Source: Halodesulfurarchaeum sp. (GTDB taxonomy: Archaea; Halobacteriota; Halobacteria; Halobacteriales; Halobacteriaceae). Taken from it: a stretch of 64,000 bases of DNA. The notes below the pieces were generated by a model. That model had not been told where the DNA came from. It ran no database searches and saw only the letters and a list, made by a program, of their open reading frames with translations. How positions within the stretch are numbered: the stretch's first letter is position 1; every line of letters begins with the position of its first letter. The translations under genes were made by a program, and so were the position numbers. Shown here piece by piece: positions 1 through 64,000 of the stretch. The stretch lies in contig JAXHNL010000002.1 in assembly GCA_034520565.1 (NCBI GenBank), positions 256,001-320,000 on the forward strand, in the 5' to 3' direction.

Positions 1-369
1 GTTTGCGAGTCTGGTGTACTGTTCGGTGCTGGTTCCCTTCACGAAGTAGTCGGTGACCCCCGCCTTCATCGCCTCGCTCGCGACGGACTCCGATCCCTTC
101 CCGGTGTAGAGGATGAAGGGGAGGTCCGGATGGGACGCCCGGACCGTCTCGAGGAAGTCGAGGCCGTTCTCCCCGGGCAGGGCATAATCCGCGATGATGC
201 AGTCGATTGGGATCTCGGCGAGAAGCGTCTCCCCCGCCCGGGCGGCCGGTGCCGTGTACACGCTGAACCGATCGTCCTCCCGTTCGAGGTGTTCGGCCAG
301 GATTTCGAGGAGGTCCGGGTCGTCCTCGACGACGAGCACCGAGATTTCGGTTCCCGTTCGACCACCCAT
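1..369 (-). CDS. Response-regulator receiver (REC) domain protein, probably the N-terminus of a REC-PAS kinase; 3' end lies outside the window
   Basis: Not in the ORF track; translated by hand from ATG at 369: MGGRTGTEISVLVVEDDPDLLEILAEHLERE...IDCIIADYALPGENGLDFLETVRASHPDLPFILYTGKGSESVASEAMKAGVTDY, a typical haloarchaeal REC domain. Confidence 0.88.
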   Translation of the reverse strand, partial: MGGRTGTEISVLVVEDDPDLLEILAEHLEREDDRFSVYTAPAARAGETLLAEIPIDCIIADYALPGENGLDFLETVRASHPDLPFILYTGKGSESVASEAMKAGVTDYFVKGTSTEQYTRLAN

Positions 370-751
370 GGGCGTTGAAGACACGTTCGGAAAATTAGTA
401 TTACGGTGTAACCGAAGTATTGGCGGGTATCCAGCCGCTCGTGCCGATCTCGGTCGATGCAACTGGGTCTCGACTCGAGCGGGTCCGGGGTTCGCTGAAT
501 GACTGTGAACGAACGTGAAGTGGGCGGGCCGTCGAATCGAGTCGAGACCCACGCCCGGTGTTTCGGACCGATACCGGCGAATCGGAAACGGGTCCGTTTC
601 TGATCCACTCTCGTGGGGGTCGCCAACTACTTGTCCCGCAAGAACGTAGTGAATTTGACATTCGAATGAGTTCGACCCGATCCCCGAGGGACGGTTTTGA
701 TCGGGCGCGAAGCGGCGCGGGCGCCCCTTTCCGACCGATCAAGAGGGGGAC

Positions 752-2929
752 GTGATGAACGACAGCCCAGCGACCGTGGGGGCTCCCGATTCGATCCGTG
801 TCCTCTACGTCGACGACGACCGGAGCGTCACGGCGGTCGTCAAAGCGCATCTCGAGCGGGTGGACGGAGGCCTCGAAGTCGAGACGGCGACCGGCCTCGA
901 GGACGGGCTCGAGAAACTGTCGACGAACGGGATCGACTGCATCGTCTCCGATTTCGCCATGGCCGGGGGAACGGGGCTCGACTTTCTCGAAAGCGTGCGA
1001 GAGGAGTATCCGGATCTCCCATTCATCCTGTTCACGGCGAAAGGGTCGGAAGCCGTCGCCAGCGAAGCGATCTCGGCGGGGGTAACGGACTACCTGAAGA
1101 AGGGCGGGAGCACCGAACACTACGCGGTCCTCGCCAACCGCATCCGGAACGCCGTCGACCAGGCCACCGCAATCCGTGAACGAGCGGCCATGCGCGAACG
1201 GATGGAACTCGCCCTCGAGAAGACCGACTCGCTGATTTTCGAGATCGATCTGGAAACCGACCGCGTGGAACGGCACGGGGCCGTCGAACAGTTCTTCGAC
1301 GTCGATCGGGAGTCGATCTCGACGAAGGAGGCCTTCGCCGATGAGATCGTCCACCCCGACGATCGGGAGCAATTCCGGGCGTTTTTCGAGGGGTTCAGGC
1401 GGGGCGAAAAGCGATCTGACGTCCACGAATTCCGGACGGAGCCGGAACGAGGGCCAGTCCGGTGGCTCCGGGGGCACGTGAATCTGGTTGCCGAGGGGCA
1501 ACTGCTGGGACTAATCCAGGACGTCACCGAGCAGAAGACCCGGGAAGAGTCCCTCCTCCAGTACAAGCAATCCGTGGAGAGTTCGAAGGACCTGCTCGCC
1601 GCGGTCGACGAGGACCTGCGATATCTCTTTGCGAATCAGGCCTACCGGCACTATCACGACCTCCGTGGCGTGGCGATCGAATCGCGTTCGTTGCCCGACG
1701 TGCTCACCTCCGACCAGTTCGAGGCCGTCGAACCGAGCCTCCGGAGGGCACTAGCTGGACATCCCGTCCAGACCGAACTAATCAGGAAGCATCCGAACAG
1801 GGGCGGGCGGATCCTCGACGTGCGACTGTTCCCCCTCGAAGACGAGGACGGGGACGTACAGGGCGTCGGGGCCTCGATGCGGGACGTCACGAGCGAGCGG
1901 GAGTTGCAAGATGACCTTCGGGAGGCAAAGGAGCGATACGAGTCACTCTTCAAGAGCATCCGGGATGCGATACTCGTCGCTGACACCGACCGTCGGATCA
2001 TCAACTGCAACCCGTCGTTCACGGAACTGTTCGGGTACGAACTGTCGGAGGTCGAGGGCAAACACACGAAGTACGTCTACGAGAGCGAGGCGGAATTCGA
2101 GGCCATGGGTAAAGCGCTCGAGGGGCACATGGACGACCCGACGTTCTCCTACACCGTCTCCTACGAGAACAAATCGGGACAGACGTTTCCCGGCGAGACG
2201 AGCGTGTTCTACCTCCGGGACGCGGAAAACGAGATCGTCGGGTTCATCGGGGTGATCAAGGACGTCACCGAGCGCCGGGACCGTCTCAAGCAGATCCAGA
2301 ACCTCGACCGGGTCCTCCAGCACAACTTCCACAACGATCTGACGATTATTGACGGGTTCGCCGAAACGATCGAGCGAGAAGGGGCCCGACCCCAGTCCCC
2401 CTATGCGGGCAAAATCAGGGAGACGGGACAAGAGTTACTCGCCACCGTGGACAAGGAACGAGAGATCACGAAGTTCCTGTCCGATCCCCCGCCGACGGTG
2501 GCACTCGAACTGCCACGGCTTTGCGACCAGGTCGTCGACCGGGTCGCGGCGTCCTACCCGAACGCGGAGATCGTGACTCGCTTCGACGGGAGTGCGACCG
2601 TCGAGGCGAGTGCCGCCATCGAGCGGGCGATCGAGGAACTCCTCACGAACAGCATCGTGCATTCGAGGGCCGAGCGCCCGAGGGTGACGGTTGCCGTCAC
2701 CGTCACAGACACCACGGCGACGATCGAAGTCCGGGACGAAAACCGGATCATTCCCGAGATGGAACGAAAGGTCCTGACGGGCGAAGAGGAACTCCGACCG
2801 CTCTATCACGGCAGCGGGATGGGGCTCTGGCTCGTCACACTCATCGTCAAACACTCCGATGCGACGCTGTCCATTCGACAGGCCGAACCGACGGGGAACG
2901 TCGTGACGATCGAGTTGCCCCTGGACTGA
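752..2929 (+). CDS. Hybrid sensor histidine kinase (REC-PAS-PAS-PAS-HisKA-HATPase)
   Basis: N-terminal REC (LYVDDD...IVSDF...FTAKG), three PAS/PAC repeats, H-box LQHNFHNDL, N-box ELLTNSIVH, G2 HGSGMGLW. Confidence 0.92.
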   Translation: MMNDSPATVGAPDSIRVLYVDDDRSVTAVVKAHLERVDGGLEVETATGLEDGLEKLSTNGIDCIVSDFAMAGGTGLDFLESVREEYPDLPFILFTAKGSEAVASEAISAGVTDYLKKGGSTEHYAVLANRIRNAVDQATAIRERAAMRERMELALEKTDSLIFEIDLETDRVERHGAVEQFFDVDRESISTKEAFADEIVHPDDREQFRAFFEGFRRGEKRSDVHEFRTEPERGPVRWLRGHVNLVAEGQLLGLIQDVTEQKTREESLLQYKQSVESSKDLLAAVDEDLRYLFANQAYRHYHDLRGVAIESRSLPDVLTSDQFEAVEPSLRRALAGHPVQTELIRKHPNRGGRILDVRLFPLEDEDGDVQGVGASMRDVTSERELQDDLREAKERYESLFKSIRDAILVADTDRRIINCNPSFTELFGYELSEVEGKHTKYVYESEAEFEAMGKALEGHMDDPTFSYTVSYENKSGQTFPGETSVFYLRDAENEIVGFIGVIKDVTERRDRLKQIQNLDRVLQHNFHNDLTIIDGFAETIEREGARPQSPYAGKIRETGQELLATVDKEREITKFLSDPPPTVALELPRLCDQVVDRVAASYPNAEIVTRFDGSATVEASAAIERAIEELLTNSIVHSRAERPRVTVAVTVTDTTATIEVRDENRIIPEMERKVLTGEEELRPLYHGSGMGLWLVTLIVKHSDATLSIRQAEPTGNVVTIELPLD

Positions 2930-3010
2930 CTGCGGGTCGCCCGATCGGTCCCGGGAATCGGCCCGACAGGCGGCCAAGGGCTTATCGCCATTGCGGCTGA
3001 AGGGTCATTT

Positions 3011-3400
3011 GTGAACACGGCACCCGGTACCACACCCATCGAGGAATACTGGGACTGGTTCGCGGTCGCGCTGTTCGTCCTCATCACGGTCGACATGATC
3101 ACGACCGTGTACGCGGCCTGGTACGTCGGCCCCGCCGCGGAGGCGAACCCGCTGATGCGCTGGGCACTCGGGCAGGGGATGGTAACGGTCACGCTCGTGA
3201 ACCTCGCCGCGACGGTCGTCGCAGTCGGCGGGTTTGCCCTGCTGATGAGACTCTTGCGGGCAACAGACCCGCCGTGGGACCGGTTCGTGGCCCTCGGCGT
3301 CGAGGCCTGGCTCGGGCTCCTGATCGCGGGTGGGCTCTTTGTCTTCGCTAACAATCTCACCGTCATCGTCTACGGGCGGTCGCTGTTCCTCGCCGCCTGA
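3011..3400 (+). CDS. Small integral membrane protein (about 4 TM; DUF5658-like)
   Basis: Hydrophobic helices; D..TT...G...EANPLM motif. Confidence 0.7.
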   Translation: MNTAPGTTPIEEYWDWFAVALFVLITVDMITTVYAAWYVGPAAEANPLMRWALGQGMVTVTLVNLAATVVAVGGFALLMRLLRATDPPWDRFVALGVEAWLGLLIAGGLFVFANNLTVIVYGRSLFLAA

Positions 3401-3442
3401 ACGGGGCGACACGCGACAGTCGAAACGAAACCGGGCCACAGC

Positions 3443-3835
3443 TTAGCCCAGAACCTGTTCGAGCTGGGGGCGTCGCCGGTCGACGTCGAAATGGGGCTGG
3501 AGCCGGCCGCTCGCCGCGATCCGGTCCACGAGGAGGAGGACGTCTATCCCCTGTTCCTCGGCGAGGTCGGCGAGTACCTCGATGTCAGCGCGGTGCAGGG
3601 CCAGAGAGCCGAGCAGCGAGACGAACGCGGCGGCGGTGACGCCAGCCTCGCCGGTGGGGAAGTCCCCGAGAACCGTCGTGAAGTCGGGATCCTCCGCCGG
3701 CGGTTTCGTCCGGGGCTCGAGGGTCAAACAATCCCGACAGAGTTCCGCGTGTTCGGGTTCGGCGGGAAGGTGGTCGCGGACCGCCTCGGGGACCGAAAAC
3801 GCGAGGGTGGGACCGCCACAGTTCGGACAGGACAT
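3443..3835 (-). CDS. Haloarchaeal zinc-finger protein (CPxCG-type, DUF6276-like)
   Basis: N-terminal CPNCG and a second CRDC pair; acidic composition. Confidence 0.75.
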   Translation of the reverse strand: MSCPNCGGPTLAFSVPEAVRDHLPAEPEHAELCRDCLTLEPRTKPPAEDPDFTTVLGDFPTGEAGVTAAAFVSLLGSLALHRADIEVLADLAEEQGIDVLLLVDRIAASGRLQPHFDVDRRRPQLEQVLG

Positions 3836-3906
3836 AGCTGCACATCGATAGGGCCGGAGAAAACGCCGTCGGCTCGCAGACGTGGTATCGGTGTCACCGA
3901 AATCTT

Positions 3907-4590
3907 TCAGGATTCGCTCGCCGCTTCGGCCGCAGCCGCCTCGGCCGCCTCCTCCTTCTTCTCCGCGGCCTCCTTGTTCGCTTTGATCTTTTTCATCCGG
4001 AAGATCTCCTCGCGTTCCTGCTCCTCGAGTTTCGATTCGATGTAGTCCTGGGACTCATAGAGGTCCGGAAGGAGCGTGAACTCGAGGGCGTTGACCCGTC
4101 GCTTCGTGGTCTCGATCTCCGTGAGCATCTTCTTCATCGCCGTCTCGACCTCGGCGGCGAGGACGATCGTCTCCAGGAGTTCCTCGAAGGTTTCGGCGGT
4201 CTCGTCGATCCGGGCGCTCGTTCCGAGGATTCCGTAGCCCCGTTCGTCGAGGTCCTTGCGGACCTTCGTGGACTCGATCTGCGGGACGACCACGCCCATG
4301 ATGTTCTTCGACTCCACAGTGATCTCCGGGTGTTCCTTGATCGCCGCGGCCGCGCCCCGCACGGCGACGTCGCCCTCCATCGCGCGGGCCAGGTTGATCT
4401 GTCGCTGGGCCCCTTCGTACTGGGACTCCATGTCCCGTCGCACGTCCTGGGCCTGATCGAGGATGTCCATGAACTCCATGATGAGGCCGTCACGCTTCTG
4501 TTCGAGCGTGTCGTGGCCTCGCTCGGAGAGCTCGATGCGATCCTCGATCTGCATCAAGTTCTTTCGGGTGGGCGTGACGTCGGTGGCCAT
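3907..4590 (-). CDS. atpD: A-type ATP synthase subunit D
   Basis: PTRKNL...[12 protein letters not shown] and [13 protein letters not shown] motifs. Confidence 0.97.
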
Positions 4591-4686
4591 ACAGGGACTC
4601 CTCGCTTGAGGGGGTAATCGTTTTCGGACCGGGATCGACCTCGAAGGACTCCAGACCGATTTCCTGGACCGTCTCGGTCCCGTCGC

Positions 4687-5718
4687 TTAGACTGGATCGA
4701 GTTCGCCGGCGTCGAGTTCGGCCTCGACGTTCGAGGCGGCCTCGACCATATGCTTGAGTTTCGTCTCCGCCGGCTCGCGCTCCAGGGGTTTCAACCCGCA
4801 GTCCGGCGAGACCGTCAGCTGGTCGGCCGAGAGGTACTCCAGACCCTCCCGAATCCGGGCCTCGATCGTCTCGACGTCCTCGGCCTCGCGGGACTGGGTG
4901 TCGACGACCCCGAAGCCGACGTCCATCTCGAAGTCCCGACCCGCAAAGACCTCGGCCGGGTCGTCTGCGTCCGGGCTGGCGAACTCGAGGTCGAGTTCGT
5001 CGACCGGAAAGTCGACCATGTCGTCGGCGAGGTTCGCGTAGTTGCCCGAGCAGACGTGCGTACCAAAGCGGACGTCCTCGGGGACGGCTGCTGCGACACG
5101 CGAGAGACACTCGTGGGCCAGTTCGCCGTGCGGGGACATGCCCAGGCCCGGCTCGTCGAGCTGGATCCACTCCGCGCCGGCCGCCGCGAGTCGCGGTACC
5201 TCCTCGGCGATGAGGTCGGCGAAGTCGAGGGCCAGGTCCTCAATGGAGTCGTAGGCGCCCGTGCTGGCGAAGGTAGCAAGCGTGAAGGGGCCGGTGATGG
5301 TCACTTTGACCGGGCGGGACGCGACGGAATCGGCGAACTCGAAGTCCTCGAGGAGCCACGGTTCGGCGGTCGATATTTCTTCGGTCACCGCGGGCATGCT
5401 CGCGTTCCAGTCCGCGCCGTCGCCGTCACCGTCGGGGGCGTCGTAGCCCGTGATGACGTTCGTGAAGTAATCGACCATCCCCTCCCGGCGCATTTCGCCG
5501 TCCGTCACGACGTCCAGCCCCGCGAGTTGCTGGTCCAGAATCGCCGCCCGGGTGGCGTCGTTCTCGGCCTCGGTGCGGGCTGCCGGGTCGAGATCGCCTG
5601 CCGATTCGCCCTCCCGAACGTAGTCGAGCCAGTCGGGCTGAGGATAGCTCCCGACGACAGTCGTCAGGAGGAAGTGCTCGTGGTCGTGGTGTGGCGGTTC
5701 GAAGTGGCTGCGGTTCAT
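4687..5718 (-). CDS. metE: Cobalamin-independent methionine synthase, catalytic (C-terminal) domain only
   Basis: TTVVGSYP, DVVTDGEMRR, TGPFTL, IQLDEP; Zn ligands HVC, E (LDLEF) and PDCG; start at ATG 5718 (MNRSHF). Confidence 0.88.
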   Translation of the reverse strand: MNRSHFEPPHHDHEHFLLTTVVGSYPQPDWLDYVREGESAGDLDPAARTEAENDATRAAILDQQLAGLDVVTDGEMRREGMVDYFTNVITGYDAPDGDGDGADWNASMPAVTEEISTAEPWLLEDFEFADSVASRPVKVTITGPFTLATFASTGAYDSIEDLALDFADLIAEEVPRLAAAGAEWIQLDEPGLGMSPHGELAHECLSRVAAAVPEDVRFGTHVCSGNYANLADDMVDFPVDELDLEFASPDADDPAEVFAGRDFEMDVGFGVVDTQSREAEDVETIEARIREGLEYLSADQLTVSPDCGLKPLEREPAETKLKHMVEAASNVEAELDAGELDPV

Positions 5719-5802
5719 ATGCCCGTGGCTACGCGAGGGGGCGCACAAAAACCCTTCCCGGATCCCCCCAGCGACACGGTTAGTCCGCCGAAAACTACGA
5801 AG

Positions 5803-7203
5803 TCAGGCCTCGACTTCGGCTTCGCCCTCGACGTAGTACTCCTCGATGAACTCCTCGTCGATCCGGTTGAGTTCGGCCTTCGGGAACATCGAGACGAGTT
5901 CCCAGCCGACCGAGAGCGTCTCTTCGATGGTCCGATCGGTGGTAAAGCCCTGGTCGACGAACTCCGCCTCGAAGCGATCGGCGAAGTCGAGGTAGGTGTT
6001 GTCCCGCTCGGAGAGGGCCTCGCGACCGACGATGTTCACGAGGTCGCGCAGGTCCTCGCCCTCCGCGTAGGCCGCATAGAGCTGGTCGGAGAGGTCGCCG
6101 TGATCCTCGCGGGTGAGGCCCTCGCCGATCCCCTCGTCCATCAGCCGGGAGAGACTCGGCAGCACGTCCACCGGGGGCTGGACGCCCTGGGAGTTGAGAC
6201 TCCGGTCGACGTAGATCTGGCCCTCGGTGATGTATCCGGTGAGGTCGGGGATCGGGTGGGTGTCGTCGTCCCCGGGCATCGTCAGGATCGGGAGCTGGGT
6301 GATCGACCCCTCCCGGCCCTCGATGCGGCCGGCCCGCTCGTAGAGCTGGGCCAGGTCGGTGTACATGTACCCCGGGTAGCCACGTCGGCCCGGCACCTCC
6401 TCGCGGGCCGCGCCGATCTCCCGAAGGGCCTCACAGTAGTTGGTCATGTCCGTCAGGATGACCAGGATGTGATAGCCCTTCTCGAAGGCGAGGTATTCGG
6501 CCGTGGTGAGCGCCAGCCGTGGCGTGATCGTCCGCTCGACGGCCGGATCGTCCGCGAGATTGAGGAAAAGCGTCGAGCGCTCGAGCGCGCCGGTGCGCTC
6601 GAAGTCCGCGATGAACTCGTTCGCTTCCTCCCGGGTGATCCCCATCGCGCCGAAGACGACGGCGAACTCGCTTTCGCCCCCGCTTTCCTCCTCCTCGGGC
6701 ACGGTCGCCTGGCGGGCGATCTGGAGGGCCAGGTCGTTGTGTGGCAGGCCCGATCCCGAGAACAGCGGGAGCTTCTGCCCGCGAACGAGGGTGTTCATGC
6801 CGTCAAGTGCCGAGATGCCGGTCTGGATGAACTCCCGGGGGTATTCGCGGGCATACGGGTTGATCGCCGCACCGACAATGTCCCGGCGTTCGTCCGGGAC
6901 GATCTCCGGGCCGCCGTCTATGGGCTGCCCGGAGCCGTCGAGGACCCGGCCGAGGAGGCCCTCGGTGACGGGCATCTTGAGCGTCTCGCCTAGGAACCGG
7001 ACCGAAGCGTCGCGGCCGATTCCCTCGGTCCCCTCGAAGACCTGGATGGCGACGACGTCGCCGGAGGTCTCCAGTACCTGGCCGCGCTTTACCTCCCCGT
7101 CGGGCGTCTCGATCTCGACGATCTCGTCGTAGCCGATCGGCTCGTCGGTCTCGACGAACACCAACGGACCGGTCACGTCAGTAATTGTACGGTATTCCTT
7201 CAT
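5803..7203 (-). CDS. atpB: A-type ATP synthase subunit B
   Basis: [43 protein letters not shown]. Confidence 0.98.
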
Positions 7204-8948
7204 CAGTAAAGTGCCTCCAGTTGCTCCGTGATTTCGTCTTCGACCTCCTGGATGAACGGCTCCCAGTCAGCAGCCGTGTTCATCCGGTTGAGGCGAGGTA
7301 GCGATTCGATCGCCGTGACCTCCTCGACCGGGACGCCGGCGTCGAGGGCCGCAAAGGCCGCCTCGTCGAAAGTCCTGATTGCCTGCAACATCCGGTAGGT
7401 CTTCTCCGGGGTACAGGAGGTGTCGACCTCGTGGAACGCGTTCTGCTGGAGCCAGGCCTCGCGGATGTACCGGGCGATCTCGAGTGTCAGCTGCTGGTCC
7501 TCGGGCAGTGCGTCCTTGCCGACGAGCTGGACGATCTCCTTGAGTTCGGTTTCCTCGTCCAGCACGTCGATGGCCCACTGCCGCAGTTCCGGGAAGTCCC
7601 GGGCGACGTTCTCCTCGTACCACGGGTCCAGTTGGTCGCGATACAGCGAGTAAGACTCGTTCCAGTTGATCGCCGGAAAGTGTCGACGCTCGGCGAGGTC
7701 GGCGTCGAGCGCCCAGAAGACGTTGACGATACGGAGCGTGTTCTGGGTGACCGGCTCGGAGAAGTCACCGCCCGGCGGGGAGACCGCCCCGATGACCGAA
7801 ATCGAGCCCTCGGTACCGTTGACGTTCTCGAAGTAGCCGGCCCGTTCGTAGAACTGGGCCAACCGCGAGCCGAGGTAGGCCGGATACCCTTCTTCGCCTG
7901 GCATTTCCTCGAGCCGCGAAGAGATCTCCCGCATCGCCTCCGCCCAGCGGGAGGTCGAGTCGGCCATCAGCGCCACGTTGTAGCCCATATCCCGGAAGTA
8001 TTCGGCCATCGTGATTCCCGTGTAGACCGAGGATTCCCGGGCTGCGACCGGCATGTTCGAGGTGTTCGCGATGAGCGTCGTCCGGGCCATCAGCGGGTTC
8101 CCGGAGATGGGGTCCTCCAGTTCGGGGAAGTCCTCGATGACCTCGGTCATCTCGTTGCCGCGCTCCCCACAGCCCACGTAGACGACGATGTCGGCGTCTG
8201 CCCACTTCGCAAGTTGGTGCTGCGAGACCGTTTTACCGGACCCAAACGGGCCCGGAATCGCGGCCGTGCCGCCCTTGGCGAGGGGAAAGAGCCCATCGAA
8301 GATGCGTTGTCGGGAAACCAGCGGCTCGGTCGGGGTTTGCTTCTCGGCCGACGGCCGGGCCGTCCGAACCGGCCACTCCTGGTGCATCGTGATCTCCTCG
8401 CCCGATTCGAGGGTGACCACCGCCTCCTCGACGGTGTACTCCCCCGCCTCGATCTCGGAGACCGTGCCGCCCTCGGAGTCCGGCGGCACCATGACCTTGT
8501 GATCGATGGAGACCGTCTCCTCGACGATCCCGACGACATCGCCGGGACTCACGTCCTCGCCCACCTCGACGCTTGGTTCGAACTCCCACTCCGTCTCGAG
8601 GTCGACCCCCGGCGCGTCTACCCCGCGGTCGAGGAACGCACCCATCTTCGCCTCCAGGATCTCGAGGGGGCGCTGGACCCCGTCGTAAATCGAGTCGAGA
8701 AGCCCCGGGCCCAAGTCGACCGTCAGCGGTTCGCCCGTCGATTCGACGGGTTCGCCCGGCCGGACTCCCGAGGTCTCCTCGTAGACCTGGATCGTCGTCA
8801 CGTCGCCTTCGATCTCGATGACCTCGCCCATGAGCCCTTCATCGCCGACGTACACGACGTCGTTCATCTGGGCGTCGAGGTCCGTGGCGGTCACGACCGG
8901 ACCGCTCACGCTTTCGATTTGACCGTGTGCTGTAGTCTGCGTACTCAT
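7203..8948 (-). CDS. atpA: A-type ATP synthase subunit A (no intein)
   Basis: Walker [37 protein letters not shown]; 581 aa. Confidence 0.98.
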
Positions 8949-9280
8949 TAGGATTCCTCCTCGTCCATCAGATCGATGCCGATGGCCCGTTTGATCTGGT
9001 CGCGAAGCCCGGTTCCCCCGGCCTGGCCGCCGCCGAGGGTGAGGACGGTGGGCTCGATGCTTTTCGAGACCGCACGCTCGGTCCTCCGGGAGAGGTACTC
9101 GAGGTCGTCGGCGTGCATGATGACGATCCCGACGTCGTCCCGATCGAGAACGGTTTCGACGGCCTCGTCCAGCCGCTCCGCCTTTTCCCCCTCCCTGACG
9201 TTCTCGAAGACGTGGACCCCGGCGAGGCGGAACCCCGTCGTGAACTCGGGAGCCCCGATGACGGCGATCTCCTGGCTCAT
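8948..9280 (-). CDS. atpF: A-type ATP synthase subunit F
   Basis: IAVIG...TTGFRLAG and IKRAIGIDL; operon position. Confidence 0.95.
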
Positions 9281-10326
9281 AGCATCACCAGCTCCTCTTC
9301 GATCGTCGATCGGGACAGACCCGTTTCCACGCCGTGGGCGATCGCCCGAATGTTGTCGACCTCCCGCTCCTTTGCGAGGATGTACGCGAGGACCGGACAG
9401 ACCGAGAGCGGATAGACGTGGGAGAGGCGATCGGCATAGGAGAGCAGTGCCTCCTCCAGTACCCGTTCGAAGGCGCTCACCCCACGCTCGTCCTGCAGGG
9501 CGTCGATTGCCTCCGAGAGGTCCTCCCCGTAGCGGCTTTCCCGGACGTGGGCGATCAGCTGGTCGGTATCCGAGACGAGCGAGTTGATCTCCGCACGGGA
9601 GAACAGTTTTCCGCCCTCGATGAAGTATTCGGCCGGGTCGATGTCGGCTCCCGAGCGGGCGATCCGGAGCCCGTTCAACATGTTTCGGAAGTCGATCTCG
9701 GCCTGGAGGAACTCCCGGTAGAGTTCGAGTGGCCCGGTTTCCCCCGTCGATTCGTAAAACAGTCCCTCGTAGTAGGCCCGGTCGATCGCGTTCTCGAGGG
9801 GGGTCAGCAGGCCGGTCTCCTCGAAGTCCTCGCGAGCCGACTCGACGCTCTTCCCGAAGTCCGTCTCCTCGACGATCGTCTCGATGGCCGTATCGATATC
9901 CGGGGCCGCGATCAGCTGGTCGAAGAACTCGGCGTCGAGTTCCCCGGCGTCGATGAGGTTCTCCCGGATCTCCTCGTCGGTCGCCCCCGAGTTTCGCCCT
10001 CGGAGCACCGTCTTCAGATTCCAGGCGTCGAACTTCCGGAGGTAGCGGGCGACCAGCTCGTAGAGCTGCCCCTCCGAGAACCGGAGCAGGTCGTCGAACT
10101 CGCGGGCGAGGTTCCGGTTCAGGGCGTACTCGATCAGCTGCACCCCGCTGTAACGGGCCCCGAGCTCATTGATCTCGACCTGGTAGGGGGACTCCTCCAT
10201 GAAGCGGGCGATGCCGCCCAGGCCCATTCCGAGGAGTTTCCGGTAGTCGTCCTCGCCGAAAAGCGATGCGCGCCGGTGTCGAACCCTGGCGACGACGTAC
10301 TCGTAGTTGGCCGAGCGGACACTCAT
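9277..10326 (-). CDS. atpC: A-type ATP synthase subunit C
   Basis: YEYVVARVR and [13 protein letters not shown]; operon position. Confidence 0.95.
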
Positions 10327-10898
10327 TGCTCCTCGAAGAGCACGTCGCTGAGCGATTTCAAATTCTCCTCCCAGACGGTCTCGAGGACGGAGTCGAAGGT
10401 GTTGTCCACCCGGATCCGCCCGTCAGCGCCCTCGAGGACGACCCCACCGAGACAGTCCGTTTCGCCGGCGAGCGTGAATCCGTCGTAGTCCGCGAGGATC
10501 GTCTCGAGAAGGTCTGTATCCGCCGGGCGGGCGTACACCGCCGCCTCTTCGAACTCCGTCACGGCGTCCTCGAGCAGTTCGCGGGTCAGGGCCTCCCGGT
10601 CGTCCTCGTCGAGATCTGCGATCGAGTCTTCCACCCGTTCACGAACGGTCGAGAGGACGTCCCGTCGAGCCTCGAGGCGCTCCTGCTTTGCCTCGAGGGT
10701 CGCATTCGAGATCCGCTGCTCGCGCTCCCCTTCGATCTCCGTCTTTACTTCGCGTTCGGCCGTCTCGCGGATCGACTCGGCCTCGGCTTCGGCCTCCGCC
10801 AGGATCTCCTCGACTTCGACTTCGGCCTCCGCAAGGATCTCCTCGGCATGGGCCTCCGCCTCCGCTTCGATGTCCGCGACGACCGTATCAAGACTCAT
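10323..10898 (-). CDS. atpE: A-type ATP synthase subunit E
   Basis: Coiled-coil N-terminus; GGVVLEGADGRIRVDNTF. Confidence 0.95.
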   Translation of the reverse strand: MSLDTVVADIEAEAEAHAEEILAEAEVEVEEILAEAEAEAESIRETAEREVKTEIEGEREQRISNATLEAKQERLEARRDVLSTVRERVEDSIADLDEDDREALTRELLEDAVTEFEEAAVYARPADTDLLETILADYDGFTLAGETDCLGGVVLEGADGRIRVDNTFDSVLETVWEENLKSLSDVLFEEQ

Positions 10899-10910
10899 TA
10901 CTTGTGGAGC

Positions 10911-11156
10911 TTAGACGACGAAGATCGTCACGAGGGCGAGGATCACGAGCGTCTCGGGGATGACCGTCAGGATCAGGCCGATCCCGAACAGATCCTCGTC
11001 CTCGGCGATTGCGCCCATCGCTGCGGCACCGATACTTCGCTCGGCGATCCCGGCCCCCAGGGCGGCGAGTCCGACTGCCAGTGCGGCCCCGGCAGTTGGC
11101 GGGATAGCTGGTTCCTGTGCGATCAAACCGACAACGTTTGCAAGTGTGTCTAGCAT
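10911..11156 (-). CDS. atpK: A-type ATP synthase proteolipid subunit K (c)
   Basis: Two TM helices; conserved Glu in IPETLV. Confidence 0.95.
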   Translation of the reverse strand: MLDTLANVVGLIAQEPAIPPTAGAALAVGLAALGAGIAERSIGAAAMGAIAEDEDLFGIGLILTVIPETLVILALVTIFVV

Positions 11157-11163
11157 GGGTTAC

Positions 11164-13386
11164 TCAGTCCGTAGTGGTGTAACGACGAGTGTATCCGAAC
11201 GGTTCGTAGTTGGCTCCACCGCCTTCATAAAACTTCCCAAAGAACTCGACGTATTCCAGGCGCACAGCCTGTAAGCCGGCACTTGTAATACCAAGGGCCA
11301 ACACGAGAAGGTGCCCGACGAAGAGCACGAGCACCCCGCCGAGCCAGCCGAGCGGGCCCATATTGATGAGCCCCCCGAAGAGCACTGTCGCCCCTTCCGG
11401 CGCGTGTGCGTGGCCCCCAATCACGAGGAAGTGAAACAGGCCCGCCGGGTCCTGGTAGGCGCCGAAAAAGAGCAGGTTGACCACGAAGGCCATCCCCGCC
11501 TTCGCCAGCAGGACCGCGGCGATCCGGGTGTACGAGAGCACGTTCACGAGGACGTTGAGACTCTCGAGGAGCCCGAGTGCCCCTTCGCCGAGAACCAGCA
11601 GGCCGAGGCCGGCCCCCGCGAGGACAAGCCCCGCGAGGCCAACGGCCTCCGGAAACCCACCGAAGCCGAGCGAGAAAGCCACCTGGTCGGCGGCGATCGT
11701 CGACCCCGTCGGGATCGTCGCTTCCGCCCGGTTGAACACCGTGAACAGCAAGTCCGGTTTCGCCGCGGCCGCGTGGGTACTGAAGATCCACAGCCAGATG
11801 CCCCCCATCAGCACGATCCACGAGCCCTTCTCGAGGAAGGCGTCTTTCACGCCGTGTGAGAGCAGGTTGAGGAACCCGAAGACGTACCCCGCGGTCAGGT
11901 GGAGGAGCCCCACGAACAGGGTCATGAACAGCCAGGCCTGTGCGTACGCGAGGAAGTTCGGCTGGAGACCCTTGTGGAGCGGCGGATGACCGCCCCAGAG
12001 GACGTCACCGAGCCCGTGCAGGCCAAATATCTCCCCGTAGAGCACGCCGAAAAGGATCGTAAAGGCGCCAGCCCAGGCGGCGATCCCGCCGAGGCTCTTG
12101 AGCCCGTCACTCTCGACGCGGGTGACGATCAGATAGCCGATGGCGGCATACAGGATGCCATAGCCAACGTCCCCGATCATGAAGCCGAACATGAGCGGGA
12201 ACGTGAGCAGGATCGCGATCGTGGGATCGAGTTCCCAGTAGGTCGGGCGGTTGATCGCCTTGACCAGCACCTCGAACGGTTTCGCGATCGCCGGGTTGTC
12301 GAGGACGACCGGCGGCGTGTCACCCGATTCGAGTTCGACGTTCCCGCCGTCGGCGGCCACCGCTTCGTCGCCTGTGGCCGCCTCCGCTGTCGCCTCCGGG
12401 TCCGAAGCGTCTGCCTCGCCATCGCCTCCTTCCCCGTGATCCGCGTGGGACGGCGCGTATTCGCCGTGCTCGGCCACTTCGAGCTGGTCAACCGCGACGT
12501 GCCCGTCGGCGGCCTCCGTGACTGCCGATTCGAAGGTCCCGTAATCCTCGGCGGGGATCCAGCCCTCGGCCACGAAGGCGTGGTCCGTCGTCGCGAAGCG
12601 AAGCGGCGCTTCCCGTTTCTGGACGTCGATACTGAGGGCCTCCTCGACCGCCAGCAGGAAGTCACCGTGTTCCGCTCGGGCGGTGGCCAGTTCCTCGTCG
12701 ATGGTCTCGAGTTCGGCCTGCAGCTCGTCGCGTTTCTCGCGGAGCTCCTCCGTCAGCGCTTCGGGAGTGCCCTCGCCCTCGGGGACGTCGTACTCGGTGA
12801 ACTCGACCCCGACCAAAGCGTCTTCGACCGCGGCCGTCGCCGGGTAGACGAACGCGGCGAGTACGTCCTCGCCGGTAAAGACCTCGAACGCTTCGACGTC
12901 CGCGGCCGCGTCGAGGGCGTCCCGGACGCCGTCAGTGTCGCCGAGGCCGACGGTCACCGAGAGGTTCTCGTAGCCGCGAAGTAAGTCGAGATCGATATCG
13001 AGGTCGACGTACGGGCGCACGTCGCTCAGTTCGTCCTCGACGGTGGCCAGTTCGCTCCGCACGGCCGACCGACGGTCGTCGAGATCGGTGACCTCGGCCC
13101 GGATCGAGTCGAGTCGGTCCGGAATCGTCTCGCGGTCGAGGATCCGGGGTTCCTCGACGTCCACGTCACCGATCTCCAGCATCGACTCGAGGGAGCGAAC
13201 GGTCACGAGTCGGTCCGCCGCCGATTCGGCCCCGGAAAGCGGGCTTCCCGTCTCGAAGCCCTCGATCTGGCCCGCGTATTCCGAGAGGTGAACGAGGTCG
13301 AGGTCGTGGATGGCTTCGATGACCGGCTTGATGACCCGATTCGAGCCCGTCACCGAGATTTTGCTCATTCGCTCAGGTCTGAGCAT
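11164..13386 (-). CDS. atpI: A-type ATP synthase subunit I (a)
   Basis: Start MLRPERMS at 13386; ELDPT, FGFMIGDVGYG, SYTRIAA, RLEYVEFFGKFYEGGG. Confidence 0.96.
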   Translation of the reverse strand: MLRPERMSKISVTGSNRVIKPVIEAIHDLDLVHLSEYAGQIEGFETGSPLSGAESAADRLVTVRSLESMLEIGDVDVEEPRILDRETIPDRLDSIRAEVTDLDDRRSAVRSELATVEDELSDVRPYVDLDIDLDLLRGYENLSVTVGLGDTDGVRDALDAAADVEAFEVFTGEDVLAAFVYPATAAVEDALVGVEFTEYDVPEGEGTPEALTEELREKRDELQAELETIDEELATARAEHGDFLLAVEEALSIDVQKREAPLRFATTDHAFVAEGWIPAEDYGTFESAVTEAADGHVAVDQLEVAEHGEYAPSHADHGEGGDGEADASDPEATAEAATGDEAVAADGGNVELESGDTPPVVLDNPAIAKPFEVLVKAINRPTYWELDPTIAILLTFPLMFGFMIGDVGYGILYAAIGYLIVTRVESDGLKSLGGIAAWAGAFTILFGVLYGEIFGLHGLGDVLWGGHPPLHKGLQPNFLAYAQAWLFMTLFVGLLHLTAGYVFGFLNLLSHGVKDAFLEKGSWIVLMGGIWLWIFSTHAAAAKPDLLFTVFNRAEATIPTGSTIAADQVAFSLGFGGFPEAVGLAGLVLAGAGLGLLVLGEGALGLLESLNVLVNVLSYTRIAAVLLAKAGMAFVVNLLFFGAYQDPAGLFHFLVIGGHAHAPEGATVLFGGLINMGPLGWLGGVLVLFVGHLLVLALGITSAGLQAVRLEYVEFFGKFYEGGGANYEPFGYTRRYTTTD

Positions 13387-13705
13387 GCACCGCCTCCGTG
13401 AACCGTTCGAGGGCGAGTTCGACCGCATCGTCGATCCGCGATTCGGCCTGTGCTGTGAGAGCGTCCCGCTCCTCGCGGCCGTCCTCGAGAATAGCCTCGC
13501 GCTCGGCTTCGATCTCCTCGCGGGCGGCTTCGAGTCGTTCCTCCCGGTGGGCCCGGGCCTCGGATTCGGCCTCGTCGACGATCTCCTCGGCCTCGGACCG
13601 TGCCTCGGCGACGATCTCTTCGGCCTCCTCCCGTGCGGCCGCGACCCTGGAATCGGCCGCCGACTCGGCCTCTTTGATGGTTTCGAGAACCTCTGGTCTC
13701 GGCAT
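13373..13705 (-). CDS. atpH: A-type ATP synthase subunit H
   Basis: MPRPEVLETIKEAE, Ala/Glu-rich coiled coil; first gene of the operon. Confidence 0.93.
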   Translation of the reverse strand: MPRPEVLETIKEAESAADSRVAAAREEAEEIVAEARSEAEEIVDEAESEARAHREERLEAAREEIEAEREAILEDGREERDALTAQAESRIDDAVELALERFTEAVHAQT

Positions 13706-13825
13706 TCTGGTTTCTGGATTTGGTTTCTCAGAGCCCGTATTTGGGCGTTGCGAAAACAGTCGTCCGGTCAGGAGCCCGATTCCGGAAAGGAAGCGCTAAA
13801 GGGCGGCAGTACCCAACTGCGGACA

Positions 13826-14449
13826 ATGGGCGTCCTGGAGGACAAATCACGAGCGCGACTCTTCTACAAGTACCTCTCGAAGGTGTACGACCGGGTCAAC
13901 GCCTACGTCTTCACGGAGCCGATGCGCGAGGACGCGATCGACCACCTCGAACTCGAGGCGGGTGACCGGGTGCTCGACGTGGGCTGTGGCACCGGTTTCG
14001 GGACCGAGGGGCTGAAGGGCCGCACCGACGAGATCCTCGGCCTCGACCAGAGCCCACATCAGATGGCCAAGGCCCGGGAGCGCCTGGACGAGACGGCGTT
14101 GCTGGGGTTCACCATGGGCGATGCGGAGCGGCTCCCGATCAAGACGAACGCCTTCGACGCCGCGTGGTCCTCCGGATCGATCGAGTACTGGCCGAATCCG
14201 GTCGACGGATTGGCCGAGATGCGCCGGGTCGTCAAGCCCGGCGGACGCGTGGTCGTCGTCGGTCCGTACTATCCCGATTCGTGGCTTGGCCGGAAGATCG
14301 TCGACGCCATCATGCTCTTTTACGACGAGGCGGAGGCCGACCAAATGTTCCGGGAGGCCGGGTACGATGAGTTCCACCACGAGGTCGTCGGCTCGCAGTA
14401 CAAGTCGGATCTCGCCATCGTCTCGGTCGGCGTCGTCCCCGAGGAGTGA
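13826..14449 (+). CDS. Class I SAM-dependent methyltransferase (UbiE / MPBQ-MSBQ methyltransferase-like)
   Basis: ATG 13826; VLDVGCGTG, LDQSPHQM, GDAERLP, SSGSIEYWPNP. Confidence 0.88.
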   Translation: MGVLEDKSRARLFYKYLSKVYDRVNAYVFTEPMREDAIDHLELEAGDRVLDVGCGTGFGTEGLKGRTDEILGLDQSPHQMAKARERLDETALLGFTMGDAERLPIKTNAFDAAWSSGSIEYWPNPVDGLAEMRRVVKPGGRVVVVGPYYPDSWLGRKIVDAIMLFYDEAEADQMFREAGYDEFHHEVVGSQYKSDLAIVSVGVVPEE

Positions 14450-14552
14450 TCGGCCAGGGAGACGCCGCAGACCGCAACGATCACAACCCACGGGCGACAC
14501 AACTGGTGCTACTCAGTGGGGCGCTCGCCGATTCGGTTCCGGATCCGGGCCG

Positions 14553-15047
14553 TCAGGGACCACCCCCAGAGACGGTGGCGCTGGCCTGAGCGATCGGACG
14601 ACCGTCCCGAAGCACCTCGACAGTCACCTCGTCACCGGTCCGGGGAACCGGATCGTTCGAGTCGCTGATCGCAAACGAGGCCGTCTCACCGACCGTCCAC
14701 TCGGGGTCCGAGGCGGAGTTGAATGGGCCCGTCGGGCCCGCTTCGAACCCGGTCGTGGAGAAAAACGGGACCGGTGGCTGATTTTCGAGCGGAGTCCCGT
14801 CGACGGCGACCGAGACGGTGACTTCGCTCACGTCGATCGAATCGCCGGCCTCGTGGGTGAGGATCACCTCTCCGTCGGGGCCGGCCTCGACCGAGAGGCG
14901 GGTGAATTCCGCCAAATCGTCGCCCCCGGTCCCGACCGGCCCACCGAGAGCGGCGGTCCCGACGGTGGTGACGAGAATGGCCGCGAGCGCGACGGTAATC
15001 GTTGCGAGCAGGAGCGTGCCGAAGACGGGAGTGATGGCGCGGGTCAC
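14553..15047 (-). CDS. Archaeal type IV pilin-like protein (class III signal peptide)
   Basis: MTRA|ITPVFGTLLLATITVALAAIL: short basic leader, PibD-type cleavage site and hydrophobic helix; HEAGDSID motif. Confidence 0.85.
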   Translation of the reverse strand: MTRAITPVFGTLLLATITVALAAILVTTVGTAALGGPVGTGGDDLAEFTRLSVEAGPDGEVILTHEAGDSIDVSEVTVSVAVDGTPLENQPPVPFFSTTGFEAGPTGPFNSASDPEWTVGETASFAISDSNDPVPRTGDEVTVEVLRDGRPIAQASATVSGGGP

Positions 15048-15112
15048 GCGGCGAGTTGGCCCGACCTTCCCGGATAAACCTCCGCCCTCACGCGACCTCC
15101 CGGCGGGCCGCC

Positions 15113-16321
15113 CTATTCGGGATTCACTTCCAGTTCGAGCGAGCCCGCGGCCGTTTCGGCGGTGACGGTGAACGACTCGGCGGGTGTCAGCAGCCAGATG
15201 GGCCCGTTCTCCGTAGATCCCACCACCGACCCGTTCGCGCTGACAGTGGCCGAAATCGGGGCCCCGGTCTCGTTCACGACCTGAACGCGGAGCGGGGCGC
15301 CAGCTCTCGCATTCGATATCTGGAGGGTGGTATTGTCGATGGTCGTCGACTGCCCGTCGACCACCGGCAGACTCGAGAGGGACTTCTCCTGGACCTCGCG
15401 ATAGACGTTGCCCGAGGAGGTATCGAGAAGGCTGTTCAGGACACCGTGCCCGTGGGAGAGCTGGAAGCGGAAGACGTCCTGGCCGACCGTGTTGATGCTC
15501 ACGTCGCCCTTGTGCTCCCAGGCCCAGGGATAGAGTTCCGCGATCCGACTCTGGGCCGCATCGAGGTCGACGCCACCGACCGCGTCGTCGCGGGCGTCCG
15601 TGCGCATGATCTCCCGGACGTACGTCCCATCGCGGATCGCCGAGAGCGCCATCCCGTCCGCGGAGACGGCAACGAAGATGTCGCCGGTTCCGTCCCCGCC
15701 AGTGACCGCCGTGCCCGCCTCCTCGGCGAGCGGGCCGGTGTATCGGACGGTATCGGTCTGGGCTGCCGCGAGACGGTCCTCCAGGCCGGGGTGTCCGTCG
15801 GCGAGTCCCTCGTAGGCGTCGATCGTCCGTTCGATGGCCCGGGCTTCGCGATTGACCTCGCCGACCGTCGCGAGGTACTCGTCGGGACCGATTTCGCCGT
15901 CACGGAGGCGCTCGCGGGCCGCCCGCTCGCGTTCGGCGAGCGCGTCGACCCGGGTTTCGGTTCTGTCGACGGCCGCGGACAGGAGTGCTTCGGCGTCGGT
16001 GACGGGCTGGGCGAGCCGGTTCTCGACCGCCCGCCGATCGAGTTCCGACTCGACGGCACCCGTTTCGGCCTGCAACGCGTTCGTCACGGAAACGGAACCG
16101 GTCCCGGTCCCGCTCTTTGCGACGGCGTCGAGTTCGAGCATCCGTGTCGTGTTCGGCCCGATCTCGGCGGGCTGGAAGCGCAGCGGGTCCGTATCGGTCG
16201 TCTGAACCGTCGATGTGCCCATCCCACTCGCCGCGGCCGGCGTGCCCGCTCCCAGCGCGAGTCCGACTCCCAAAACGAGGAGGACGAGGACCGGGAGGAC
16301 CGTTCGGAGCGGGTGGGTCAT
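15113..16321 (-). CDS. Secreted haloarchaeal protein with a coiled-coil middle region, function unknown
   Basis: ATG 16321 MTHPLRTVLPVLVLLVLGVG signal peptide; acidic helical region; YPW motif. Confidence 0.75.
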   Translation of the reverse strand: MTHPLRTVLPVLVLLVLGVGLALGAGTPAAASGMGTSTVQTTDTDPLRFQPAEIGPNTTRMLELDAVAKSGTGTGSVSVTNALQAETGAVESELDRRAVENRLAQPVTDAEALLSAAVDRTETRVDALAERERAARERLRDGEIGPDEYLATVGEVNREARAIERTIDAYEGLADGHPGLEDRLAAAQTDTVRYTGPLAEEAGTAVTGGDGTGDIFVAVSADGMALSAIRDGTYVREIMRTDARDDAVGGVDLDAAQSRIAELYPWAWEHKGDVSINTVGQDVFRFQLSHGHGVLNSLLDTSSGNVYREVQEKSLSSLPVVDGQSTTIDNTTLQISNARAGAPLRVQVVNETGAPISATVSANGSVVGSTENGPIWLLTPAESFTVTAETAAGSLELEVNPE

Positions 16322-16496
16322 GTCCCTTGATTCGATGCCCCTGCTCAAAAACGATGCGGAGACTCCGGCCGCGCTTTGATCCTTCCACGTGAAACAGTCC
16401 CACCGCTCACCTGGCGAAAACCGACAGGGGGCGGAACGCCAATCGCCATCGAACCAATGGAAAGGACTTTGAGCGTCGGCAAGCCACAATGTACCA

Positions 16497-17564
16497 ATGC
16501 GACGGGCTGCCCTCCTCGCGATATTAGCCCTCATCGTGGTTTCCCTCGTGGCCACAGCGCCGGTCGCGGCGACGCCGACACACGAGAAAACCTCCTTCGA
16601 GATCGACATCCAGGAGGACGGCGACGCCGTCTGGACGGTCTCGACGAGCTATCGCCTCGAGAACGAGTCGGACCTGGCCGCCTTCGAGCAGCTGCGGGCC
16701 GAGCACGAGTCCGGGGTCGACTCCACTCCCGATCCGGACCTCTTCCGGACCGCGGCCGACCAGGTCGCCGCCGAAACCGGTCGGTCGATGCAGATTCGAG
16801 ACGTGAACCTGAGCGGCACGGTGACCGATCGGGGGAACGTCTCCGTCGGCGTCCTCAGACTCTCCTTTACCTGGACGAACTTCGCCGTCGTCACCGAGGA
16901 CCAGGTGTCAGTCGAGGCGGCCTTCGCTGGCGGGTGGTTCGGTGACCTGGCAGAAAACCAGACGCTCCTGATCCAGCCGCCGCCCGATTACCGATTCCTC
17001 CGGGCGAACCCGTCGACGGACATCGTGGACGGCGGGCTGCAGTGGGATGGTCCACAGACCTTCGGAGCGGACGAACCGACCGTCGTTTTCGAGGCGTTCG
17101 AGCCGGCCGCGGGGCTGCTCGACCTGCTCTCGCCGATGGTCGCCGGGATCGGAGCGGCGATCCTCGGAATCGCGCTCCTGATCGGCTGGCGACGTGGCTA
17201 CCTCGGCCAGCCCGTGGAGGCGGACGAAGCGAGGTCGGGTCCCGGCGACGGGGACCCGTCTGCCGCTTTACCGTCAGGTAAAGGGGAATCGGGAGCGCTC
17301 GACGGGGAACCCGTCGAGGCGACCGGAGCCGCCTCCGCCGCACCTGACGTCGATACCGACCTGCTGAGCGACGAGGAGCGCGTCGAGCACCTCCTCCGGG
17401 AACACGACGGGCGAATGAAACAGGCCCGGATCGTCGAGGAGACTCGATGGTCCAACGCCAAGGTCTCCCAACTGCTCTCCTCGATGGCCGAGGCAGGCCG
17501 GATCGAGAAACTTCGCATCGGACGGGAAAACCTCATCTCCCTGCCCGAGGAGACGGAGGAATAG
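16497..17564 (+). CDS. Membrane-anchored protein with an extracellular domain and a C-terminal winged HTH
   Basis: Signal peptide, beta-rich ectodomain, one TM helix (IGAAILGIALLIGW), C-terminal LSDEERV...MKQARIVEETRWSNAKVSQLL wHTH. Confidence 0.82.
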   Translation: MRRAALLAILALIVVSLVATAPVAATPTHEKTSFEIDIQEDGDAVWTVSTSYRLENESDLAAFEQLRAEHESGVDSTPDPDLFRTAADQVAAETGRSMQIRDVNLSGTVTDRGNVSVGVLRLSFTWTNFAVVTEDQVSVEAAFAGGWFGDLAENQTLLIQPPPDYRFLRANPSTDIVDGGLQWDGPQTFGADEPTVVFEAFEPAAGLLDLLSPMVAGIGAAILGIALLIGWRRGYLGQPVEADEARSGPGDGDPSAALPSGKGESGALDGEPVEATGAASAAPDVDTDLLSDEERVEHLLREHDGRMKQARIVEETRWSNAKVSQLLSSMAEAGRIEKLRIGRENLISLPEETEE

Positions 17565-17610
17565 GCGGATTTCGCAAGGATTTAGCGCGGATGGCGGGTA
17601 GCCCAAGTCG

Positions 17611-18405
17611 ATGAAGATTCTGGTCACCTTCGCCGAGGTGGCAGCCGTCGCCGACAACTTCGAGATCGAGGACGGGGCCGTCGACGAGCGGTTCCTGGAG
17701 TACGACCAAAACGAGTGGGACGAGTACGCCCTCGAGGAGGCCGTTTCGCTCCGCGAGGCGGGGGTCGCCGACGAGGTCGTCCTCGTGACCATCGGTCCCG
17801 AACGTGCCGTGGACACGATCCGGATGGGACTCGCGAAGGGGGCCGACCGGGCGATCAGGATCTGGGACGAGTCTCTCGCCGACGGGGCTTTGGTTGACGT
17901 CTCCTCGCGGGCCGCCCTGCTGGCCCCGGTCATCGAGGAGGAGGATCCGACCCTCGTGCTCTCGGGCGTCCAGGCAGCCGACGACGGCTACGGGACGACG
18001 GGAGTGACCCTGGCGCGCAGACTGGAATACCAGTGGGCCGCCGTCGTCAACGAACTCTCGCTCGACCCGGAGGACAGCACGGCCCGCGTCCGTCGGGAAC
18101 TCGAGGGTGGGATCGAGGAGGTGACCGTGCTCGACCTCCCGGCGGTGCTGACGATCCAGACCGGGATCAACGATCCACGCTACGCCAGCCTCCGCGGCCT
18201 CCAGGAGGCTCAGACCCAGGAGATCGACGTGCGCACGCCCGCGGATCTCGGTGTGCGTGACAGCGAGCTCGAGTCCGCCCTGGAACTGGGTGACTTCGCC
18301 GAGCCCGAATCCAAGACCGACACCGAGTACGTCGAGGGCGACCCGGCAGAACAGGCCACGGCGATCGGGGATCTGTTGGTGGAACAGGGGGTGATCGAGG
18401 AATGA
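17611..18405 (+). CDS. etfB: Electron transfer flavoprotein beta subunit
   Basis: NEWDEYALEEA, GADRA, GVQAADDG, INDPRYASL. Confidence 0.95.
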   Translation: MKILVTFAEVAAVADNFEIEDGAVDERFLEYDQNEWDEYALEEAVSLREAGVADEVVLVTIGPERAVDTIRMGLAKGADRAIRIWDESLADGALVDVSSRAALLAPVIEEEDPTLVLSGVQAADDGYGTTGVTLARRLEYQWAAVVNELSLDPEDSTARVRRELEGGIEEVTVLDLPAVLTIQTGINDPRYASLRGLQEAQTQEIDVRTPADLGVRDSELESALELGDFAEPESKTDTEYVEGDPAEQATAIGDLLVEQGVIEE

Positions 18406-19391
18406 GCGAGCCTGCAGAGGGGGACGAAACCGGACTGGGCGACGTCCTCGCGGTCGTCGAACACCGTCGTGGCGAACTCCGACCCGTGAGCCTCGAACTG
18501 CTCTCGGCCGGCAGCGAACTCGCAGCGGCGATGAATGGGGAGCTACACGTGGCCGTGATTGGGGGGAACGTGGAGAGTTTCGTCGACCGGCTCGACCGGA
18601 CGGGGGTCGACGCCATTCACACCGTCGCCGACGGCGCGGAGTTCGATCACGACGTCCTCGTCCAGACCGTCGACGCGCTCTGTGAGGCCCTCGACCCGAA
18701 CGTGTTGCTCACACCCCACACCGTCAACACGCTGGATTACGTGCCCGCAGTCGCCGTCGACCGGGACCTGCCACTGATCACCGACGTACACGCGGTGGGC
18801 ATCGAAGACGAACAGCTCGTGGCAACCCGCGGGTACTACGAGTCGAAGGTAACCGTCCCGGTCACCGCGAGGGAACTGCCCGTGGCGGTGACCATCCGCC
18901 CGGGGGAGTGGCCAGCCGCCGAAGGACACGGTCAGCCGGAGATCCGACCCTTCGAATTCGAGACGACGACGCCCGAACTCGACTCCACGGTCACGGGCTT
19001 CGAAGCGGCTACCGACGGTGACGTCGACGTGACGGCGGCCGACTTCCTCATCGGCATCGGCCGCGGAATCGGCGAACAGGAGAACCTCTCCGTCATCGAG
19101 GAACTGGCCCAGGCGACGGGGGCGACCATCGCAGCCTCCCGGCCGCTGGTCGACAAGGGCTGGTTCGAGACCGGACGACAGGTCGGCCAGTCCGGGAAAA
19201 CCGTCTCGCCGGACGTCTATCTCGCTATCGGCATTTCCGGGGCCGTCCAGCACGTCGCCGGGATCAAGGGGGCCGACACGATCATCGCCGTGAACACGGA
19301 CCCCAACGCGCCGATCTTCGACGTCGCCGACCAGGCGATCGTCGGGGACCTCTTCGAGGTAATTCCGGCACTCACCGATCGCGTGCGCTGA
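18402..19391 (+). CDS. etfA: Electron transfer flavoprotein alpha subunit
   Basis: ASRPLVD, QVGQSGKTV, GISGAVQHVAG, INTDPNAPIF-like FAD motifs. Confidence 0.96.
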   Translation: MSEPAEGDETGLGDVLAVVEHRRGELRPVSLELLSAGSELAAAMNGELHVAVIGGNVESFVDRLDRTGVDAIHTVADGAEFDHDVLVQTVDALCEALDPNVLLTPHTVNTLDYVPAVAVDRDLPLITDVHAVGIEDEQLVATRGYYESKVTVPVTARELPVAVTIRPGEWPAAEGHGQPEIRPFEFETTTPELDSTVTGFEAATDGDVDVTAADFLIGIGRGIGEQENLSVIEELAQATGATIAASRPLVDKGWFETGRQVGQSGKTVSPDVYLAIGISGAVQHVAGIKGADTIIAVNTDPNAPIFDVADQAIVGDLFEVIPALTDRVR

Positions 19392-19449
19392 GTGGGTTCC
19401 GGAGCCTGGCTCGCAATTCGTTTAAAGCGCCAGCGCAAACGTCCGGTAA

Positions 19450-20340
19450 ATGGAGTACGTCGAGACGCGCCGGGACGTCATCGAAAGCCGGCTCGACGAA
19501 GTCGTCTCGGCGGTCGAACCGGCCGAACTCGAGGCCGAACTGGCCCACGTCGTTCTCGCCGGCGGGAAGCGGGTGCGGCCGACGCTTACCCTGCTTTCCT
19601 GCGAGGCGGCCGGCGGCGCGGTCTGGCGGGACGGCAGCCCGAACGGGTCGGTCGGTCTCGGCCCGAACGGCGAGACCGCCCTCGACTTCGCGGTGGGAGT
19701 CGAACTCGTCCACAACGCCTCCCTCGTGATCGATGACATCATCGACCGCTCCGAACTCCGGCGGGGGAACGAGAGTGCCTGGGCCGCCTACGGTCACGGC
19801 CCCGCGATCGTCTCGAGCGACGGGTTGCTGGGCGAGGCCTTTGCCCTGTTTTCCGCCGATTCCCGCGCCCTCGAGTCGGTCTCGCGGGCCCTCGTCGAAC
19901 TGGGAGAAGGCGAGGCGGTCGAACTGGTCGACCAGCCCAGTTCCGAGGCCGAGTACATGGACCTGGCCCGCCGAAAAACGGGCGCACTCTTCCGGACCGC
20001 AGCCGAACTCGGCGCGATCGCGGCCGACGCCGACGCCGCGACGATCGACGCCTTCGGCGAGTACGCCGAGCGGGTCGGCATCGCCTTCCAGATCAGGGAC
20101 GACGTCCTCGACGCCGTCGCCGACGCCGAAGACCTCGGCAAGCCGACCGGTCACGACGACACGATGGACCGACCCTCCATCGTCAGGGTAACCGGCAAGG
20201 ACCCGGAGACGCTGACCGAACTGGCGCGTGCCGAGTCCGTAGCCGCACTCGCGGCACTCGATCGAGTGACGGACGGTGACCCCGAGGCGATCGGCTACCT
20301 CGAGGATCTCGCGGAGTTCGTCGTCGACCGGGACCGATAA
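19450..20340 (+). CDS. Polyprenyl diphosphate synthase (IdsA family)
   Basis: GGKRVRP, first Asp-rich motif DDIID..RRG, KTGALF, FQIRDDVLD. Confidence 0.93.
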   Translation: MEYVETRRDVIESRLDEVVSAVEPAELEAELAHVVLAGGKRVRPTLTLLSCEAAGGAVWRDGSPNGSVGLGPNGETALDFAVGVELVHNASLVIDDIIDRSELRRGNESAWAAYGHGPAIVSSDGLLGEAFALFSADSRALESVSRALVELGEGEAVELVDQPSSEAEYMDLARRKTGALFRTAAELGAIAADADAATIDAFGEYAERVGIAFQIRDDVLDAVADAEDLGKPTGHDDTMDRPSIVRVTGKDPETLTELARAESVAALAALDRVTDGDPEAIGYLEDLAEFVVDRDR

Positions 20341-20342
20341 AA

Positions 20343-21431
20343 TCAGGCTTTCGCGCCCCGGGCCTGCCGGTTTCTGGATTCGACGACAGCAAAAGCGAGC
20401 GTGCTCGCCACGCTAACCAGCGTCCCGACGGTGAGCACGCCGGCGAGCGTGGCGAGATCGACGTTGCCGAGGAAAAAGGCGCTCATCGTGTGCAAGATCG
20501 CTCCGATGGCGAGGATGTAAACCGGGGCGTTGAGGTACCGCCAGCGGAACCGGCCCGCGAGGAACTCGTCGGTGATCTGGCCCAGACTCGTCGTGAAGGC
20601 GGCCGCAGCGAACCACCGGACCGCTCCGAAGAAGAGCGCGGCGAGCATGGTTCCCACGTCCACCGCCTCGTCCACTCTGACCATATCGAGGGTGTCAATC
20701 CCCTCCACGCCGCCGACCACGAGCAGGGCCGCGGCCACGACGTAGGTGATGAGCGTGACGCGACCGGTGTAGAGGCTCCGTCTGGCGCGGGTGACCCACT
20801 CGTCGATCGCGTCCTCGAGGCCGAGTCCCCGGACGAGCGCGTAGAGACCCAGCGCCCCCGAACCAAGTCCCAGGACCGACCCCGGGAGCCCCACCATGTC
20901 CGCCAGAATTGCGAGCGGATAGATCAGGAGAAGGACCCCGAGCGGGACGAGAATCGTCCCGCGGGTCTCGGGGTCGTCGAGGACCTGTTTGATCGTGTAG
21001 TACATCGATTCGAGGTCCTGGGCCTGCCTGACGACCACCCGGCGGACGGAGTCGATCTGAACTCGCGAGCGGATGACGGGGATCACGCTCTCGTCCTGGG
21101 CGCCATCGGAGACCACGATTGCCCTGACGGCCTCCGCTGCCTGCAGGGTCGCGAGCACCTGATCGAGTTCCCGGCCGACCGCCCTGTTTGCGGCCACGTC
21201 GCCACGCTCCTCGCCGGTGACGGCGGCGACTTCGACGGCCTCGCCCTCGCCCGCGAACCGGTCGTGGAGGTGGACCCCCTCGAAGAGCACGTTGACATCG
21301 CTGTCCTCGGGGTCGGCCTCGGCCAGGGAGACGGCGGCGTGCTCGATCTCGTTCCGACCGACGACCGGCGTCGGAATGCCGGTCTTCCGACCGAGGTCGT
21401 CGTCGAGGTCCACACACAGGACCAGCAGCAT
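20343..21431 (-). CDS. DUF373-family membrane protein
   Basis: LVLCVDLDDDLGRK, DPEDSDVN, VSDGAQDE; C-terminal TM helices. Confidence 0.85.
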   Translation of the reverse strand: MLLVLCVDLDDDLGRKTGIPTPVVGRNEIEHAAVSLAEADPEDSDVNVLFEGVHLHDRFAGEGEAVEVAAVTGEERGDVAANRAVGRELDQVLATLQAAEAVRAIVVSDGAQDESVIPVIRSRVQIDSVRRVVVRQAQDLESMYYTIKQVLDDPETRGTILVPLGVLLLIYPLAILADMVGLPGSVLGLGSGALGLYALVRGLGLEDAIDEWVTRARRSLYTGRVTLITYVVAAALLVVGGVEGIDTLDMVRVDEAVDVGTMLAALFFGAVRWFAAAAFTTSLGQITDEFLAGRFRWRYLNAPVYILAIGAILHTMSAFFLGNVDLATLAGVLTVGTLVSVASTLAFAVVESRNRQARGAKA

Positions 21432-21598
21432 CGGGCGACTCTACGGGTGGGTTCGGGTAAGAACCTTCGGCCCGAAGCCGATTGGACAGGCCGGCCGGAC
21501 GGGAGCAGACGGCAAGTCCGAACCGACGGTTCGAGGACCTCCTCGGCCCGAGCACCGCTACCGGGCCGCTTTTGGGGCATCGTCTCCAAACCCGGCCA

Positions 21599-22594
21599 AT
21601 GATCTCGGAGGGGTGTGAGCAGTGTGCGATCGGCGGCAAGCTCGTGCTCTTTGTCCACGGATTTTGCGAGCGCCGCGACTGCTTTTACTGCCCCCTCGGC
21701 GAGAACCGGAAGAACGTCGACACGGTCTTTGCGAACGAGCGGCCCGTCGAACGCGACGAGGACGTCCTCGAGGAGGCCCGCAAGATGGACGCGATGGGCA
21801 GTTCGATCACGGGCGGGGAGCCCCTCGAATCGATGGACCGGACGACCCACTACATCCGGCTTTTGAAAGACGAGTTCGGCGAGGACCACCACGTTCACCT
21901 CTACACGGGTATCACGGGCGACCGCGAGACGATGCGGGAACTGGCCGACGCCGGTCTCGACGAGATCCGCTTTCACCCGCCGATCGGACTCTGGGGGAAC
22001 CTCCACGGGACCGACTGGGAAGACATCCTCTACGTGGCCCGCGAGGAGGGACTCTCCCCGGCCTTCGAGATTCCGGGAATCGAACCCGAGCCGGAGTTCC
22101 TCGAGTTCATCGAGGAGGGGGCCGCGGAGTTCGTCAACGTCAACGAGTTCGAGTTGAGCCAGGGGAACTACCGCCGGATGCACGACCAGGGGTACGCCCG
22201 CCGGGAGAACCACATGAGCGCCGTCGAGGGCAAATCGGAGGGGGACCTGGCCGAACTCGTCGCCCATCCGAAGGTGTACTTCTGCACGAGCACGTTCAAG
22301 GACGCCGCCCAGCACCGAAACCGCCTCCGACGGACCGCCGAAAACGTCCGCCGACCCTTCGAGGAGCAAACCGACGACGGGACGCTGGTCTACGGCGTCA
22401 CTGACGTCGACCCGTCGCGGCTGGACGAGTTGGGCGTCCCCGAAGAGTTCTACGCCGTGACCGACGAGCGGATCGAGATGGCCTGGTGGCTCCTCGACGA
22501 GATGGTCGAGGAGGGGGACGTCGAAAGCGGGGCCGTCATCGAGCAGTACCCCACCTGGGACGGCCAGGTGGTCGAACGGACCCCGCTGGGTTGA
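21599..22594 (+). CDS. Radical SAM protein (archaeal, uncharacterised)
   Basis: ATG 21599; CxxC near the N-terminus, CERRDCFYC cluster motif, ITGGEPL, LDEIRFHP. Confidence 0.9.
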   Translation: MISEGCEQCAIGGKLVLFVHGFCERRDCFYCPLGENRKNVDTVFANERPVERDEDVLEEARKMDAMGSSITGGEPLESMDRTTHYIRLLKDEFGEDHHVHLYTGITGDRETMRELADAGLDEIRFHPPIGLWGNLHGTDWEDILYVAREEGLSPAFEIPGIEPEPEFLEFIEEGAAEFVNVNEFELSQGNYRRMHDQGYARRENHMSAVEGKSEGDLAELVAHPKVYFCTSTFKDAAQHRNRLRRTAENVRRPFEEQTDDGTLVYGVTDVDPSRLDELGVPEEFYAVTDERIEMAWWLLDEMVEEGDVESGAVIEQYPTWDGQVVERTPLG

Positions 22595-22621
22595 ATCGGG
22601 GACGACGGAAAGAAAATCGGA

Positions 22622-23671
22622 TCAGAAGATCGTCGCATCCCGGTAGACGGAGATGCCCTCGTTGGTGATCTCGTAGGGTTTCGTCTCCCGGGCGTGATTC
22701 GCGTCTCGGATCTTCTGGATCTCCACGGCCAGACGGGTCTCCTGGAAGTCCTCCGGTCGGATGTACTGGAGGATGAAGACGCCGTCGGTGAGGTACTCGA
22801 TGATCCCGAAGCGGGACGCATACGCCGTCTCCGAGGAGGCCTCGCTCGTCACCAGGGTCGTGACGCCAGCCTCCTTCAGCGAGCGGGCGAAGTCGTAAAT
22901 CTCGGTCCGGCGGGTGGCCTGCTCGTCGTACATCATCTCGAGCAGCGACACCGAGTCGAGTGCCAACCGTTCGGCCCCGAAGTTTTCGACGAGCCGGGGC
23001 AGTTCGCTCCGGATGCTCGTCAGACTGTTTGCCATGTCCACGGGGTCCAGATCGAGAATAGCCAGGTCCCCGTCGGCTTCCGCGCCTTCGAAATCCCAGC
23101 CTTTCTGCTGGGCGCTCTTGTAGATCCGTTCCCGGCTCTCCTCGAGCGTGATGTACACCCCCTTTTCACCCGATTCGAGGGCCCCCTGGATGAACTGGAG
23201 GGCGAAGGTCGTCTTGCCCGTGCCGGCCCCACCGATGACCGCAAGTAGCGAGCGTTCCGGAATTCCCTCCTGGATCATCGCGTCCAGACCCTCGATACCG
23301 ATCTTCAGGCGGGGGATTTCGGCATGATAAGTCTCCTCCTCGAAGCCGCTTGCATCCCCGCCCATGTCGAACCCGAAGCTCTCGCCCTCGTCGAGGTCGA
23401 TATCGAGGGGCGCTTCGCCCTCCTCGAATTGCTGGGAGTCGACCGGTTCACCGCCCGTCCCGGTTTCGGGCTCGGTTTCGGGTTCCTCGCCTGCCGGACT
23501 GGGCCCCGGATCCGCCCCAGCGCCGGTGTCCGATTCGGCCGCGTCCTCCAGTTCCGCCATGGCTGCCTCCCAGTCTGAATCTTCTTCCTCCGGTCGGTCC
23601 TCGTCCTCCGTGGACTCGTCAACCGCCCGCTCGAACCAGTCTCGTTTTTCGTCCTCGTCGTCTTCAGCCAT
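22622..23671 (-). CDS. KaiC/RAD55-like single-domain ATPase with an acidic disordered N-terminus
   Basis: ATG 23671; Walker A GGAGTGKT, TLEE, LALDS, EYLTDG, IQKIR. Confidence 0.9.
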   Translation of the reverse strand: MAEDDEDEKRDWFERAVDESTEDEDRPEEEDSDWEAAMAELEDAAESDTGAGADPGPSPAGEEPETEPETGTGGEPVDSQQFEEGEAPLDIDLDEGESFGFDMGGDASGFEEETYHAEIPRLKIGIEGLDAMIQEGIPERSLLAVIGGAGTGKTTFALQFIQGALESGEKGVYITLEESRERIYKSAQQKGWDFEGAEADGDLAILDLDPVDMANSLTSIRSELPRLVENFGAERLALDSVSLLEMMYDEQATRRTEIYDFARSLKEAGVTTLVTSEASSETAYASRFGIIEYLTDGVFILQYIRPEDFQETRLAVEIQKIRDANHARETKPYEITNEGISVYRDATIF

Positions 23672-23804
23672 GTCCCGAGGTCTCCTTCGTTTTCCCTCCG
23701 GCTGGTTCGCCCAAGTACCTTTCCCGTCTTTTGTGGCTTCGGGTGATCCCGTTGCGGTCGGAACGGGTGGCGCCATTTTTGTAGCGGCGGCCCACACTCC
23801 CGGT

Positions 23805-24626
23805 ATGATCGTGGGAATCGTCGCCCAGCGGGACAACGAGCGGGCCGTCGATCTCGCCGCAGCGGTCGCGGATCGACTCACAGCGGGGGACACGACCGTT
23901 CGATGTGACGAGCGGACGGCCGGGGAGATCGGAATCGCGGGCTGTCCCGTCGACGAAATGAACGAGTGTGATCTGGTCGTCTCGATCGGCGGGGACGGAA
24001 CGTTCCTGTTCGCCGCTCGCGGGCCCGGGTCGACGCCGGTCCTGGGGGTCAACCTCGGGGAAGTCGGTTTTCTCAACACCGTCTCACCCGATAACGCCGT
24101 CGAGACCGTCGAGCAGGAGGTCGGCCAGTTCCGGGAGACGGGGACCATCAGTCACCGGGAGGTGCCGCGGGTCCAGCTCGCCGGTCCGAACTGGGCACTC
24201 TCGCCTGCGCTCAACGAGGTACTCGTGCAGGGCCACCGCCGCGGCCACGCCGACGGTCTCGATATGGAGATCTGGGTCGACGGGTCGACGTACGATTCGT
24301 TTCACGGCGACGGCCTGCTCGTGGCGACGCCGACGGGAAGCACGGCGTACAATCTCAGCGAAGGCGGCCCGCTCGTCCATCCCCGGATTGACGGCTTCGT
24401 GGTGACACCCATGGCCGGACGGGAGGCGATGCCGCCCTTGCTGATCCCGGGAAACGCCGACATCGAGATCGACGTCTCGGGTGCGGAGACGGCGGTCGTC
24501 ACGAGCGACGGATCGGAGCACCGCGAGATCACGCCACCGACAACAGTCACCGTTTCCGCGGCCGAGCCGGCGAAGGTGGCCGGACCGGGGGCGGCGTTCT
24601 TCGAGGCGCTTGGCAAGCTGGAGTGA
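23805..24626 (+). CDS. nadK: NAD(+)/NADH kinase
   Basis: [33 protein letters not shown]. Confidence 0.95.
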
Positions 24627-24687
24627 TCGGAGCCCGTTCGACCGCAATGGAAAGGGTAAACGTGGGGAGTCCCCAAGCGGGGGACAC

Positions 24688-25620
24688 ATGAGTCACGAGC
24701 TTCCGGACGTGCAGGCGTCCGAGCCGGACGTAACCGTGGGACTCGAACGGGTCGGTGTCACCGGGGTCGAAAAACTCGTCAAGATCGGCCGCACGAGCGG
24801 TCGACCGCTCGTGTTGATGGCCGAGTTCGAGGTTTACGTCGACCTGCCCCGCGGGCGCAAGGGGCTGGACATGTCCCGGAACATGGAGGTCATCGACGAG
24901 ACCCTCGAGGACGCGGTGAGCGAGCCCATTTATCGGGTCGAAGAGATGTGTGGCGAAGTCGCCGAACGCCTCCTCCAGAAACACGAGTACACCACGAAGG
25001 CGATGGTCAAAATGGAAGCCGAGTACATGATTCGGGACGAGACGCCCGCCACCGAGCGTCCGACCCAGGGTCACGTGGACTTCCTCGCGAGCGCCACGGC
25101 CATGGAGGGCGAGGAAACCCGCGAGGAGATCGGCGCTCGGGTCACCGGCATGACCGTCTGCCCGTGTTCGCAGGGCATGATGGAAGAACGCGCCCGCGAG
25201 AAACTCGAAGATCTCGAGGTCGATCCGGTTGCAGTCGACGAGTTCCTCGATGAAGTCCCCCAGGCCGGCCACTCCCAGCGCGGCCATGCCACGTTGACTG
25301 TCGAAGCGCCCAGCGACCCGGAAGTCGACTTCCGGGACCTCGTCGAAATCGCCCGTGACGCCATGAGCGCCCGCATCTACAACATGGCAAAGCGGCCGGA
25401 CGAGGACCACATGACCTACCAGGCTCACGTCCACGCCCGCTTCGTCGAGGACTGTGTCCGATCGATGGCCGAGCAGGTCGTCGACACCTGTGATACCGTC
25501 GACGACGACGCGATCATCACGATGAAACAGGAAAACGAGGAGTCGATTCACCAGCACGACGCCCACGCCGAGCGGATCGCCGCGATGGGCGACCTGCGAG
25601 AGGAAGTCAACGGCGACTGA
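24688..25620 (+). CDS. mptA: GTP cyclohydrolase MptA (FolE2 family)
   Basis: [41 protein letters not shown]. Confidence 0.94.
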
Positions 25621-25692
25621 TCGTACGGGACCGATCCGGTCCTCCCGAAACGGGGCCGAAGGGTTATACCGACCAGGACGCTACGAACAGCC

Positions 25693-26265
25693 ATGTTGCG
25701 ATGGCTGTTGCTGGGGTTGTTGCTTATTCCCCTCGCCGACATCGCCTTGCTGGTGGTCGTCGCCGGGTCGATCGGGTGGGTGCCGACGGTCGCGCTGGTC
25801 GTCCTGACGGCCTTGCTCGGAATGCTCTTCGTCCGGGCCGAGGGCCGGCACACGCTCGGGAAGATCCAGCAGTCTCTCGCTCGCGGGGACCTGCCGACGA
25901 ATCAGGTGATCGACGGGGGCCTGCTCATCGCCGCCGGGGCCTTTCTCCTCACGCCGGGACTGGTCACGGACGCGGTCGGCTTCCTGATCGCCGTCCCGAT
26001 CACGCGCATTCCGATCAGAGTTCTGCTCAAACGCTACGTCATTACGCCAGCGATCGACCGCCAGACCGGTGGGTTCGCCACCGGTCGAATTTACATGGAC
26101 GGGTTCCCCAGCGATGGGAGTCCTGGCAACGGCCCGACCGGGCCGGGCGGCCCCCGAACACCCGGACCGGACCCGAACGGTGGGGCTGGCGGATCCGGTC
26201 AGGGGACGACCGTCGATCTGGGGCCCGAGGACTACGACGTGTCGGTCGAGGACGAGCGGTCGTGA
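25693..26265 (+). CDS. fxsA: FxsA-family membrane protein
   Basis: IPLADIALL...GGLLIAAGAFLLTPGLVTDAVGF. Confidence 0.88.
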   Translation: MLRWLLLGLLLIPLADIALLVVVAGSIGWVPTVALVVLTALLGMLFVRAEGRHTLGKIQQSLARGDLPTNQVIDGGLLIAAGAFLLTPGLVTDAVGFLIAVPITRIPIRVLLKRYVITPAIDRQTGGFATGRIYMDGFPSDGSPGNGPTGPGGPRTPGPDPNGGAGGSGQGTTVDLGPEDYDVSVEDERS

Positions 26266-26300
26266 GTCGGTTTTTTCCCTCGAAACACCTCGCCTGCAGT

Positions 26301-26320
26301 CGAAAGGAAACCCTTTTAGT
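26301..26320 (+). promoter_or_regulatory. BRE/TATA promoter of tRNA-Ile
   Basis: CGAAAGGAAACCCTTTTAGT: purine-rich BRE followed by TTTTAG about 30 nt upstream of the tRNA. Confidence 0.7.
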
Positions 26321-26346
26321 CGGCAGCGGGCAATCCGCAGTTGTCA

Positions 26347-26420
26347 GGGCCAGTAGCTCAATTAGGTAGAGCGCCACTCTGATAAGGTGGAGGCTTGCGG
26401 TTCAAATCCGCACTGGCCCA
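26347..26420 (+). tRNA. tRNA-Ile (anticodon GAT), no intron, CCA not encoded
   Basis: Acceptor GGGCCAG/CTGGCCC + A, D-arm GCTC/GAGC, anticodon arm CCACT-CTGATAA-GGTGG, T-arm TGCGG-TTCAAAT-CCGCA. Confidence 0.96.
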
Positions 26421-26586
26421 CTTCTGGATGACTCAAACCAGGAAGCGACCAGCTTGCTGTGTCGCTTCCTGTTTGATCAGCGGTCTGAAGTGGGTGCTGC
26501 GGATTTGAACCCGGAAGACGTAGCCCGCGAAGCCGAACGAAGTGAGGCGAGCAGGACCGTCTTCATTCGGTTCAAAATCGCACTGG
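26398..26586. repeat. tRNA-derived inverted and direct repeats with two hairpins, downstream of tRNA-Ile
   Basis: 26487-26511 is the reverse complement of 26399-26424 (perfect 14-nt and 8-nt blocks); 26568-26586 matches 26398-26416 at 17/19; 16-bp stem 26433-26449/26461-26476. Confidence 0.85.
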
Positions 26587-26781
26587 TGTAGTCGCTGCCG
26601 AAGGTCCCGACTCTCCGGCCGGAAGGCAGGTGTATTTGCCTTGCAGTCTTTCGCACAGGCACCCCGTGTCCCTCGCTCCCACAGGATTCCGAAAAACCAG
26701 CCTCGCCGGAACTAACCACGAAATCAGGCCCCACAGATGCACCGATCCCTGAAGGGTCGGACGTCCCGGGTTGGAGCGCAC

Positions 26782-28941
26782 CTATCCCGATCCGAACTCC
26801 ACGCCGGTGAACTCGAAGCGGGCCCCGCCGGTCTCGCCCTCGGTGATCGAGACGTCCCAGCCGTGGGCCTGTGCCACCTGTTTGACGATACCCAGCCCGA
26901 ATCCAGTCCCACATTCGCTGGTGGAGTAGCCCGCCTCGAACACGTCAGTGCGATCCGATTCGGGGATTCCAGGACCGTCGTCTTCGACGTAGAAGCCATC
27001 CTCGAGGGACCCAACGGTGACGGTTACGTCGTCGCCGGCGTGTTCGACCGCGTTCCGGAGCAGATTTTCGAGGAGCTGAGACAGTCGATCGCGATCGGCA
27101 TGGAAGGGCGAGGGTCGACTCTCGTCGGTTACAAACCGTAGCTCGGCCCCCTCCGCGCTGTCCGCGACGAGGTCCCATGCCGATTCGACGACGTCCCGTA
27201 TCTCGACCGGCTCCGTCGAACCGATGTCCCGCCCCTCACGCGCCAGCCAGAGCACGTTCTCGATAATCGCCGTCATTCTGTCGAGGGCCGTCTCGATCTG
27301 ATCGAGATGCTCGCTGTCACACTCCTCGCGAACGAGTTCCAACCGTCCCTCCGCGACGGTGAGCGGGTTCCGGAGGTCGTGGGAGACGATACTGGCGAAC
27401 TGTTCCAGACGTTCGTTTTGGCGCTCGAGGGCGTTTCCCTGGGTTCGTTGGTCAGTGATATCCGAAATCACGGCGACGACTTGCTCGACGTCCCCCTCGC
27501 TGGTCGTCAGCGGCGTCGCGTTGATCGAGAGCCATCGCGTTTTTCCGCTTGGCCACTTGATCCCGTGTTCGTAGTCGGTGATCGTCTCGCCCGTGGCCAG
27601 CACTCTCGCAAACGGGAGTTCCTCCCCCGGAATCGGCTCGCCGTCCGCGTCGATAATGCGCCACTCCGGGTCGTCGTACGTCCGCTTGGTGATTTCCGAT
27701 TCGGTGAGCCCCAGTGCACTCTCTGCCTGTCGGTTTGCGCGCGTGATCGTTCCGTCAGTATCGAGCACCGTGACCCCGACAGGGAGCATTTCGAACAGTT
27801 TCGAGAGGAGCGTGTTCTTCTCCTCGAGTTCGTACTGTCGCTCGAGCTGCTCCGTCACTTCGACGAAGTAGAAGGCGATCCCGCCAACTTCGGTGGGATA
27901 GGCCGTGATGTCGAACCAGCCATCGAGTTGTGAGAAGTACTCGACGAATGAGGTCGGTTCTCCTGACTCCATGACCCGGCGGTATTCTTCCTCGAATCGG
28001 GTATCCCTCGCCGCCTCGAAAACGTCCCAGAAATTCCGACCGACGAGGTCCGCCTCGGCCATGTCATAGAGGTCCTCGGCCTGTTCGTTAACGACCGTAA
28101 ATCGCCAGTCTGCATCGACCTCGACGATGGCATCGGTCACCCGCTCGATGATTTGCTCGCGTTTGTGTTCCTGGGTTTTGCGCTCGATGAAGTCACTCGC
28201 CAGCGTGACCAGAATATCGAGCAGATTTCCCTCTTCCGTGAGAAACGGGCCCTCGTCTGCGGCGGGCCGATCCTCGAGATAGACGACTTCGAGTGTGACT
28301 GGTTTCCCATCCGCCGTCGTCGTTCGTGACGTCAGTCGGGTCTCGGTTGGAACGAAATTCGGAGTCGAGACTTCGGAGTCCCGATACCCGAGTTTCGCAG
28401 CCGTGATTTCGGGGTACTGGAACCCCGGGGGTATCCCCTCGACGAACTCCCGAAGTACCGCTTCCATCGGTTCATCGATCCGGACGAGGGTTCGGGTGGC
28501 CCGTTGAATCGCGGACAACTCTTTGACGCGTTCTTCGAGGGTTCGCTCGTACTCCTTGCGGGCGGTGATGTCTCGAAACTGGCAGTGTGTCCGAACGAAA
28601 TTCCCCCGGTCGTCGTATTCGATCGTCCCGTCAAACGAGACGACGATCGGACTGTCCTCACCACGAATGAGCTCAAATTCGACGTTCGAAACCGCACCAC
28701 GGGTCTTGAATTCATCGAAATGGGACGCGAACGTCGACTGCGACTCGTCTGTCAGTATGTCACCGAACCACCGGCCGATGACGTCCTCGCGGTCGTATCC
28801 CAGGGCCTCGAGCCAGGCGTCGTTGACGGAGATGATCGTCCCGTCGGCATCAAGCGACTGGTATGGATGTGGAGCAAACGACTGGGGAATCACACCAGAA
28901 TCCGAATGGTCGCTCAAATTACTGTCAGCAGATCCGTCCAT
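26782..28941 (-). CDS. PAS domain sensor histidine kinase (PAS-GAF-like-PAS-PAS-HisKA-HATPase)
   Basis: VSHDLRNPL, ENLLRNAVEH, EDDGPGIP, GTGFGLGIV; ATG 28941. Confidence 0.93.
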   Translation of the reverse strand: MDGSADSNLSDHSDSGVIPQSFAPHPYQSLDADGTIISVNDAWLEALGYDREDVIGRWFGDILTDESQSTFASHFDEFKTRGAVSNVEFELIRGEDSPIVVSFDGTIEYDDRGNFVRTHCQFRDITARKEYERTLEERVKELSAIQRATRTLVRIDEPMEAVLREFVEGIPPGFQYPEITAAKLGYRDSEVSTPNFVPTETRLTSRTTTADGKPVTLEVVYLEDRPAADEGPFLTEEGNLLDILVTLASDFIERKTQEHKREQIIERVTDAIVEVDADWRFTVVNEQAEDLYDMAEADLVGRNFWDVFEAARDTRFEEEYRRVMESGEPTSFVEYFSQLDGWFDITAYPTEVGGIAFYFVEVTEQLERQYELEEKNTLLSKLFEMLPVGVTVLDTDGTITRANRQAESALGLTESEITKRTYDDPEWRIIDADGEPIPGEELPFARVLATGETITDYEHGIKWPSGKTRWLSINATPLTTSEGDVEQVVAVISDITDQRTQGNALERQNERLEQFASIVSHDLRNPLTVAEGRLELVREECDSEHLDQIETALDRMTAIIENVLWLAREGRDIGSTEPVEIRDVVESAWDLVADSAEGAELRFVTDESRPSPFHADRDRLSQLLENLLRNAVEHAGDDVTVTVGSLEDGFYVEDDGPGIPESDRTDVFEAGYSTSECGTGFGLGIVKQVAQAHGWDVSITEGETGGARFEFTGVEFGSG

Positions 28942-29286
28942 ACGCAACCCAGTACCCGTCCCGTAATATCGGTTCTGGGTGTTCCAGGCCTGATTATAGG
29001 TGTTTCAGGCCCATCATCTGAACGCTACTCGTGATGCATCCAGCATGGTCTTCGTCCCACGGGCGTGGTCGGGAACGACGTTCTCGATATTGGATCGAGG
29101 AAAACGGAAAACCGCGGAGGGTCGGTAATCCGGGGACGATCGCCAAGCCGGCTCACTCCACAATCGGTAGTTCGACGACGAACACGCGTCCAGTTGTGCC
29201 GGCTTGGTTTCGAGTTGCTGACGGTATCGTTCCCGTTCGGTATCATCCGGAAGGTGGACTTCTCTCCCCGTCACGAGAAAACCAGT

Positions 29287-30881
29287 ATGATCGGCGATCG
29301 GTGGCGATACGTGGGGCTTGGCCTCCTCCTCGGGACTCTCGTCTGGGTCGTCGACGCCGCACTCGACGCCACCGTGTTTCTCAACGGCGGGTTTCTCGAC
29401 TTCCTTCTCTTTGACGTCCCGCCACACGAGCTGTATATCAGGTCGCTCATCCTCGTGGTGTTTGTGACGGCTGGTGCACTCTCTGGCACCCAGATCGAGC
29501 GGATCCAGGAGCGAAACCGAGAACTCGCACTGTTTCGAACCCTCCTCGATGAGGCCAACGACGCGGTGTTCGTCATCGACCCCGAGACCGGCCAGTTCGT
29601 CGACGCGAACGAAACTGCCGCGACGCGTTTGGGATACGAGCCCGAGGAATTCCTCGAAATGGGCGTCTGGGACATCGATCCGGCCTACGAGAATCGAGAG
29701 GAGTACCGCGAGTACCTCCAAGCCCGAGAAGAACCGCGCTCTCGGATCGAGACCGTCCACGAGCGGGCCGACGGCAGCACGGTTCCCGTGGAGATCAGCG
29801 CCGAAACCGTCTCGATCGAGGGCGAACAGTACCGGATCGCCATCTGTCGGGACGTCTCCGGGGTGAAAGAGCGGGAACGGGAGCGGGAGGAGGCCCTCGA
29901 AACCTACCGGGGCTCTTCGACGGTATCAACGACGCCGTCTTCGTCCACGACATGGACGGCCAGTTCCTCGCCGTCAATGACGCCGCCGTCGACCGCCTCG
30001 GGTACGACGAGGAAACGCTTCTCTGGATGGACGTCAGCGAGATCGATTCGCCGATGGAAGCGGGCAAATTCGTGGGGCGCGTGGCACGCCTCGAGGAGTC
30101 GGGGTCGGTCACCTTCGAAACGAGCCACGTCCCCGAAGACGGCACGGAAATTCCGGTCGAGGTGACTGCCAGTCTGGTCGAGTACTTCGGCCAGCCGGCC
30201 GTCCTGAACGTGGCACGGGACATCGCCGATCGAAAGACCCACGAGCGGGCCCTCGAGCACGAAAACGAGCGCTTAGAGGAGTTCGCGAGCATCGTCTCAC
30301 ACGACCTCCGGAACCCGCTCACCGTCGCTGAGGGACGGATCGAACTCGCCCGGGAGACGAGCGAGGACGAACACCTCGCGACCGCCGCGGAGGCACTCGA
30401 ACGCAGCCAGCGGCTGATCGAGGACGTCCTCGAGCTCGCCCGCGAGGGCGAGCCGATCGGCGATCTCGAGCCCGTCGAAGTGGGGGCGATTGAGGAAACC
30501 GCCTGGGGACACGTGGCCAAAAACGGCGGAAACCTCGTCGTCGAGGCCGACGGAACGATCGTCGCCGACGCGAGTCGGCTCCAGCAACTTTTCGAGAACC
30601 TGCTCAGGAACGCCGTCGAGCACACGGACGGAGCCGTCACCGTGACGGTCGGAGACCTCAAGAACGGGTTTTACGTCGTGGACGACGGGCCGGGCATTCC
30701 CGAAGCCGACCGCGAATCGATCTTCGACGTGGGATTTTCGACCGGCGAGGGGAGTACCGGACTGGGACTGAACATCGTCTCCCAGATCGCGAATGCGCAC
30801 GGCTGGGAGATCGTCGTGACCGACAGCGAGACGGGTGGCACCCGATTCAAGTTCACCGGGATCGAACGGCCCGAGGCCTGA
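29287..30881 (+). pseudogene. Membrane-bound PAS-PAS histidine kinase with a single-base deletion frameshift at about 29910 (pseudogene or sequencing error)
   Basis: Frame 1: 2 TM + PAS up to ETYR; the next frame continues LFDGINDAVFVHDMDG (PAS) to VSHDLRNPL and DDGPGIP; one extra G in the G-run at 29909-29912 joins them. Confidence 0.85.
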
Positions 30882-30997
30882 CCCGTCGGGTCTCGAACCG
30901 GCCGGCGTGCCGACTCGCCGTCGTCCCGTGACTCGGCACCCGGAGGGGAGATCGACCGTTCGGAAAGGTTCACCTCGCGGGCCGACGTAGGGGAACT

Positions 30998-31393
30998 ATG
31001 GTGCCCAACCGGCAGATCGACGCCGTGGCCGTCGGCCTCGCGGCGATTCCGCTCCTCGCTGCGTTTCTCGTCTGGGCCGACCTGCCCCCGGAGATGGCGA
31101 TCCACTGGGGCCCCGGCGGACCCGACACGTTCGTCGCCAAGCCACTCGCCACGGTCGGTCTCTTTGCGTTCGGTATCGCCACGATCGCTTTTGTCAGACT
31201 CGCGCCGAATTCGCTCACCAGCACGCCGGGTGGCACGAATCCCACCGTGCTCTTTCTCGGGTTCGTGTTCGCCTGGGTCGAGGGAATGGTGGTCGTCTGG
31301 AACCTCGGGGTGCACTTCCCGGTCGAACTCGCCGTCGTGCCGATTCTGGTCTTTGCCGGAGTGCTGGTGGCCTATTCGTACTGGTGGCAGTGA
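30998..31393 (+). CDS. DUF1648-family membrane protein
   Basis: WADLPPEMAIHWGPGGPD motif; 4 TM helices. Confidence 0.8.
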   Translation: MVPNRQIDAVAVGLAAIPLLAAFLVWADLPPEMAIHWGPGGPDTFVAKPLATVGLFAFGIATIAFVRLAPNSLTSTPGGTNPTVLFLGFVFAWVEGMVVVWNLGVHFPVELAVVPILVFAGVLVAYSYWWQ

Positions 31394-31445
31394 CTCCGAC
31401 CACGCGAACGACACGTAGATACGTTCCCCACCCCCAGCCACCCGC

Positions 31446-32957
31446 ATGGAGGTGGCGCTCGTCATCCTCGACGGGTGGGGACTCGGCGACCACGACCGGC
31501 TGAACGCGGTCGAGGCCGCAGCGACTCCCACGTTCGACCGGTACTGGGAAACGGGCGCCACGGGAACCCTCCGGACCGACGGCCCGACTGTCGGGCTGCC
31601 GGAGGGACGCATGGGAAACAGCGAAGTGGGCCATCTCACCATCGGAGCCGGAGGGCCGCTCGATCAACCCGCCCTGCGGATCGATCGCCAGATCGAGGCC
31701 GGGGATTTCTGTGACAATGACGCCCTCGAGGCCGCCTTCGACGCCGCCGCGGAGCGGGGTGGACGGGTCCACCTGCTCGGTCTGGTAAGCGACGCCGGGG
31801 TTCACGCCCATCAGGAGCACGTCCACACGCTGATCGAGTGTGCCGCCGAACGGGGGCTCGAAGCCGTCACTCACGCGTTCACGGACGGCCGGGATACGGA
31901 CCCGACCGCGGGTCGAGAGTTCGTCGCGGAGCTCGAGTCGGCTGTCGAGCGATTCGGGACGGGCACCGTGGCGACTGTCTCGGGACGGTACTACGGGATG
32001 GACCGGGACGGCAACTGGGGGCGGACCCGACAGGTCTACGACGCCATCGTCAACCGCGAGGCGTCCCATCGCGCCGAATCGGCAGTCACCGCCGTCGAGG
32101 AATCGTACGACCGGGGAGACACGGACGAGTTCGTCGAACCGACGGTCATCGACGGTGGCCCGGCACTTGAAGACGGGGATAGCGTCGTCTTCGCTAACTT
32201 CCGTGCCGACCGGGCCCGACAACTCACCCGAATGCTCGCCGACATCGATCCCGTCTGGCCGGGATCGACGAACCCGCCGAACGTCGCCCTCGCGACGATG
32301 ACCGAATACGACCGGACCTTCGACGTGCCGGTCCTCGTCGAACCGAACGAGCCGACGGTCACGCTCGGAGCGGTCCTGGAACGAGCGGGACGAACACAGC
32401 TTCGAATCGCCGAATCCGAGAAGTACCCCCACGTGACCTACTTCCTCAACGGCGGGCGAGAGATCGAGTTCGAGGGCGAGATCCGGGAGATCGTGGCCAG
32501 CCCGGACGTGCCGACCTACGACGAACAACCCGAGATGAGTGCCCCAGCGGTCACCGACGTCGCTATCGAGCTCGTCGCGGACCGGGACCCCGACGTGCTG
32601 GTGCTCAATTACGCCAACCCGGATATGGTCGGGCACACGGGAGACTACGAGGGCGCGATCGAGGCGGTCGAAACTGTCGATGCCGAACTTGGTCGGCTGG
32701 GAGCGGCCATTCAGGACGCCGGTGGCCACCTGCTCGTAACCGCCGATCACGGAAACGCAGAGGACATGGGCACTGCGAAGCACCCGCACACGGCCCACAC
32801 GTTCAACCCAGTCCCGTTCGTCTCGCTTGCCCCGAACGGAGAACCCGGGCTGATTCGTGAGAATGGAACCCTCGCGGACATCACGCCGACGATGCTCTCG
32901 CTTCTGGGAATCGAGAAACCCGAGGCGATGACGGGTCGGTCGCTTCTGGGGGACTAA
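31446..32957 (+). CDS. gpmI: 2,3-bisphosphoglycerate-independent phosphoglycerate mutase
   Basis: ILDGWG, MGNSEVGH, TDGRDT, GRYYGMDRD, ESEKYPHVT, NPDMVGHTG, TADHGN. Confidence 0.97.
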   Translation: MEVALVILDGWGLGDHDRLNAVEAAATPTFDRYWETGATGTLRTDGPTVGLPEGRMGNSEVGHLTIGAGGPLDQPALRIDRQIEAGDFCDNDALEAAFDAAAERGGRVHLLGLVSDAGVHAHQEHVHTLIECAAERGLEAVTHAFTDGRDTDPTAGREFVAELESAVERFGTGTVATVSGRYYGMDRDGNWGRTRQVYDAIVNREASHRAESAVTAVEESYDRGDTDEFVEPTVIDGGPALEDGDSVVFANFRADRARQLTRMLADIDPVWPGSTNPPNVALATMTEYDRTFDVPVLVEPNEPTVTLGAVLERAGRTQLRIAESEKYPHVTYFLNGGREIEFEGEIREIVASPDVPTYDEQPEMSAPAVTDVAIELVADRDPDVLVLNYANPDMVGHTGDYEGAIEAVETVDAELGRLGAAIQDAGGHLLVTADHGNAEDMGTAKHPHTAHTFNPVPFVSLAPNGEPGLIRENGTLADITPTMLSLLGIEKPEAMTGRSLLGD

Positions 32958-34111
32958 CCCAGACGGTCGTATTCGATCGACCCGTCGACGACAGTCAACT
33001 CGACGGCCAGATCGGCAACCGGCGTCTCCCACGGCGAAGCAGAGAGGACGACGAAATCAGCCGGAGCACCCACGTCGAGGGTCCCGATACTGGATCCGGC
33101 TGGGGACCGCATCCCAGTGCCCCCGGTCGCAGCCCGCAGGGCCGCCGTTACTCCGAGTCGTGTGTCCGGGCTGGCTCCGAGTGAGCGTTCGACGTCCCGA
33201 AGCGGCGCCGGACGGCTGCCATCGCTCCCGAACGCGACGGGAACCCCAGCGGCCACGAGCGGGCCGAACTGCAGGTCACGGGTTGTGTCCCCGCCGTTTT
33301 CTGCTGTCTCTTGCTCATCCGACTCACCCATCGGACCGGGACGGCCAACGACCGTGGCCCCGAGGTCGGCGAGTGCCTGAACGTGTTCCTCGGACGGTCC
33401 GCCATCGAGCCAGAGCCGGGACTGATTGGCATCATCGCCGTCAAGCGCGGAGAGAAGGCGTTCCAGCGCCGGTGCATCCGCTGCCGTCGCACTGACGCGG
33501 AAACCCGTCTCGGTCGCCCGCTCGACGAAATCCTGCACGGCCGTCGTGGGCCGGTCGCTGGCGTCGATCCCCAGCGAGTCGATTGCCAGTCGGTCATTCC
33601 CGACGCCCGAGACGAGTCCGAGCGTTCGCACAGCCTCGAGGGGCGTCGGTCGTTCCGTCGACACCGCGTTCTCGCGGTAGCTCAGACGGCCCCGAATCGG
33701 CAGTTCGTCCGCCAGCGCGAGTTCGTAATAGGCCCTGGCGGTTTCGGGATGACGAACCTCGTCGAATACCGTTGTAATGCCCGCATCGAGCAACGCGTCG
33801 AAGGCGGCGGTCAGGTTCGATCGGGCGTGTTCGACGCCGGTCGGTTCGGTTCCCGACCCGTCCTCGGACCCCCGGAGACGCTGCCCGAGCCGGAAGAGGT
33901 CGGCGTGGCCGTCGACGAACCCGGGGAGGACGGTGCGACCGTCCAGGTCGACGCGTCGGGTCTCGATGCCCTCCAGAAACTCGACCTCGTAGGTGTCCGC
34001 GATGCGGCAGACGGTGCCATCCCGAACGGCGAGCGCTTCCTCGGTCCGATCCTCGCCGGGGTCGACGTGAACCTCGCCATCGACGAAAATCGTGTCGGCG
34101 GGTGCAGCCAT
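32954..34111 (-). CDS. Amidohydrolase-3 (YtcJ-like) family protein, shortened and with degenerate metal ligands
   Basis: EALAVRDG...DLDGRTVLPGFVDGH, AFGSD, GTLDVGAPADFVVL; expected His ligands missing. Confidence 0.75.
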   Translation of the reverse strand: MAAPADTIFVDGEVHVDPGEDRTEEALAVRDGTVCRIADTYEVEFLEGIETRRVDLDGRTVLPGFVDGHADLFRLGQRLRGSEDGSGTEPTGVEHARSNLTAAFDALLDAGITTVFDEVRHPETARAYYELALADELPIRGRLSYRENAVSTERPTPLEAVRTLGLVSGVGNDRLAIDSLGIDASDRPTTAVQDFVERATETGFRVSATAADAPALERLLSALDGDDANQSRLWLDGGPSEEHVQALADLGATVVGRPGPMGESDEQETAENGGDTTRDLQFGPLVAAGVPVAFGSDGSRPAPLRDVERSLGASPDTRLGVTAALRAATGGTGMRSPAGSSIGTLDVGAPADFVVLSASPWETPVADLAVELTVVDGSIEYDRLG

Positions 34112-34190
34112 ACCTCACCGGACGGCCCGGAGGCCAAAACGGTTGGCCCTCTCCGCCTCGAAGAGCCGCCAATTGACGGGTCGACCGAAC

Positions 34191-34706
34191 TCAGAGCCGG
34201 CGGTACCCCGAGGGACCTTGGACGATCGTACCCTCGCGAGCGAGCTTCTCGAGGACGGTTCGGACCGCCTCGGCCGGCACGCCCCACTCGCTCGCGTACT
34301 CGACGACCTGCCCCTCGGTCGGTTCCTCGAGGGCGTCGATCGCGTCGAGGATTCGATCGCGACGGCGGTTCGAGCCGCCGGAATTCCGTTCACCCGCCGC
34401 CGCGATCGCTTCCGGATCGATTCCGTGTTCGGCGAGGTACTCCTCGTCGTCGACGCCCGCAGAGTCGAGTTCCGCTTCCATCGCGGCGATCGAGTCCAGC
34501 TTTTCGTAGGCCGCTTCGCGGCCCTGGGCCGAGGCGAGCATCGCCGCCCGGACCTCCCGGGCCTCCTCCCGGTCCTCGGTCCTGACGAACTGCTTGAGGC
34601 GATCGAATTCGTGCCGGGTCCGACATCGGGGGCAACTGGTCGTCTCGGGGCGTCCGTCGACGATCCAGAGAGCCTGGCAGTTCGAACAGCCCACCACCGC
34701 GTACAT
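34191..34706 (-). CDS. Zinc-ribbon + HTH protein (DUF5817-like)
   Basis: MYAVVGCSNC...CPRC and a C-terminal wHTH-like segment. Confidence 0.8.
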   Translation of the reverse strand: MYAVVGCSNCQALWIVDGRPETTSCPRCRTRHEFDRLKQFVRTEDREEAREVRAAMLASAQGREAAYEKLDSIAAMEAELDSAGVDDEEYLAEHGIDPEAIAAAGERNSGGSNRRRDRILDAIDALEEPTEGQVVEYASEWGVPAEAVRTVLEKLAREGTIVQGPSGYRRL

Positions 34707-34773
34707 GCACGAAGGTGGTCCCTCCTCGTAGTTAAACCTCGAGGTGGGAGAAGTGGCGAGGCTGACGAGGTGC

Positions 34774-36081
34774 TCAGTGCTCCCCGAGTCGGTCGAGGAA
34801 AGTGTCGAAGGCCCCGCTTTCCGGGTGGACGTGTGCGTACGTTCCCACCGTATCGTATTCGGTCAATCCATCGCGGCCGTCAGCCAGTCCGTCGCCGCGC
34901 ACCATCGAAAAGGCCAGTTTCGCGTCGGTGTCGAGTGCCGCCGTCGAATAGTGGAACTCGTGGCCACGGAGCCGATCGCCCGGGTCGGCAGTGACCGTCC
35001 GCCGGTCGGCCGAAAGTTCGACGTGATCGAGTGCCTGGTACCGGTCGGCCATTTCGATGTCGGCCGGAAGCACGCCGGCCATCTCGTAGCGCTCGCCCGC
35101 GGTAGTTTCGAGGGATTCCGAGAGGGCCATGAGGCCGCCACACTCGCCGAAGACTGGAATGCCCGACTCGGCCCGGGAACGGATTTCGTCGAGGGAAGAC
35201 CTGGCCTCGAGTTCGGCCGCGAACCGTTCCGGATACCCGCCCGGAAGATAGATCCCGTCGCAGTCGGGAACGGGATCGCCGGCCACGGGCGAAAACGTCT
35301 CGACTGTCGCGCCAGCGCGCAACCGCTCCATCGTCGCCGGGTAGACGAAGGAAAACGCCGAGTCGCGGGCAACCGCGACACACGCGCCTGAATCAGGTGG
35401 CTCCGTGTCGGCGGGCGCTGCAACCGGCTCCCGGGCGACATCGAGCAGTCGGTCGGTCCGGACGTGTGTCGCTGCATCCTGCAATGTATCGCGTGGGAGC
35501 GGCGCCTCTTCGCCCATGTGCAACCCGAGATGGCGGTCGGGAACCTCGAGATCGGGGTCCGGTGGCACCCGACCGAAATAGGTGAAATGCCCCGGTAGCG
35601 CTTCCCGAATTCCCTGCTCGTGACGCCCGCCGTGGGCCCGCTGGGCGAGGATTCCGGCCACGTCGATGTCTCGACCCGCCTGCTCGGCGTAGCGCTCGAA
35701 CCCGAGTGCCGTCGCGGCTACGCTCTCCATACCCGCCTTGGCGTCGACGACGAGCACCACCGACAGATCGAGAGTCTCGGCGACCATGGCGGTGCTCGAC
35801 GCGTCGCCGTCATAGAGGCCCATCACCCCTTCGACGACGGCAATATCCCCACTACCGCGGGCGTAATTCCGCCGGAGGCCGTACGGCCCCTGCATCCAGA
35901 CGTCGAGGGTCCGGGATGGCCGCCCGGCGACCTCGCGGTGATGGCTGGGGTCGATGAAATCCGGGCCGGCTTTGGCCGGCTGGACCGACTGGCCCACCTC
36001 CTGGAGAGCCGTCATGACGACCAGCGAGGCAACCGTCTTCCCCACGCCTGAGGCAGTGCCGGCGAGGACAAACCCCTTCAT
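34774..36081 (-). CDS. cbiA: Cobyrinate a,c-diamide synthase
   Basis: GTASGVGKT, KAGPDFIDP, EGVMGLYDG, LPGGYPE, GECGG, GHEFHYS. Confidence 0.95.
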   Translation of the reverse strand: MKGFVLAGTASGVGKTVASLVVMTALQEVGQSVQPAKAGPDFIDPSHHREVAGRPSRTLDVWMQGPYGLRRNYARGSGDIAVVEGVMGLYDGDASSTAMVAETLDLSVVLVVDAKAGMESVAATALGFERYAEQAGRDIDVAGILAQRAHGGRHEQGIREALPGHFTYFGRVPPDPDLEVPDRHLGLHMGEEAPLPRDTLQDAATHVRTDRLLDVAREPVAAPADTEPPDSGACVAVARDSAFSFVYPATMERLRAGATVETFSPVAGDPVPDCDGIYLPGGYPERFAAELEARSSLDEIRSRAESGIPVFGECGGLMALSESLETTAGERYEMAGVLPADIEMADRYQALDHVELSADRRTVTADPGDRLRGHEFHYSTAALDTDAKLAFSMVRGDGLADGRDGLTEYDTVGTYAHVHPESGAFDTFLDRLGEH

Positions 36082-36683
36082 GGTCGATGCTCCTCCGCGA
36101 GACGCGTTGCCCGGTCCCAGTCGCCGTCCCCGAGTGCCGACCTGATTCGGTCGTCCTCGAGCACGTCCCAGAGGAACTCCCGGCGCTCGGCTTCCTCCAG
36201 GTCCGTCGCGTCGTCTCGCAGGTTGGCTTGCAATGGCACCATCGGATCGATGGCTTCGATTTCGGATGCGAGCCGGCGACGGAGGTACTTGCTCACCGCC
36301 GGACTGCTCCCCGCAGTCGAAACGCCGACGGTCACGTGCTCGCCGTCGATCACGCTCGGCGTGACCGTCTCCCCGGGTTCATCGACGGGATTGACCAGCG
36401 CACCAGCCGCTCGTGCTCGGTCGGCGATGGCCGCGTTCAGTTCGACATCGTCGGTCGCCGGGACGACGAGGAACGCGTCCGCGACGTGGGTCGCTGCTTC
36501 CTCGGGGTCGATTTCCGCCTCGATCGTCCGGCAGTCGATCTCGGCGAACCGGTCGTCGAACTCCCGCGAGACGACGACCACGTCCGCCTCGGACCCGAAG
36601 AGCGACGCCTTCCGGGCGGCGACTCTTCCACCGCCGAAAACGACGACCTCCTTCCCCTGAAAGTCGTGGAAGAGCGGAATCAT
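36078..36683 (-). CDS. sirC: Precorrin-2 dehydrogenase (SirC/Met8-like)
   Basis: MIPLF...VVVFGGGRVAARK, ATDD, VSTAGSSP. Confidence 0.9.
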   Translation of the reverse strand: MIPLFHDFQGKEVVVFGGGRVAARKASLFGSEADVVVVSREFDDRFAEIDCRTIEAEIDPEEAATHVADAFLVVPATDDVELNAAIADRARAAGALVNPVDEPGETVTPSVIDGEHVTVGVSTAGSSPAVSKYLRRRLASEIEAIDPMVPLQANLRDDATDLEEAERREFLWDVLEDDRIRSALGDGDWDRATRLAEEHRP

Positions 36684-37771
36684 GGTTCCCCGGACGGGCG
36701 GGCGCTGCCGTCGGCCCAGTTAATGTCCGGGACGCGATCGCGCATGGAGACCACCTCGCCGATGACCGTCGTCGCCGGGGGCTCGATCCCCGTCAAATTT
36801 GCCCGTTCGACGATCGTTCCGAGCGTGCCCGTGACCGTCTGTTGCTGGTCCCACGTGACCTTCTCGATCATCGCCGTCGGGACGTCCGCCGGGACCCCTC
36901 GGTCACGGAGTCGCGAGACGTAATCCGGGAGGCGCTTGACGCCCATGAGAACGATGAGGGTTTCGCCGCCCGCGACTCGCTCCGCGAGAGCGTCCCAATC
37001 GACGTGGCTCTCGGTCTTCCCGGCGGCCTCGTGGCCGGTGATGACGGTGAAGCTCGAGGAGATGTCCCGGTGGGTGACCGGAATCCCGGCCAGTTCCGGA
37101 GCCGCGACCACACTCGTGATTCCGGGGACCACTCGGAACGGCACGTCGTGGCCCGCGAGGTATTCGGCCTCCTCGCCGCCGCGACCGAAGACCACGGGAT
37201 CGCCCCCCTTCAGCCGAACCACCGATTCACCCTGCTCGGCGCGGGCGACCATCAGGTCGTGGATGTCCGCCTGGGTGGTCCGGGGTTCGGTCCGTTTGCC
37301 GACGTCGATACATTCGACCCCCGAAAGCGAGTGAATGATCGCCGCACTCGTCAGCGAGTCATAGAGCACCACGTCGGCAGTCCCCAGCAGCCGCCAGGCC
37401 CGGACCGTCAACAGCCCCGGATCACCCGGCCCGGCGCCCACGAGCGCGATCGACCCGGATCGTCCCGGCCACAGGTCCGCGGGGGTTTCTCCGGGCCCAG
37501 TCCGTGCGAGTCCCCCAACTGTCTTCGAGTGGCCCTCGCCCGCGGCGACTTGCCCGTTCAGGCGCGTCATCGCCCGGCCCACCGGGGGCTCGGGCGTGTC
37601 CCCGCTGATCGTGCCCGCCGGAACGGTCGCGGACTCCACCGGCGGTTTTTCCCCGGCGCTCGCCGCGTCGCCCGACACAGGGGTTCTCCCGCCCTTCGAA
37701 TCAGCCGACGGCGGGCCACGTTCGTGCCTGGTTCCGTCCCGTGACTGTTCCATCCTTCCCTCATGCTCCAC
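36680..37771 (-). CDS. cobA: Uroporphyrinogen-III C-methyltransferase (start uncertain; conserved core begins near 37455)
   Basis: LVGAGPGDPGLLT, VVLYDSL, RLKGGDPVVFGRGGEE, VPGITS, TGHE. Confidence 0.9.
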   Translation of the reverse strand: MEHEGRMEQSRDGTRHERGPPSADSKGGRTPVSGDAASAGEKPPVESATVPAGTISGDTPEPPVGRAMTRLNGQVAAGEGHSKTVGGLARTGPGETPADLWPGRSGSIALVGAGPGDPGLLTVRAWRLLGTADVVLYDSLTSAAIIHSLSGVECIDVGKRTEPRTTQADIHDLMVARAEQGESVVRLKGGDPVVFGRGGEEAEYLAGHDVPFRVVPGITSVVAAPELAGIPVTHRDISSSFTVITGHEAAGKTESHVDWDALAERVAGGETLIVLMGVKRLPDYVSRLRDRGVPADVPTAMIEKVTWDQQQTVTGTLGTIVERANLTGIEPPATTVIGEVVSMRDRVPDINWADGSARPSGEP

Positions 37772-37780
37772 GGCCGTCCC

Positions 37781-37820
37781 TATTAAATCTAATTTTGTTT
37801 ATCGCAATCATAATTGTTTT
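37781..37820. promoter_or_regulatory. AT-rich divergent promoter region between cobA and cbiM
   Basis: TATTAAATCTAATTTTGTTTATCGCAATCATAATTGTTTT in a GC-rich background. Confidence 0.6.
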
Positions 37821-37850
37821 CATGGGGGGCCGAGAAGGCTCAGCCAACTC

Positions 37851-38513
37851 ATGCACATCGCGGAGGGGTTCTTGCCCCCGGTCTGGGCGGCGATCTGGAC
37901 CGTCGTCGCGCTCCCGTTCGTGGCGTACGGAACCTACCGGGTGGCCAAATTCGCCCGGGCCGAGCCGGAACGGATGGCGATGCTGGCACTGGCCGGGGCG
38001 TTCATGTTCGTGCTCTCGGCGCTGAAGCTCCCCTCGGTCACCGGCAGCACGTCACATCCGACCGGGACCGGGATCGCCATCGTGCTGTTCGGCCCGGCTG
38101 TCACGGCCGTCCTGTCGGTCATCGTCCTGCTGTACCAGGCGCTGTTGCTCGCCCACGGCGGTCTCACCACCATGGGGGCAAACGTCGTCTCGATGGGGAT
38201 CGTCGGGCCGCTGATCGGGTGGCTCGGGTACCGGGTCGTCCGGGACCACTCGGGTGTCGTTACCGGGACGTTCGTGGCCACGGTCCTGGCGAACTGGACG
38301 ACCTACCTCGTCACGTCGGCTCAACTCGGCGCGGCGTTTCCGGCAGGCGGCGGCATCGAGGGGGTGCTCGCGGCGACCGGGAACTTCGCCGCCATCTTCG
38401 CCGTCACCCAACTCCCGATCGGCGTCGTCGAGGGAGTGATCGCCGCGGCGATGGTCAAACAGCTCGTCGCCGTCAAGCCGGCCGTGGAGGCGAAACTGGG
38501 TGTCGCGACATGA
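37851..38513 (+). CDS. cbiM: Cobalt ECF transporter S component
   Basis: N-terminal MHIAEGFLP, SHPTG, LLAHGGLTT. Confidence 0.95.
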   Translation: MHIAEGFLPPVWAAIWTVVALPFVAYGTYRVAKFARAEPERMAMLALAGAFMFVLSALKLPSVTGSTSHPTGTGIAIVLFGPAVTAVLSVIVLLYQALLLAHGGLTTMGANVVSMGIVGPLIGWLGYRVVRDHSGVVTGTFVATVLANWTTYLVTSAQLGAAFPAGGGIEGVLAATGNFAAIFAVTQLPIGVVEGVIAAAMVKQLVAVKPAVEAKLGVAT

Positions 38514-38773
38514 ACCGGCTCGGGATTCTCGCAGGCGTACTCGTGCTGGGGCTCCTGCTCGTGCCGATACTCGCTCCAGAACTGGGAGCCTGGGGCGGGG
38601 CCGACGGGGCCGGGATGGAGGCGATTTCCGATCACGATCCCGACTACGAGAGCTGGGTCGATCCGATCTGGACGCCCCCGTCCGGTGAGATCGAGTCCGT
38701 CCTCTTCAGCATCCAGGCAGCCATCGGCGGAGGAATTATCGGCTACTACCTGAACGCCACCCCACAGGACTGA
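38510..38773 (+). CDS. cbiN: Cobalt transport protein CbiN
   Basis: WGGAD...PPSGEIESVLFSIQAAIGGGIIGY; ATGA overlap with cbiM. Confidence 0.92.
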   Translation: MNRLGILAGVLVLGLLLVPILAPELGAWGGADGAGMEAISDHDPDYESWVDPIWTPPSGEIESVLFSIQAAIGGGIIGYYLNATPQD

Positions 38774-38774
38774 C

Positions 38775-39500
38775 ATGCACAAGACACTCGAGGGCGTCCA
38801 ACAGTCGGCCACGCCGGCGATCCGGGGACCAGTCCAGGTCTACTTGGTGCTCGCTGCCCTCGGGTTGACGATCACGGCACCCTCCCGGCTGGCACAGGCG
38901 ACGACCGCGGCCGTGTTTCTGGGACTCGCGATCGACGCCGTGGGGGTTCGGCCACTCCGGTGGCTCTCGCTGCCGGTGCTTTTTCTCGCGCCGGGGCTCG
39001 CGGTCATCCTCGTCACCGGCCCTGGAGCGCCGCTTTTCGCACTCGGACCGTTCACGGTGACCACGGGCGGCCTCGAGACGGCCCTCGACACGCTATTCAG
39101 GTCGGTTTCCTCGCTCGTCGTCCTCAGTTTCCTGATCGCCTCGACGCCGGTCTCGACGGTGGTCGCCACGCTCCGGCGGGCGGGCCTGCCCACAGTACTC
39201 GTGGAGCTGTTGCTCTACGTCTATCGGGGGATCGCCACCGTCTTCGCGGAGGCCGAACGGATGCGAACCGCCGCGAGGGCCCGGATCGGGTACGCGAACC
39301 GACGGGCCACGATCCGCACGACGAAGCTTCTGGCGTCGACCCTGTTCGTGCGGACGTTCGACCGGATGGGGACCATGGGCGAGGCGCTTTCGGCCCGGGG
39401 GTATTCGGGAACGCCACCCGCCGCTGCGACGGTCGAAAGCAGCGGCTACGGCCTCTCCATCGGTATCCTGGCACTCTTGGTGGGGGTGCGAGTGCTGTGA
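38775..39500 (+). CDS. cbiQ: Cobalt ECF transporter T component
   Basis: TM helices, STP, YVYR, ARG motifs. Confidence 0.9.
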   Translation: MHKTLEGVQQSATPAIRGPVQVYLVLAALGLTITAPSRLAQATTAAVFLGLAIDAVGVRPLRWLSLPVLFLAPGLAVILVTGPGAPLFALGPFTVTTGGLETALDTLFRSVSSLVVLSFLIASTPVSTVVATLRRAGLPTVLVELLLYVYRGIATVFAEAERMRTAARARIGYANRRATIRTTKLLASTLFVRTFDRMGTMGEALSARGYSGTPPAAATVESSGYGLSIGILALLVGVRVL

Positions 39501-40201
39501 CGCTCGCGGCGGAAGCGGTCCGGTTCGGCTACCACGAGACGCCGGTGCTCCGGGGGGTCGATTTCGCAGCCGAAACGGGCGAGGTGACCGCGCTCCTCGG
39601 TCCCAACGGTGCGGGGAAATCGACGCTTCTCAAGCATTTCAACGGCCTCCTCCGACCGGCATCCGGTCGGGTCCTCGTGGACGGCGAGCCGGTGACCGAC
39701 GAGGAAGCCCGGCTGGACGAGGTTCGCCAGCGAGTCGGATTCGTCTTCCAGAACCCCGCAGACCAGTTGCTCGCGCCGACGGTCCGACAGGACGTCTCCT
39801 TCGGCCCGCGAAACGTCGGAATCGCCGGCGACGTCGACGTGGATGCGATCCTCGCCCGGGTCGGCCTCCCGGACGCCGGCGATCGGCACCCACACACGAT
39901 GAGCAACGGCGAACAGAAGCGGGTCGCGCTGGCCGGCGTACTGGCCATGGACCCGGACTACGTCGTGATGGACGAACCGACGGCGGGCCTCGACGGTGCG
40001 GGTGCAAAGCGCTTCGTCGACCTGATCGAGTCCCTCCTCGCTGACGGCGTGACAGTCCTGCTCTCGACCCACCACGTCGGGTTTGCGACCTCGGTCGCCG
40101 ATCGACTCGCCGTCCTCTACGAGGGAACGATCGTCTACGGGGGAACGGACATCGATCGGGACACCGCCGACCAGTATGCGCTCCGGACGTGGGCGCTCTG
40201 A
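39497..40201 (+). CDS. cbiO: Cobalt ECF transporter ATPase
   Basis: GPNGAGKST, FQNPADQL, SNGEQKRVALAG, MDEPTAGLD; GTG start overlaps the cbiQ stop. Confidence 0.92.
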   Translation: MTLAAEAVRFGYHETPVLRGVDFAAETGEVTALLGPNGAGKSTLLKHFNGLLRPASGRVLVDGEPVTDEEARLDEVRQRVGFVFQNPADQLLAPTVRQDVSFGPRNVGIAGDVDVDAILARVGLPDAGDRHPHTMSNGEQKRVALAGVLAMDPDYVVMDEPTAGLDGAGAKRFVDLIESLLADGVTVLLSTHHVGFATSVADRLAVLYEGTIVYGGTDIDRDTADQYALRTWAL

Positions 40202-40264
40202 CCGGGACCGAAAGAAGATGTATTTGTGCTATTCCAAACGCAATTGTTTTAATCGATCGGGCGG

Positions 40265-40831
40265 ATGACCCAGACGATGGGAGGGATTTCGCTACCAGAA
40301 TCGACGGCGCCGGGCCCGACGAAACCCGAAATCAGGGCGATTCTCCTGCGAACGCTCGATCTCGGGCCGGCGGACCACTTCGTCGACGTCGGTGCCGGAA
40401 CCGGGGCCGTGACGATCGAAGCCGCACGGACCGGGGCCCGGGTGACGGCGATCGAGCGCGACCCCGGACGGGTCGACGCGATCGAAACGAACCTCGAGGC
40501 GTCGGACTGCGAGGGGTCGGTGACGGTCCGGAACGCCACCGCCCCGGACGGGCTTCCGGACGGAACCGATGCGGTCTTCGTCGGCGGAACACGACAGCTC
40601 GAGGCCGTCCTCGAGTGGGTCGAGGCGGTCACACCGCGGATCGTCGTGCTCAACGCGGCTCGCCTGGAAACGGCCACGCGAGCCATCGAGGCGTTCGAAA
40701 AACTGGCGTTCGATCCCGAAATTCGCCGGATTTCGATCGGGCGCGGGGAGGACCTCGCCGGCGAGACCGCGATCGTCCCCGACCGACCGGTGTTCGTGAT
40801 CAGTGGACAACCCGGCACGGGGGAGAAATGA
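40265..40831 (+). CDS. cbiT: Cobalt-precorrin-6B C15-methyltransferase (decarboxylating)
   Basis: GPTKPEIRA, DVGAGTGAVTIE, FVGG. Confidence 0.92.
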   Translation: MTQTMGGISLPESTAPGPTKPEIRAILLRTLDLGPADHFVDVGAGTGAVTIEAARTGARVTAIERDPGRVDAIETNLEASDCEGSVTVRNATAPDGLPDGTDAVFVGGTRQLEAVLEWVEAVTPRIVVLNAARLETATRAIEAFEKLAFDPEIRRISIGRGEDLAGETAIVPDRPVFVISGQPGTGEK

Positions 40832-41472
40832 CCCTCTACGGCGTCGGTCTCGGACCGGGCGACCCGAAACTGGTAACGGTAAAAGGAGCCCGAATCCTGG
40901 AGGAAGCGACCACCGTGTTTGCCCCCGGCGAACTGGCAGCGCGGCTTGGGTCCCCCTACACCGACTCGATCGAGCGACTGGAGTTTCCGATGACGGAAAA
41001 TCGGGAAGCACTCGAAGCTGCGTGGGCCGAGGCGGCAGAAACGGTCGCGCCGATCGCCCGTGATGGTGACGTCGCATTCGCCACCGTCGGCGACCCGAAC
41101 GTCTACTCCACCTTTAGCTACCTCGAAGACGCCCTGGAGACGTACCCGGAAGTCGACGTCCGGACGGTTCCAGGAGTGAGCGTCGTGACGGCCTTCGCCA
41201 CCGTCCTCGACGCTCGGATCGACGCGTCGTCGCTCGCGGTCCGGGAGGCCAAGGCGGGAGTGCCCGACCGGACCCCTGCGCAGTTGCTCCTCCTGAAAGT
41301 CACTGACGTACCCGGGATCCACGCGGACTTGACCGAGGCCGGCTACGAGGTGACCTATGGCCGCCGGCTCTTCATGGACGAGCCGACAGTCACGAGCGAC
41401 CCGGATGAACTGGCCGAATCGGATTACTTCACGATCGCCTACGCCGAGCAGGCAACGGGGGGCACAGCATGA
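40828..41472 (+). CDS. cbiL: Cobalt-factor II C20-methyltransferase
   Basis: MTLYGVGLGPGD, FPMT, TVGDPNVYSTF, VPGVS. Confidence 0.93.
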   Translation: MTLYGVGLGPGDPKLVTVKGARILEEATTVFAPGELAARLGSPYTDSIERLEFPMTENREALEAAWAEAAETVAPIARDGDVAFATVGDPNVYSTFSYLEDALETYPEVDVRTVPGVSVVTAFATVLDARIDASSLAVREAKAGVPDRTPAQLLLLKVTDVPGIHADLTEAGYEVTYGRRLFMDEPTVTSDPDELAESDYFTIAYAEQATGGTA

Positions 41473-42266
41473 CAGAACTGCCCTGGGACCCAGGAGAGGG
41501 GATCCCCTTCGTCGGTGCTGGGCCCGGCAATCCAAAACTGGTGACCGTGGCCGGTCGCGAGGCACTCGAGAACGCCGACCTCGTCGTCCACGCCGGCTCG
41601 CTCGTCAACAGCGAGATTCTCGACACCTACGCGCCCGACGCCCGGCACGTCGACAGCGCCGGGAAGGAACTGGAAACGCTCGTGGAACTGATGGCGACGG
41701 CCTATCACGACGGCGAACGCGTCGTTCGGCTTCACAGCGGCGATCCGTCGATTTTCGGCGCCGCACTCGAACAGATAGACGCACTGGCCGAGGCAGACGT
41801 CCCGGCGTACGTCGTTCCAGGAGTCACCGCCGCCTTCGCCGCGAGTGCGACCCTCGGAACGCAACTCACCCTCTCCGGAATCGCCAATCACGTCGCCATC
41901 ACCCGGCCGAAGGGGCGGACCCTCGACGCCGAAAACGACCACGTGACCGAGTTCGTCGGCATGGGCGACGTGACGACGGCCGTGTATCTCGGCACCCACG
42001 CGATCGAGGAGACGATGGAGCGCTTGCTCGAGGCCGGCGAGGATCCCGACACGCCGGTCGCCGTGGTCTACCATGCCTCCTGGCCCGATCAGGACGTTCT
42101 GCCCGGGACGATCGCGGACATCGCCGAGACGGTCGCGGACGCCGGCTACGAGTCGAGCGCACTCGTCCTGATCGGCGAGGCAGTCACCGGAGGAGACTAC
42201 GAGCGTTCGCATCTCTACGGTGGATGGGCCACGGCGGAATCCGCGGAACCGGGTGACCGAGCGTGA
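41469..42266 (+). CDS. cbiF: Cobalt-precorrin-4 C11-methyltransferase
   Basis: FVGAGPG, HAGSLV, RLHSGDPSIFGA, ASWPD. Confidence 0.94.
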   Translation: MTELPWDPGEGIPFVGAGPGNPKLVTVAGREALENADLVVHAGSLVNSEILDTYAPDARHVDSAGKELETLVELMATAYHDGERVVRLHSGDPSIFGAALEQIDALAEADVPAYVVPGVTAAFAASATLGTQLTLSGIANHVAITRPKGRTLDAENDHVTEFVGMGDVTTAVYLGTHAIEETMERLLEAGEDPDTPVAVVYHASWPDQDVLPGTIADIAETVADAGYESSALVLIGEAVTGGDYERSHLYGGWATAESAEPGDRA

Positions 42267-43180
42267 GCGGCAAACACCGCGTCGAGTCGATCGCGATCGT
42301 GGCCTTCGAACGAGATCTGGACGTCGCACTCGACATCGAGGAGCGCCTCTCCACGGCAGGTCGAACCGTGGAGCTGCATGCCTACGAGGACGGGATCTTC
42401 GAGCACGTCTGGGACCGGGACGCGATCGTTTCCCTCATGGCGAGCGGAATCGTCGTCCGCAAGATCGCCCCGCTACTCGCCGACAAGTGGGCGGATCCGG
42501 CCGTCGTGGCAGTGGACAGCGAGTTCACGTGGGCGATTCCGCTCGTGGGCGGCCATCACGGTGGCAACCGACTGGCCGAGGAACTGGCCGATCTCGGGGC
42601 CCGTCCGGCGGTGACGACCGCAACCGAAGCCGCCGGAAAGCAGGCGGTGGAGACCCGGGCTGCCGCGCTCGAAGCGAGTGTCGAGACGCCGGATTCGACG
42701 GTGGCGACGAATATGGCGGTCCTCCGGAACGAGCTGGGGCCCGTCGAGCGGCTGGATGGACCCCGGGCGGTACTCGTCTCGGAGGACGTAACGGTGCTCC
42801 GGCGGTCGGGGTCGGGGGAGCTGGTCCTGGGAACGGGATGCCGCGAGGGGACCGACGCCGAGACCTGCCGATCGGCCTGGCTCGACGCGCTGAACGAGAT
42901 CGGACGGGAGATCGAGGACGTCGAGTTCGTCGCGACGGGAGTGCTGAAGGCAGAAGAGCCCGGTCTTCGAGAGGCGGCGGCGGAACTGGATCTCGGGCTC
43001 GTCACCTTCGAGAAGGAGACCCTGGAGCGCTTTGCGGGCCCCAGCGAGTCGAAAGCGCCGGAACTGACAGGGTGGCCGGGCATCGCCGAGGCAAGCGCCA
43101 CCGCGGGTGGGCGCGAGCACGAATTGCTCGCCCCGAAGCAACGATTCGACGGTTCTGTCACGGTGGCGATCGGCCGATGA
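42263..43180 (+). CDS. cbiG: Cobalt-precorrin-5A hydrolase
   Basis: MASGIVVRKIAP, DPAVVAVD, GGHHGGN, TTATE, GIAEASA. Confidence 0.94.
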   Translation: MSGKHRVESIAIVAFERDLDVALDIEERLSTAGRTVELHAYEDGIFEHVWDRDAIVSLMASGIVVRKIAPLLADKWADPAVVAVDSEFTWAIPLVGGHHGGNRLAEELADLGARPAVTTATEAAGKQAVETRAAALEASVETPDSTVATNMAVLRNELGPVERLDGPRAVLVSEDVTVLRRSGSGELVLGTGCREGTDAETCRSAWLDALNEIGREIEDVEFVATGVLKAEEPGLREAAAELDLGLVTFEKETLERFAGPSESKAPELTGWPGIAEASATAGGREHELLAPKQRFDGSVTVAIGR

Positions 43181-44055
43181 CCCAGTGGCCCCAGGCCGAA
43201 CGCCTCGCCCGACCTGGATCCGGGGGGTCGGAAACTGATGAGCAGGGGATCCTCAAAATCGTCGGGATCGGCCCGGGGCTCCCGGACCAGTTGACCACGC
43301 GGGCTCGCAAGGCGATCCGAACGGCCGATACGGTCTATGCAGCCCCGCTGTATCAGGAGTTTCTGGCACGGGATGGATTGCTGTCCGATGCTGGAGGGAG
43401 CGACGGCCCTGTCGTCCTCGACTCCTCGCGAAGGGATTTCGAAGCCCGGGCCAGACGGACGTTCGACCGTGTCGGGACCGGGGAGACTGTCGTCCACGTC
43501 TCCGGCGGCGATCCGACGGTCTACGGCAAGTCCGACCTCCTCTTCGCCCTCGCCGAAACCGAGGCTGAAGGCGAGATCCCGATCGAGGTGATTCCGGGCG
43601 TGACCGCGGCCCTCGCGGGAGCTGCCGTCCTCGGTGCCCCGCTCTCGAACGATTTCTGTACGATTTCCCTCTCGACGAGCCACCGGAAACAGGCCGAGAT
43701 CGACCGGAAGCTCGCGGCCGCAGCCGAAACCGGGTTCGTCATCGCCCTGTACAATTGCTGGCGATCCTTCGACGGGGCCATCGAGACGATCCGCGAGCAC
43801 CGCACAGATTCGGTGCCGGTCGCCCTCCTCGCTGACGTCGGTCGAGGCGGCCAGGGCCGAGCCGAACGTGGCGAGACGGTGGCGGTATCGACGCTCGGCA
43901 CCGCAGCCGAGGAACTCTCGCCGGAGACACCCGGCACGCTCGCCATCGTGGGGACGGCGGATTCGCAAGTGCTTCGTCCCACAGGCGGCGGGCGGCCGTT
44001 TCTGGTGACCCCGCGAGGCGACGAGACTGCACTGCAGGCAGGTGATCCACAATGA
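43177..44055 (+). CDS. cbiH: Cobalt-precorrin-3 C17-methyltransferase paralog 1
   Basis: VGIGPG, HVSGGDPTVYG, PGVTAA, GAPLSNDFCTISLS, LYN, TPRG. Confidence 0.85.
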   Translation: MTQWPQAERLARPGSGGSETDEQGILKIVGIGPGLPDQLTTRARKAIRTADTVYAAPLYQEFLARDGLLSDAGGSDGPVVLDSSRRDFEARARRTFDRVGTGETVVHVSGGDPTVYGKSDLLFALAETEAEGEIPIEVIPGVTAALAGAAVLGAPLSNDFCTISLSTSHRKQAEIDRKLAAAAETGFVIALYNCWRSFDGAIETIREHRTDSVPVALLADVGRGGQGRAERGETVAVSTLGTAAEELSPETPGTLAIVGTADSQVLRPTGGGRPFLVTPRGDETALQAGDPQ

Positions 44056-44900
44056 CTGACACGAACGCTGCAACAACCGAATCCGAGACGACCGAGTCGC
44101 CCGAGGCGACGAATCGAACGACAGCAACCACCGGCAGACTGCTCGCGGTTGGACTCGGCCCGGGCCACCCGGACGGAATGACGATCCGGGCACGGGAGGC
44201 ACTCGAATCCGTCGACCAGATCGTCGGGTACGAGACCTACGTCGACCTGTTGCCGGAGGTCCTCATCGAAGGCGCCGAGGACGTCTACGCGACGGGGATG
44301 GGCACGGAGGTCTCTCGTACCGAGACCGCAGTGGAGCGAGCCCTCGACGGGGCCGACGTCGCGCTGATCGGCAGCGGCGACCCCAACGTCTACGCGCTCG
44401 GTGGGCTGGTGCTCGAAGTGCTCGAATCCAGGGGGGTTGCGCCCGATGCCGTCGAATACGAGGTCGTTCCGGGGGTCACGGCTGCACAGTCGAGTGCAGC
44501 CCGGCTGGGCGCCCCGCTGGTCAACGACGCGGTGACGATCAGCCTCTCGGATCACCTCACCACCCTCGAGGAGATCGAGTCGCGACTCCGGGCCGTCGCC
44601 CCCGAGGGATTTGCCCTCGCGATCTACAACCCGTGGAGCCCGAACCGAGCGGCAAACTTCCAGCTTGCCTGTGAGATCCTGCTGGAGCACCGCCCACCGG
44701 ACACGCCGGTCGGCATCGTCCGCGGTGCCGGACGGGAGAACGAGCGAACGCACATCACCGACCTCGGGACACTCCCCGAATTGGGGGGCTCGGACGTCCT
44801 CGACATGACCTCGACGATCGTCGTCGGGACCGAGGAAACCCGCGTCTGGGGCGATCAGCTGGTCACCCCTCGCGGCTACGAGCGCAAGTACGACTACTGA
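44052..44900 (+). CDS. cbiH: Cobalt-precorrin-3 C17-methyltransferase paralog 2
   Basis: VGLGPG, GSGDPNVY, GAPLVND..ISLSDHLT, YNP, TPRGYERKY. Confidence 0.92.
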   Translation: MTDTNAATTESETTESPEATNRTTATTGRLLAVGLGPGHPDGMTIRAREALESVDQIVGYETYVDLLPEVLIEGAEDVYATGMGTEVSRTETAVERALDGADVALIGSGDPNVYALGGLVLEVLESRGVAPDAVEYEVVPGVTAAQSSAARLGAPLVNDAVTISLSDHLTTLEEIESRLRAVAPEGFALAIYNPWSPNRAANFQLACEILLEHRPPDTPVGIVRGAGRENERTHITDLGTLPELGGSDVLDMTSTIVVGTEETRVWGDQLVTPRGYERKYDY

Positions 44901-44902
44901 CC

Positions 44903-46036
44903 ATGTCACAGACGACGAACACGCCGGTGATACTCGCCGGACACGGCTCTCGACGCGAGGAATCGAACGAGCAAGTCAAGCAGGTCGCGGCCGCCCTGGA
45001 GGACCAACTGGGCGAACGGGTCATGCCCGCCTACATCGAGCTGACCGAACCGCTCGTGGACGAGGCGATCGAGACGCTGGCGCCCGAGTCTGACTCGGTC
45101 ACGGTCGTTCCGCTCTCCCTCTTCGCGGCAGGCCACGTCAAAAACGACATCCCCCTTTTCGTCCAGCACGCCCGCCAGGCCTATCCAGACGTCGAGTTTG
45201 CCTACGGATCCAACCTCGGGGCCCGCCCGGAGTTGATCGAAATCGTCGGCGACCGGATCGCCGCGGCGGCAGCCGAGATGGACGCCGACCCCGAGACCGA
45301 CGACGTCGCGGTCGTCTTCGTCGCCCGGGGATCGAGCGACCCGGACGCCAACGCCGAGGCCTACCGCCTCGCTCGACTGATCCAGGAGGGACGGCCCTAC
45401 ACCCGCGTCGAACCGACCTTCATCGGAATCACCGAGCCGCGCCTGGATCGCACACTCGAGGAAGTCGCCCGCCACGACCCGGACGGAACCATCGTCGTCC
45501 CGTACATGCTCGGTGACGGGGTTCTCACCCGCCGAATTCACGACGAAGCCGAGGCCTTCGACGACGAGCATCCGACCATCGAGACCGCCACGACGGGCGT
45601 CCTCGGACTCGACGACCGACTCATCCGGGCGCTCGAACACCGGGTCATGGAGGCCCGCCAGGGCGCGGTGTCGATGCCCTGCGATCGCTGCATCTACAAG
45701 GTGACACTCGCGGATTACGCGGACGAGGTGGGCGGCGAGAAGGCCTTCGTCCACGCCCTGGAGCACACGCTTGCCCACGTCAGCGACGACCACGGGCACG
45801 GGCACGATCACAGCCACGGCGAAGAAGGACACGATCACGGTCACGAAACGGACTCCAGTCACGAGCATGCTGTCGGCCAGGCTGACGGGCACGGGCATGG
45901 TGACAGGCATGGGCACGGCCAGGCTGACGGGCACGGCCATGCTGACGGGCACGAGCATGGTGACGGGCATGGGCACGGCCAGGCTGACGGGCACGAGCAC
46001 TCACAGGACCACTCCCACGAGGAGCGCGACAACTAG
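44903..46036 (+). CDS. cbiX: Sirohydrochlorin cobaltochelatase, long form, with a His-rich tail
   Basis: GHGSR, AGHVKNDIP, second domain RGSSDPDAN, MPCDRC motif, His/Gly/Asp tail. Confidence 0.93.
   Translation: MSQTTNTPVILAGHGSRREESNEQVKQVAAALEDQLGERVMPAYIELTEPLVDEAIETLAPESDSVTVVPLSLFAAGHVKNDIPLFVQHARQAYPDVEFAYGSNLGARPELIEIVGDRIAAAAAEMDADPETDDVAVVFVARGSSDPDANAEAYRLARLIQEGRPYTRVEPTFIGITEPRLDRTLEEVARHDPDGTIVVPYMLGDGVLTRRIHDEAEAFDDEHPTIETATTGVLGLDDRLIRALEHRVMEARQGAVSMPCDRCIYKVTLADYADEVGGEKAFVHALEHTLAHVSDDHGHGHDHSHGEEGHDHGHETDSSHEHAVGQADGHGHGDRHGHGQADGHGHADGHEHGDGHGHGQADGHEHSQDHSHEERDN
45875..46000 (+). repeat. Intragenic tandem repeats encoding the (GQ)ADGHGH His-rich tail of CbiX
   Basis: Near-identical 40-nt blocks at 45896 and 45956 (60-bp period) plus repeated GCTGACGGGCACG units. 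Confidence 0.85.
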
Positions 46037-46050
46037 CTGCACCGCTCGTT

Positions 46051-48243
46051 CTATTCGCCGGCGGACTGAGAGACCGACCGCACCGACTCCGTGGAGAGAT
46101 CCTCCAGCGGGATCGCCGTCGCGTCCGCGGCGGCCACGACGTCCTCGACCAAATTCGCCCGGTCCCCGGGCTGACTCGCGTCGACGACCACCACCTCCTC
46201 GGCCCGGTCACCGAGAGCCCGTGCAGCCTCCCGGGTCGCCTCCGTGGGACTGCCCCCGGCCACGTTCGTCCGGCCGTCAGTCACGACGACGGCCACGCTC
46301 GCCGCCGGATCGGCCCGTTCGATGACCGCTCGCGCGGTGTCGAGCCCGGCGGGAAGGGGCGTCCGGTCGCCGGTCGGAAGGTCCTTCAAATGGCGGGCGG
46401 CGAGCGAGACGCTGTCCGTCGGCGGAAGCAGCACCTCCGCCTCCGCACCCGCGAACGCGACGAAGGCCACCTCGTCGCGCTCCTGATAGCTCTCCTTCAG
46501 CAGTTCGAGCACGGTTCCCTTCGCCGCGCGCATCGCCGGTCCCATCGAGGCGCTCGCGTCGACGGCAAAGACCACCAGCGTGGTTGCCGATCCGGCCCTG
46601 ACCGACTGCCGGAGATCCCGCCGCTCGAGGGGCGTCCTCCCCCGTTTCGCATTCTCTCGAACCGACGCCGCCACGTCGACCGTCTCGGCGGACTCGGCCG
46701 GCTCGGTCCGGATCCGGGGGCCGCTTTCGCCGACGGCCGGCTCGGACTCGACCCGCCCGGCCTCACTGCCCGAGGACCCCGTCGACGGCGCTTCCTCGAC
46801 GGCGAGCTCCGGTGCCGCACTCTCACCGACCGACGCGGACTGGGCGGCCGGCGTCGACGGCGGGCGCGCGGATCGCTCCTCGTTGGCGTCGCCCGCTCGG
46901 TCCTCGTCCCCCTGCGACGGGTCGTCCTCCCTCGGATCTTCGGCCCCGTCCCCACCACTGTCCGAAGGGGTTTCGGGGGCTTGCCGGACCGAACCGTCGG
47001 TCCCGGATTCGGGTTCCTGCGCCGGGGGCCGTGTCCCTTCCATTCCGGTTTCCGAATCCGGGTCCGGCGACTCGTCGGGTTCGGGTCCGTCCGATTCGCC
47101 AGCAGCGCGGTCGTCACGCTCCCCGTGTCCCGCTGTGCCGCCGTCCCCCGCTTCGTCGCCGCCGGATTCCGTCGACGGGTCAGTTCCGTCCGACTCACCC
47201 GGAGCCTCGTCATCCGGCGTCGAATTCGCCTCCCGGTCGTCCCCGAAGTGATCGTTCAGCACGTCCTCGAGGGGCTCGGTCTCCTCGAAGGGGCGACTCT
47301 GGAGCCGGTGGGGGAGGGCATATTCGAGGGCGTCCTCGACGTCGTGCTCGGTCACCCGGTCTCTGCCATCCAGCGCCGCGAAGGTCCGGGCCGCGCGGGC
47401 CGCCGCGATGTCGCCGCGGTGGCCGTCCACCCCGGCGTCGACACACACCTCCGCGATCGTTTCCGCCCGGTCCCGGGGGAGTGACACCTCCTGAAGGCGG
47501 GCGCGGGCCGGCTCGATCCGCTGCTGCAACTGGTCGAGTTCGGCCTCGGGCCCCGCTCCGGAATCGTCGCGCTCGCGGTCGAGTGCGGCCTCCACGATCG
47601 CGACCCGTTCGTCGAGATTCTCGCTCCCGGCGACGTCAACCTGCAGTGCAAAGCGGTCACGGAGTTGGGGGCGAAGGTCCCCCTCCTCGGGGTTCATCGT
47701 CCCGATCAACGTGAATTCGGCCGGATGGGTCTCGCTCATCCCGTCCCGCTCGACGCGGTTGACACCGCTCGCGGCCGCATCGAGGAGGACGTCGACCAGG
47801 TGGTCTTCGAGGAGGTTCACCTCGTCCACGTAGAGAAAGCCCCGGTTGGCCTGAGCGAGCAGGCCCGGCTCGAAGGTCGATTCGCCGTCGAGCGCATCCG
47901 AAAGCGAGAGCGAACCGACCACCCGCTCCCGCGTGGCCCCGAGTGGCACCGTCACGAGCGGAACCGGGCGCTCCTCGACGGGTGGATCGTCCCGGCCCCG
48001 ACACGACTCACATTGCTGGGCCGGTTCGTCCGGCGGACACCCGTAGGGACAGTCCGCGATCGCCCGCTGGGTCGGCAGCAAGTCGACCAGTCCCCGGACG
48101 GCCGTCGACTTTGCCGTCCCCTTCTCCCCGCGGACGAGCAGTCCGTCGATCGCGTCGTTCGCCGCCACCGCGAGCAACACCCGCTTGAGTCGCTCCTGCC
48201 CCACGATCTCGGGGAACGGGACGGCGGATCCAAACCCAACCAT
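46051..48243 (-). CDS. ChlI/ChlD-like AAA+ chelatase subunit with a C-terminal VWA domain
   Basis: PFPEIVGQ, GEKGTAKST, YVDEVNLL, MNPEEG, acidic linker, VWA MIDAS DASAS...TDG; ATG 48243. Confidence 0.93.
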   Translation of the reverse strand: MVGFGSAVPFPEIVGQERLKRVLLAVAANDAIDGLLVRGEKGTAKSTAVRGLVDLLPTQRAIADCPYGCPPDEPAQQCESCRGRDDPPVEERPVPLVTVPLGATRERVVGSLSLSDALDGESTFEPGLLAQANRGFLYVDEVNLLEDHLVDVLLDAAASGVNRVERDGMSETHPAEFTLIGTMNPEEGDLRPQLRDRFALQVDVAGSENLDERVAIVEAALDRERDDSGAGPEAELDQLQQRIEPARARLQEVSLPRDRAETIAEVCVDAGVDGHRGDIAAARAARTFAALDGRDRVTEHDVEDALEYALPHRLQSRPFEETEPLEDVLNDHFGDDREANSTPDDEAPGESDGTDPSTESGGDEAGDGGTAGHGERDDRAAGESDGPEPDESPDPDSETGMEGTRPPAQEPESGTDGSVRQAPETPSDSGGDGAEDPREDDPSQGDEDRAGDANEERSARPPSTPAAQSASVGESAAPELAVEEAPSTGSSGSEAGRVESEPAVGESGPRIRTEPAESAETVDVAASVRENAKRGRTPLERRDLRQSVRAGSATTLVVFAVDASASMGPAMRAAKGTVLELLKESYQERDEVAFVAFAGAEAEVLLPPTDSVSLAARHLKDLPTGDRTPLPAGLDTARAVIERADPAASVAVVVTDGRTNVAGGSPTEATREAARALGDRAEEVVVVDASQPGDRANLVEDVVAAADATAIPLEDLSTESVRSVSQSAGE

Positions 48244-48275
48244 ACTTGTAGTAACCCAATCCAACTATAATAAGG

Positions 48276-51200
48276 ATGTGTTCCATCGGGCTGTACACGG
48301 CGACCGATCAGCCGGTGTCCGCGATCCGGGCCGCCGCGGAGCGCCTCTCCGGGATCGATCTGTTGGTTCGGTCGGGGGCGGATCTGGCTGATCAGGCAGC
48401 CGTCTCGCGGTTCACCGAGCGGTTGGCCGAACAGGACGTGGCCGTGTTCTTTCTCCACGGGTCGGAATCGCGGCTGCCGGACTTCGAATCGGTCCGCCGG
48501 AGGGTTCAGGAGGCGGGCGTGCCGGTCGTCGTGTCCCGATCCGGGACGGCAGACGGAACTGGCGATTCCACGGTCGAACCGCCCGTTCAGCGACGGGTTG
48601 CCGACTATCTCGAGCGCGGGGGCGTCCTCAACGTGGCGAACATGGCCCGATACCTCGCCGACGAGTTCGGCGAGGGCACCTGGGCGGCCGACGAACCGGT
48701 CGACCTGCCGGAGACCGGGGTGTACCACCCCGACCATCCGGGCGCCACGGTCGACGAATTTCGCGAAACCTTCGACCCGGATCGGCCGACCGTCGGCATC
48801 TGGTTCTACGAGACCCACTGGACGTTCGAGAACACCCGCTACGTCGATGCACTCGTCCGGTCCCTCGAATCGCGGGGCGTGAACGCGTTTCCGGTGTTTA
48901 CCGCACCCACCGCCGATGATCCGGACGACCGTGACGCGGCCTGGGTCGCCGAGAACTGGTTCGCCGAGGAGTCGGGCGCCCGCGTGGATGCGATCCTCAC
49001 GACCTTCATGTACTCGATGAGTATGGACGAGCGGGGTCGCGCCGCGGCCGAGCCGACCGATCCGACCGCGACCGGCTTTCTCGAAGCCCTCGACGTGCCG
49101 GTCGTGCAGGCGATGGTCTCGATGCGGCCCCGGGCGGCCTATCACGCGGACGACGCCGGGCTCCCGCCGTTCGAACTCGCGCTCTCCGTGGCGCTCCCGG
49201 AACTCGACGGCGTGGTCGTCACCCACCCGATCAGCGGGAAAGAACGGGCGGGTGCCCCCGACGATTCGACCGTAAACGGAACGGCCCCGCTCCGACATCT
49301 CCCCATCGAGGGGCGGGTGGATCACGCCGCCCGGCTCGTCGCCAACTGGGCCCGACTCGGCCGGACGCCGGCAAGCGAGAAACGGATCGCCGTCGTCCTC
49401 CACAACTACCCGCCATCCGACGACGGGATCGGAACCGCCTTCGGACTGGATTCGCCGGCGAGTCTCGACACCCTCCTCGAGGCACTCGAGCGGCAGGGAT
49501 ACGACGTGACAAACCGGTTCGAGGACGGCCAGGCGATCGTCGAACGCCTCGTTCGACAGCTCACCCGGGACGCCCGCTGGACGGACCCGGACAGAGGGCC
49601 GACCGGTGTGGCACAGGTCACACCGAATACCTACCGGGAGTGGTTCGAGACACTCGACTCGGACCTGCGAGCAACACTTCGCGAGGAGTGGGGCGGCCCG
49701 CCGACCGCGCCGATCGAAATCCCGGGCGTGGAGTGCGGGAACGTCCTCGTCACCGTCCAGCCGCCGCGGGGATTCGAGGCCGACCCCGAAAAGGTCTACC
49801 ACGATTCCGCGCTGCAACCACCCCACGAGTACGTCGCGACCTACGCGTGGCTCGAGCGGACCTTCGAGGCCGACGCGATCGTCCATCTCGGCACCCACGG
49901 CAGCCTCGAGTGGTTGCCGGGGAAGACCGTCGGACTCGACGGGACGAGTGCGCCCGACGCCCTCATCGACGACGTGCCCAACGTCTACCCCTACATCGTC
50001 AACAATCCGGGCGAGGGGACCCAGGCCACCCGGCGCTCGTATGCCACGATCGTCGATCACCTGACCCCGCCCATGCGGGCGGCCGGAATTCACGACGACC
50101 TCGCCGACCTCGAAGCGCTGGTCCGGGAGTACCGCGACCGGAACCGTGACGGAGCCGCGCCGACGGACCTCGCCGGGCTCGAGTCGCGGATTCGGTCGCT
50201 GGTTGCCGAGGCTGACCTGGGCCCCGACCTCGGGATCGAAAGCGGCGAGACAGTCGCGATGGCGGAGTTGGTGCGTGCCCTCCACGGGTACCTCACCGAC
50301 GTGAAACAGACCCAGATCCGGATGGGGCTCCACCTGCTCGGGGAGCCACCGACCGGCGATCGACTCGTGGAGTACCTCTACGCCCTCACGCGGTTCGAAA
50401 ACCCCGGTGCTCCGAGCCTTCGGGACGCCGTGGCCGGGGCCATGGGCGTCCCCGCCGATCGGATGATCGAGGAGCCGGAGCGCTACGACCCCGACCTCGG
50501 ACTGTACTATTCCGTGGCCGCCGAACGCGTCAGGGAGGAGAGTCTCGACCTCGTGGAAGCCCTGGCCGATCGCGGATTCGACGTTTCCGAGCGCGAAATC
50601 GACGCGCTGATCGAGGACCTCCCGGTGCTCGGGACCGAGCGGGACCCCGAGGCCGTCGCGGCTCTCGAATCGGCCCTTGCCTTCATCGCGACCGACCTCG
50701 TGGGACGGATCGAGGCCGCCCGGACCGAACTGTCGAACACGGTCGCCGCTCTCGAGGGATCTTACGTTCCGCCGGGAAAGAGCGGCGCCCCGACCCGCGG
50801 CGGCGCCGACATCCTGCCGACGGGGCGGAACTTCTTCACGCTCGACCCGCGGGGAGTTCCCTCGAAAGCCGCCTGGCGAGTTGGCCAGTCGATTGCAGAT
50901 GGCGTCCTCGAGCGCCACCTCGAGTCGGAGGGGTCCTACCCCGAGGAAGTCGGGGTCGTCGCCTGGGGAACCCCGACCGTCCGGACGCGGGGCGAGACGA
51001 TCGCACAGATCCTCGCCCTGCTCGGGGTCGAACCGCGCTGGACCGACGCGGGCCGAGTGGACGGGGTAGAACCGATCCCGCTCGCCGAACTCGGCCGCCC
51101 CCGGATCGACGTCACCACCCGCATCTCGGGCCTGTTCCGGGACGCCTTCCCCGGCGTCGCGGGACTCGTTCAGGAGGCCGTCGAGACGGTCGCCGCCCTC

Positions 51201-52034
51201 GAGGAGCCGCCGGAGCAAAACTTCGTGCGGAAACACCACCTTGAGGAGCGAGGCGGCGACGAGGCGGAAAACGGAGCGGGCGATCCGACGCTTCAGCGCG
51301 TGTTCACCACTCGACCCGGTGGCTACGGCTCCGGGACGAACAAGGCCATCACGACGGGCGAGTGGGACGAGGTGTCGGACCTGGCCGACGTCTTTGTGAC
51401 CTGGGGCGGCTACGCCGTCGACGAATCGGGCGAGGTGAAGGAGGCACACGAGGCACTCGAAACCCGTCTCGAGGGGATCGAGGCGACGGTCAAACTCGAG
51501 GACACCGAAGAACAGGACGAGTTCGACAGCTCGGATTGGTATGCCTTCCACGGCGGTTTCAAACGCGCCGTCGCCGACCGCAGCGGAAGCGAACCCGCCT
51601 CGTACGTCGGGGACGCGAGTGATCCCGACCGACCGCGGATCTACACGAACACCGAGAAACTCAGACAGACAATGCGCAGCAGAGTACTCAATCCCGACTG
51701 GATCGACAGCATGGAAGACCACGACTACAAGGGTGCCGGCGACCTCGCAAACACGGTCGAGATCACCCTCGGCTGGGCCGCGACGACCGATGCCATCAGC
51801 GACACGCTCTGGGAGCAGATTGCGGCCGAGTACGCCTTTGACGAGGACCGACAGGAGTGGTTCATGGCCGAAAACCCGTGGGCGCTCGAACACGTGACCG
51901 AAACGCTCCTCGAGGCCATCGACCGGGATCTCTGGAGGACCGATCAGGAGACGATCGATCGGCTCCGTGACCTGCAACTCGAGGTCGACGGGGCCCTGGA
52001 AGCCGGGCCCGACGGGCCGGAGGTGGCCCGATGA
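48276..52034 (+). CDS. cobN: Cobaltochelatase large subunit CobN
   Basis: LPELDG, NYPP, HLGTHGSLEWLPGK, YIVNNPGEG, LPTGRNF, RPRIDV; 1252 aa. Confidence 0.96.
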   Translation: MCSIGLYTATDQPVSAIRAAAERLSGIDLLVRSGADLADQAAVSRFTERLAEQDVAVFFLHGSESRLPDFESVRRRVQEAGVPVVVSRSGTADGTGDSTVEPPVQRRVADYLERGGVLNVANMARYLADEFGEGTWAADEPVDLPETGVYHPDHPGATVDEFRETFDPDRPTVGIWFYETHWTFENTRYVDALVRSLESRGVNAFPVFTAPTADDPDDRDAAWVAENWFAEESGARVDAILTTFMYSMSMDERGRAAAEPTDPTATGFLEALDVPVVQAMVSMRPRAAYHADDAGLPPFELALSVALPELDGVVVTHPISGKERAGAPDDSTVNGTAPLRHLPIEGRVDHAARLVANWARLGRTPASEKRIAVVLHNYPPSDDGIGTAFGLDSPASLDTLLEALERQGYDVTNRFEDGQAIVERLVRQLTRDARWTDPDRGPTGVAQVTPNTYREWFETLDSDLRATLREEWGGPPTAPIEIPGVECGNVLVTVQPPRGFEADPEKVYHDSALQPPHEYVATYAWLERTFEADAIVHLGTHGSLEWLPGKTVGLDGTSAPDALIDDVPNVYPYIVNNPGEGTQATRRSYATIVDHLTPPMRAAGIHDDLADLEALVREYRDRNRDGAAPTDLAGLESRIRSLVAEADLGPDLGIESGETVAMAELVRALHGYLTDVKQTQIRMGLHLLGEPPTGDRLVEYLYALTRFENPGAPSLRDAVAGAMGVPADRMIEEPERYDPDLGLYYSVAAERVREESLDLVEALADRGFDVSEREIDALIEDLPVLGTERDPEAVAALESALAFIATDLVGRIEAARTELSNTVAALEGSYVPPGKSGAPTRGGADILPTGRNFFTLDPRGVPSKAAWRVGQSIADGVLERHLESEGSYPEEVGVVAWGTPTVRTRGETIAQILALLGVEPRWTDAGRVDGVEPIPLAELGRPRIDVTTRISGLFRDAFPGVAGLVQEAVETVAALEEPPEQNFVRKHHLEERGGDEAENGAGDPTLQRVFTTRPGGYGSGTNKAITTGEWDEVSDLADVFVTWGGYAVDESGEVKEAHEALETRLEGIEATVKLEDTEEQDEFDSSDWYAFHGGFKRAVADRSGSEPASYVGDASDPDRPRIYTNTEKLRQTMRSRVLNPDWIDSMEDHDYKGAGDLANTVEITLGWAATTDAISDTLWEQIAAEYAFDEDRQEWFMAENPWALEHVTETLLEAIDRDLWRTDQETIDRLRDLQLEVDGALEAGPDGPEVAR

Positions 52035-52696
52035 CTGATGCAGACGAGACGGACCTCGGAGCGACGACACAGGACGGGACCGACATCGCCGAGGCCAGCC
52101 TCGACATCGTCGCCCATCTCGTGCCGGGGGACACCCTCGAGGACCGATTTCGGCGGAAGGCCGTCCACGCGACTGGCGATCCCGAGTTCCAGTACCTCAT
52201 GCGCTTTACCGACGATCCGATTCGCAGCGGGGCCGAAGCCGTCCTCGCGGGCAACCCGATCGTCACGGACGTCACGATGCCCCGCCACGGCATCACCGAC
52301 CGCAACCACGACTGCGAGAAGCACACCGCACTGGGAGCGGGTGATGACCTCGCCGAATCCGAGGGGCTCACGCGAACGGCCGCGGGGGTCATCTCGCTCG
52401 CGGAACGGGGGATCTACGACGACGCGATTGCCGTGATCGGAAACGCACCGACGGCGGCACTCACGCTCGCGGACCGGATCGAGAACGGGACCCGGCCCGC
52501 CGTCGTCGTGGCCACCCCGGTCGGGTTCATCAAGTCCGCGGAGAGCCGGGCCCGGCTCCGTGAGGCCGGCGAGGAGTACGGGGTTCCGACGATCACAAAC
52601 GTCGGGCGGCGGGGTGGCAGCGGGCTTGCGGCCGCGCTCGCGAACGAACTGATTCACGTGGCAAGTGACATGGACGCGGGGGAGATCGAGCGATGA
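52031..52696 (+). CDS. cbiC: Cobalt-precorrin-8 methylmutase
   Basis: HATGD, TRTAAG, IGNAPTA, PVGF, GRRGGSGLAAA. Confidence 0.95.
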   Translation: MTDADETDLGATTQDGTDIAEASLDIVAHLVPGDTLEDRFRRKAVHATGDPEFQYLMRFTDDPIRSGAEAVLAGNPIVTDVTMPRHGITDRNHDCEKHTALGAGDDLAESEGLTRTAAGVISLAERGIYDDAIAVIGNAPTAALTLADRIENGTRPAVVVATPVGFIKSAESRARLREAGEEYGVPTITNVGRRGGSGLAAALANELIHVASDMDAGEIER

Positions 52697-53451
52697 GCGA
52701 TTACGACCTCGATTCGGGCCCCGATCCGGCCGCCGCGGCCGCCGCCGAGCCGGAGGACCCCGCGGCCGAGGATCCCGTCATTGCAGTCGGAATCGGGCCG
52801 GGAAACACCGACTTCCTCACGAAGCGCGGCCGGGACGCGATCCGGGAGGCCGACGTCGTCGTGGGTTTCACCACGGTCGTCGAAATGATCGCGGACCACA
52901 CCGACGCCGAGTTGCTCACCTGTGGCTACGAGGACGAGGCCGAGGCCCTCGAAGCGTTCGGCGAGCGGGTGGCGGCGGGGGCGACTGGGGTTGCGGTCCT
53001 CATGGGCGATCCGAACCACTCCGGCTACCAGTTCCTCGGGAAGGTCGAGGGAGCGGTCGACCGACCGGTTCGGGTCGTCCCCGGCATCTCCGCGATCCAG
53101 ATGGCTGCGAGTCGGGCTCGAACCCCCCTCGAAGACACGCGCTTCGTCACATTGCACAAGTCCGGAGACATCGAACCGGACCTGGCACGCCTGCGAGAGG
53201 TCGTCGGCGAGCGCAACCTGCTGGTGCTCCCGCGGCCCTACGACGTGATGCCCGGGGACATCGCCGCCGACCTGCTGGATTCGGGGGCCGATCCCGAACT
53301 CGACACCCTCGTTCTCGAAAAACTCACCCACGCGGACGAATCGGTGACCCGACTAACGCTCGGCGAACTGGCCGAACACGCCGACGGCGACGGTCCCGAA
53401 GACACGCCCTTCTCGGATCTCACGGTGCTCGCGGTTCGAGCGCCGCGATAG
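52693..53451 (+). CDS. cbiE: Cobalt-precorrin-7 C5-methyltransferase
   Basis: VGIGPG, MGDPNHSGY, VPGISAIQ, EKLT. Confidence 0.92.
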   Translation: MSDYDLDSGPDPAAAAAAEPEDPAAEDPVIAVGIGPGNTDFLTKRGRDAIREADVVVGFTTVVEMIADHTDAELLTCGYEDEAEALEAFGERVAAGATGVAVLMGDPNHSGYQFLGKVEGAVDRPVRVVPGISAIQMAASRARTPLEDTRFVTLHKSGDIEPDLARLREVVGERNLLVLPRPYDVMPGDIAADLLDSGADPELDTLVLEKLTHADESVTRLTLGELAEHADGDGPEDTPFSDLTVLAVRAPR

Positions 53452-53532
53452 AATAAGCTTGGTGCGAAATTGCGCGGAAAGTAACAGTGAGACGGTGAGT
53501 ACGTTTTTCGATGCGGAGGCCAATAGCAACCT

Positions 53533-53871
53533 ATGGACCACGTTCCACAGTCGGCCGTCGAAACGGCCGAACCCATCGACGGCGTGCAGTTGCGGCTGCT
53601 CGCGAATGGGGAGAGCGCCAACGTCCAGCAGTACCGGATCGAACCGGGCGGAGTAGTTCCGGAACACAGCCACCCCCACGAGCAACTGGGGTACCTGGTT
53701 CGTGGCGAACTCACGTTCGTACTGGACGGCGAGGAAGTCATCGTCGAAGCGGGCGACAGCTATCGACTCGCCGGCGACGAGCCACACGCCGTGGAAAACA
53801 GGAGCGACACCCTCGCCGAGGGCATCGACGTGTTCAGTCCGCCCCGGACGGACCCGAACTGGGCAGAGTGA
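53533..53871 (+). CDS. Cupin domain protein
   Basis: PEHSHPHEQLGY...GDSY...EPH, DVFSPPR. Confidence 0.9.
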   Translation: MDHVPQSAVETAEPIDGVQLRLLANGESANVQQYRIEPGGVVPEHSHPHEQLGYLVRGELTFVLDGEEVIVEAGDSYRLAGDEPHAVENRSDTLAEGIDVFSPPRTDPNWAE

Positions 53872-53979
53872 TCTCGAGAAGCAGGCAGTTGAAATCGGCC
53901 CCCCGCAACAGACACGGAACCCCATATCGTATTTTTCACCAGCGGTAGTGACAAACGGTCGAATCGCACTGGGACCCTG

Positions 53980-54332
53980 CTACTGAAGTTCTTCAACGAG
54001 TGAAGTGACCGCTCGATCAACGAGACCACCGTCGAGACGCCCCTGCCAGAAGTCGATATCAGCGTGATCGATCGATTGGACACCCCATGGGACGATCCGA
54101 CTCTCCTTCGGTGTCCCACCGCGAAGCCAACGCTCCTCGGGAATGACGATGAGTCCGTCCAGCCAGGACCTCGACGTGAGGGTCACGACGATGTACTGCT
54201 CACCGTGGAACGGGCGTCCCTCGTGGTTCGAGAGAACGAGCCAGGGTCGACCGGCCCCGTCCCCTTGAACGGATCGACACCGTAGACCACGTCTCCCCGC
54301 CTGAAAACAGGCGTCGGTTCTTCGTCGGTCAC
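53980..54332 (-). pseudogene. PemK/MazF-like toxin, frameshifted at about 54262
   Basis: N-part VTDEEPTPVFRRGDVVYGVDPFKG and C-part DGAGRPWLVLSN...VTLTS lie in different frames; RGD-x(n)-RP-LVLS-x(n)-T is the PemK signature. Confidence 0.75.
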
Positions 54333-54700
54333 TGTTGGTTCTCGGCACCCGGGTGTGGTTCCTTCGGGGCGTGCTCGCGCCACGCCTCCCTGTCCTCGTC
54401 ACCGAGTTGATCGTTGAACAGCGCAGTCGCCCGTTCGTACCCACTGTATCCTTCGAGACGGTCGACGTCGTCGGTCACCGCCCAGTACGTCGCCTTGTGT
54501 TCGACGAGGTCCCGGTTCTTCAATCGGGAGAGAGCGGTGCTAACCGCACCCACCCCAGCCCCGATCCGGGAGGCGATTTCTCGGGCCTCGAACGCACGAT
54601 CCTGGTTGGCAGCGAGAAAGCCCAGGACCTGATCCGGGACCGAAAGGTCCGAGAGTTCGTTCTCACTCGTGTTTTCGAACGTGTCTCGGTCGATGGACAT
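54329..54700 (-). CDS. HTH (MarR-like) protein, putative antitoxin
   Basis: AFEAREIASRIGAGVGAVSTALSRLKNRDLVEHKATYW wHTH; GTGA overlap with the toxin gene. Confidence 0.8.
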   Translation of the reverse strand: MSIDRDTFENTSENELSDLSVPDQVLGFLAANQDRAFEAREIASRIGAGVGAVSTALSRLKNRDLVEHKATYWAVTDDVDRLEGYSGYERATALFNDQLGDEDREAWREHAPKEPHPGAENQQ

Positions 54701-54772
54701 CGTTGAATGCGTATCGGTCGCCCGGTGTAAAGAGTGTTAGGGATGAAATCTATGAAACCGATGAAAGAGATT

Positions 54773-56029
<1,257 letters not shown>

Positions 56030-56113
56030 ACGCGAGCGGAGAGCGGGCCCACCCAAAAGGACTGCCTTTCGCCCGGACCGGGAGATTTTCGCCGAGCCGG
56101 TCCAAGAGCCGGT

Positions 56114-56971
56114 ATGCACGTCATCGCACACGGGGGCGCAGGGGGCACCTCGGGGGAGCCAGCGAAACGGCAGGCTGTCCTGGCCGATGCCGTCGACGAC
56201 GGTGCGGCAGCCGACACGCCCCTCGACGCGGTCGAAACCACCATCAGACGCCTCGAAACGGACGCCCGATTCAACGCCGGCGTCGGCGGGGCCGTGCAAA
56301 GCGACGGCGTGAGCCGGACCGACGCGGGCCTGATGACCGGCGACGGGAAGATCGGCGCCGCGGCGTCGATGCCCGGCGTGGAACACGCAATCAGCGCCGC
56401 CCGAGTCGTCCTCGAGGAAACGCCCCACGTCCTGCTTTCGGGCCGCCACGCAACCGAACTGGCGGCCGATTTCGGAATCGAAATCGATCGAAACCTGTCC
56501 TCGGAGCACTCTCGGGAGCGATGGAGCGAGGCCCCGGATCCCCCGTCAGGGGGTCCCCGAGCCCAGCTCGAATGGGTGTACGAGCGGTTCGGCGGCACGG
56601 ACACCGTCGGGGCTGTGGCCACCAACGGGGAGGAAATTGCGGTGGGCACGTCGACAGCGGGGCGGTGGTTCGCCCTCGCCGGGCGTATCGGGGACGTTCC
56701 ACAGGTCGGGAGCGGCTTTTTCGCCGGGGAGACCGCTGCCGCGAGCGCGACCGGTGCGGGTGAGGATATCGCCCGGAGCACCCTGGCTCGGCTAGCCGTC
56801 CAACGCGTCGAATCCGGAGCAACTCCTGCCGACGCAGCCAAAGGGGCCCTCACAGCGTTCGAGGAGCTGACGGACTCGACAGCCGGCCTGATCGTCCTCG
56901 ATCGGGAGGGGAACCGGGGCGAGGCCTTCAATTCCGAAGCCATGCAGACCGCGGCTGTCGGGTCCGATTGA
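56114..56971 (+). CDS. Isoaspartyl peptidase / L-asparaginase (Ntn hydrolase)
   Basis: IAHGGAG, FNAGVG, D|TVGAVA nucleophile, TSTAG, GRIGD, TGAGE. Confidence 0.93.
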   Translation: MHVIAHGGAGGTSGEPAKRQAVLADAVDDGAAADTPLDAVETTIRRLETDARFNAGVGGAVQSDGVSRTDAGLMTGDGKIGAAASMPGVEHAISAARVVLEETPHVLLSGRHATELAADFGIEIDRNLSSEHSRERWSEAPDPPSGGPRAQLEWVYERFGGTDTVGAVATNGEEIAVGTSTAGRWFALAGRIGDVPQVGSGFFAGETAAASATGAGEDIARSTLARLAVQRVESGATPADAAKGALTAFEELTDSTAGLIVLDREGNRGEAFNSEAMQTAAVGSD

Positions 56972-57050
56972 GTGGTCCGCCCCGGGATCGGGTCCGCCGA
57001 CGAGGGGGCAACCCACAAGCACTTTTGCCCTCTCCGGCGAATCCCGTGTC

Positions 57051-57944
57051 ATGGCAGACGTGGATCTCGACGCCGAGCGATTCGAGAAGTACCGGGAAGC
57101 GGGGGACATCCTCCGGGAGACGATGGACGCGGCCGCCGAGCGCGTGGAGCCGGGAGTCACCCACCTCGAAGTCGCCGAGTTCGCCGAGGCACGGATCGAG
57201 GAGGCCGGCGGGAAACCGGCCTTCCCGGCGAACATCAGCATCGACGAGGAGGCCTCACACGCCACGCCGGGCCGGGACGAGGAGACCGAGTTCGCCGAGG
57301 GCGACCTGGTGTGTCTCGACCTCGGGGTCCACGTGGACGGCTGGATCGCCGACGCCGCGATAACCGTCGATCTGGGCGATCACGACGAACTGGTCGCGGC
57401 CGCCGAGGACGCCCTCGACGCCGCACTCGATGTGGCGGGGCCGGGCGTCCACACCGGCGAGATCGGCGCAGCGATCGAAGAGACGATCGACGATGCGGGG
57501 TTCAACCCGGTCGTCAACCTGAGCGGCCACGGCCTCGAGGAGTACGACGCCCACACGGGCCCGACGATCCCGAACCGGGGCGTCGACACCGGAATCGAAC
57601 TCGAGGTCGGCGACGTCGTGGCGATCGAGCCCTTCGCCACGGACGGTCGGGGCACGGTCTCGGAGGGCCAGAAGACCGAGATCTACTCCCTGCAGACCGA
57701 GCGGTCGGTCCGCAACCGGAAGGCCCGGGAATTGCTCGAGACGGTGGTCGAGGAGTACGACCGGCTCCCGTTCGCGGCGCGGTGGTTCGAGGGCGGCCGG
57801 ACCGACATGACGCTGAACCGACTGACCCAACAGAACGTCCTGGAGAGTTATCCGGTCCTGAAGGGAGAGGGTGGCTCCCTGATCAGCCAGGCCGAGCACA
57901 CGGTGATCGTCACCGAGGACGGCGTCGAGATCACGACCGAGTGA
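57051..57944 (+). CDS. map: Methionine aminopeptidase type II
   Basis: AFP, SHATP, DLGVHVDG..AD, LSGHG, AIEPF, QAEHT. Confidence 0.96.
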   Translation: MADVDLDAERFEKYREAGDILRETMDAAAERVEPGVTHLEVAEFAEARIEEAGGKPAFPANISIDEEASHATPGRDEETEFAEGDLVCLDLGVHVDGWIADAAITVDLGDHDELVAAAEDALDAALDVAGPGVHTGEIGAAIEETIDDAGFNPVVNLSGHGLEEYDAHTGPTIPNRGVDTGIELEVGDVVAIEPFATDGRGTVSEGQKTEIYSLQTERSVRNRKARELLETVVEEYDRLPFAARWFEGGRTDMTLNRLTQQNVLESYPVLKGEGGSLISQAEHTVIVTEDGVEITTE

Positions 57945-58008
57945 CGGTTCGACTCGCCGGCCCGGCTCCGTTCCCAACAGTTACCTCCCGGCCGGGCCTG
58001 TGTCCGGT

Positions 58009-58554
58009 ATGGATTCGATCTTCGCCCCCTGGCGGATCGACTGGGTCGAACGCGACCCGTCGATGGACGACATCGAGGGGTGTGCCTTCTGCGAACTCCC
58101 GGAGCGGAACGCGGATCGCGAGTATCGCATCGTCGCTCGCAACGACGTGGCTTTTGTCCTGCTGAACAACTACCCGTACAACCCCGGGCACGCGATGGTG
58201 ATCCCCTTCGAACACGTCGCCGAGTACCGATCCTTCGACGAGGACACCCTCCTCGGTCACTCCCGGCTCACCCAGCAGACGATCGAAGCCCTCGACCGGA
58301 CGCTCTCGCCGGACGGGTTCAACACCGGCCTGAACCTCGGGGACGGGGCCGCAGGGGGTTCGATCAACGACCACGTCCACACTCACGTCATCCCCCGCTG
58401 GCGGGGCGATACGAACTTCATGCCGGTCATCTCGGAGACGAAAGTCATCGTCGAAGCCCTCGAGGACACCTACGAGCGGCTCCACGAGGCCTTCGAAACG
58501 CTCGAGGGCGCGGAACGGCGGGGCCTCGATCGAGCCGTCGAGGTTTCGCGCTGA
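58009..58554 (+). CDS. HIT family hydrolase
   Basis: FAPWR, CAFC, NNYPYNPGH, HVHTH. Confidence 0.93.
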   Translation: MDSIFAPWRIDWVERDPSMDDIEGCAFCELPERNADREYRIVARNDVAFVLLNNYPYNPGHAMVIPFEHVAEYRSFDEDTLLGHSRLTQQTIEALDRTLSPDGFNTGLNLGDGAAGGSINDHVHTHVIPRWRGDTNFMPVISETKVIVEALEDTYERLHEAFETLEGAERRGLDRAVEVSR

Positions 58555-58732
58555 CCGGCCAGAACTATCAAAGTCAATAAATAATGATCGACGGCCGTGG
58601 CCGAGGTGTCAGGAAGTCCGTGGCGACTGCCAGCAGTCATCCGGTTTGAAGACGGTAAACAGTTTAACGGTACATACCAATTGTAACAACAATCCGATAC
58701 ATCTTTGGGAGGGGGCAGCAAACTCCGGTGGT

Positions 58733-59860
58733 GTGACCGTTGGCTATCGAACGATCGCCCCGACCGACGCCGACTGGACGTCACACGTCGGCTACGGGGT
58801 GATGCTCGGGTTGGCGTGGGTACTCGTGGCGTTCAGTACGGCACGAGCCCTCCAGCCTGGCCCCTCGCTCCCCGCCAGGCTGGTCAGCGTCGCGATCCCG
58901 ACGATTTTCGCGATCACGCTGTTCGTCGGTGGGTTCGGCCTGTTCCTTTACGGCCTGCTCGATGAGGCCTTCCGCATCGCGAAGTGGACGGTGCTCGGGA
59001 CGGCGGCCGTCGTCACCGCCGTCGTGGCGAATTCCATCTGGTTTACGTACGTCGATTTCGCCTTCGACGCGGCCCTCTACACACTCGTGAACGCCGCCAT
59101 CAGCGGGGCGATTCTCGGTTTCCTCGTCGGCATCTACGACGCCCACCGGACCCAGCTGGAGCAGGATCTCACGGCGGAGAGCGAGCACGCCGCGGAACTG
59201 GCCCAGCGGCTAAGCGTCATCAACCGCGTGCTCCGACACGACATGCGCCACCAGACCCAGCTCATCCAGGGGCACGCGGACCGGTTGGTCCAGGGAGACC
59301 TCGATCGAGAGACGGCAGCCGGCCGCATTCAGCAGGCGAACGACCGGCTGCTCGACCTCGCAGAGCAGACTCGAAAGCTCCAGGAACTGCTCAGCGGCGA
59401 CCGCTTTGGCACCGATAGAATCGACCTCGTCGAGTACGCCGACCGCGCCTGCGAGACGGTGCAGGCTCGACATCCGGAGCTGGAAATCGACTGTGACCTC
59501 CCGGCCGAGCAGCCGGTTCGGGCCACGCCGCTGATCGAGGACGTGATCAAAGAGTTGCTCGACAACGCGGCGGTTCACAACGACGCGAACCAACCACGGG
59601 CCACCCTCTCCGTCTCCGTCGATGCGGACGCGGAGCGACCCGTCGAACTGACCGTTCTCGACAACGGTCCCGGACTCCCGAAGACCGAACCGAGTCGGGA
59701 AGCGAATTCGATGGAATCCCAACTCCACCACAGCAACGGGTTCGGACTCTGGTTCGTCACCTGGGTCCTCGAGGACACCGCCGGCGAAATCGGTTTTTCG
59801 ACCCCCGATCGGCCGGACGTCGGAACCGAAGTCACGCTCCGATTCCCGGCCCCCGCCTGA
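58733..59860 (+). CDS. Membrane-bound sensor histidine kinase (start uncertain: GTG 58733 or ATG 58802)
   Basis: About 4 TM helices, RVLRHDMRH H-box, ELLDNAAVHN, DNGPGLP, HSNGFGLW. Confidence 0.88.
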   Translation: MTVGYRTIAPTDADWTSHVGYGVMLGLAWVLVAFSTARALQPGPSLPARLVSVAIPTIFAITLFVGGFGLFLYGLLDEAFRIAKWTVLGTAAVVTAVVANSIWFTYVDFAFDAALYTLVNAAISGAILGFLVGIYDAHRTQLEQDLTAESEHAAELAQRLSVINRVLRHDMRHQTQLIQGHADRLVQGDLDRETAAGRIQQANDRLLDLAEQTRKLQELLSGDRFGTDRIDLVEYADRACETVQARHPELEIDCDLPAEQPVRATPLIEDVIKELLDNAAVHNDANQPRATLSVSVDADAERPVELTVLDNGPGLPKTEPSREANSMESQLHHSNGFGLWFVTWVLEDTAGEIGFSTPDRPDVGTEVTLRFPAPA

Positions 59861-59937
59861 ACGGGTGTGGTTTTCTCACAACCCCTCGGGGATATCTTAA
59901 TTCATAATTAGGGGTACGTGTTTGTCCGAAGCGTCAG

Positions 59938-61404
59938 ATGTCAGTGGAGTTCACGCCGAAGACCTACGCCGAAATGCCCGAGGAGAAACGACTCTCCCTC
60001 GCCGAGGCCCTCGTCCCGGTGGTCGGGATGATCCTCTTTCTGGCCGTCGGGATGATCTATCTCGAACTCGACCCACAGATACCCCTGCTCTGGGGGATCG
60101 CCTTCGCCGGGTTGCTGGGGCGATACTACTTCGACTATCCGTGGACCGAGTTGCTCGACGGCATCGGCCGAAGCATCCTAATGGGACTGCAGGCGATCCT
60201 CATCCTCTTCGTCATTTACATGGTCATCGCGTCGTGGATCGACGCGGGGACGATCCCCGCGATCATGTACTACGGACTCGAGTTCCTCTCCCCGCAGGTG
60301 TTCCTCCCGTTCACGATCGCTCTCTCGGCGGTCGTCTCCTTCGCGATCGGTTCCTCCTGGACGACCGCGGGGACCCTCGGTGTCGCCATGATCGGGATCG
60401 GCACCGGGCTGGGGGTTCCCGCCCCGATGACCGCCGGGGCCGTCCTTTCGGGATCCTACACCGGCGACAAGAACTCACCCCTCTCGGATACCACCAACCT
60501 CGCTGCGGCCGTGACCAACACCGAACTGATGGACCACATCAGGGCGATGCGGCCCGGCACGCTGATCGCCTTCTCGATTTCCTTCGTCCTCTTCGTCGTC
60601 CTGGGGCTGAACGCGAGCGGGACGATCCCGGTCGACCGGGTCGCGGAGATCCAGGGGGCCATCGCCGGGAGCTACGTCGTCTCGCCGCTCGTGTTTCTGC
60701 CGATCCTCCTCACCTTCGCGCTCGCCGTGTACGGCTATCCCGCACTCCCATCTCTCGGCGCGGGGATCTTCGCCGGAGTGGGCATCAGCATGACGATCCA
60801 GGGGATCAGCTTCGCCGAGGCCTGGACGACGGTCCAGTCCGGCACCAGTCCCGAGACGGGCGTCGAGTTGACGAATGACCTGCTTGCAAGCGGCGGGCTG
60901 ACCGGTTCCGTGTGGGTCATCACGATCGTGGTGGCCGCACTGGCCCTCGGGGGGATCCTCCAGGAGACCGGTGTGCTCGCGGCGATCGCCTATTACATCG
61001 GGGAGGCAGTCGAAAGCGTCGCCGGCCTCACCGCCGGAACGGCTGTGGGCACCTTCTCGATGAACGTCCTCGCGGCCGAGCAGTACATGGCCATCGTCGT
61101 GCCCGGCATGACCCTCGGGAACCTCTATGACGAGTACGGCCTCGAGAGCCGGAACCTCTCCCGGGCCGTCGAAGCCTCCGGGACCACCACCTCCGCCTTC
61201 GTCCCGTGGAGTTCCGGCGGCGTCTACATGGCATCAGTTCTCGGGGTGCCGGTCATCCAGTATGCCCCGTACTACTTCTTCGGGTTCATCTCCCCGCTCG
61301 TGCTCGTGTTCATGGGTGTGACCGGCTGGAAGATGTTCTATAAGCCGGGCTCCGAGCGCGGCGACCCGCGAAAACGGTCCAGTCCCGAACCGGCAGCTGA
61401 CTGA
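59938..61404 (+). CDS. nhaC: NhaC-family antiporter (Na+/H+ or amino-acid exchanger)
   Basis: GSSWTTAGTLG, GDKNSPLSDTTNLAA, LSRAVEASGT, VPW; multiple TM helices. Confidence 0.88.
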   Translation: MSVEFTPKTYAEMPEEKRLSLAEALVPVVGMILFLAVGMIYLELDPQIPLLWGIAFAGLLGRYYFDYPWTELLDGIGRSILMGLQAILILFVIYMVIASWIDAGTIPAIMYYGLEFLSPQVFLPFTIALSAVVSFAIGSSWTTAGTLGVAMIGIGTGLGVPAPMTAGAVLSGSYTGDKNSPLSDTTNLAAAVTNTELMDHIRAMRPGTLIAFSISFVLFVVLGLNASGTIPVDRVAEIQGAIAGSYVVSPLVFLPILLTFALAVYGYPALPSLGAGIFAGVGISMTIQGISFAEAWTTVQSGTSPETGVELTNDLLASGGLTGSVWVITIVVAALALGGILQETGVLAAIAYYIGEAVESVAGLTAGTAVGTFSMNVLAAEQYMAIVVPGMTLGNLYDEYGLESRNLSRAVEASGTTTSAFVPWSSGGVYMASVLGVPVIQYAPYYFFGFISPLVLVFMGVTGWKMFYKPGSERGDPRKRSSPEPAAD

Positions 61405-61521
61405 CGCGGTCGGTTCCTCGCTTCATTTCACGTTGCTCACCCGACACCGGCGCGAGGATGCGAAGAAATGACACCCGCTCCCGAGATCCGGAGCGACGAA
61501 CGGTTAGGCCAGTCAAAAACT

Positions 61522-61550
61522 GTTAGAGACGTTTATAGACGGTCTCAAAC
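61522..61550. promoter_or_regulatory. Inverted repeat flanking a TATA-like box upstream of the Gly/Met-rich protein
   Basis: GTTaGAGAC-GTTTATAGACG-GTCTCaAAC; TTTATA at 61532-61537. Confidence 0.55.
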
Positions 61551-61612
61551 GTTCTGATCGTTCAGTTTCGAACCACGCCGAGAAATACCCCTTCCCCGTA
61601 TGAGGAAGTGTG

Positions 61613-62311
61613 ATGAGACGAACACTGACGATCCTGGTCGTGGGCCTGCTGGTCGCGGGTCTCGCGATCGGCGGAATCGCGACGGCGGCAAGCGCTCACG
61701 GCGACGATACCGAACAAAGTCCGTACGCGGACGGGTACGAGACCGAAAACGCCACCGACGCCTACGCGGCCATGATGGCCGAGTGGATGACGGCCCGGAT
61801 GGGGCCTGACGGCGTCGAGGCATTCGAGCAGGAGACCGGCACCACGGTCGAGGTCGTCGCCCACGCGATGGCCGAACAGATGGGGCCGGCAGCCGGCACC
61901 TGGAACGACTCGGCTGGAACTGCCCAGTACGGACCGGGCTGGGGCGGCGGATACCAGGCCCCGGGGAGCGGCTATGGCCCGGGAATGTACGGACCGGGAA
62001 TGCACGGACCGGGAATGCACGGGCAGGGGATGCATCACGGCGGCCACATGGGTCCGGCCTGGGGCTATGGCCCAAGTGCCGGTGAGGGGTCCGGCTTGTT
62101 CGGCGGCCCCGGCATGTTCGGCGGTCAATCCGGCCAGTACGGTGGCCAGGGCTACAGTCCGAGCCAGGGGCCGGGCATGTTTGGCGGCCAGGGACAGGGC
62201 TTCTTCGGCGGCTTCGGCCCCGGTAACTGGTTCGGCTCCGGCGGCGGTCATGGCAGCTACGGCGGTCACGGAATGGGCGGCGGCATGGGCGGAATGGGCG
62301 GCGGCTGGTAG
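61613..62311 (+). CDS. Secreted protein with a Gly/Met/His/aromatic low-complexity C-terminus (GPGMx repeats)
   Basis: Sec signal MRRTLTILVVGLLVAGLAIGGIATAASA; acidic helical domain (WMTARMGPD); about 130-aa Gly-rich tail; GAGG-like SD upstream. Confidence 0.8.
   Translation: MRRTLTILVVGLLVAGLAIGGIATAASAHGDDTEQSPYADGYETENATDAYAAMMAEWMTARMGPDGVEAFEQETGTTVEVVAHAMAEQMGPAAGTWNDSAGTAQYGPGWGGGYQAPGSGYGPGMYGPGMHGPGMHGQGMHHGGHMGPAWGYGPSAGEGSGLFGGPGMFGGQSGQYGGQGYSPSQGPGMFGGQGQGFFGGFGPGNWFGSGGGHGSYGGHGMGGGMGGMGGGW
61976..62035 (+). repeat. Four 15-bp tandem repeats encoding GPGMY/GPGMH/GPGMH/GQGMH
   Basis: GGCCCGGGAATGTAC GGACCGGGAATGCAC GGACCGGGAATGCAC GGGCAGGGGATGCAT. Confidence 0.85.
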
Positions 62312-62390
62312 ACCAGCGACGACAAAACAGGCCGTCCGCCGAACTGGCCGAGCGACTTTTCGGACCGGAACAGTCAGCGCGAGCGGCCGC

Positions 62391-63998
62391 TCAGTCGGAC
62401 CGGTCCGGAGCGATCCGCGAGAGTCGCATGGCGTTCCCAGTGACACCCAGGCTCATGCCCATGTCGCCGACGACGACCGCCAGGGCCACGCTCACCAGGC
62501 CCAGGGGAACGCCGACGGCGAGCACGGCTTTGACCCCCAGACTCGCCCAGACGTTCTGTCGAATGACACCGTTTGCCGTCTGGGAGAGGGCATAGAGGTA
62601 CGGAATTCGACCGATCTCGTCGCCCATGAGGGCGATATCGGCGGTTTCGAGGGCGGTATCGGTCCCGGCGGCACCCATCGCGATCCCGACCTCGGCGGTG
62701 GCGAGTGCGGGGGCATCGTTGATCCCGTCGCCGACCATGGCCACCTTCGAACCCCCGGACTGCAGCGATTCGACGGCCTCGACCTTCTGCTCGGGCAGAA
62801 GTTCCGCCCGGAACGTATCGACGCCGACCTGGTCGGCGATGGCCCGTGCCGTGTTCTCGTTGTCGCCGGTCAGCATCACGACCCGGTCGATCCCCAGTTC
62901 GTGCAACCGGTCGACGGCGCGAGCGGCGGTGGGCCGAACTTCGTCCGCGACCGCGATCGCACCGAGGAGTTCGTCCCCGTGACCCACGAGAATCACCGTC
63001 TTGCCGTCCCGTTCGAGGGCATCGATCGCCTTCTCGAAGCCGCGGGAGCGGGACGCGTCCATCTCCGCTGGGCCCGTAAGCGCACCCCCGTCCGTCAGGG
63101 GTGACCCGGACAGGTCGAACCCCAGTTCCTCGAAGAGGGCGGGTTTGCCGACCACGGCCGTCTTGCCGTCGACCTCGCCCCTGATGCCCCGTCCCGACAG
63201 GTTCTCGAAGGCAGTGGGGTCGGGAAGCTCGAGGTCGGCCGACTCGGCCCGGTCGAGAATCGCCCTTCCGATGGGGTGGGTGCTCCGCCGTTCGAGCCCG
63301 CCGGCCAGCCTGAGGACCGTCGTCTCGTCGGTCTCGCCGATCGGCACGACGTCCGTCACGGCGAGGTCGCCCTTGGTCAGCGTCCCGGTCTTGTCGAAGG
63401 CGATGGTGTCGACCCGTCCCATCGCCTCGAGGTGTGAGCCGCCCTTGACGAGCACGCCGTTCTTGGCCGCACTCGTGATGCCGGAGACGACCGAGACCGG
63501 CGTCGAGATGACGAAGGCACAGGGACAGGCGATGACCAACAGCGTGAGCCCCCGGATGAACCACGTCCGCCAGTCGCCGGCGAAGGTGAGGGTGAAGCCT
63601 CCCACGTCGACGGGGATCGGGCTCGTGATCAACAGTGGCGGCACCGTCGCGGTCAACAGGGCCAAAACGACCACCGTGGGCGTGTAATAGCCCGCGAAGC
63701 GGTCGACGAACTGTTCGGTTTCGGTCCGTTTGGCCTGGGCGCCCTGGACCATCTCGATGATCCGGGCGAGGGTCGAGTCGCCCGAGAGCGAGGTAACCTC
63801 GAGTTCGAGGTAGCCGGCCTCGTTGATCGCCCCGGCGAAGACCTCGTCCCCGGGAGTTTTGTCCACCGGGACGCTCTCGCCAGTGATCGGCGACTGGTCG
63901 ACCGCACTCTCCCCCGCCGTCACGCGTCCGTCGAGCGGGATCTTCTCGCCGGGACGGACGGCAACTGTCTCTCCCACTGTGACGTCCTCGGCGGGGAC
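62391..63998 (-). CDS. P1B-type heavy-metal ATPase (Zn/Cd/Pb, ZntA/CadA-like); 5' end lies outside the window
   Basis: TGES, CPC, DKTGT, HP, TGDN, GDGINDAP; TM Lys (GVKAV) and GD in the last helices are typical of P1B-2. Confidence 0.93.
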   Translation of the reverse strand, partial: VPAEDVTVGETVAVRPGEKIPLDGRVTAGESAVDQSPITGESVPVDKTPGDEVFAGAINEAGYLELEVTSLSGDSTLARIIEMVQGAQAKRTETEQFVDRFAGYYTPTVVVLALLTATVPPLLITSPIPVDVGGFTLTFAGDWRTWFIRGLTLLVIACPCAFVISTPVSVVSGITSAAKNGVLVKGGSHLEAMGRVDTIAFDKTGTLTKGDLAVTDVVPIGETDETTVLRLAGGLERRSTHPIGRAILDRAESADLELPDPTAFENLSGRGIRGEVDGKTAVVGKPALFEELGFDLSGSPLTDGGALTGPAEMDASRSRGFEKAIDALERDGKTVILVGHGDELLGAIAVADEVRPTAARAVDRLHELGIDRVVMLTGDNENTARAIADQVGVDTFRAELLPEQKVEAVESLQSGGSKVAMVGDGINDAPALATAEVGIAMGAAGTDTALETADIALMGDEIGRIPYLYALSQTANGVIRQNVWASLGVKAVLAVGVPLGLVSVALAVVVGDMGMSLGVTGNAMRLSRIAPDRSD

Positions 63999-64000
63999 CG

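Follow-up and report, generated by a model that had tools for sequence, protein, structure and literature searches.

Our results indicate that positions 26421-26586 of the window (the whole 64,000-nt stretch of Halodesulfurarchaeum sp. DNA that we analysed), which directly follow a tRNA-Ile(GAT) gene, are an old member of a family of non-coding cassettes, 81-177 nt in length, that insert at tRNA 3′ ends in Halobacteria. We give this reading a probability of roughly 0.6. Cassettes of this family sit behind about half of the tRNA genes in the genome of the window and occur across the class. They recur at different tRNAs with copies specific for the cognate tRNA, have sharp repeat ends and a fixed orientation, are present in one congener and absent from another, and carry foreign DNA as their insert. 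The Ile copy, whose terminal sense copy has decayed and whose arms are imperfect, is probably no longer active.

The trailer of the intact tRNA-Ile gene consists of segments that repeat or complement the 3′ end of the gene, set between hairpins (Table 1). An earlier interpretation made from the letters of this DNA (the sequence-only reading) had reported most of these pairings, and they were reproduced. Positions 26498-26511 of the antisense arm are perfectly complementary to the T-loop and the 3′ strand of the T-stem (26399-26412; 14/14, inverted repeat I1), and positions 26487-26494, across a 3-nt gap, are on direct reading the exact complement of 26417-26424, which comprise the acceptor end and four trailer bases. 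The spacer hairpin, reported as 16 bp, has a 14-nt core that is 93% complementary (26436-26449/26461-26474) and is lengthened by the fold to ~16-17 bp. The GAAGACG/CGTCTTC strands of the hairpin 2 stem are complementary, as had been seen, and the displaced T-arm copy was recovered at the reported 17/19. This copy stops after CTGG and marks the distal end of the inserted unit. On its tRNA-sense strand, the apex of hairpin 2 carries two mini-hairpin motifs, GCGAAGC (26527) and ACGAAGT (26537), and the same type of hairpin 2 module is present in 68 units. The unit is 166 nt long and contains no credible ORF. Its neighbours are the gene for FxsA at 25693-26265 and, on the minus strand at 26782-28947, that for a PAS histidine kinase, in agreement with the earlier statement that no integrase or transposase is adjacent. 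We also considered a K-turn or H/ACA reading of hairpin 1 and rejected it, as the internal G-A pairs are, by eye, not conserved.

Table 1. Features of the tRNA-Ile(GAT) locus, in window positions.
Feature	Position	Strand	Basis
tRNA-Ile(GAT), intact functional gene	26347-26420 (end 26420/21)	+	ARAGORN; Rfam RF00005, 71.7 bits, E = 2.3e-15
S1 repeat: last 22 nt of tRNA-Ile, T-loop to discriminator	26399-26420	+	
Spacer X with hairpin 1	26421-26486	+	Inverted repeat I2 and DNA fold
Hairpin 1, with G-CTTG-C loop	arms ~26433-26449/26461-26476; apex 26450-26460	+	
Antisense arm A	26487-26511	+	Complement of tRNA-Ile T-loop/T-stem and acceptor end
Hairpin 2 (stem 26514-26520/26558-26564)	26512-26567	+	DNA fold
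S2: displaced, decayed direct copy of the tRNA-Ile 3′ end	26568-26586	+	Direct repeat D1, 17/19 against 26398-26416

The pattern of the Ile trailer is far beyond chance. The T-arm 14-mer, with at most one mismatch allowed, occurs twice in the window compared to an expectation of 0.03, and none of 100 shuffles contained two or more occurrences. Folded as DNA, positions 26395-26590 reached −51.6 kcal/mol, while shuffles averaged −29.3 ± 3.4 kcal/mol (z = −6.5). BLAST of the tRNA-Ile gene and its trailer against plasmid and phage collections returned tRNA matches only. The decisive control against chance is that the architecture recurs at many other tRNA genes.

Short-word BLAST of the Ile trailer against the genome of the window (G000; 1.86 Mb, 62% G+C, 80% complete) found matches in the trailers of other tRNA genes. 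When we extracted the 300 nt 3′ of every tRNA in this genome, a search that the sequence-only reading had proposed, one plan appeared repeatedly: the tRNA is followed by a spacer, usually containing a hairpin, then by an arm antisense to the T-loop and the bases after it, a second hairpin and a direct copy of the last 20-22 nt of the tRNA, which stops at the discriminator base. A 23-nt region at the apex of hairpin 1 is 96-100% identical to sequences 3′ of tRNA-Met, tRNA-Leu(GAG), tRNA-Val(GAC) and tRNA-Val(CAC). In a census of the tRNA-specific 13-nt 3′ segment, 21 of the 43 tRNAs were followed by a second sense copy (at least 11/13, no more than 400 nt downstream; 13 of them perfect), compared with 32 of 1806 non-cognate pairs and 0/43 upstream. 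The sense copies are specific for the cognate tRNA; such co-variation was among the checks that the sequence-only reading had proposed. By a rule of at least 16/20, units were found at 18/43 tRNAs; the Ile unit misses this rule because its S2 copy is decayed. In a complete congener (G001), units were present at 19 of the 36 tRNAs examined. The censuses of these two genomes are the unbiased ones. Units measure 81-177 nt, with a median of 131.5 nt, and are often arranged in tandem. Together they form one family in which sense and antisense arms alike are cognate to the local tRNA at over 20 different tRNAs, a breadth that weighs against the cassette reading.

To follow the family across genomes, we used a strict pattern (antisense T-loop, 25-55 nt, sense T-loop), with the same pattern reversed as a control. 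The strict pattern was present in 25 of the 41 nearest relatives, and within the class (58 of 80 genera) in at least 191 of 301 genomes, these counts being lower bounds since decayed or variant units are missed. There were no matches in 107 genomes of the other classes of the phylum, where the pattern likewise skips decayed and variant units and so leaves absence unproven. The reversed control had 0 matches in every genome listed.

Comparison of congeners revealed that the units are insertions. At tRNA-Glu(CTC), the tRNA of the complete congener is joined directly to its trailer, while a 108-nt unit precedes that trailer in the genome of the window. Similarly, the trailer that directly follows tRNA-Tyr in the congener is preceded by two units in the genome of the window. 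The inserted spacers at both tRNAs are unrelated to the ancestral trailer. In these two clean empty/filled pairs, foreign DNA has been inserted exactly after the discriminator base. The number of units also varies between the two genomes at many other tRNAs. Orthologous tRNA-Ile loci carry a unit in G000, G010, G007, G001, G004, G008, G033 and G014 and lack one in G011, G003, G029, G031 and G032. Homology between the Ile loci of G000 and the congener G010 ends exactly at the end of the sense copy (query position 887), and the G010 ortholog has a perfect S2 copy at the same place. Some orthologous Ile units differ in their spacer or hairpin modules, and the sense copy follows each genome's own tRNA sequence. 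Conversely, near-identical hairpin 2/spacer modules occur at Val and Leu tRNAs in G000 and at tRNA-Ile in G004 with different tRNA-specific arms, and the same spacer and hairpin families are found at different tRNAs and in different genera. Logan contigs of public reads contained no excised form, circle or unit-skipping joint.

Most loci from relatives were picked by the strict palindrome, and the counts of repeat ends, array polarity and antisense arms therefore favour well-kept units: in this set of 76 units, the block of identity between the tRNA and its sense copy is 20-22 nt long in 47 units and goes precisely as far as the discriminator in 51. Its left edge falls on the final one or two bases of the T-stem 5′ strand, and the block spans G52/53 to N73. 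Where identity extends further to the right, past the discriminator, the sequence is mostly that of the next tandem unit. In 16 arrays of this set, the copy nearest the tRNA was a better match than the distal copies in 8, a worse match in 1 and equal in 7, a polarity that fits entry next to the tRNA.

The antisense arm was less well preserved. In the same palindrome-weighted set, the arm was aligned with gaps to the complement of its cognate 3′ end, extended by four bases of the trailer, and scored 13.1, compared to 9.4 for decoys; the cognate ranked in the top 5% in 21/71 units and in the top 25% in 49/71. An ungapped test of antisense specificity was not significant (2/43 cognate versus 19/1806 decoy pairs). 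Judged by the gapped alignments, the antisense arm stems from the cognate gene together with its trailer. Since it contains the complement of the trailer, it was copied from DNA or a precursor, not from the mature tRNA. Antisense arms are much more decayed than sense copies, and the base opposite T54 is G instead of A in 23/68 units. In the tRNA-Leu(TAG) unit of the complete congener, an antisense arm of the Leu(GAG) type stands between two sense copies of the Leu(TAG) type. This arrangement would not be expected from a simple T-loop crossover, and gene conversion or true target duplication is needed to account for it.

We also characterized the hairpins. Of the occurrences of the apex motif GANCGNAGNGA in 72 units, 48 are on the tRNA-sense strand and 2 on the opposite one, and its core, GCGNAGC, is found 47 times on the tRNA-sense strand versus 3 times on the other. 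In the genome of the window, 37 of the 204 genomic copies of the apex motif are in sense and no more than 450 nt downstream of the 43 tRNAs. The accessible part of one report gives GCGNAGC as the consensus of "extraordinarily stable mini-hairpin DNA" (PMC13037366). Hairpin 2 stems have 62 distinct sequences among 68 with self-complementarity kept. As a group, their stability relative to mononucleotide shuffles is weak to modest (mean z = −1.28; 19/68 below −2). Wobble pairs in the 72 units were not enriched on the transcript (sense) strand, either as G-T pairs with DNA parameters (80 versus 103 on the other strand) or as G-U pairs with RNA parameters (164 versus 284), and the energy advantage of the sense strand over the other was only slight.

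Integrase-borne elements are classically recognized by direct repeats of tRNA 3′ ends, and the portions available of two papers describe haloarchaeal examples of 27, 43 and 57 nt (PMC7002104, PMC3119063). The sequence-only reading had listed an att-site scar among its explanations. In the form considered here, each unit would be the left end and the right end, with attR, that remain after internal deletion of a plasmid or provirus integrated at the tRNA. We consider this origin unlikely. Integrase elements do sit at some such tRNAs, and this part of the idea stands. In the genome of the window, an antisense-hairpin-sense palindrome that carries the tRNA-Arg(TCT) 3′ end is separated from this tRNA by a 9-kb element, which encodes a tyrosine integrase, a DUF1424 Rep, a DNA methylase and a Csa3-like protein. 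A second, degenerate copy follows the element, and the left end of the 9-kb element resembles the start of the tRNA-Arg(CCG) unit, as the scar explanation would have it. However, the order of the parts indicates that integrase elements lie beside the cassettes and are not their source. Behind the integrase gene of the 9-kb element comes first a copy of the tRNA end that belongs to the element itself (13 nt), and a complete unit lies beyond this copy. In the complete congener, the unit behind the 13-nt core copy of an integrase element is the same one that directly follows tRNA-Arg(TCG) in G010; thus, the unit was resident before the integrase element arrived. Three further loci (L032, L033 and L060) have the same layout of integrase core copy and then unit. 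The strict palindrome occurs within 450 nt downstream at only 3 of 30 integrase loci, and the SNJ2-like integrase family does not track palindromes (13/25 pattern-positive versus 13/16 pattern-negative genomes). A narrow size range and a constant internal plan would also be unexpected from independent deletions. The 9-kb element was considered separately as the autonomous parent of the cassettes and was rejected in view of the integrase element of the complete congener, with its own 13-nt core copy upstream of a resident unit, of the few palindromes at integrase loci and of the lack of co-occurrence. The sense copies do provide these integrases with additional core sites, and units may in this way hitch-hike with them.

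Another explanation is a local origin: snap-back or template switching at stable hairpins behind heavily transcribed tRNA genes would create sense-antisense-sense triplications, which unequal crossing-over would spread in arrays. When a double template switch takes place at two quasi-palindromes, sense, hairpin, antisense, hairpin and sense come to follow one another, and tandem inversion duplications in Salmonella reportedly acquire such an order in this way. The complement of the first trailer bases within the antisense arm, the loci at which the repeat continues 11 to 58 nt into the trailer, the duplication of the tRNA-Ile trailer after the sense copy in G010 and the module swaps between orthologous units, which fit unequal recombination, are all consistent with such rearrangement. 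Still, we find it improbable, given that most repeats stop at the discriminator and many sense copies are perfect, that the spacers at tRNA-Tyr and tRNA-Glu are unrelated to the ancestral trailer and have homologs at other tRNAs but none at their own locus, that shared spacer and hairpin families link different tRNAs and genera, and that the apex orientation is fixed. Nor does a functional RNA fit well. According to this explanation, the trailer is co-transcribed, and the antisense arm and decoy sense copy control folding, 3′ processing or stability of the pre-tRNA, as in the mutually exclusive switch that the sequence-only reading had placed foremost, or an acceptor/T-like helix serves as a minihelix substrate. 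Alternative pairings are strong in silico: tRNA-Ile plus its trailer folds as RNA with z = −5.9, and the MFE fold sequesters the T-arm and the 3′ strand of the acceptor. The class-wide architecture and its fixed orientation relative to the tRNA are also compatible with RNA function, and one contig from a run guessed to be RNA, which may be DNA, spans 26280-26494 and continues into a variant antisense arm. The helices thus exist on paper, but antisense arms decay while sense copies stay perfect, and the transcript strand has no excess of wobble pairs, so the switch gains no support. Units are missing from about half of the tRNAs and vary between congeners, many units begin with a terminator-like T-run right behind the tRNA, the apex motif fits a DNA mini-hairpin consensus, and an Rfam scan of 25800-27200 yielded only the tRNA above threshold, with every other match at E ≥ 1. 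We therefore regard RNA function as very doubtful; arm decay, the T-run starts and the free gain and loss of units lean towards an element that acts at the DNA level.

A small non-autonomous element that copies the 3′ end of its host tRNA had been named as an alternative by the sequence-only reading, and it is the explanation that we favour, based on recurrence, cognate copies, empty and filled sites and tandem arrays. Each unit of this insertion cassette lies immediately after the discriminator base and ends in a 20-22-nt copy of tRNA positions G52/53-N73, such that the tRNA stays intact and the old trailer is pushed downstream. In the mechanism that we propose, new units would enter next to the tRNA, giving tandem arrays with decaying distal members. 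Within a unit, the antisense arm to the T-loop and 3′ end would pair with the terminal sense copy across a hairpin capped by DNA mini-hairpins of the GCGNAGC type. This long hairpin is probably the attachment site of the element and would serve as a duplex mimic of its tRNA-gene target for a site-specific recombinase that presumably comes from elsewhere and acts in trans. Like integron attC and CTXφ attP, the hairpin may function in a folded form, as single-stranded or cruciform DNA. Integron attC sites and CTXφ attP are imperfect palindromes of ~60-110 nt that reconstitute the duplex of their target when the arms pair, and strand exchange with the folded site places sense, body, antisense, loop and sense one after the other. 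If a tRNA gene underwent a single strand exchange with a folded cassette, exactly the arrangement observed would result. A second possibility is a long-guide version of the end architecture of IS200/IS605 elements.

More tentatively, the cassettes could be a tiny, gene-less and hitherto undescribed mobile element of Halobacteria that homes to the tRNA 3′ end matched by its arms and uses its folded hairpin, with antisense "guide" and sense copy, as a self-contained attachment site for a host or other recombinase. Such an element would be a tRNA-directed analogue of attC and CTXφ attP or of long-guide IS200/IS605 ends. We regard this full proposal as possible, at odds clearly below even.

The cassettes resemble attC and CTXφ attP in that the arms of an imperfect palindrome of similar length rebuild the target duplex and the integrated order matches. 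As gene-less cassettes in arrays, with the newest member next to the entry site, they also have a parallel in integrons, and their inverted core, GTTC.../...GAAC, recalls the R′ and R″ boxes of attC. In contrast, they are targeted to a tRNA gene instead of attI or dif, their direct repeat is 20-22 nt, not 6-7 nt, and no dependence on IntI or Xer is known for them. The strand bias of the apex motif fits recombination of a folded strand, but the sense strand does not stand out in its number of G-T pairs, which thus lend no support to strand-specific folding.

Elements with tRNA-targeting tyrosine integrases, such as those of the SNJ2 type, have attL/attR repeats that extend from the T-loop or the 3′ core to the tRNA end. 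Like the cassettes, they insert at the 3′ end, restore the tRNA and carry a direct repeat of its 3′ segment on their distal side; both have a fixed orientation, integrate in tandem and vary in presence among strains, with precise junctions. The cassettes differ in having neither an integrase nor any other gene within their 81-177 nt, and in their built-in antisense copy of the target and two hairpins. Moreover, the integrase elements that reside alongside them use a 13-nt core, while the cassette repeat of 20-22 nt starts in the T-stem/loop. A 14-bp core is given for the SNJ2-type integrase of haloarchaea, and the available part of that paper mentions no inverted repeat, palindrome or hairpin (PMC5861418).

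Among transposon-derived elements, PATEs and REP-RAYT systems are similar in being short and non-coding, with near-terminal hairpins and without terminal inverted repeats. They also insert in a specific orientation 3′ of the target, and the end sequence has its complement on the 5′ side of the hairpin, as a cleavage site has in its guide. PATEs are, in the portion available of their description, miniature IS200/IS605 derivatives of haloarchaea that have 4-6-nt targets and cause no target duplication (PMC3119063), whereas the cassettes are flanked by a 20-22-nt repeat and their "guide" would be 11-25 nt. In addition, Y1 transposases do not track the cassettes: PF01797 was found in 16 of the 41 relatives (9/25 pattern-positive and 7/16 pattern-negative), with no association seen, and it was not found in the 80% complete assembly of the genome of the window. 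MITEs are likewise small, non-autonomous, multi-copy and flanked by a duplication. A match to an element of this type had been considered as an outcome for the Ile trailer; however, the ends of the units lack terminal inverted repeats, the inverted repeats being internal or including the tRNA itself, no parent transposon is known, and insertion is at a single defined position of the tRNA gene. A full-text search of the literature, covering main texts and including PMC3119063, PMC5861418, PMC7002104 and PMC3404096 as far as their text is available, found no description of the architecture. The nearest described elements in those texts are the PATEs, MITEs and SMRs of haloarchaea (PMC3119063) and the SNJ2-type integrases (PMC5861418).

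If the cassettes are active, tRNA genes throughout the class would be the entry points of an undescribed recombination system, with base-pairing arms, in place of a dedicated integrase gene, apparently setting the target. Activity would also explain why tRNA genes are so often trailed by hairpins and incomplete tRNA copies, which annotators have ignored, and would provide a new marker of recent genome flux among close strains, ready-made secondary attachment sites for integrase-borne plasmids and proviruses, and a compact, possibly programmable module for site-specific insertion. Should the units instead be inert by-products, they would still matter for the annotation of tRNAs and att sites and for assembly. 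Contigs break at cassette palindromes, as several MAG contigs in this analysis do. In the public run that best covers the Ile locus, the Logan contigs leave a gap at 26433-26514 and are uninformative there. One Logan contig ends within hairpin 1 with the loop read inverted, which may be an assembly artefact.

The window's own genome has, at tRNA-Val(CAC), a hairpin cassette (unit) ending in a displaced copy of the tRNA 3′ end, and gene and copy differ. The gene has a T in the T-stem/acceptor 3′ segment, while the matching position is C in the displaced copy, in tRNA-Val(CAC) of the complete congener and in tRNA-Val(GAC). Since all three have C versus T in the gene, the displaced copy keeps an older tRNA state.

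In two relatives, G025 and G036, two tRNA-Asp(GTC) genes lie ~200-300 nt apart. Their trailers are near-identical, and in both genomes a unit follows only the downstream gene.

One public contig (run X8) agrees with the window to position 26449 and then carries the loop of hairpin 1, the spacer hairpin of the tRNA-Ile unit, as its reverse complement. Either the loop has flipped inside its hairpin, or the inversion is an artefact of de Bruijn assembly at a palindrome. Several metagenome-assembled contigs of relatives likewise terminate within units (L012, L016).

Outside the window, tRNA-Arg(TCT) is the site of a 9-kb integrated element encoding a DUF1424 Rep, an HFX_2341/Csa3-like protein, an N6 DNA methylase, an HTH protein and a tyrosine integrase. 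It terminates with 13 nt copied from the tRNA end. Behind it lies a second, degenerate element that retains an integrase remnant. Approximately 3 kb downstream of tRNA-Pro(CGG), which lacks a unit, a phage-integrase-family match containing an in-frame TAG probably marks another integrated element, whose integrase is possibly broken.

A second module recurs in tRNA trailers of the window's own genome, for which the table gives examples, and of the complete congener. Placed after tRNA ends or after sense copies, it consists of a short hairpin that again has a GANCGAAGNGAG apex and, next to this, a GCGAGCGGTGNAACCGCGAGC hairpin. At the tRNA-Glu loci, the module closes with the final 5 tRNA bases. 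It may be a further small insert family.

Coordinates of the features in the window's own genome (G000, contig C2), its complete congener (G001) and relatives
Feature	Genome	Position	Locus
tRNA-Val(CAC)	G000	C2:1076917-1077145	
tRNA-Val(CAC), compared	G001		L065
Paired tRNA-Asp(GTC)	G025		L088
Paired tRNA-Asp(GTC)	G036		L100
Hairpin-1 loop region (contig of run X8)	G000	window 26449-26461	
tRNA-Arg(TCT) element	G000	C2:516872-526012	L031 1373-10513
Degenerate second element	G000	C2:526013-530616	
tRNA-Pro(CGG)	G000	C2:706770-706842	
Phage-integrase-family match	G000	C2:709723-710292	
Second trailer module	G000	C2:404216-404270	
Second trailer module	G000	C2:1598926 onward	
Second trailer module	G000	C2:1246251 onward	
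Second trailer module	G001		L125
Second trailer module	G001		L126
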